Shown piece by piece: positions 1 to 30,871 of a stretch of DNA of 30,871 nucleotides; position 1 is the first letter of the stretch, and each line of letters begins with the position of its first letter. This DNA comes from Candidatus Hermodarchaeota archaeon (GTDB lineage: Archaea; Asgardarchaeota; Hermodarchaeia; Hermodarchaeales; Hermodarchaeaceae). Below the pieces are notes generated by a model that was given only the letters and a program-made list of their open reading frames with translations, did no database searches and was not told the DNA's origin. The DNA lies in NCBI GenBank assembly GCA_016839805.1, contig JAEOTO010000037.1, positions 1 through 30,871 on the forward strand, in the 5' to 3' direction. Position numbers and translations under genes: made by a program.

Positions 1-93
1 AGTGAACTGATGTTTCTTAGAGGGATAGAAGCTTCCTACCCAATCATCATACTTCCACCCGGCTGTGCCTAAGAGAATCACCTTCGCACCCAC
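1..93 (-). CDS. DUF72 (YecE-like) family protein, N-terminal part; runs off the left edge of the window
   Basis: Manual translation from GTG at 93: MGAKVILLGTAGWKYDDWVGSFYPSKKHQFT, matching the DUF72 N-terminal GTxGWxYxxWxGxFYP signature. Not in the ORF track. Confidence 0.85.
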   Translation of the reverse strand, partial: MGAKVILLGTAGWKYDDWVGSFYPSKKHQFT

Positions 94-147
94 ACGTTAA
101 ATCGAGTTTCATTGTGGTACTTGAATATTATGGAGTCCTAGGAAACT

Positions 148-199
148 AAAAATAAAAAGAACTACATCAGCGGATCCACCAGGGCAGAACCCGCCGATG
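148..199 (-). terminator. Hairpin plus U-rich tract downstream of the 241..552 gene
   Basis: On the minus strand, CATCGGCGGGTTC pairs with GGATCCGCTGATG (165-199, includes G-U pairs), followed by TAGTTCTTTTTATTTTT. Confidence 0.55.
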
Positions 200-240
200 G
201 GGTACAATATCCTCACAGGCACTCGTTAATAACGCCCAGA

Positions 241-552
241 TTACTGTGTCACAGTCAGCGTAGAAAGAGCTTTGACGATTTCTTCTGCCGCCATTACACC
301 GCCGAGTACGTCACCAATGACATCAAGGGTCTTCACAGGTTCTGCGCGGAGTGCACAGGTGAAGAGGGTTTCTAGTCCCATATCGGTGCCGATGAGATCT
401 CGCATCATTAAATGTAAGACCATCTTGGCTTCCCGGGCAGGAACATTCTTTGCAGCCTTGGTTTTGAGTAACAGATCAAGGAGTGCTGTGGAGACCGGTT
501 CGCGTTGGTCCTTGGGGATCAACCCCACGACCTTTCGTAATCCTTCACTCAT
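241..552 (-). CDS. Small, probably helical hypothetical protein (~103 aa)
   Basis: ORF 241..564. An SD-like GGTGAGGA lies 5 nt upstream of the ATG at 552 (MSEGLRKVV...), favouring that start. Same strand as the upstream PhoU-type regulator. Confidence 0.75.
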   Translation of the reverse strand: MSEGLRKVVGLIPKDQREPVSTALLDLLLKTKAAKNVPAREAKMVLHLMMRDLIGTDMGLETLFTCALRAEPVKTLDVIGDVLGGVMAAEEIVKALSTLTVTQ

Positions 553-600
553 TGTGATCCTCACCGAAGAGCGTATATTTCTAATACAGCTCTTGCGATA

Positions 601-625
601 TTATATATACAATTAGTATATATAA
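601..625. promoter_or_regulatory. Perfect inverted repeat overlapping a TATA-like element; candidate operator
   Basis: TTATATATAC-AATTA-GTATATATAA (10-5-10), about 50-70 nt upstream of the start at 552. Confidence 0.5.
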
Positions 626-764
626 GTCTTTAACAATCTACGTGAAAGATATTGGTGTATGTAAAGATTTGATTACTAAAAGTTCAATGTTAGTATAAAA
701 AAGAAAACTCAAAAGCCAATCACCAGGCCCAAGGCAGCTTTTTCGGAACAAGATAGGGTTGGAA

Positions 765-1907
765 CTATTTGGGTTTTTTCTTCGCTTTCTTTTTTCTCTT
801 AAACTTCACTTTTGTTTCATTCACTTTCAGAGGAGGTTGTTGGATTTCTAATGCTCGCCAGATGCCACGTTCTGCGATAGTAGTTGCAGCTACAGCGATT
901 TGACTATTGCTTTGGAAAACCTGTTCTAGAACTATCAGCGCAATTTGGCGCGGGCCAAAAAGGGCGCAGGATTCTGGGGTCAGATTGGGTAGCATGTTTT
1001 CGCAGATTGTGACTAGGTGTCGTTCCATTAGGCGTTCAGCTTGTTGGCGCATGGGGGGACAGGTTCCACCCTTCATCATAACTTCATTGGCGAGAGTGTC
1101 ATCGCGAGTGAGAAAGGCTTTGGCAGCGTCTTCGAAAAGGCGAGTGGCGAATTGACCGTTCCGAAGAGCGAGTTTCAGGATTTCCTTTGGGCAGTCATGG
1201 TCGCCTAGGGTTAGAACTGCGTTAGCAATGGCTTTTGATGCGTCAGCAGCGCTATGGATTGCATGGAGAACAAGGGCGTAGTTGATCGCGTCAATGGCAG
1301 TGATATTAATTCGACTCATCACACTCGGATCCAGAAGGGCTCGTCGGAGTTGTTTGTTGACTAAGTAGTAGAATTGATTTACATCTTCGTCAAGGCCAAT
1401 GACGGTTTTGGCCCTGTTCACATCTCGGTTTTGTAGTGCCTTAAGGGAGTCCTTGAGCATGGAGGTAGCTATAGTGTGGGCTCGATAAAGAGCTCGCTCA
1501 ACGTCCATTTCGGTAACTCGGGCTACATTGAGGATTAGTAGGTTGCTTGAGGTGGATTCCATGATTTGATAACCTGTGAGAAGTCGTAAATACTTGCGTA
1601 GCTGGTCACGTTGTTCTGAGGAAATGACACCTTCTGACTGGATCGATATTTCATCGAAATCGGTAAGATAAGCTGCGATCATACGCCGTTCCAATAATCC
1701 GGGCGGATCATCGGGTTTCGTTTTCAAGGTGATAGTTCTCGATTTTTCTCGAGGAATAGTTTGAGGGTATAAGGCTATACTACCGTCTGATTGGGGAATA
1801 AGGACTAACCGGCTTTCTTGGTCCAGTTGATACTTGTCTGCCCATTCTTTTGGTACCGAAACGACAAGAGAGGTTGTCCCAAGCCGCATGACCTTCCGAA
1901 CTTCCAT
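765..1907 (-). CDS. phoU: Archaeal phosphate-uptake regulator-like protein: AbrB/SpoVT-type N-terminal DNA-binding domain plus PhoU domains
   Basis: N-terminus MEVRKVMRLGTTSLVVSVPKEWA is the typical AbrB-like start. LERRMIAAYLTDFDEISI and PhoU helices (MLKDSLKAL...AKTVIGLDEDVNQFYYLV) follow. Lys-rich C-terminal tail. Confidence 0.85.
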   Translation of the reverse strand: MEVRKVMRLGTTSLVVSVPKEWADKYQLDQESRLVLIPQSDGSIALYPQTIPREKSRTITLKTKPDDPPGLLERRMIAAYLTDFDEISIQSEGVISSEQRDQLRKYLRLLTGYQIMESTSSNLLILNVARVTEMDVERALYRAHTIATSMLKDSLKALQNRDVNRAKTVIGLDEDVNQFYYLVNKQLRRALLDPSVMSRINITAIDAINYALVLHAIHSAADASKAIANAVLTLGDHDCPKEILKLALRNGQFATRLFEDAAKAFLTRDDTLANEVMMKGGTCPPMRQQAERLMERHLVTICENMLPNLTPESCALFGPRQIALIVLEQVFQSNSQIAVAATTIAERGIWRALEIQQPPLKVNETKVKFKRKKKAKKKPK

Positions 1908-1975
1908 AATTCAACCCTTCCTAAAGTACACGATGACCTGTTCTGTTTATATATAATAAAGGCACTCCTATCTGA

Positions 1976-1998
1976 TAGGTCGTGCGGTTCACGACCTA
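1976..1998. promoter_or_regulatory. Perfect 9-bp inverted repeat in the divergent promoter region
   Basis: TAGGTCGTG-CGGTT-CACGACCTA, between the divergent genes starting at 1907 (-) and 2056 (+). Confidence 0.35.
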
Positions 1999-2055
1999 CT
2001 TAGAACACTAAAGGGGAATCGAGTAAATCTCGATATTTAGTGTAAAAAATATAAT

Positions 2056-4287
2056 ATGAGGGATTACGTGAAAACTAAAACACTTCTAGTTTTAGTCTTA
2101 GGACTTACATTACTAGCATCTTTTACTGGTTTTCGATATTACTTGATGCCTAATGTTATTGCCGCCTTTTCTAGTGAAGCTGAAGCGACCGAGGATCCAG
2201 TTCCTCATCATCCTGCAGGAACTACAGTGTTCGGGGGCCTCAACTATTCACTTAAAGAGCGAACACATGCCATTGACTTCACCGAGGCAGGTATCTACGA
2301 AGTAGTTTTTGGATTTAGCTGTGGACATGGGCTAAGTGAACAGCTATTCTATATTTTGGGCTATGGTGGTACTCACTATTCACCTCCCTTTGATACAGCT
2401 TTCAATGATAGCGTTTACTATGGTTTGCAAATGTGGTCATTCAGTACTGGTTTTTCTGATAATAATTCACTTCCAGTGACAGTCACAAAGCCTGGTTCAG
2501 TATATCTTACAGTTTCCTCACAATACTTAGACACCCTTGACTACATTTCCTACAACTTCACAGCTTCGGTAGAAGTTCTTGCAAGCAGTGGAACAGTTCT
2601 TACTCTCGACGTTGATAATGATATTACATGGACGGCTGAGAATGAATGGAAATGGCTGCAATTAAGCCTCCCAACTACAGGTCTGTATAACATTACTGCA
2701 ACCCTCACTGTTCCCTATGATTACATGAGTTCAACTACGGCAAATCCGTTAAGTCCCTTCTTCGTACGAGACTATGAACACACCCAACCTTATTCATACT
2801 TCTACTTCTCGGTGGGCATTCCAGGTGGAGGAGTTGGAGTTGCAGAACAAACTAATCAACGAATGATTGCTGTCCCTGATGGGGATTATTTCTTAGCAGT
2901 TCAGAGTCAAGACTTTCTTTATCTAAATGGAGGATCAGTTACACTTACCATCCATATCAGTGAACTCCCAACGCAAGTGTGTTCTGCGGGATCACCTGTC
3001 ACCTTAAACTTTGATACAGTTGATTTCTTTGAATACGTCTTGCTCGATATGCCACAATGGTATGAACACTCTGTAAGCTTTGGAAATCCACAAGGTGCTG
3101 AGTGGCAAGTAATGGGATTCGACCCATACTTCATGTGGCCTTCCGGTCTAGCCTATGCTTACTCTGAGGTCAGTGGACCATATTATCAGGAACAACGTTG
3201 GACTCAAGCTGTCAATATTCCTGTCAACGCATCCCCCAAAGATTCCATCACAGGGAAATTCAACCCTAACTATTGGACGGTCTTTAAAACACAAGTAACT
3301 GATATGAATGGGACTGTGGTCGGTGTCAATCCCATTGGCATGTTTAGTCAATCATTTATACCAATGGTTCCAGTCGCTTTTCAAGCAATGCCAATGATGG
3401 GTGCAACACCAACATTCAACGTTACCCTAACCATACAAAACACCCCTATCCCAACCATCAGTACAGGGATGACTCAAACGTTCAATCTTAATACAACAAT
3501 AGGTCCTGTTGGACACTTCTTTAAAGTGCCACTCCAATCGGGACATATTTATGAGATTATTGCTGATCCAACCGTCTACACAACCGGTGGGACTTACATC
3601 CTGTGGGCGTTTCCCCCCGACGATTACGAAAACTGGTTCTTTCCCAGACTGATGTCAATTGGTTATATGGGGATGGCAGGACTTTACTTCGAATATAATT
3701 CGAGCCGAACCTTGTATTTTACATCGGTGACAAATGGCACGCTTCTAGCATATGTCTTTGCATATCACATGCCACCGTCGTATATCAGTGATATCGAAGA
3801 GATGGAGGTCACAGTGACAGAAACTCCACCAACAGCATATACTTTGAATACTGCAGAAAGCTTCACGCTTGAGCACTTCTTAGCCCTGCGTTTTCCAGTG
3901 CAAGAAAACTTCTACTATGAACTGAATATCGACCTTAACCCCCCCTCTGCGATGATACTAGCCACAATCTTTGATGAGGAGGGAAACACACCGTTCGCCA
4001 TAACAGAACCAGAACTATGGATTGCCGTTTCGCCATTTCTCTATGGATCGAATTTCACGTCCACCTATCTATCGACAAAAACAGGTAATGTGACATTGGT
4101 GATAACACCAAGCATGGCTGCGGGTTTAGGGGGAACGGTAACGGTTGAAATCATTGAACTGCGACCCTTCATCTTGGGACAACTGCCAGGTACTTTACAA
4201 GGACTGCTTATTGCAACTGCTTGGGGAGTCCCCTTGGGAATCGGATTGGCTGCACTGATAAGCTGGTTACGGAGGCGCCGGTTCTGA
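2056..4287 (+). CDS. Secreted, C-terminally membrane-anchored beta-rich surface glycoprotein (paralog 1)
   Basis: N-terminal hydrophobic signal segment, T/Y/V/F-rich beta-strand pattern, many N-X-S/T sequons (NYS, NDS, NFT, NIT, NVT, NTT, NSS), and a C-terminal TM helix followed by WLRRRRF. Confidence 0.8.
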   Translation: MRDYVKTKTLLVLVLGLTLLASFTGFRYYLMPNVIAAFSSEAEATEDPVPHHPAGTTVFGGLNYSLKERTHAIDFTEAGIYEVVFGFSCGHGLSEQLFYILGYGGTHYSPPFDTAFNDSVYYGLQMWSFSTGFSDNNSLPVTVTKPGSVYLTVSSQYLDTLDYISYNFTASVEVLASSGTVLTLDVDNDITWTAENEWKWLQLSLPTTGLYNITATLTVPYDYMSSTTANPLSPFFVRDYEHTQPYSYFYFSVGIPGGGVGVAEQTNQRMIAVPDGDYFLAVQSQDFLYLNGGSVTLTIHISELPTQVCSAGSPVTLNFDTVDFFEYVLLDMPQWYEHSVSFGNPQGAEWQVMGFDPYFMWPSGLAYAYSEVSGPYYQEQRWTQAVNIPVNASPKDSITGKFNPNYWTVFKTQVTDMNGTVVGVNPIGMFSQSFIPMVPVAFQAMPMMGATPTFNVTLTIQNTPIPTISTGMTQTFNLNTTIGPVGHFFKVPLQSGHIYEIIADPTVYTTGGTYILWAFPPDDYENWFFPRLMSIGYMGMAGLYFEYNSSRTLYFTSVTNGTLLAYVFAYHMPPSYISDIEEMEVTVTETPPTAYTLNTAESFTLEHFLALRFPVQENFYYELNIDLNPPSAMILATIFDEEGNTPFAITEPELWIAVSPFLYGSNFTSTYLSTKTGNVTLVITPSMAAGLGGTVTVEIIELRPFILGQLPGTLQGLLIATAWGVPLGIGLAALISWLRRRRF

Positions 4288-4297
4288 GAAGAGGAGG

Positions 4298-6604
4298 TTG
4301 AATTACATGAAAAAACATATTAAAACACACTCTAAAAGGGCTGTTTTATTTAGTCGGGTAGGAATTGCGATTCTGTGCTTTCTTTTAGTCACACTTTGGT
4401 TCGCTAGTCTACCTTTCAACACCTCTGCTCATACTAAGGATTCGAGTTTGACCTTTGAAACTGCTACAGATGTTAAATCAGCATCTGAGAATCCACCCGG
4501 GACTCTTGTAGCTGGTTCTGTTGACTCTGTTGATTCAATGTGGGGAACCACCTATGAAGTTTCTACTCCTGGAATTTATACAATCAGTGTAGATGCTCAC
4601 GCGGTTAATAACCAATATATGCAAGCGTTATACTTTGAAGTCTCTGGGGAAAGTGATATTTACGCACCACCGTTCGATGCAAACACAAGTGGCGAAACTT
4701 CTCTCGATTGGTTTGCCTTTAGTCTATCCACAGGAATGTCAGACACGTATGAAGGGTTTTTCCTTATCTTGAATCCTGGTATCATCACTGTTCGAGGTTA
4801 CAGCTCCGGTTTTATGGGTATATCTTTACCTGGCACTGAATTCACCTTTGATGTTGTTGTAGACTTACATCAAAGTATGGCTACAATAGAAACGCTCTCA
4901 CTGGGTTCCCAAGACCTTAACTGGAACACTGCCAATCAATGGCACCTTTATTCGCTAGATATTTCTGAAGAGGACTTCTACAATATCACAATCGAATGGG
5001 AATACGACTATGATACTCTCATGAGTGACTGGTACTATTTGGCAGATCCATCGTATCTGGTTGATATTGTACATGGCATGAATAATATCTGGGACTGGTT
5101 CTATATGGAAGATTGGATTCCAAGTGGAACTGGAGTCTCTACTGGGATTTACGAGACAATATTACCTTTAGCTCCACAAACATACCTCTGGTATACACGA
5201 ACAGGGAACTTCACCTTATGGGGAGGCTCCTACATCGACATAACCATAACCATTAGCAAATTCAATGCTCCGACAATCAATGTCAGTTCTCCTGGCTCTT
5301 TTATGGTCACTGACACTGACATGTACAAGTATGCTTTTCTCGAGTTTGATCCACAGTATCTTTATACGATCACCCTTGAGCGAATAGCAGGAGATGAGTG
5401 GCATATTGATTCGAATCTCGGCTTAGGGCTTGAATACTCAACATCTACAACTACAATCGAGTGGTCATTGCATGAGGTACACGTATCCTATTATCCAGAC
5501 GGTTATGGCAGATTTTCTTCTGTTATCGGTAGTTCTTATTCTCGAACAAGCTGGTTGTCCAGACGATTAACTACCGTCGATGGTAACCCCGTTACTGGTG
5601 ATTCATGGAGTGGCTCAACTGAGCATCCAGGAGGTTTACTTCCTCTACGCTTATGGGCATTTCCAATGGGTGGATACACTGCCACCTTTGAATACACCGT
5701 TTCGATGTCACGGACTCAAATACCCTTGTTGAACGTCACAACTGCATCCCCTGTTTCTCAACCTACTCGTTCGCCCATGTATGGCACGACAGTGCCCATC
5801 AATACCACCATCGGTCCCCACCGTTATATTTACCGGGTTTCAGCCCAAAGTGGCTATAAATACCTGGTAAAAGCCACGGCTTCCGATTATGACGGCACAG
5901 GATATTCTGCGGTTGGATTAATTCAACCGACCAATGTAGAAAATTGGATGTATTGGCTGGGAGTTCAGCCCTGGGGTGAAGGGTTCTTGTTCACTACAAA
6001 TGGAACAGCAGGTCTAGAGTTCGTTTCTGCAGTAACCGAAGAGGTTTACGTCACAGTATCAGGTGCTCCTGGCCTACCCTCTGGTTATGATACCGAAGAA
6101 CTTACCGTGGAGTTGGAGGAAATCGCACCGACTTCCTATACGCCCAACACCATGGTCACAATTCAACCCAACCGCATCGAAACCTATAGTTTCCCTGTGA
6201 CCGAAGGCTACTCCTATTTGATTCATCTCCAACTATCCGATCCCCAAGGAGTGCTAGCCCTTGGAACGGTGTTTAATGAGATTGGTAATTCACCATTCAA
6301 TATCACTCAACAAAAACTCATCATTATGGCTCTTGCTGGGATTCCAATCTCAACATCATCCACTTTCAGTAGCATTGCATTTGTAGACTATCAAGGTGGA
6401 TACGTAGCAAAGGAGACCGGAACCGTTACCCTCCTTGTAATGGGTTCCAATGAACCTGTGACTCTCTTCATTCAAGTTTGGGAATCAGAAGCAGCTGGAT
6501 TCAACCAAGGGTTCACCTGGGCCCATTGGCTCGGAGCATTAATTATCATTCCAGTGACTTTCGGATTAACATGGCTCGCTTTACGTCGTTGGCGACGTCG
6601 GTAA
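4298..6604 (+). CDS. Secreted, C-terminally membrane-anchored beta-rich surface glycoprotein (paralog 2); the true start may be ATG 4307
   Basis: Same architecture as paralog 1 with colinear motifs (YAPPFD/YSPPFD, NTTIGP, GNSPFNIT/GNTPFAIT). C-terminal TM plus LRRWRRR. SD GAGGAGG upstream; 10-nt gap after paralog 1. Confidence 0.8.
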   Translation: MNYMKKHIKTHSKRAVLFSRVGIAILCFLLVTLWFASLPFNTSAHTKDSSLTFETATDVKSASENPPGTLVAGSVDSVDSMWGTTYEVSTPGIYTISVDAHAVNNQYMQALYFEVSGESDIYAPPFDANTSGETSLDWFAFSLSTGMSDTYEGFFLILNPGIITVRGYSSGFMGISLPGTEFTFDVVVDLHQSMATIETLSLGSQDLNWNTANQWHLYSLDISEEDFYNITIEWEYDYDTLMSDWYYLADPSYLVDIVHGMNNIWDWFYMEDWIPSGTGVSTGIYETILPLAPQTYLWYTRTGNFTLWGGSYIDITITISKFNAPTINVSSPGSFMVTDTDMYKYAFLEFDPQYLYTITLERIAGDEWHIDSNLGLGLEYSTSTTTIEWSLHEVHVSYYPDGYGRFSSVIGSSYSRTSWLSRRLTTVDGNPVTGDSWSGSTEHPGGLLPLRLWAFPMGGYTATFEYTVSMSRTQIPLLNVTTASPVSQPTRSPMYGTTVPINTTIGPHRYIYRVSAQSGYKYLVKATASDYDGTGYSAVGLIQPTNVENWMYWLGVQPWGEGFLFTTNGTAGLEFVSAVTEEVYVTVSGAPGLPSGYDTEELTVELEEIAPTSYTPNTMVTIQPNRIETYSFPVTEGYSYLIHLQLSDPQGVLALGTVFNEIGNSPFNITQQKLIIMALAGIPISTSSTFSSIAFVDYQGGYVAKETGTVTLLVMGSNEPVTLFIQVWESEAAGFNQGFTWAHWLGALIIIPVTFGLTWLALRRWRRR

Positions 6605-6617
6605 AACATTACCCTAT

Positions 6618-6657
6618 CCTGGGAACCATTCGGTTCTCAGGTTCCCTATCTTTTTTT
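6618..6657 (+). terminator. Hairpin plus T7 tract after the surface-protein pair
   Basis: CCTGGGAACC-ATTC-GGTTCTCAGG (6618-6641), then TTTTTTT at 6651-6657, between convergent genes. Confidence 0.6.
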
Positions 6658-6672
6658 AAGAATTCTTATCAT

Positions 6673-8112
6673 TCATTTTTCTAGAGATCGATTGAGAATC
6701 ATAGTATCGTTTTGATGAGTGAAGATTATTTTCCGACCAGATATGAACCAATAAAGTGCAAATAAAACAAAACTTAGGAAGAGAATACCTGGACCTGTCC
6801 ATCTATGTGTCCAAGTGAATGCAAAGCTAACCAGATAATATGCGAGAATGGCAATGAGAAGTCGATAGTCAAATTGGTACCTTACACGTTCAATTATAGT
6901 CAGGACATTTGGTTGTGGTGACTTGACTCGTGGCATCATAACAGTTGCTAGAACAAGAAAGGGAACAATGGCTACTGCGTACCACTTGAAGATTCCTCGA
7001 GGAAAGAAACTGTAGAATGCTAAGGAGATGAGCAACGCATATCCAATAAATTCGTAATGAAACTGCCGAGAACTCGAAGCATTGGAAAAGAGGAGAAAAG
7101 AATACAATAAGACCAGAGTGACGATGAGGGGCATATAACTGTAAATAACGAAGGCAATAAAGTCACGGATGGGGACCGGTAAAAACCAAAAGGATGCGAA
7201 TAACGGGACAGGCATATTCAAGGGCGGCATCATGCCTGAATAAAGAGGGGGCCCAGCAGGTCCAATAATGATTGAGATGTAGTCAAAGGGCATTAGGATG
7301 AGGTAGGGGAGAGAAATCACCAGTACAATGCTAAAAAACACAATGAGCGATTGTGCCAGAGTTCGTAAATTTTTCCGGTAGGCAAAGAAAAAGATGACGG
7401 GAACGAAAATGACGGCGACCTGTTTGGTCATTGTTGCTAGGGCCATAAATACGCTAGCAAGGGTGTATTGGTCTTCAACGAGAAAGAAAATACTGATAAT
7501 CAGAAAGGTGGTGAATACAGCTTCGGCAAACCAACAGAAATCTGTCCACCAGATAGCAATCGGATTAAGAAAGTAGAGAACGGCTGCTAGACTCGCTCGG
7601 AAAGTGGAGTGGCTGATTCGATATGTAATCAGAAAAAGGCAGATGCCAGAAATCAAGTCAAAGAAGACAATACCAAGTACTAAACTGTAACTTCCAGGAA
7701 ACAAAAAGAATGTGACAAGGCTGTACAGAAAAAAGGGTGGGTATAGGTAACTTTGATGACCAGGCACGATTTCGTAAAGTTCTGGGGTATAGGGAAGGTG
7801 GCCTTCAAGAAACTGGGTAGCGAAGGGGAAATAATACCAGGACCAATCATCGTAGTGTTCAAGTATGAGGGGATTACCGACTCCGATGAGGACTCCATGG
7901 GTGGATAGACCAGAAAAAAGAAGTGAGGTTTCCACAACAAGAAGACTCCAAATAAATATCAACGTTTTCACTGCAAATCCGATGATGAGACTAACAACAA
8001 GGGGAAGAAATCGTCGATCTTTGACAAATAAACGGGTGAATGTGGGTAATTTCTGGAGTTGAACTCTTAACCTTAACCTGAATGAATCTGAAGGTGAGGG
8101 TTCTTCAGGCAT
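6673..8112 (-). CDS. GT-C fold polytopic glycosyltransferase (GT87/PIG-M/DUF2029-like, lipid-linked sugar donor)
   Basis: Multi-TM protein. The first external loop has acidic DDW followed by GHLPY...YLYPP; LYFLNP and ATMTKQ motifs follow. Confidence 0.75.
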   Translation of the reverse strand: MPEEPSPSDSFRLRLRVQLQKLPTFTRLFVKDRRFLPLVVSLIIGFAVKTLIFIWSLLVVETSLLFSGLSTHGVLIGVGNPLILEHYDDWSWYYFPFATQFLEGHLPYTPELYEIVPGHQSYLYPPFFLYSLVTFFLFPGSYSLVLGIVFFDLISGICLFLITYRISHSTFRASLAAVLYFLNPIAIWWTDFCWFAEAVFTTFLIISIFFLVEDQYTLASVFMALATMTKQVAVIFVPVIFFFAYRKNLRTLAQSLIVFFSIVLVISLPYLILMPFDYISIIIGPAGPPLYSGMMPPLNMPVPLFASFWFLPVPIRDFIAFVIYSYMPLIVTLVLLYSFLLFSNASSSRQFHYEFIGYALLISLAFYSFFPRGIFKWYAVAIVPFLVLATVMMPRVKSPQPNVLTIIERVRYQFDYRLLIAILAYYLVSFAFTWTHRWTGPGILFLSFVLFALYWFISGRKIIFTHQNDTMILNRSLEK

Positions 8113-8205
8113 GATCCAATTCCCCGTGCTACTCGAGGTGAATTCACAAAAGCTTTTCCTGTTATGTTTAATCTATACTCACTAACTATTGATGCGATGT
8201 TTTAG

Positions 8206-8880
8206 GTGGCTATGATGGTCCAACCCTATTCTGATAGGTGTGCAGCTGGGAAGATTCTAGCCCAAAAAATTTGTGCGCTAAACCTCCAAGAAACCGTACT
8301 TGTATTGGCAATTCCAAATGGAGGCCTCGCAGTAGCGGTACCCATCGCGGAGACTTTAACTGCTGACCTAGACTTGCTGATAGTACGAAAATTACAAATC
8401 CCATATAATCCCGAAGCGGGATTCGGGGCAATCAGCTCTCTGGGCACTGTGATTCTGAATGAACCACTTGTCGCTCATCTAGGATTAAGTCAGTCTCAAA
8501 TTCAATCAGTCATCCAACGAACCAAAACGCAAATCGAAACTCGTCAAACCGCTTATGCAGGATTGGTTGGTCAACAAAGCCCCGATGGCCGGATTGTGAT
8601 TTTAGTGGATGATGGCTTAGCTTCCGGATATACGATGCTGGCAGCTATCCAATCAGTGCGGGCTCGAGGTCCCCAGAAAATTATTGTTGCAGTTCCAACC
8701 GGTTCTGCTACTGCCGTGTCACGGGTTCGCGACCAAGTTGATATGCTAATTTGTCCGCATGTCGGATCAGCTTACGTGTTTGCTGTAGCGGATGCTTATC
8801 AGAACTGGTATGATATACCAGAAGATGAGGTCATTGCACTCCTACGTCAATTCCATGAAAAAAATTGTGAAACTGACTAG
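8206..8880 (+). CDS. Phosphoribosyltransferase family protein
   Basis: DRCAAGKILA, VLAIPNGG, VRKLQIPYNPEAGFGAI, and PRPP-binding loop VILVDDGLASGYTM. Confidence 0.9.
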   Translation: MAMMVQPYSDRCAAGKILAQKICALNLQETVLVLAIPNGGLAVAVPIAETLTADLDLLIVRKLQIPYNPEAGFGAISSLGTVILNEPLVAHLGLSQSQIQSVIQRTKTQIETRQTAYAGLVGQQSPDGRIVILVDDGLASGYTMLAAIQSVRARGPQKIIVAVPTGSATAVSRVRDQVDMLICPHVGSAYVFAVADAYQNWYDIPEDEVIALLRQFHEKNCETD

Positions 8881-9323
8881 TAGGTAACTTTGATTTCCAT
8901 GTCGTGACCGGTTATATCGGGTCGACCTTTGACTGCAATAACACCTTTCAACATCCATGTTGTCCGTGCATTTTGACTTTGATATGTGGGTGGAATTCCT
9001 GGTGGTAAATGAACGTTGAAAGGAATATCTTGAGCAAATCCATCTGTAAATTGCATTTGTCCCTGAACTGAGTGTTTTCCTTCGTGGAGAATCTTATTTT
9101 GCTGCGCACTCACAGTGATAGTCTGTTCTCCTTGTTTTTTCTGTTCAGTAGCCTGGACCCACTCTGTTACCCAGATCTCAAGACGTATTTCTTCTGCATC
9201 AAATTCCTCAGATGATGAGACGTTCATTGTCCCTGTGAGCCCTTGTCTGAGGCTTTGATATTCATTATCAAATCGTACAGTAACCGTACCTTTGGGAGTT
9301 TTTAATCGATCAAGAAAGCCCAT
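8877..9323 (-). CDS. Single-domain arrestin-N/Spo0M-like beta-sandwich protein
   Basis: MGFLDRL start, LTGTMNV, IRLEIWVTE, and IPFNVHLPPGIPPTYQSQNARTTWMLKGVI, resembling the arrestin-fold FxFxLPxxLPxS/T...YxxK pattern. Confidence 0.7.
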   Translation of the reverse strand: MGFLDRLKTPKGTVTVRFDNEYQSLRQGLTGTMNVSSSEEFDAEEIRLEIWVTEWVQATEQKKQGEQTITVSAQQNKILHEGKHSVQGQMQFTDGFAQDIPFNVHLPPGIPPTYQSQNARTTWMLKGVIAVKGRPDITGHDMEIKVTY

Positions 9324-9486
9324 GCTTCATCAAACCTCTTATTGGAATTAGGCAAAGCCTAAGAACACCTCTCGAAAATCGAAATAAAAGTCTGCTCCTA
9401 ACTATTGAAGAGCTCTACTCTAATTGCGATTACATAGTTATGCATTCCATTTCCAAATTCATTGGGTCGCAAGAGAAGCATTGATT

Positions 9487-10389
9487 TTATTTAGCAAATT
9501 GAGCTAAAATTTCTTCAGATAATTTTTCTGAAGGCTCGTCAAGAGGAACAAGTTTGATATCCTTTAACGAACGAGCCCCGAGTCCTAGCTCAATTGCCCG
9601 GGCAAGTTGAGCTTGTTTGAATATTGAGCCTGCTTCCACTTCTTGTGTGGTCCCATAATGTCGGAGGACGGCAACGCCCACGGCATCTAGCGCAACACGG
9701 TCAGTTGCTGCAAGAACTACATTCGGACTCACCTTCTCACCGACTGCAGGACCGCCATGGACAAAGGCGTCGACACCGTCCATGAGGATGAGTTGTGGTT
9801 CATAGGCGGTATTGATTTCTGCTATCATTTCTCGTTGATGGGGAGAACCATGTAGCTCATTCATGAAATCATATCCATCTTGTGGATTATACCTCGCCAC
9901 CATACCCACGGAATTTTTGAGAGATAAAGTGAAGTGACCGCCAAATTTGTGTGTTTTCAAACAGCAGGTTTGCACTACAACATCTGCGTCCATAAAGAGT
10001 CGTGCCATAAGGAAACCTCGGTCCCAATGAGACCCATCGACATCACAATGAACCCATTCAGCAATATGCAGGTCATTGAGCACTTGAACCTTGAATTTAA
10101 GTTTCTTCGCGAAATCTATGACACTACTTTGTGTCAAGACCTGCTCGGTTTCTCCCATACCACTACGTTCTCCCATGATAATCTCTGATGGTCCAGCTTT
10201 TTGCAATCCACTTACTAATTGTTTTAATGTATCCGAATGAGTTTGCGCAGGAAAGGGGTCCGCGCTGTTATAATTTGCTTTTAATGCTATCTGCTTTCCT
10301 TTGAATTGCTTTAATTTGAACTGCTCAAGTAACTGATCGATTGCCTTGGTCCGGTTAGTACCATTCGCAAGGAAAATTTCTGATGCCAT
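9487..10389 (-). CDS. DUF362 domain-containing protein
   Basis: IALKAN, GERSG, CCLKTH, FTLSLKNSVG, LILMDG and ATDRVALD motifs. Confidence 0.9.
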   Translation of the reverse strand: MASEIFLANGTNRTKAIDQLLEQFKLKQFKGKQIALKANYNSADPFPAQTHSDTLKQLVSGLQKAGPSEIIMGERSGMGETEQVLTQSSVIDFAKKLKFKVQVLNDLHIAEWVHCDVDGSHWDRGFLMARLFMDADVVVQTCCLKTHKFGGHFTLSLKNSVGMVARYNPQDGYDFMNELHGSPHQREMIAEINTAYEPQLILMDGVDAFVHGGPAVGEKVSPNVVLAATDRVALDAVGVAVLRHYGTTQEVEAGSIFKQAQLARAIELGLGARSLKDIKLVPLDEPSEKLSEEILAQFAK

Positions 10390-10499
10390 TCATTACCACC
10401 TTCCGTGATTTACCTCGACATTTCCCACACTTTCCTCTTCAAACAATTAGAAAAGACTTGTGATATCACGTAAGTTCGTACCTGAAGCCTGTTTAATCA

Positions 10500-11324
10500 T
10501 TAAGCTGGAGCTCGACCTAATAATTCTAAGAGGTTTTCCTCGCTGAGCAATCCAATTCGTTTGGCAATCTTATCAACAGCTTTGACTGCAGGGTGATTTT
10601 CAGGTAACTCCAGTAATGATTGACCTTTCAAATTATAGGCCACAATATCATCATCCGCAGGGACAATACCAGCGAGTTCAAGTCCAACATCGTTCAATCT
10701 TCTTTCAAGATCTTCAGCAGATTCATCAATGAGTTTTTGCGGGAACCGATTTGCAATCACCCAGATACGCTTGAAATCGATGTGTACTTCTTTAGAAAGA
10801 TCACGAATCCGGACAGCAGCATCGAAGGCCATCTTCGATGTGTCAATAACAATAATGAGTACATCGACGTTCCGATCAGTTCGGCGACTAAGATGCTCGA
10901 GTCCAGCATCCATGTCAAGGAGTGTCACATCATAGTTAGCTGTAATAGTATCAAGGATTTGAGTGAGTACTCGATTGACGAAACAGTAACAACCCTCACC
11001 TTCAGTGCGACCCATAGCGAGTAAATCAAATTTATCTCCTTCAACTAGCGATTCATAGACTTCACTTTCTAGGCGATCTTGCTTCGAACTTGCAGCGGGA
11101 ATCGTACCAGCATCGATATCCTGCCGTAGTTGTGAAGCAGCGTCCCCAACAGAGGTTTCGATGTCGATGTTAAGCATGGCAGGAAGGTTCATTACCGGGT
11201 CTGCATCCACGACAAGGAGCGCATGTTTTGTATGAGTTAGGAGAGTTCGAAGAAGAAGAGTCGTAATTGTAGTCTTTCCTGTACCACCTTTACCAGAAAT
11301 GGACACGACGAGTTTTTGTCGCAT
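10500..11324 (-). CDS. cooC: CooC/AcsF-type nickel-insertion ATPase (MinD/ParA superfamily)
   Basis: Deviant Walker A SGKGGTGKT, VDADP, GEGCYC metal-binding motif and DMDAGLEHLSRRT. Confidence 0.9.
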   Translation of the reverse strand: MRQKLVVSISGKGGTGKTTITTLLLRTLLTHTKHALLVVDADPVMNLPAMLNIDIETSVGDAASQLRQDIDAGTIPAASSKQDRLESEVYESLVEGDKFDLLAMGRTEGEGCYCFVNRVLTQILDTITANYDVTLLDMDAGLEHLSRRTDRNVDVLIIVIDTSKMAFDAAVRIRDLSKEVHIDFKRIWVIANRFPQKLIDESAEDLERRLNDVGLELAGIVPADDDIVAYNLKGQSLLELPENHPAVKAVDKIAKRIGLLSEENLLELLGRAPA

Positions 11325-11480
11325 GAGTGTGCACCAATCAAAGACAGTTTAAAAAAAGATGAACTTAACCCTTTTGCAACTGTCATCCTTCTAGCTGTAA
11401 CTCAAAAGTCTTAAACCCGTATTTCTATGATAATCCCATAAGTCTCGTTTCAATTGATGTTTTTAAGAAAGGTGTAAGCA

Positions 11481-14396
11481 TTGGAATATGAACCACGGCG
11501 AACTATAAGAATTAACGGGCCTCGACGAAAACTTCTGGCTGGAATCGTTATCATTGTTATTATCGTGGTAGTCATTGCCATTGGTGTATTCGGCATTCAG
11601 AACATGTTCTTGGACTGGAAAATGTTAGATGTCATGTATACAAACAAGGCTGGTGTTTCATGGTGGAGTACCTTTACACTCAATGGGCTGCTATTCTTTA
11701 TTGGAATACCACTGGCTTTCATCATTGCTTTTGCGGGATTACCCTATGAGTCAAAAGTCTTGAATCTAGTTTGGATGAGTGGGCGTGTTGGGAATCGACG
11801 CTATCCGAGCCGCTACCTCGTTGCTGGATACAAAGTCGCGCTTTTCATCGGGTCTTATGTTGTATTAACATTCATTTTCCTCGAGAACATGCGGTTTCTT
11901 GCCCTCTTGTTTCAATCCTCGGCATCAGGAGTGGGGAGCTGGGGGCAAATTCGCGATGCCCTATTATTAATCTTTAATCCAATGGTTCCTTCGAACGTGG
12001 TTGCTGATCTTATTGCCACCATCGAAGTCCAATACACTATTTTCCTCATTTTCATGTCTTTGTTACTACTCGTCATTGGTGTTCGAGTAGCATTAGACCT
12101 TATCCATTACTTTGCCCGAGTCGGTCCTTCAACTGAATATCCTGAAGTCAGAGTCCTCGCATCAGTATCCTTTCTTGTTGTCCTTGGATTACTCTGGTTC
12201 CTACTTACCGTCCCTTACATGCGTATAGATGTAGGAACTCAATTCTATGTACTTCAACTCCTCATCTTATTCATCTTCTTTAGTACCCTTTGTGTCATCT
12301 CCTTTGGACTCACTGTTATCGGACGATATGGGCGTGCTGGACAAGTTCCACGAATGAACCGGAAGGTCATTTCAATTATTGGCATAATTACTGCCATCCT
12401 AATCATCGCCCCAGCGCTCTTTACTGGCTACCTTGTCGCTGGACCCATACAAGGGCAGATGTGGGAGCCTTGGCATTGGGATCCCCTAGTGACTAAAGAA
12501 ATTGAATTCACCAATTGGGCCGGAGGTCCCCAGATCAGTGTGGTTCCCTATCAATCACTTGTTAATGACTCGGGTGTATCCGATGGTCAAGTGTTAGGAC
12601 ATGCCCGGCTCTGGGACTTTACAGCGAGTTCGAATAAAATGCGTAGTCAGACCATCGCAAACTGGATGGCGCTAGCTGATAGTGACATCGTCTATGTGGG
12701 AGGACGTGAGTATTGGATGGCCCCTTATTCGCTAGCACCTCCTAGCCGTGATGATTTCCATAAGGAGTATATCCTCTACACACATGCAGAAGGAGCCACA
12801 GTACTTGATGCCAATAGTGCAACAGGAGAATTTCTTACTCCAGCGCAATTTCAGAGTATCTTCGGTGTTAATGCAAACTTCCCAATCTATTATGGCGAAT
12901 CACCGCCAGGAGGCTTCTATGATGGGTATGAAGGATTCGTCTTGGTCGATACCGCTATTGCACCTGAAACAGGGACCTACAGTTGGGACGGAGAACCAGA
13001 CTACATCCTCACCGGAGCTGAACTAGCACTTAAGAAAATCATTTGGTCCATCGATGATCTAAGCTTCACTTGGCTCTCATTTAGCGAACCCGTCGCGAAG
13101 GTCCTTATGCATCGAAACATCCAAGACCGTGTCCAAGCGATTCTGCTGCCTTACATGTATACCGATCATGATCCGTATCTCGTCTTTGACCGAGTCAATC
13201 GCGAAGCCTATTACTGTGTACCAATCTTTAGCGGATATCCTCTTGCTTTACAATATGCCCAGTCATCATACCTTCGACTGCTAGGATTTGCTATCGTCAA
13301 TTGTGCGGATGGTGAAATCACCTGGGTGCGGAATCCGAACGCCAATCCCGCGCAATTCTTCATCGAATCTCTCTACGAGGACTGGTATCCTTGGATTGAC
13401 CCCGAGCCGTGGCTTTTGGACCAACTTCGCTATCCCGAAGATCTTATTGATGCTCAACTTGACGTGGACTTTTATTATCACGTAACGAATCCTTGGGTTT
13501 GGCGAAGTTATGCGGACTTCTTTGAAAAGCCCCACAGCCAACCTGATGTCCATTACGTCCTTTATCCCTACAATGGCAGTTTACACTGGGTCGGGTATCA
13601 AGCTGCCCGTTATATCCGGCACGAAGCAATGAAGATGGCAGGGTTTTATCTATTCAAAAATGGACCCGAAGTTGGCACCGGGGTCTTTGCACGAGCTGGG
13701 ACCATAGACCCAGATACCCAAACACCCCTAAGCCCGGTCTTCGGTGTTGATGCAGCTGTAGAAAGCTTCGAACAACAAGCCCGATCTGATCTTGTCCTCA
13801 TCCAACCCTACCGCATCGGTAACCGTCTACTCATGCCACTCAGCGGACGTCTCGTCTACCTCTTCCCCGTCTATGCAGAACAACCAGGTGAATCACTCGT
13901 CGAAACACTCACATTTGTCGGCATGGTAGATGCTGAAGACATCAACCAAGTCGCTTACGCGCCAACCGCCGCAGAAGCATATGCTCAGTTCTTCTTTGGA
14001 TACAACCAAACTGTTACTGGTGTAGATTTCATTGAAACAGGGTTGAACCCCTTCGATATTGATGTCGGTGAGTTTGCAGAAATAAGCTACCTACTTAAGA
14101 ACGGTAACGCTACTGCCAGTGATGTCACTATCCAACTCGCAAGCCAAACTCCAAACTTCGATATCTTCTACCACAGTTCAAATGTGACACCAATCTTTGA
14201 AAATGGATTCTACCTATACAACATCAGCCAGCTCCTCATGTATCCTCAGGATGTAAGCGGAGGTACTATTACCCTTCTTGCCAAGGATCTTCCACCTGGA
14301 ATACTTCTCGTGACCTATATCATCGAACTCCGAATCCTCGTCAACGACGTCCACACCCAAACTGAATACTTCTACCTCACTGTACGATCCGCCTAA
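11481..14396 (+). CDS. UPF0182 family membrane protein
   Basis: Multi-TM N-terminal third, then KEIEFT, ARLWD, ILYTH, RNIQDRV...DHDPYLV, QLRYPEDL and RIGNRLLMP motifs. TTG start with AAGGTG upstream. Confidence 0.85.
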   Translation: MEYEPRRTIRINGPRRKLLAGIVIIVIIVVVIAIGVFGIQNMFLDWKMLDVMYTNKAGVSWWSTFTLNGLLFFIGIPLAFIIAFAGLPYESKVLNLVWMSGRVGNRRYPSRYLVAGYKVALFIGSYVVLTFIFLENMRFLALLFQSSASGVGSWGQIRDALLLIFNPMVPSNVVADLIATIEVQYTIFLIFMSLLLLVIGVRVALDLIHYFARVGPSTEYPEVRVLASVSFLVVLGLLWFLLTVPYMRIDVGTQFYVLQLLILFIFFSTLCVISFGLTVIGRYGRAGQVPRMNRKVISIIGIITAILIIAPALFTGYLVAGPIQGQMWEPWHWDPLVTKEIEFTNWAGGPQISVVPYQSLVNDSGVSDGQVLGHARLWDFTASSNKMRSQTIANWMALADSDIVYVGGREYWMAPYSLAPPSRDDFHKEYILYTHAEGATVLDANSATGEFLTPAQFQSIFGVNANFPIYYGESPPGGFYDGYEGFVLVDTAIAPETGTYSWDGEPDYILTGAELALKKIIWSIDDLSFTWLSFSEPVAKVLMHRNIQDRVQAILLPYMYTDHDPYLVFDRVNREAYYCVPIFSGYPLALQYAQSSYLRLLGFAIVNCADGEITWVRNPNANPAQFFIESLYEDWYPWIDPEPWLLDQLRYPEDLIDAQLDVDFYYHVTNPWVWRSYADFFEKPHSQPDVHYVLYPYNGSLHWVGYQAARYIRHEAMKMAGFYLFKNGPEVGTGVFARAGTIDPDTQTPLSPVFGVDAAVESFEQQARSDLVLIQPYRIGNRLLMPLSGRLVYLFPVYAEQPGESLVETLTFVGMVDAEDINQVAYAPTAAEAYAQFFFGYNQTVTGVDFIETGLNPFDIDVGEFAEISYLLKNGNATASDVTIQLASQTPNFDIFYHSSNVTPIFENGFYLYNISQLLMYPQDVSGGTITLLAKDLPPGILLVTYIIELRILVNDVHTQTEYFYLTVRSA

Positions 14397-14516
14397 CTGG
14401 CTCCAGAAAAATCAGGAACTCATCATCAAAATTGATTAATCCAGCTAATTTCGAAAAGATAAAATATTAGCTGTGTTTGGGCATAAATAACAAAATCTAC
14501 TACCTTCTTAAACGAA

Positions 14517-15359
14517 ATGACATCAATCCCTCTGGATGATGCTGGTCTCAAATTAGAGTTACTAGCGGAACGACGACGACCTGAACCCCAACTCTTGAAA
14601 GGATTCTCAGTCTATTATCTCACAAAAAATACCATTGCCAGCCTATTATTAAAAAAAGATTCGTCATTAATCCAGCTCCGGCAAGGATTATTTGCAAAAA
14701 CTCGTACCAAAAATTCAACAACACCAGTATCATTTGTAACTATTTCTGGAGTGTTGCCACTCGTTCCGCGGCGAAACACAACTAAACTTCATGAAATAGA
14801 ACAACAAGAGCCAAAACGGATGCGTCGACGGTTTGTGCTCATCATCCATACTCCATTTAAAACAGAACTACAACGCAAACATTTCTCCAGATCCATCGAA
14901 CGGACACCAATTATTAAAATACGTCCAGGACTGCTCCTAGCTCCGCAAATCTCAAGCTCACACTATCGAACATATGAACAAATCCTCCGACGACCAAGTA
15001 AATTCATCGCCAAGCTCACTGAATTGGGGTCACCAGTTTGGTATGTGCCTCGAGTTGAGCTCTTTCACCCCAGGGCTTCTGAGATAATAGTCAATCTCGT
15101 TCAAGGAACTTTTAAACAACGTGTTCGTCGTATTATACGCACATGCGTTAAACTTTACAGAGAGTTGAAGGAACTCTCTGAGATGAAGAAACCCCTTATT
15201 CATTACCAGAACAGACTAACTGGGATTAAAAAGCGTCTTCGGTATCTTCGATGGCAATCGCGGTTTTTCAAGCGTGAATTCGGAATCGAGCTGCATACCA
15301 TCGTGAATAAGGCAATATCCGCATTTAACCGTGTTCACAAGCAATTGAAAATAACGTGA
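14517..15359 (+). CDS. Very basic hypothetical protein, possibly with a PaaX/ChrB-N-like ferredoxin-fold domain and a C-terminal helical region
   Basis: 280-aa R/K-rich ORF. RFVLIIHTPF...QRKHFSRSIERTPIIKIRPGLLLAP resembles PaaX-middle/ChrB-N patterns by eye only. Confidence 0.65.
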   Translation: MTSIPLDDAGLKLELLAERRRPEPQLLKGFSVYYLTKNTIASLLLKKDSSLIQLRQGLFAKTRTKNSTTPVSFVTISGVLPLVPRRNTTKLHEIEQQEPKRMRRRFVLIIHTPFKTELQRKHFSRSIERTPIIKIRPGLLLAPQISSSHYRTYEQILRRPSKFIAKLTELGSPVWYVPRVELFHPRASEIIVNLVQGTFKQRVRRIIRTCVKLYRELKELSEMKKPLIHYQNRLTGIKKRLRYLRWQSRFFKREFGIELHTIVNKAISAFNRVHKQLKIT

Positions 15360-15567
15360 CGTTTAATAACGTCGAAATTAGGCGTTATTTCAACGAAAAT
15401 AACTCAGTTTAGCCTTTTTTTTCACAAGAAATGTGTATCTCTGCCGATTCTAATGAAAGGGGCTATATTTTGTTGTTAATAGGCATTTAGAGCCAAATTT
15501 TGGATATTTTTTTAATGAATAATTTTGAATTGGAACTTGTTCCTGGGCTAGTTTAACGGTGATTTCT

Positions 15568-15642
15568 ATGGCGAAGAAAAAGTCAGGAAAGAAGACTAAG
15601 AGCAAATCAAAGACCAGTAAAGAGAAGAAAAGCAAGAAGTAG
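15568..15642 (+). CDS. 24-aa Lys/Ser-rich basic microprotein MAKKKSGKKTKSKSKTSKEKKSKK
   Basis: Manual translation. SD GGTGAT just upstream of ATG 15568, AT-rich upstream region, 13 Lys encoded with mixed AAA/AAG codons. Confidence 0.65.
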   Translation: MAKKKSGKKTKSKSKTSKEKKSKK

Positions 15643-15783
15643 CATTTGCTGATCATTACGATGTCTCTCCTTCATCAGCCTCTATATCTTAGATCCAGAA
15701 GAGTTCACAAGTTAGCTGGATGGAGTATAGATTGGTTTTAGGTACGTTGAATATTCACCCAGTAGATTAGGAGTTGAAAAGGT

Positions 15784-15867
15784 TTGATTGACTACAGACA
15801 ACCACCTGAAGACGAAGACGAAGAAGAAGAATGGGAAGAAGATTCTGGGGACGAGGATGACTGGTAA
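15784..15867 (+). CDS. 27-aa acidic microprotein MIDYRQPPEDEDEEEEWEEDSGDEDDW
   Basis: Manual translation. TTG start with GGAGTTGA (SD-like) 6 nt upstream, 16 D/E residues, and a T-rich tract downstream. Confidence 0.6.
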   Translation: MIDYRQPPEDEDEEEEWEEDSGDEDDW

Positions 15868-15897
15868 TCGCCTTCTCGTTCTTCTATTTTTTTGAAA

Positions 15898-16377
15898 TTA
15901 TTCAGCACCTAGCCAATCTGGTGCAAAAAATAATCCACCCGGAGCTGTTTTTTCATGTGGATATTGTGAGCTGAATTTTGATTGGCTATCTAAGACCTTC
16001 AGAAACTGGTCTAAAGTGCGTTCATTCAACCGAATTGTTACAGCTTTATTTTTGAGCTCATATCGAGAGTCATCTGCGACGTCTTGTTCCATCCGAATCA
16101 CTAGCCAAATTAACCACTCTAACTGGGCCTTGTGCTCCTGCGCATATCGCACTACATCAATATCCTCAGGCGGGTTACACAGAAATTTTCGTGTACTCTT
16201 CCCATAGGTCTTGAAATCAGCTCGCATAGATTCCAACGCTTCATACATGGTTTTCAACGCGGACTCGGATCCCATTACTAACACTTCAGGTTGCCACTCG
16301 TCCTTAGGCTCATAGCGGATCCGCCATATGAAAAACTCTAGATCTGTAAACACCTTTTGTGGCGAAGGAGTTGACAC
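15898..16377 (-). CDS. Hypothetical protein (159 aa)
   Basis: ORF with GTG start and GGAGGA SD upstream; globular composition; no family recognised. Confidence 0.75.
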   Translation of the reverse strand: MSTPSPQKVFTDLEFFIWRIRYEPKDEWQPEVLVMGSESALKTMYEALESMRADFKTYGKSTRKFLCNPPEDIDVVRYAQEHKAQLEWLIWLVIRMEQDVADDSRYELKNKAVTIRLNERTLDQFLKVLDSQSKFSSQYPHEKTAPGGLFFAPDWLGAE

Positions 16378-16502
16378 CTGTTGTTCCTCCGAACTGCTGA
16401 GTTCATGTACTTTCTGCTGCCAAACTAATCGTCTACTCTTAAATAACAGTTACTTGGTGAGGATGATTGAATTGCTTTCAACTCTCGTAGAGGTTTAAAG
16501 AG

Positions 16503-17378
16503 ATGATAAGTGAACGTACATTTGATACGGGCACAGTTGTACTAAATTATGCTGAAGGACCGCCTTCAGGTCCACCTCTTGTAATGCTACATGCAGTAAC
16601 AGGTCGGTGGCAAAGCTTTCTCTCCCTCATTCCTACTCTTACCACTCGATACCAAATCTTTGCCTTGGATCATCGTGGGCATGGAAAATCAGGGCATGTT
16701 CCTGGACATTATCTGGTCAAAGACTATGCCGCTGATCTTGTCGCTTTCCTGAAAGGTGTAGTTAAGGAACCAGCAATCCTCTTTGGCCATTCACTGGGAG
16801 CGAATACGGCTATTATAGCAGCAGCCCAAGTTCCAGAATTAGTAATCGCCTTAATCGACGCTGATGCAGGAATTTATACAGAAAGTAGAATCGGTGGGGT
16901 CATCAACATCTTTGTTAAAATCAAAGAGATTACTCAAAACAAGGGCGAAAGTGTATCAAAATTGGCAAGAAATTTAGCTAAGATCCAAATCTCCCGATCA
17001 GGACAAGATGTACCAATCTGTTTAGGCGATACCATGGATTCGATTTCGCTCCTACAAACAGCAAAGAACCTTAGCATGCTTGATCCTGAAATCTTCACGC
17101 CTTATTTCGAAGATGGAGGCGCAGATGCAGCACGCCAAAAACTAATGACGGGTTATGACCCTCCAACAATTTTACCGAAGATTACCTGCCCATTCTTACT
17201 TATTCGAGCGGATCCTGCAAAAGGCGGGGTATCAGATGAAGAGGTTGACCGAGCTCTTGAATTCATCCCGCAGCTAGTCAATGTGACCATCAAAGATGTG
17301 AATCACGAACTGGGCATGGATAGATGGGATGTAGCTCGTCTTCTTCGTGCCATTATGGAATTCCTCGAGTCTATATAA
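16503..17378 (+). CDS. Alpha/beta hydrolase
   Basis: GPPLVMLH, ALDHRGHGKS, nucleophile elbow GHSLG, ITCPFLLI and a C-terminal His (VNHEL). Confidence 0.92.
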   Translation: MISERTFDTGTVVLNYAEGPPSGPPLVMLHAVTGRWQSFLSLIPTLTTRYQIFALDHRGHGKSGHVPGHYLVKDYAADLVAFLKGVVKEPAILFGHSLGANTAIIAAAQVPELVIALIDADAGIYTESRIGGVINIFVKIKEITQNKGESVSKLARNLAKIQISRSGQDVPICLGDTMDSISLLQTAKNLSMLDPEIFTPYFEDGGADAARQKLMTGYDPPTILPKITCPFLLIRADPAKGGVSDEEVDRALEFIPQLVNVTIKDVNHELGMDRWDVARLLRAIMEFLESI

Positions 17379-17408
17379 ACTGAATTTCTTTCCGTTTATA
17401 GTCAAAAC

Positions 17409-18269
17409 CTAAGATGTGAGAAGGGCGTCTGAGTCTAATCCTTTTGGTGTTTTAAACTGCACTTTCACCGACTCAAGTGGTTCCCCTAGAATTACAGGAT
17501 TCAAGGAACCCTGATCAATTTTAATAACTTCAACCACATGTCGGATTTTTTCGGGCTTGAAGCCCATCACTCTTAACATTGTCGCATCTACTGAAGCGGG
17601 TTTATGACCGATAATGAAGGTGTTAAGCTGTCGAGTTTTCGGACCATTCCATCCTTCAATTCCTACACGCGCATCAACAATACACAGATTAGGTGGAACA
17701 AGGCTAACTAAATCCACGATGACTTCATTAATGTAAGAATGATAGAAGCTTTGATCTTTGCGGGGAAGAAATCCAAAGAGGTTCTTCAATACGCCTGTGA
17801 TAAAGGTAAGATAATGTGTTTTCGCCACGGCCACGGAGACCACATAACCGGGGTTTAAGAGTGCATCCGGGAGTTCTGGGTCTGTGAAATATTTCCCCTC
17901 AAAAGGGATTTGTACTGTGTCACATTCACTTAGGTTGATGCATGACACATCATAATTCTGTTTCTGTAATTTGTTAGCTAGTTTTGTGTACCCAAATTTA
18001 TCGAAGGCTTCGTTGGCCCATTTACTCTGACTATCAGATTCAACAATCTTGATGGATAGGTTAGCGTCTTCGTTAAGAAGGAGTGTAATCAGCGCCTTGA
18101 TTGTCAATACATCTGTTACAGAAAATCCAGTATTATCAGAGATTGTGCATATATTAGGTTTGATAATCACAGGCGATTGAAGGCGCCCAAATCCTCCGAT
18201 TAATTGCAGCCCTTCACGCAACGTGGTCTCCATTTCCTGAGTAACTTTCACCACAGCAACAGAATCCAT
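17409..18269 (-). CDS. DUF362 domain-containing protein
   Basis: VIIKPN, IVESD, AKTH, TGVLKNLFG, CIVDAR and PASVDA motifs. Confidence 0.9.
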   Translation of the reverse strand: MDSVAVVKVTQEMETTLREGLQLIGGFGRLQSPVIIKPNICTISDNTGFSVTDVLTIKALITLLLNEDANLSIKIVESDSQSKWANEAFDKFGYTKLANKLQKQNYDVSCINLSECDTVQIPFEGKYFTDPELPDALLNPGYVVSVAVAKTHYLTFITGVLKNLFGFLPRKDQSFYHSYINEVIVDLVSLVPPNLCIVDARVGIEGWNGPKTRQLNTFIIGHKPASVDATMLRVMGFKPEKIRHVVEVIKIDQGSLNPVILGEPLESVKVQFKTPKGLDSDALLTS

Positions 18270-18293
18270 GACTAATCAAGATCCTTAACACTC

Positions 18294-18746
18294 TTAATGA
18301 TTAGGGAAGTGGTGCGTTCTGAATTGCACTGAGAATATCCCTAAAACAAAAGTGACAAGGAAATCTCCCACAAAAGCCATTAACAACGTGATAATCGCTG
18401 CGACAATAGCTACCATGAAGGCTTGTCCAGTATCTACTTTGAAGAACTTCTTCACCAGAGGGATATACACAAGAAACGCAGCGAAGGCGGCGCTTAATGC
18501 CCAAAGGATATCGTAAATCATGTGTAATGAGATGATGTAGCTGAATAATACTAAGAGAAATAAGACTCCCCATTGAGCGATGGCACTCACGATAGTTCCA
18601 ATGATTGCGACAATGAAGGCATTCTTGGGTGTGACAGTGAGGTCCTTCATCATACTGCCCATAATCCATAGGATGACTGCAACCAAAACGACGGTTGGAA
18701 GGTACATGATGGTGAACAGAAGCGCATAATAGACAATCGTTGACAA
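18294..18746 (-). CDS. Small 4-TM membrane protein
   Basis: Four hydrophobic segments with an internal repeat (KNAFIVAII / GQAFMVAIV). TTG start with GGAGGT SD. Confidence 0.75.
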   Translation of the reverse strand: MSTIVYYALLFTIMYLPTVVLVAVILWIMGSMMKDLTVTPKNAFIVAIIGTIVSAIAQWGVLFLLVLFSYIISLHMIYDILWALSAAFAAFLVYIPLVKKFFKVDTGQAFMVAIVAAIITLLMAFVGDFLVTFVLGIFSVQFRTHHFPNH

Positions 18747-18885
18747 TCAAATTACCTCCAAAGAAAATTGTCAATTCTTCATTTATTGTAGGGTAGAATC
18801 ACTTTAAACTATCGACAGTCGAAACTTTTAACAACTCACAAGAATAGGATACTACCCACAATGTGCGACGTTGGTGGAGAACACA

Positions 18886-18954
18886 ATGCGAAAAAAGTGG
18901 AAGAAGAAACGCGCCCGAAAAATGCGGCGTAAACGTCGCCGATCCCGAAAATAA
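18886..18954 (+). CDS. rpl41e: Ribosomal protein L41e (eL41/eS32), MRKKWKKKRARKMRRKRRRSRK
   Basis: Manual translation closely matches eL41 (MRAKWRKKRMRRLKRKRR...), including Trp5. SD GGTGGAG upstream. Too short for the ORF track. Confidence 0.88.
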   Translation: MRKKWKKKRARKMRRKRRRSRK

Positions 18955-19087
18955 ACTATGCCTGTTTGCCGTTTTGTGTTGAGGTTTGCATACGGGTTTC
19001 GAATGGATGTATAACCGCGGGAAACCTTAATAGGCGTGAATTTTGAGAGACAGAATTAATGAACTGTCTACTTAGGAATGAGACGTT

Positions 19088-19720
19088 ATGGGACGTAAAT
19101 TAATAGGACTCACTGTAGGCTTTTTCCTTAGCATGGCAATGGCATATTTCCTCTTTCCAGTTTCGTACAATGAAATCATATACTGGCTTGCCCCCTATCT
19201 TGGACATTGGCTACGCTTCTTCTTCATGTACCTGTTCCTCGTCTTTGGTCACCCACTCAGTTATCCGACAGTACTAGTCGCCTGGGTGATAATCGGATTG
19301 GTGTCGGGCTTTTTTGTCCGCAGTATTTGGGGCACAATTCCTGTCGTGATATTCGTTTTCGGATTCACATTCTTAATGATGATTGTCGGTTTAGCTGCCG
19401 TCTTTCTGCCACTTATTCTCACCGGAGCGTTCGCAACGATCGATTTCATGGCTATCTTAACAAACATCCCCCCGGGTGTCTCGCTTTTTGACATAATCAC
19501 TGCTCCAGTAATTGGTCCTATCATCAACGCAATTATCGGAGGACTTGGAGACATTACAGGTGGCGGTGGGGCTGTTGATCCCTCGATAATTCTTGGAGTC
19601 TTACAGAATATTCTCGTCACTACCATCATCTTACCAGTAGTTCTCAATTTTATCATTCTTCTAGTAGCTGCAATTATTGGAGGTTTTATTGGTCGTGCAA
19701 TCTTTCCAGTGCGTGACTAG
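19088..19720 (+). CDS. Polytopic membrane protein of unknown function
   Basis: 210 aa, almost entirely hydrophobic, with Gly-rich helices; 21-nt gap to the next gene. Confidence 0.8.
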   Translation: MGRKLIGLTVGFFLSMAMAYFLFPVSYNEIIYWLAPYLGHWLRFFFMYLFLVFGHPLSYPTVLVAWVIIGLVSGFFVRSIWGTIPVVIFVFGFTFLMMIVGLAAVFLPLILTGAFATIDFMAILTNIPPGVSLFDIITAPVIGPIINAIIGGLGDITGGGGAVDPSIILGVLQNILVTTIILPVVLNFIILLVAAIIGGFIGRAIFPVRD

Positions 19721-19741
19721 ACCATTCGGAGGCAAATCAAA

Positions 19742-21589
19742 ATGAAACAAAGATATTATCAACCCTCAACTCTTTTGAACCGCTCACCTCAATTCACTTT
19801 CCTTGTTGCTACCATGGGCGCTCTCCTGTTACTCACCAGTTTTCTACCATTCTTCTGTCAAGGAACACCTTCCATCTATTCACCAATCAAAATCGTGTCT
19901 CTTCAGGATGGTATCAAGCAACCTACGTATCATACTGCTCCATCGCAAAACTTCACGATGGAAGGAAATGGTGACCTCACCGCTTTTGTCGTGGGACCTG
20001 ATGGCTCCATGACTGGTACTATGGTCGCTGCAGGAAATGTCGGTCCATTCAACACCGCTGCCCCCCACTATGACGAATGTCTTCTTGCACTCAGCATTTT
20101 CCGCTGGGGTGACTATCTGGATGTCCTTACCGGGCTCATGCAAGTGATAACCAACGATACCTCAGGAAGCACAGAACTAGACGCAATGATGGGCATCTTA
20201 GATCTATTACCTCCCAATGCCATCCTCATGGTCTTCATGGGTGGTAGCCCCGCTGACATACAAATCTGGGGCGATGCCATTCACCAGGACTTTGAAAATG
20301 TCTTAGGTATACAATTCGCGCGTATCTTCGGAATGGCCATTCCCATCCCGAACATGACAGTTGGAATTGAAGCTTATGGCTATTTTGGCGAATTAGGAAG
20401 CCCTGATTCTGTTGAGATCCAAGGACGTGATAAATTCCAAGGCTACATGTTGAATCTCGGAACTTCTCGGCGTGGTGGCACCGAACTAGTAACTCCCGCC
20501 CTTGCAAACGATTCCATTGGGGGAGTCGGTATTGCAGGTTTCCTTAACATTGGTGTATTAGGCGGATCACCTAGTCCAATGAAGAGGGCTATGCAGACAC
20601 CAGAAAGTATCACCATGGCTGCTTGGGCAAGCCGACACGAAGACAAATTCTTTGGCAGCGAAGAACAGACATTCAACGTCAATGAATTCGTTGACCGGAC
20701 TGGTACCCTCAGCATGGGCACTCTCGACGGCTTTGAATTTACTATGCTCTTCCCATCCGATGTAAACATCACATCTTACACACCTACTGACATGTACAAC
20801 AGTTCCTTCCCTGAAGGCGTAATGGTTATGCGCACCACAGGACATTGGGAAAACGATACAGCAGATATCCCTAATATCATTGTTAATTTCGAAGGTGACT
20901 TTCCACCGGGGCTATCCGTCCGAAAAACTATCACCCCAATAATTCCTATTGGGGGTATAGCCACTGTTACTATCCAGGTAACAAACATCGATCCCAACGA
21001 AACGGTTTATGAAATAAACGTTGATGACTCACATTCTTGGGATGCCTATCTGAATCTACCTCACAGCGATGTAGTAATTACCGGAAGCACAACAGGCTAT
21101 TGGGCGAGTATTGCTCCGGGGACTTCTGAAACTTTCAGCTACCAGATTTCCATTACTGGCGAAGGTGGTTATGTCGCTCAACGAGCCAATGTTACCTATG
21201 AAGACGATGCAGCTCGTGTCTGGGAAAAGACGAGTAACAAAGTCTACCTCACTGTAGCATACACCAGTCTCCTCGAATTCCTGTTGATACTTCTACAGGA
21301 CATACCTTGGTCTCTCCCTGTGCTCCTCCTCGTCGTCCTCATGGCCATCTATGCAATCATCTGGCTCATCAAACTACTTCTGGGACTCTTCAGAAAACGC
21401 CCAACTGCACCACCAACAAAAACTGGTCCTCCAACAGATATAATGCCGGAAGAAGCACCACCCCCACCAGATGAATACGAACTACCCGCCAAATCTTATC
21501 CCGAAACGACCTGTATTAATTGTGGCGCACCAGTACCACCAGGCGTAAGCTTCTGCCCTGCCTGTGGCTCGAAAGTAGATGAAGATTAA
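19742..21589 (+). CDS. Single-pass surface protein: signal peptide, large ectodomain with a DUF11/BatD-like Ig domain, TM helix, Pro-rich linker, C-terminal zinc ribbon
   Basis: Ig-like repeat LSVRKTI...TVTIQVTN...SIAPGTSETFSY; TM WSLPVLLLVV...; PTAPPTKTGPP...PPPP; CINCG...FCPACG. SD GGAGG upstream. Confidence 0.8.
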   Translation: MKQRYYQPSTLLNRSPQFTFLVATMGALLLLTSFLPFFCQGTPSIYSPIKIVSLQDGIKQPTYHTAPSQNFTMEGNGDLTAFVVGPDGSMTGTMVAAGNVGPFNTAAPHYDECLLALSIFRWGDYLDVLTGLMQVITNDTSGSTELDAMMGILDLLPPNAILMVFMGGSPADIQIWGDAIHQDFENVLGIQFARIFGMAIPIPNMTVGIEAYGYFGELGSPDSVEIQGRDKFQGYMLNLGTSRRGGTELVTPALANDSIGGVGIAGFLNIGVLGGSPSPMKRAMQTPESITMAAWASRHEDKFFGSEEQTFNVNEFVDRTGTLSMGTLDGFEFTMLFPSDVNITSYTPTDMYNSSFPEGVMVMRTTGHWENDTADIPNIIVNFEGDFPPGLSVRKTITPIIPIGGIATVTIQVTNIDPNETVYEINVDDSHSWDAYLNLPHSDVVITGSTTGYWASIAPGTSETFSYQISITGEGGYVAQRANVTYEDDAARVWEKTSNKVYLTVAYTSLLEFLLILLQDIPWSLPVLLLVVLMAIYAIIWLIKLLLGLFRKRPTAPPTKTGPPTDIMPEEAPPPPDEYELPAKSYPETTCINCGAPVPPGVSFCPACGSKVDED

Positions 21590-21640
21590 CCGCTCAAACC
21601 CCTCCATCGGAGGGGTCTCCCACTCTTTGTCAAAGCGGTT
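21588..21640 (+). terminator. Nested stem-loop after the zinc-ribbon gene
   Basis: ACCCCTCC-ATC-GGAGGGGT (21598-21616), enclosed by AACCGCT/AGCGGTT. Confidence 0.4.
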
Positions 21641-21774
21641 TAATACACAATTTCCTGGTAAATTTCATCGAGTCAGATATTTAACTAATATGGCCTCTTC
21701 AGAAGAGAAATCCTTAAACAAAACCTTGCTACTAACCATCATCAGGAATCCGATACAAGAGTAGGGTAACATTA

Positions 21775-22497
21775 ATGGAATTACGCAGCACAGGAATTAG
21801 TGGATTAGATGAACTTCTCCGAGGAGGAGTACCTGCTGATGGTCTCACTCTCCTTATCGGCGATGCAGGAACTGGTAAAAGTCTGCTAGCCCGTCAATTT
21901 CTCTGGGAAGGCATCCACCAGGAAGAAAACAGCATCTCCATTCTCACCGAAACTCATCGTGAAGCCATGACCCGCTCCCTCCAAGACTTTGGCTGGGACA
22001 TCACTGCATATGCTGGCAAAAACCTCCGCATCATCGAAGGGTTCACCCTCTCTTATCCTGATTTCCTTTCAAAGATCGAAGATGCAGATCGTGAATTCAC
22101 TCTTGAAGCCCTAAACTTAGATAAACTGATCCATCTCCTCACGACGGCAGCAATCCAACTTGGTGAAAAAGGGCGGTGTATCTTCGATAGTCTCAGTGAT
22201 CTTTTCATCCTCTTGGGTACTGACCGTAAAGTGTTACGTTTTCTCCGCCGCGTCAAAGTTTTCCTCGCTGGGGAAGATTACAGCACGATTATGACCCTGG
22301 ACCCTCACACTCAAGGCACCATCGCAACCAACGCCGCAATGCATATCGCTGATGGTATCATTGAAATCCGTCTCCGAGAAGGTCCTGAAAACATCGGTCT
22401 ACAACGCGAAATCCGTGTTCGAGCCATGCCTCAAGGGCATGATAGTACTTGGCATCCTCTGAAGATTACTCCCAAGGGTCTTGTCGTTGAAGTTTAA
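21775..22497 (+). CDS. Single-domain KaiC/RAD55-like RecA-superfamily ATPase
   Basis: STGISGLDELLRGGVP, Walker A GDAGTGKS, Walker B IFDSLS, HIADGIIE and GLVV C-terminus. Confidence 0.9.
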   Translation: MELRSTGISGLDELLRGGVPADGLTLLIGDAGTGKSLLARQFLWEGIHQEENSISILTETHREAMTRSLQDFGWDITAYAGKNLRIIEGFTLSYPDFLSKIEDADREFTLEALNLDKLIHLLTTAAIQLGEKGRCIFDSLSDLFILLGTDRKVLRFLRRVKVFLAGEDYSTIMTLDPHTQGTIATNAAMHIADGIIEIRLREGPENIGLQREIRVRAMPQGHDSTWHPLKITPKGLVVEV

Positions 22498-22661
22498 CGA
22501 TTCAAACTAAGTGAATGATCATTTGTATGCTTAGAGTTGAAATTAGTGCTAATCGATTCTTCTGAAAAAATTATTAAAAATTTATTACTATGTATGTTTA
22601 TATAATATTATTGATAGTTAAAAGTATAAGATTATGATAGTATTTAATTTTTCATCACAAA

Positions 22662-23901
22662 TTTTCTTTCAATCGAATATCTCAAATATGTCTATGAATA
22701 AATGTTTGTTGTATAGTATTTGTATGCATTAGATAAAAATCGTTAAACCACTGTTTAAAATTATAGACAAATGACGAAATAAAATCGCCTTTATACGTAT
22801 TTTCCTTTCATCGAAAAACTTAACAAAAAAGATATTAATTCAATAATGGATTATATTAAAAAATGGGTGCAAAAAATAGGAATTGATGTTAGAAAATAAG
22901 AAATCTTTGTAAACTTTGATTGGATTAGAATTCCAATGTGAAAATAACGGTGGTATTGGGAAGCCTAATCACCACCCGCTAATCGGGCTAAAGCGACTTT
23001 GATTTCATGCCGTACAATTAACTCGGGTTCGTTTTCTAATTGGTTTTTGAGGGCCAGTTCCGCACGCATTTCGCCCAGTTCACCTAACGCTTTGGCAGCA
23101 GCCTGGCGGACGTAAAGATCAGAATCTTGAAGGCGATCTATGAGGGGATCCACCGCTTTCCAATCTCCCATTGATGCTAAAGCAATGATGGCTTCTTTTC
23201 GAACGTATAGGTTCTCGTCCGCGAGCATATTACAAAGGGGCTCGACGCCATCCCGGTCTCCGATTTCCCCTAAGATATTGACGATGGCTCGTCGGACTTC
23301 AGGATCTTCGTGGTTGAGGTCATTAATGAGTCCTTCGACCAGGTGTTGGTCTCGTAATTGTTCAAGGGCCCAGATGACGGCTTTGCGAACCTTTTTGTTT
23401 GGATCGGCTAGAGCTTCGACAAGTGCACTAACGCTGTCTTGATTTCCTAAGTGACCAAGCGCTCGGGCTGCCTGTTCGCGTTTGAGGGCATTTTCGCTGG
23501 TTCGGAGTGTTCGGATGAGTTCATCTGCCTTGACTATCTCTGTCATGTGGGTTCACGGTTTGTTATGATTATACGTGCGGGGAGATTGTGACTTGACATT
23601 GGAAATGGAACCTCTTAAAGGCTAAGAATTTCTCGGTTTTACTCTTACAATGGACAGTAGGAAAATGTGTTGTTTGGTTGATTTGTTGAAATATTGAAAT
23701 AATAACATTTACTCTATACTATTTGTATTTTAGTTAAAATAAGTGGTTTCTTATTTGTTTTCCTTATAACGAATATCTCAAACATATTTTAGAATAAATG
23801 ATTAGTAAAAAGTCTCTACTTAGTTTAGTTCAATTATTTGATGTAATGATTAATACTTCATTATAATTAATGGAATTCAATCTCATTTTCCTCTCATCGA
23901 A
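22662..23901 (+). repeat. Four copies of a degenerate 16-bp motif in two AT-rich intergenic regions flanking the HEAT gene
   Basis: TTTTCTTTCAATCGAA (22662), TTTTCCTTTCATCGAA (22800), TTTTCCTTATAACGAA (23758), TTTTCCTCTCATCGAA (23886). Copies 1 and 3 continue into an identical CGAATATCTCAAA-N9-GAATAAATG. Confidence 0.7.
22965..23546 (-). CDS. HEAT-repeat (PBS lyase-like) protein
   Basis: Tandem repeats of the type L.D....VR..A..ALG.LG...AV..L. Confidence 0.92.
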   Translation of the reverse strand: MTEIVKADELIRTLRTSENALKREQAARALGHLGNQDSVSALVEALADPNKKVRKAVIWALEQLRDQHLVEGLINDLNHEDPEVRRAIVNILGEIGDRDGVEPLCNMLADENLYVRKEAIIALASMGDWKAVDPLIDRLQDSDLYVRQAAAKALGELGEMRAELALKNQLENEPELIVRHEIKVALARLAGGD

Positions 23902-23991
23902 AATATTAGCTATGTGGTGTAGTTTTTTACGTCATAATCTCTAAGAGTCTTCTCTATTCCATCTATTCTAGGGGTGCGATAATAAGTGGTA

Positions 23992-24020
23992 GAGAGCTAG
24001 GGTCGAGTTCCCTAGCTCTC
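23992..24020 (-). terminator. Perfect 11-bp hairpin just downstream of xerA
   Basis: GAGAGCTAGGG-TCGAGTT-CCCTAGCTCTC, 16 nt past the xerA stop codon. Confidence 0.5.
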
Positions 24021-24036
24021 CAAAGAGGGAATCGAG

Positions 24037-24984
24037 TCAAAAGACTTCCTCGGGTTCGGTTTCGGCCAACGGATGAGTGCGTTGAAAAACAGCTCGTTCG
24101 TGGGCTAACGACACATGGGTGTAAATCTGTGTAGTAGCTAAATTCGCGTGTCCTAGAAGTTCCTGTAAAACTCGAACATCTGCACCTCGCTCAAGCATGT
24201 GGGTTGCAAAGGAGTGGCGTAAAGCATGCGGTGTAACCTTTGAGGTGATGCCTGCGCGTTTTGCGACTGACCGCACAGTCCGCTGCACCGTTAGCGGTGA
24301 TAAGCGTTTATTTCTGCGGCTAAGAAATAGAGGACCTTCAGCTGGTCGGAATTTAATATATTCGACAATTGCATTCATAGCTGGAACAGTTAATAGTACC
24401 ATTCGCTCCTTGTTCCCCTTGCCAAGGACTCGGATCGTCCCCTCGGAAAAGTCGATGTTTTCAATGTTCATGGAGCAAAGTTCAGAGACGCGAGCACCTG
24501 TGCTATACAAGACTTGAAATATTGCATAAGTGCGTTCAGGATTTTTTTCATATTTCCGAGCAGCCCAAAGGAGGCGTTTTACATCCTCTGGTGAGACTGA
24601 CCGGGGTAGATGTTGTCCGAGACGTGGAGTAACAAGTCCCGTAGTGGGATTGTCGGTAATCATTTTCTCTTGGTCAAGAAAGCGAAAGAATGAGCGCAAA
24701 CAAGCCAATTTTCTGCGCAGTGAGGCACTGCTATAGCCCTTATCGGTTTTTAGATGTGCAAGAAACATCCGTATATGGTGAGTTTGCACTTGCTGGGGTG
24801 GTATACCGACAAAGGTGAAAAACATCTCAAGATCGTAGCGGTACACCCGGGAGGTTTGTGGGCTGCCTCCTCGTTCAATAGAGATAAATTCCGTAAAGCG
24901 ATCAATCGCTTCGTTAACAAGCATGTTAATGGGATTTGGAGGGGACTCGATAGCCAATCCTTCAAAATTCATAAAGAGCATCAC
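24037..24984 (-). CDS. xerA: XerC/XerD-family (archaeal XerA) site-specific tyrosine recombinase; the true start may be further downstream (MLVNEA)
   Basis: SAM-like N-domain (RKLACLRSFFRFL) and a complete catalytic set: STGARVSEL, GKGNKER, HALRHSFATH, LLGH, TTQIYTHV. Confidence 0.92.
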   Translation of the reverse strand: MMLFMNFEGLAIESPPNPINMLVNEAIDRFTEFISIERGGSPQTSRVYRYDLEMFFTFVGIPPQQVQTHHIRMFLAHLKTDKGYSSASLRRKLACLRSFFRFLDQEKMITDNPTTGLVTPRLGQHLPRSVSPEDVKRLLWAARKYEKNPERTYAIFQVLYSTGARVSELCSMNIENIDFSEGTIRVLGKGNKERMVLLTVPAMNAIVEYIKFRPAEGPLFLSRRNKRLSPLTVQRTVRSVAKRAGITSKVTPHALRHSFATHMLERGADVRVLQELLGHANLATTQIYTHVSLAHERAVFQRTHPLAETEPEEVF

Positions 24985-25308
24985 CTAATAGTTCATGAAC
25001 TACTTCGGTTTCTCTCGACGCGATTTAATGGCTGGTATTACCTGGCGGGTATAAGTCTTCACAGTGTTTTCCATCTTTTTCGCGTATAATAGGGGGATTA
25101 GAGGTGCGTTTACGATTGAATGACGTAAAATCGTGGCAGAACCCAGGAAACCCCTTAATTCTTGATAGATAACTGCTCTCGACTCTTAGTGTTGGATACT
25201 ACGGGATTCCATAACGATATGAGCTTTTTATACAGCGTAATACCAGCTTTCTTAGGCATAACTTGTGACTTCATATGTTACCAACATCGTCTCCAGCGGG
25301 GTGATGTA

Positions 25309-25485
25309 ATGAGCACCGAAGCAGACGAAAACTCTATCCTCGATGGCATTGCTGAGTTAATGTTGTTACCTATCCAGACGGGTCAAAGCAAAAAGGTCGA
25401 AGCCCAAATTACCCTAGAAATCGACGAAAAGGATGGGAAAATGAAACTCAGCGCCACAATAAACAGTCCAGAAGAAAAAAAGTAA
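25309..25485 (+). CDS. Small hypothetical protein (58 aa, MSTEADENS...)
   Basis: In frame within ORF 25162..25485; SD GGGGTGA just upstream of ATG 25309. Confidence 0.6.
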   Translation: MSTEADENSILDGIAELMLLPIQTGQSKKVEAQITLEIDEKDGKMKLSATINSPEEKK

Positions 25486-25585
25486 GAATCCTACACCCTT
25501 CTCTACGATCACTGGGAGCATTGCTTAGACGCTCCTGCTAAATTATTTAGCCATATTTTTTCTAGAATCCCATGAGGGACTCCAA

Positions 25586-25885
25586 ATGGTGGAACAGAAG
25601 GCCAAATATGAAAAAATCACTTGCGTGGAAAACCGAAACTTAACCCGATTATTAATCGTCGTCCTCATTGGCCTAATTATCGGTTGCATCTTCTGTGCCT
25701 TCATGTTAACAGAAATCGCCTGGGTCCTTGTCATCTGTTTCCTCTATATTCTAGCCCTTGAAGTAATTCTCATAACAAGTACCATTTCAGATTCCACAGA
25801 AGACTTGGAGACACCATATAACACGACATTACCATCAGAACCTGTTTGTACTAATGATGTCAACCAAAACTCAATTGAAGCCTGA
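25586..25885 (+). CDS. Small 2-TM membrane protein
   Basis: Two hydrophobic helices and an acidic/polar tail; GAGGG upstream; similar to 30012..30233. Confidence 0.65.
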   Translation: MVEQKAKYEKITCVENRNLTRLLIVVLIGLIIGCIFCAFMLTEIAWVLVICFLYILALEVILITSTISDSTEDLETPYNTTLPSEPVCTNDVNQNSIEA

Positions 25886-25944
25886 AACGTTATCAAAGAA
25901 CAAGTCTTTGCTGGAACGAGTTCTTTCAATCAAATTGTATATGA

Positions 25945-26637
25945 TTACGATTGTTTCAAACCCTTAGGGCAAGCTTGTATGCACACCCCACATACGGGAG
26001 CTCCAACCTCAGCTCGATTCTTTTCAATGAAATCAGCACACCGATCCACATCCAGCAAATCCGCCCGATTGCTTTTCACCGACCAGTTCACACCTTCAAT
26101 TGCTCCAACCGGACAGGCTTTCACACAGTTCCGACAATCACCGCATTGACTCTCAATAACAGGGTTTCCCATTCGTAAAGGAGCATCTGTGAGGACCGTG
26201 ACAAATCGAACACGGGACCCGAACTCTTTTGTCACCAACAACGCACTTTTCCCTATCCAGCCTAATCCGGCTCGCGTCGCCACCATCTTGTGTGATAGAT
26301 GACCACGATGCAGTTTAAAATCAATAGTCTGAGACGCAGGAATTGGCAACGCAGCATGCCTTTCCTTTTGTAAGTAATTCATGACTTGAATTGCCATGTC
26401 GTTCAGGTAGTGATTCACCACATGGTAATGATACGCATACAAAGGTGTGGGTCCTGAATGCAGTGCGTTCACAATTTGATCTGATAATCGGACCGCAATA
26501 CTGATTCCATGGGGTAATTCTGCAAACTCATCTGGCAACAAATCTCGTAAATCAGCAAATCCAACAAGGGTAGCTCTGTAAGGAAACCGGTTCATTAGAA
26601 ATGATCGAAGATAATAAGATATCAGCAATCCTGACAT
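25945..26637 (-). CDS. QueG/reductive-dehalogenase-related 2x[4Fe-4S] (probably cobamide-dependent) protein
   Basis: SHKMVATRAGLGWIGKSALLVTKEFGSRVRFVTVLTD, CGDCRNCVKACP and CGVCIQACP. Confidence 0.85.
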   Translation of the reverse strand: MSGLLISYYLRSFLMNRFPYRATLVGFADLRDLLPDEFAELPHGISIAVRLSDQIVNALHSGPTPLYAYHYHVVNHYLNDMAIQVMNYLQKERHAALPIPASQTIDFKLHRGHLSHKMVATRAGLGWIGKSALLVTKEFGSRVRFVTVLTDAPLRMGNPVIESQCGDCRNCVKACPVGAIEGVNWSVKSNRADLLDVDRCADFIEKNRAEVGAPVCGVCIQACPKGLKQS

Positions 26638-26712
26638 TGTCCCTCACAACCTTCTTTCTGAATTAGTACCTAATAGTACAGCCAGAAGAGTACCAGATAG
26701 CTAACTTGCACT

Positions 26713-27918
26713 TTACACACGAATTTCTTCACCTACTCTCAGGTTACGGTACGCCGAACCAAAGCTTTCGCGAAACATTTCGAAACTAAGCGGGGAACTA
26801 TCATGCGGTGACAAGGCTACAATTTTTGGTTGGCGTTGTTTGAGGAGGTCAATATTCGCTTGTAATTCCTCCCTAGTGATGTATTCCCACGGTACTTTTC
26901 CCGTTCCAAAATATCGATAGGGACTCATTCCCGTAATTTCAATAGGACCCCCTTCAACAGGGTAGTGGAGTCCACCAATGATACCATAAATCGGTTCATC
27001 AAACAACATTTCTGTTCGGTCGAGAAGCTTCGATAAGGTCTGATGCCCACATCCCACAATTAAGACAATGCCTTTATCTTCCACATTTACCGCCAAAGCT
27101 TGTTCATATTCTACCCCCGATCCTAAGAAGAACATTGCATTCGAGATATTCCCAATTGTAGTCACGCCAGGTCCAATTACGGTTGGATCTTTTGTATGAA
27201 TCGGCTCAATTCCTGGATACTTCATGGGCACCGGAGTGTAGACTGTGACATGGGATAAGTCAAGTTGTGTATCAGTCAATGAAAAGGTCTTTTTTTCTAA
27301 CCACTTGCCACCACCTATATGGTCACCATGATTATGCGATATCACGATAGTGTCAATACTGTTCAGTTCAATACCCAACTGCTTCATATTCTGTAAAAGT
27401 GGAGAAGGATCCTCACGCATTGGGTTCAAACCCAAATCAAACAAAATCGTGTTCTCATCAGTAAGAATCAGATAGGAAACACCCAGTTCTTTCCGTAAAT
27501 TCTCCCGACTTGTATGCCAATCAATTAACGGTAAAATCGACAGATTCGAAGTCGTGCCGATATTTGCAAGCTTAGAATAAGTACTCTGTTTCCATTCCTT
27601 CAATGCCTTCCGGTGACCACGACGATACTTCTTTAATTCCTTTCCGAGCTTCTCATCTTCAAATAGATACTGAAGTGTGACCTTTATTCCAGCCTTAATA
27701 AACGGTGCGAGGTATTTTTCGATGACAATCTTCGGGGGAATAATAGCTTTACCTAGCTCAAACACTACACAACTGGTAATCCCCTGGACGGGTTCGGGCA
27801 TCGTTGAAGGTGGAATAATAAATTTGATATCCTTACTTTGAGAGATACGATCTTGCCAGGAAGCAATATACTCCTCCAGGTTTTCTGGAGGAACCTCGAA
27901 AAATGCTATGTATCGCAT
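26713..27918 (-). CDS. Metallo-beta-lactamase-fold hydrolase (MJ0448-like) with an extra ~110-aa N-terminal domain
   Basis: ILFDLG, SHNHGDHIGG (HxHxDH), EQAL, GCGH and GGLH motifs. Confidence 0.88.
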   Translation of the reverse strand: MRYIAFFEVPPENLEEYIASWQDRISQSKDIKFIIPPSTMPEPVQGITSCVVFELGKAIIPPKIVIEKYLAPFIKAGIKVTLQYLFEDEKLGKELKKYRRGHRKALKEWKQSTYSKLANIGTTSNLSILPLIDWHTSRENLRKELGVSYLILTDENTILFDLGLNPMREDPSPLLQNMKQLGIELNSIDTIVISHNHGDHIGGGKWLEKKTFSLTDTQLDLSHVTVYTPVPMKYPGIEPIHTKDPTVIGPGVTTIGNISNAMFFLGSGVEYEQALAVNVEDKGIVLIVGCGHQTLSKLLDRTEMLFDEPIYGIIGGLHYPVEGGPIEITGMSPYRYFGTGKVPWEYITREELQANIDLLKQRQPKIVALSPHDSSPLSFEMFRESFGSAYRNLRVGEEIRV

Positions 27919-27963
27919 TGACCATCCCAGGTAGATATTGCTAAGAGGGATAAATAGCCTATA

Positions 27964-27999
27964 GTTTATGAAGTGAAATGCTTATTTTACTTCATAGAC
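27964..27999. promoter_or_regulatory. Long inverted repeat between the endonuclease stop and the MBL start (terminator or operator)
   Basis: GTTTATGAAGTGAAAT-GCTT-ATTTTACTTCATAGAC. Confidence 0.4.
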
Positions 28000-28076
28000 A
28001 CCATAACTAACCTATTTGAACGACTTTAACCTCATAAAATGGTGCTATAGATGTAGGTGACATGAAAAATTATTCT

Positions 28077-28790
28077 TCAACTCAATGCTTTCATCTGTAA
28101 TGAACCTAGAACAAGACCCAACTCACTCATTTCCTTCATACTAAACCATTTTCCCTTCACCATATTACAAATAAAACAAAGCATCTGTAAATTTCCCAAT
28201 ATGTATCCTTTATTACTATCAATTCTATCGATAGTAAAACCACACAGTTTGGTTTTTCCTCGACTCTTCTGAAATGCTTTTGACTCAGTAATTGTGCAAC
28301 CACATAAAGGGCACTTTCGGGTTTCAATTGGTCCATGTTTTTCATCCCATGCACAAAAGTCATCAAATGTGAGGTGAAAAGGAATCTTCCATTTTTGTGC
28401 ACGCCTTTTGATTGTACCAAACTGTATGCGTAAACGTCTCTTTCCATGATAAAGAAGCTTAACACGTTTTAGTGCGCAAACTTTGCAATAGGCATTCAAT
28501 CCATCTTTTCTCATCCTATTTAAATGAAATTCGGTTTTAGGCTTTGTTTCACCACAAGATGGACAATATTTAACACCTTTTCTCGAAGGTTCTCTAACTC
28601 CCCAGGCCTCTCTAATTTTTCTTGTTCGTTCACGCCTATGAAGGTTGAGACATGTTTTACACCAACTGTATAGGCCATCTTTTGTCCTTTTATCCTTGGT
28701 AAATTCACTTTTTATTTTGAATTTTCTACATTTAGTACATCTTTTCATTGGATCTTTGCTAACCAACGGTCTTAGATATTCATCATTCAT
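28077..28790 (-). CDS. Virus-like His-Me finger (HNH/EndoVII-related) endonuclease with two N-terminal Cys4 zinc-finger repeats
   Basis: Repeats KRCTKC...EF...KDGLYSWCKTC and KYCPSC...EF...KDGLNAYCKVC; nuclease core CPLCG...TIDRIDSNKGYILGNLQMLCFICNMVKG. Confidence 0.8.
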   Translation of the reverse strand: MNDEYLRPLVSKDPMKRCTKCRKFKIKSEFTKDKRTKDGLYSWCKTCLNLHRRERTRKIREAWGVREPSRKGVKYCPSCGETKPKTEFHLNRMRKDGLNAYCKVCALKRVKLLYHGKRRLRIQFGTIKRRAQKWKIPFHLTFDDFCAWDEKHGPIETRKCPLCGCTITESKAFQKSRGKTKLCGFTIDRIDSNKGYILGNLQMLCFICNMVKGKWFSMKEMSELGLVLGSLQMKALS

Positions 28791-28988
28791 TCATTACCCT
28801 CTGCATCTTATATTGATCAAAAATCCAATAAACTCATCTATGGGATAACATAAAATCATAGCCGCTTCTGGGAGCAAATATTAGCCTAAAGCACACTTGA
28901 TAACATCAACTCGAGCCCTTTTTACGTCATCCTTAAATTTAGAAAATTGCACAATGTAATCTTCAACAATTTGGGATAAGGAATCGAC

Positions 28989-29933
28989 ATGCCAGGGCTG
29001 GATAAGCTGGATAAAGCCATTATCATTGAATTAGAAGGTAACTGTCGCCAATCCTACAAAGAGCTAGCTACAAAATTTAATCTCACGGCCAACGCTATCA
29101 AAAAGAGAGTAGGAAAACTCATTGAGGAAGGGGCTATAATTGATTTCAGAATTGAACTCAGTTTGGCAATGCTTGATGCTGATTTCTTCTGGATTGATAT
29201 CACAACAGATGGCTCCGAACACGATGTAGATTTTGGGGATCGCATTGGTCAACATCGGTTAGTAGAAGCCGTTAATCGGTTAGCTGATGGTTCCTATACC
29301 GCCTGGGGTGAATATAGTGATGCAGCTGAACTAGCGGCCCTAGGACGTTATATTCGAGAAACGGACGGTGTGACCCAAGTAAAAATCCATCCCGCGATTG
29401 GTATGTGCCCAACCCTTTCACCATTGTCCAAAGTGAATACAAAGGGTCGAAAGACCACCTTTACCTCAACCCAGTTACAAGCACTCCGATGCCTTACCAA
29501 GGATCCACGAATGCAGATTAAGGACCTAGCCAAATGCATGAATTCAACTGCACGCCGAGCACGAAATGTCCTTACTGAGCTGCAAAACAGTAAAGCAATC
29601 TACTTCACTCTTCGCTGGGACCGCAGCGCGTTTGGAGATATTGAACTCGAAATACGCCTTCAAGTCGACGAATCAAAGACAGAACCCCTCGCTGTTTTAG
29701 AATGGTTGAAGAACAGATATGCCTTTCAATACTGGACTTCATATTTATTCGCCGAAGAACCGATATTTCACATCACAATGGTTGTATCCGATCTTCGTGA
29801 AGGTCAACAACTGAGGCGAGCACTAAAACAAGCACCATTCACCAAAGAGGTTGACGTTTTCGTGAGTTATCCCTTTCGCCGATTTCCAGGACTCGGACTA
29901 AACCGTTTATCAGAACTCCTCGAAGAAACCTAA
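28989..29933 (+). CDS. Tandem Lrp/AsnC-type wHTH transcriptional regulator
   Basis: HTH1 LDKLDKAIIIELEGNCRQSYKELA...IKKRVGKL and HTH2 QLQALRCLTKDPRMQIKDLA, each followed by a RAM-like domain. Confidence 0.88.
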   Translation: MPGLDKLDKAIIIELEGNCRQSYKELATKFNLTANAIKKRVGKLIEEGAIIDFRIELSLAMLDADFFWIDITTDGSEHDVDFGDRIGQHRLVEAVNRLADGSYTAWGEYSDAAELAALGRYIRETDGVTQVKIHPAIGMCPTLSPLSKVNTKGRKTTFTSTQLQALRCLTKDPRMQIKDLAKCMNSTARRARNVLTELQNSKAIYFTLRWDRSAFGDIELEIRLQVDESKTEPLAVLEWLKNRYAFQYWTSYLFAEEPIFHITMVVSDLREGQQLRRALKQAPFTKEVDVFVSYPFRRFPGLGLNRLSELLEET

Positions 29934-30011
29934 CCCTAACCAAAGAGAAATTTCATAATGAGTATTCTGTAAATATTTCTTATTCAGAAAAAATAATTAT
30001 ATGTCAAGGAC

Positions 30012-30233
30012 ATGCACCAATGCAAAGAGGCATTGAAAATGAACTGGAGCCCACGCCATACCCGATTCCTCATTGCGATAATCATTGGCACCATTATTGG
30101 TATTATCTGTAGTTGGTTCTTTGCCAACCTCCTCTACCTCCCTCTCATAATCATGTGTTCAGCATTAATCGTACTCTTCTGCAAAAGTGCCCCTGATATC
30201 CCACCTGAAGAAGAAAAATTCTACACCAAATAA
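30012..30233 (+). CDS. Small 2-TM membrane protein; the start may be the second Met (MNWSPR), which has a GAGG upstream
   Basis: Two hydrophobic helices; TRFLIAIIIGTIIGII resembles the protein at 25586..25885. Confidence 0.65.
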   Translation: MHQCKEALKMNWSPRHTRFLIAIIIGTIIGIICSWFFANLLYLPLIIMCSALIVLFCKSAPDIPPEEEKFYTK

Positions 30234-30423
30234 TCCCTTGGAAACCTAAACAGGTGCAAGTTTCCCCTCTTAACTCGCTTTTTCTAGGGTAAACCTGTAA
30301 TTTTCAAACCAGTTTGCACAACGATTTCTCACCGATAGCTGTGTATTACTTCTGCTAGTTATCAAAACGAGGTGAAAGTTTAAATATGGGCTTTAGGCAT
30401 GCCTAAATCACAAGTGATCAATA

Positions 30424-30871
30424 ATGTCTCACGTAGGTCCCAACCATGTCGCCGGCGAAGCCCAGCGCAGTCATCAAATCCAAATCGGACTCTTTATTTT
30501 CTTTCTCATTATCTGGATTCTGGATTCCTTTCTTCTCCGAATAACACCCCTCGTGTATCTTGTCCCACTCTATCTCAATGTAATCCCCGGAATTATCATT
30601 ATTATCAGTGCGCTTGTCCTCATGCAAAAATCGCACATCGTCTTCGAAGGCCCCGAACCCCATGTCGTGACAACCAGCGTCTATAATCGGGTGCGACATC
30701 CCATGTACTTGGGTTCAATCCTCTTGTATTTCAGCTTCTGGATCACAACTCTCTCCATCATCACTCTCCTCCCGCTCCTTTGCGTCATCATCGGCTACAA
30801 TTACCTTGCCAACGCCGAAGAACAGCTCCTAGAAGAGAAGTTTGGTGATGAATACCTGGAGTACAAGAAAC
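30424..30871 (+). CDS. Isoprenylcysteine carboxyl methyltransferase (ICMT/PEMT) family membrane protein; runs off the right edge
   Basis: Manual translation MSHVGPNH...VVTTSVYNRVRHPMYLG...AEEQLLEEKFGDEYLEYKK contains the RHPMY and EE..L...FG..Y..Y motifs. Confidence 0.9.
   Translation, partial: MSHVGPNHVAGEAQRSHQIQIGLFIFFLIIWILDSFLLRITPLVYLVPLYLNVIPGIIIIISALVLMQKSHIVFEGPEPHVVTTSVYNRVRHPMYLGSILLYFSFWITTLSIITLLPLLCVIIGYNYLANAEEQLLEEKFGDEYLEYKK

Follow-up and report, generated by a model that had tools for sequence, protein, structure and literature searches.

Two very short open reading frames (ORFs) of opposite charge, which follow each other on the forward strand at positions 15568 to 15867 of a contig from a Candidatus Hermodarchaeota archaeon, raise the question of whether such frames are genes and, if they are, whether they act as a pair. 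The sequence-only reading of the window (i.e., the complete analysed stretch of 30,871 nucleotides) had taken them for a standalone pair, in which a minimal DNA- or RNA-condensing peptide is accompanied by its acidic chaperone or antidote. ORF1 (15568-15642, +; ATG start, TAG stop) encodes a Lys-rich microprotein of 24 aa with 13 Lys, seven Ser/Thr and one Glu (net +12), and its ATG, frame and stop position are conserved. The Shine-Dalgarno-like GGTGA in front of it (15558-15562, +) is matched by a GTGA at the same spacing in ten of eleven genus members, and about 45 nt 5′ of ORF1 columns of the genus alignment reveal a conserved AT-rich motif (15521-15536, +), a candidate promoter or operator. 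ORF2 (15784-15867, +) starts with TTG, or with ATG in most relatives, and encodes an acidic microprotein of 27 aa (net -15) with 16 Asp/Glu, one Arg and two Trp, the second of which is the C-terminal residue; its frame and the terminal Asp-Trp-stop are kept. Its Shine-Dalgarno-like GGAGTTGA (15770-15777, +) is represented in the genus by AGGTGA or GAGTTGA at the same place. The last codons of ORF2 and its 3′ UTR form a hairpin, which together with the T7 tract behind it (15887-15893; complete element 15847-15893, +) probably serves as a terminator towards the convergent gene at 15898-16377. This hairpin (-13 to -24 kcal/mol in most genus members) is confined to the genus of the window and was absent from the distant lineages in the comparison of acidic genes. 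Exact counts thus confirmed the co-orientation, both charges, both Shine-Dalgarno-like motifs and the T-tract which the sequence-only reading had described. The convergent gene (15898-16377, -) encodes a 159-aa orphan without Pfam or NCBIfam match and is kept as the convergent neighbour in much of the genus; several relatives have a DUF362 gene in front of it. Further genes of the window encode an Arrestin-N-like small protein (8877-9323), a KaiC-type ATPase (21775-22497), a HEAT-repeat protein (22965-23546) and a Xer-type integrase (24037-24984).

A chance origin of the two frames can be dismissed, as neither ORF type arose in any of 3000 Markov copies of the intergenic sequence and as both types are rare genome-wide, with only four acidic-type and three Lys-type micro-ORFs passing the filter used here in the entire 2.31-Mb genome. 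When relatives were searched at the DNA level, the locus was present throughout the genus and in the sister genus. In the genus alignment the starts, stops and ribosome-binding sites of both ORFs line up, every indel within them is a multiple of three, and third codon positions vary roughly twice as often as the other two. The pN/pS ratios are 0.26 for the Lys ORF (11 sequences) and 0.32 for the acidic ORF (14 sequences). The conserved frames and ribosome-binding sites and the preference for synonymous changes, which had been named earlier as the signs to look for in relatives, were hence all found, and judged by this conservation both micro-ORFs are real, selected genes. Gene callers overlook most such ORFs, which are for example uncalled in three loci of the comparison (L093, L094, L096). 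A read-through of the ORF1 stop codon with pyrrolysine was considered and rejected, because the stop codon of relatives is TAA or TGA. On contig C22 of the same genome (G000; 264781-264858, -) ARAGORN reports a tRNA with the anticodon CUA (Pyl), which may be a mis-folded intron-containing tRNA. Likewise, the Lys ORF is not a frame shadow of the acidic ORF, as real Lys ORFs do not overlap acidic ones; shadow frames of this kind do occur (L043) and were filtered out.

With both genes established, the idea of a standalone pair holds only in part, as the sequence-only reading missed a third member, the 280-aa orphan ORF upstream (14517-15359, +; in the following termed anchor). The two micro-genes and this anchor form a three-gene module and not a free-standing pair: in every relative of the locus from the genus and the sister genus the micro-genes follow the anchor gene. 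Homologues of the anchor were identified by a profile search in 87 of 400 genomes of the phylum, mostly as single copies. Within the Asgard archaea they occur in lineages with the NCBI protein labels Thorarchaeota, Atabeyarchaeum, Borrarchaeum and Asgardarchaeum, whereas no homologue turned up in the largest of the Asgard families searched (0/135 in family f9). They were also present in 26 of 301 sampled Bathyarchaeia. Micro-ORFs within 1.3 kb of an anchor gene were counted in 112 loci, which are kin and not independent, and an acidic micro-ORF was found in 99 of these (own family 18/20, Thorarchaeota family 50/51, other Asgard archaea 9/12, Bathyarchaeia 22/29). Few anchor loci therefore lack it, and both cases from the own family lie at contig ends. 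A Lys-rich micro-ORF flanks about 57 of the 112 anchor loci (own family 16/20, Thorarchaeota family 24/51, other Asgard archaea 6/12, Bathyarchaeia 11/29). Judged by this genome, only 0.006 acidic and 0.004 Lys-type ORFs would be expected per such window. The proposed co-occurrence of the two micro-ORFs was borne out insofar as they are adjacent and co-oriented, mostly less than 180 nt apart, in nearly all loci that contain both, but such loci amount to only 53 of 112.

The order of the three genes differs between lineages. It is anchor-Lys-acidic in the window and anchor-acidic-Lys in other lineages; in Thorarchaeota an acidic-Lys pair is divergent from the anchor, and eight of ten further Thermoproteota loci exhibit acidic-Lys-anchor as one operon. 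No fourth gene common to more than two lineages was found in the fetched flanks. The 971-aa UPF0182-like membrane protein encoded directly upstream of the anchor (11481-14396, +) is conserved in the family. Furthermore, all three genes have been duplicated together, and two micro-ORFs of each type in the genome belong to the two module copies, one in the window and one on contig C29. The C29 copy of this genome (G000; 9038-10474, corresponding to L090:2039-3475) is complete, with an anchor of about 33% identity, a 24-aa Lys ORF and a 37-aa acidic ORF, and a stretch similar to the AT-rich motif at 15521-15536 is found there as well. The duplicate is also present in two other genomes (G006 and G007), and the gene that follows it presumably encodes a PolX-type protein, going by its start. 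A second, broken anchor copy with several stops (L149; G410:C11:170667-171407) is followed by intact acidic and Lys micro-ORFs. Taken together, comparative sequence data show three genuine genes that are under selection and whose linkage spans two phyla.

The anchor itself is a strongly basic protein (net +37, pI 11.2), and basicity is a property of its whole family (median pI 10.4, net +28), in which most of the well-conserved positions are Arg or Lys and only one column is acidic. Its AlphaFold (AF2) model (pLDDT 90) consists of two Cas2/ferredoxin-like alpha/beta domains, whose relation as an internal repeat is weak by profile, and a C-terminal three-helix bundle. Nine of 91 anchor homologues have a Pfam match to PaaX_M (E 5.5e-8) and four of 91 to ChrB_N. 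The best Foldseek match of the anchor is PaaX (E 2.6e-3, weak). Its nearest named Atlas clusters are ChrB-N proteins, again as weak matches (TM 0.45-0.57; 0.56-0.57 by target over about 160 residues), and VIA-align searches yielded only generic three-helix bundles. A Cas2-like domain followed by a helical bundle, with a conserved Arg pair in the first helix, is what the anchor appears to share with ChrB-N (PF20229) and the central Cas2-like domain of PaaX (PF20803). In contrast to these regulators it has two Cas2-like domains, and neither the C-terminal sensor of ChrB (ChrB_C) nor the winged helix of PaaX (PaaX_N) is present, as both lack a Pfam or NCBIfam match in the anchor and the model leaves no room for them; its putative ligand would be encoded as a separate peptide. 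By its model and secondary structure the anchor thus shares a domain type with ChrB-N and PaaX, but not their architecture. ChrB binds DNA via R18 and R23 in its N-terminus (PMC3817168), to which the conserved R120 and R125 of the anchor correspond in spacing, as a positional analogy and not as an alignment. These fold relatives and the conserved Arg and Lys residues suggest that the anchor is a nucleic-acid-binding protein.

Among the acidic microproteins Asp and Glu are freely exchanged between lineages, and the C-terminal Trp is kept in most members (others end in Phe or in runs of Asp or Glu). As this Trp is retained together with all three stop codons, the constraint acts on the protein. 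The idea that the Trp is a by-product of an RNA hairpin was rejected for the same reason and because it is also kept where no hairpin is formed. None of 26 members has a Pfam match, and an Atlas search with the acidic paralogue yielded only unnamed clusters of 30-32 aa, below 0.8. Seven Thorarchaeota loci (L050, L054, L056, L061, L063, L064 and L066) harbour an additional acidic micro-ORF with terminal Trp at the 3′ end of the anchor gene, and three loci (L045, L046 and L055) contain two in tandem.

A possible origin of the acidic peptide is indicated by some Bathyarchaeia with operon-type loci, in which the acidic run forms the tail of a LysW-fold zinc ribbon. The best sequence and fold match of these relatives is LysW/ArgW (PF21344, NF041070; PDB 3vpb, 5k2m), with which they share the zinc ribbon and an acidic, aromatic-ended tail; they differ from it in falling below the family cut-offs, in lacking the terminal Gly-Glu and in having no lysine or arginine pathway genes nearby. 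The zinc ribbon with its two CxxC motifs is limited to some of these Bathyarchaeial relatives and absent from the Asgard acidic peptide of the window. The C-terminal EDWGE of LysW with its free Glu was never found in the acidic family, and lysX, lysZ and lysY were no recurring neighbours within the fetched flanks. It is therefore highly improbable that the two peptides are substrates or carriers of an amide ligation, in which Lys amines and Glu carboxyls would be joined by a LysW/RimK-type chemistry, or that they serve as an amino-acid store. Such a role would fit with the LysW fold of the relatives, with the specific use of Lys and with two RimK-family genes on other contigs of the genome, but the required C-terminal Glu is replaced by Trp or Phe, no ligase is found among the recurring neighbours and hardly any acidic residue of the anchor is conserved. 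The A motif of Arp2/3 activators resembles the terminal Asp-Asp-Trp of the acidic peptide, which could accordingly be a free WASP/WAVE-type motif acting on the actin system. This reading is the least probable of all and can practically be set aside: the WH2 and central segments, which precede the acidic-Trp motif in the VCA region of WASP/WAVE, are missing from a peptide that consists only of a short leader and an acidic run and has no Pfam match. In addition, there are no cytoskeletal neighbours, and the family is widespread in Bathyarchaeia, while the anchor was absent from the largest Asgard families searched.

The acidic family is broader than the anchor, as such an ORF lies directly before the ABCE1 gene in 18 of 30 Bathyarchaeia loci (16 of them co-oriented). 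In these loci (L216-L245) the Glu/Trp micro-ORF mostly occurs without an anchor or Lys gene; anchor, acidic ORF and ABCE1 are consecutive in two loci (L216 and L097). Since the anchor is present in only 26 of 301 Bathyarchaeia, it cannot be the only partner of the acidic family. This arrangement, together with one locus among ribosomal-protein genes, could point to a module of translation, with the acidic peptide binding ABCE1 or another ribosome factor, the Lys peptide being associated with the ribosome and the anchor binding rRNA or mRNA. A precedent is the archaeal stalk protein aP1, whose tail is likewise an acidic run with a hydrophobic end and which binds NBD1 of ABCE1 through its C-terminal hydrophobic residues (PMC6125642). 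The acidic microprotein differs from this tail in being a free peptide and in ending with Trp, the Leu-x-x-Leu-Phe pattern being absent from the peptide of the window, and none of 30 Asgard ABCE1 loci, including that of this genome, has an acidic ORF directly before it. Small ribosomal peptides such as eL41 contain much Arg. The Lys peptide is, by contrast, nearly free of Arg, its profile matched no PDB chain, and a separate Arg/Lys-rich eL41-like micro-ORF lies some 650 nt 3′ of the acidic gene in one genome (G011; L003:2509-2631, +). A role in translation hence appears rather unlikely, although it deserves to be kept in mind.

The Lys microproteins, whose homologues occur in Thorarchaeota, other Asgard archaea and Bathyarchaeia, contain 50-52% Lys and 0-1% Arg in all four groups. 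Among basic peptides selected by a filter neutral towards Lys and Arg the Lys:Arg ratio is 709:21, compared to about 1:1 in the proteome; a single transition would turn a Lys codon into an Arg codon, yet Arg is nearly absent. The remainder of the peptide is made up of Ala, Pro, Thr and Ser, with no hydrophobic residues, and 18 members yielded no Pfam match at E<=1. The resemblance to a modifiable histone tail, as claimed by the sequence-only reading, is retained for this H1-tail-like composition but not for the richness in Ser and Thr, which is specific to the lineage (22% here vs 4% in Bathyarchaeia), so that the argument rests on Lys only. The median net charge in Bathyarchaeia is only +5. 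Two sister genomes have lost the ribosome-binding site, the start and the first half of the Lys gene with the acidic gene being intact. The deletion of the 5′ half is shared by both (L023 and L030; G008 and G001), and the 3′ remnant and the spacer are kept. A pattern search yielded no relocated Lys gene in these two genomes among the candidates examined, which were part of the list. As the Lys gene is also missing beside the anchor in about half of all loci, the Lys peptide is dispensable. It is in turn rarely found without an acidic neighbour. In some Lys peptides an acidic-Trp tail forms the C-terminus, and at one locus a Lys-rich and an acidic, Trp-studded half are fused in a single chain (L102:3372-3509, -; related cases in L096, L099, L101 and L149), an indication that both peptides can function within a single unit.

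The specific selection of Lys codons could also mean that the Lys ORF is a leader peptide which senses lysine and whose translation controls the next gene. This would fit with its position, as it immediately precedes the anchor gene in the operons of Bathyarchaeia and the acidic gene in the window, and also with the LysW-like nature of its partner and with a weakly predicted long stem-loop behind it (15677-15737, +) in the spacer of 131-146 nt between the micro-genes. Single-sequence folds place this genus-specific stem at the same position in most genus members despite differing sequences, with a median z of -1.9 over 19 family loci and of -1.0 in the window. Consensus folds were, however, not significant, covariation was not established, and Rfam gave no match. 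Moreover, the Lys ORF is the last gene in Thorarchaeota, where a convergent gene lies opposite it in 11 of 21 loci, downstream genes vary, and there are no neighbours from the lysine pathway. A function as leader is thus quite improbable.

The original proposal of a Lys peptide that condenses DNA or RNA and an acidic peptide that serves as its chaperone or antidote, with the anchor being secondary, was modelled on histone H1 and prothymosin-alpha. It draws on the opposite and nearly matched charges (+12/-15), on the adjacent, co-oriented genes in nearly all 53 loci with both, on the rare occurrence of the Lys gene without an acidic neighbour and on the genome encoding histones. The likeness is that of two low-complexity chains of opposite charge, of which the basic one is rich in Lys and free of Arg and hydrophobic residues, with Ala/Pro/Thr/Ser spacers as in H1 tails. 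Yet peptides of 24 and 27 aa bear only about one quarter of the charges of the human H1/prothymosin-alpha pair (+53/-44; PMC7661507). Neither the globular winged-helix domain of H1 (PF00538) was found in any of the 18 Lys members searched nor prothymosin-alpha (PF03247; ~110 aa, net ~-44) in the 26 acidic ones. The module further differs by a conserved Trp in the acidic partner, which a pure polyelectrolyte chaperone would not need, by the clustering of a third basic gene and by a dispensable basic gene. The acidic gene is tied more closely to the anchor than to the Lys gene (99 vs 53 of 112 loci), and it is also retained where the Lys gene is missing: in about half of the loci, in the two deletion genomes, for which no relocated copy was seen among the part of the candidates examined, and before ABCE1. 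These observations argue against a peptide that is merely the antidote of the basic one. As the proposal also shows no linkage to histone genes and leaves the linkage to the anchor across two phyla unexplained, it is considered unlikely.

The asymmetry between an acidic gene that nearly always accompanies the anchor and an optional Lys gene, and the definition of the acidic side by charge and Trp and of the basic side by Lys, favour the following reading, which we hold tentatively and at somewhat less than an even chance: the acidic peptide would mimic nucleic acid for the basic anchor, and the Lys peptide would act as a competing polycation that a locus may or may not contain. The three genes would form an electrostatic partner switch, of which all binding steps and the direction of control are what we infer. 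The anchor would bind nucleic acid, and the acidic microprotein, probably the stripped-down tail of a LysW-fold protein, would be its dedicated ligand, i.e., a disordered mimic whose charge masks the basic surface and whose Trp residues hold it in place. The Lys microprotein might shift the balance by sequestering the acidic peptide or by binding to nucleic acid on its own. The use of Lys and not of Arg may reflect tuning via the Lys side chain, for example by acetylation or methylation, or fast exchange as in H1 tails. This mechanism is supported by the persistence of the trio in varying order and orientation and by its joint duplication on contig C29. Against it stand the occurrence of the acidic family away from the anchor, the few anchor loci that lack an acidic ORF, the Lys peptides of Bathyarchaeia, which with a median of +5 are too weak to titrate much, and the weak fold matches of the anchor (E 2.6e-3; TM ~0.5), which carry no function. 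A comparable principle is known from DSS1/Sem1, which mimics DNA on basic surfaces that bind nucleic acids (PMC7641332) and is, like the acidic peptide, small, acidic, Trp-studded and disordered. The acidic peptide has less than half of its length and no C-terminal helix, partners of the PCI or BRCA2 type are not linked, and the DSS1/Sem1 profile (PF05160) did not match the acidic peptides, short low-complexity queries having little power in such a search.

The proposed mechanism therefore borrows known principles, and the novelty lies in the make-up of the module, as no tested known family fits either peptide; a literature search found no description of it. A more far-reaching and doubtful extension would be an old regulatory or chromatin system of Asgard archaea and Bathyarchaeia that works by pure polyelectrolyte competition, in which a Trp-anchored polyanion shuttles between a Cas2-like basic protein and a Lys-switchable, H1-tail-like poly-Lys peptide, and which would in principle foreshadow, in prokaryotes, the chaperoning of the H1/prothymosin and DSS1 type. 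The micro-ORFs, overlooked by gene callers, have been kept across two archaeal phyla, one of which is the lineage closest to eukaryotes. If the peptides act by charge competition on a nucleic-acid-binding protein, the module would be the smallest natural system of this kind. It would then also offer a fully synthesisable test, with three components, of acidic disordered chaperones and Lys-rich tails before eukaryotic chromatin.
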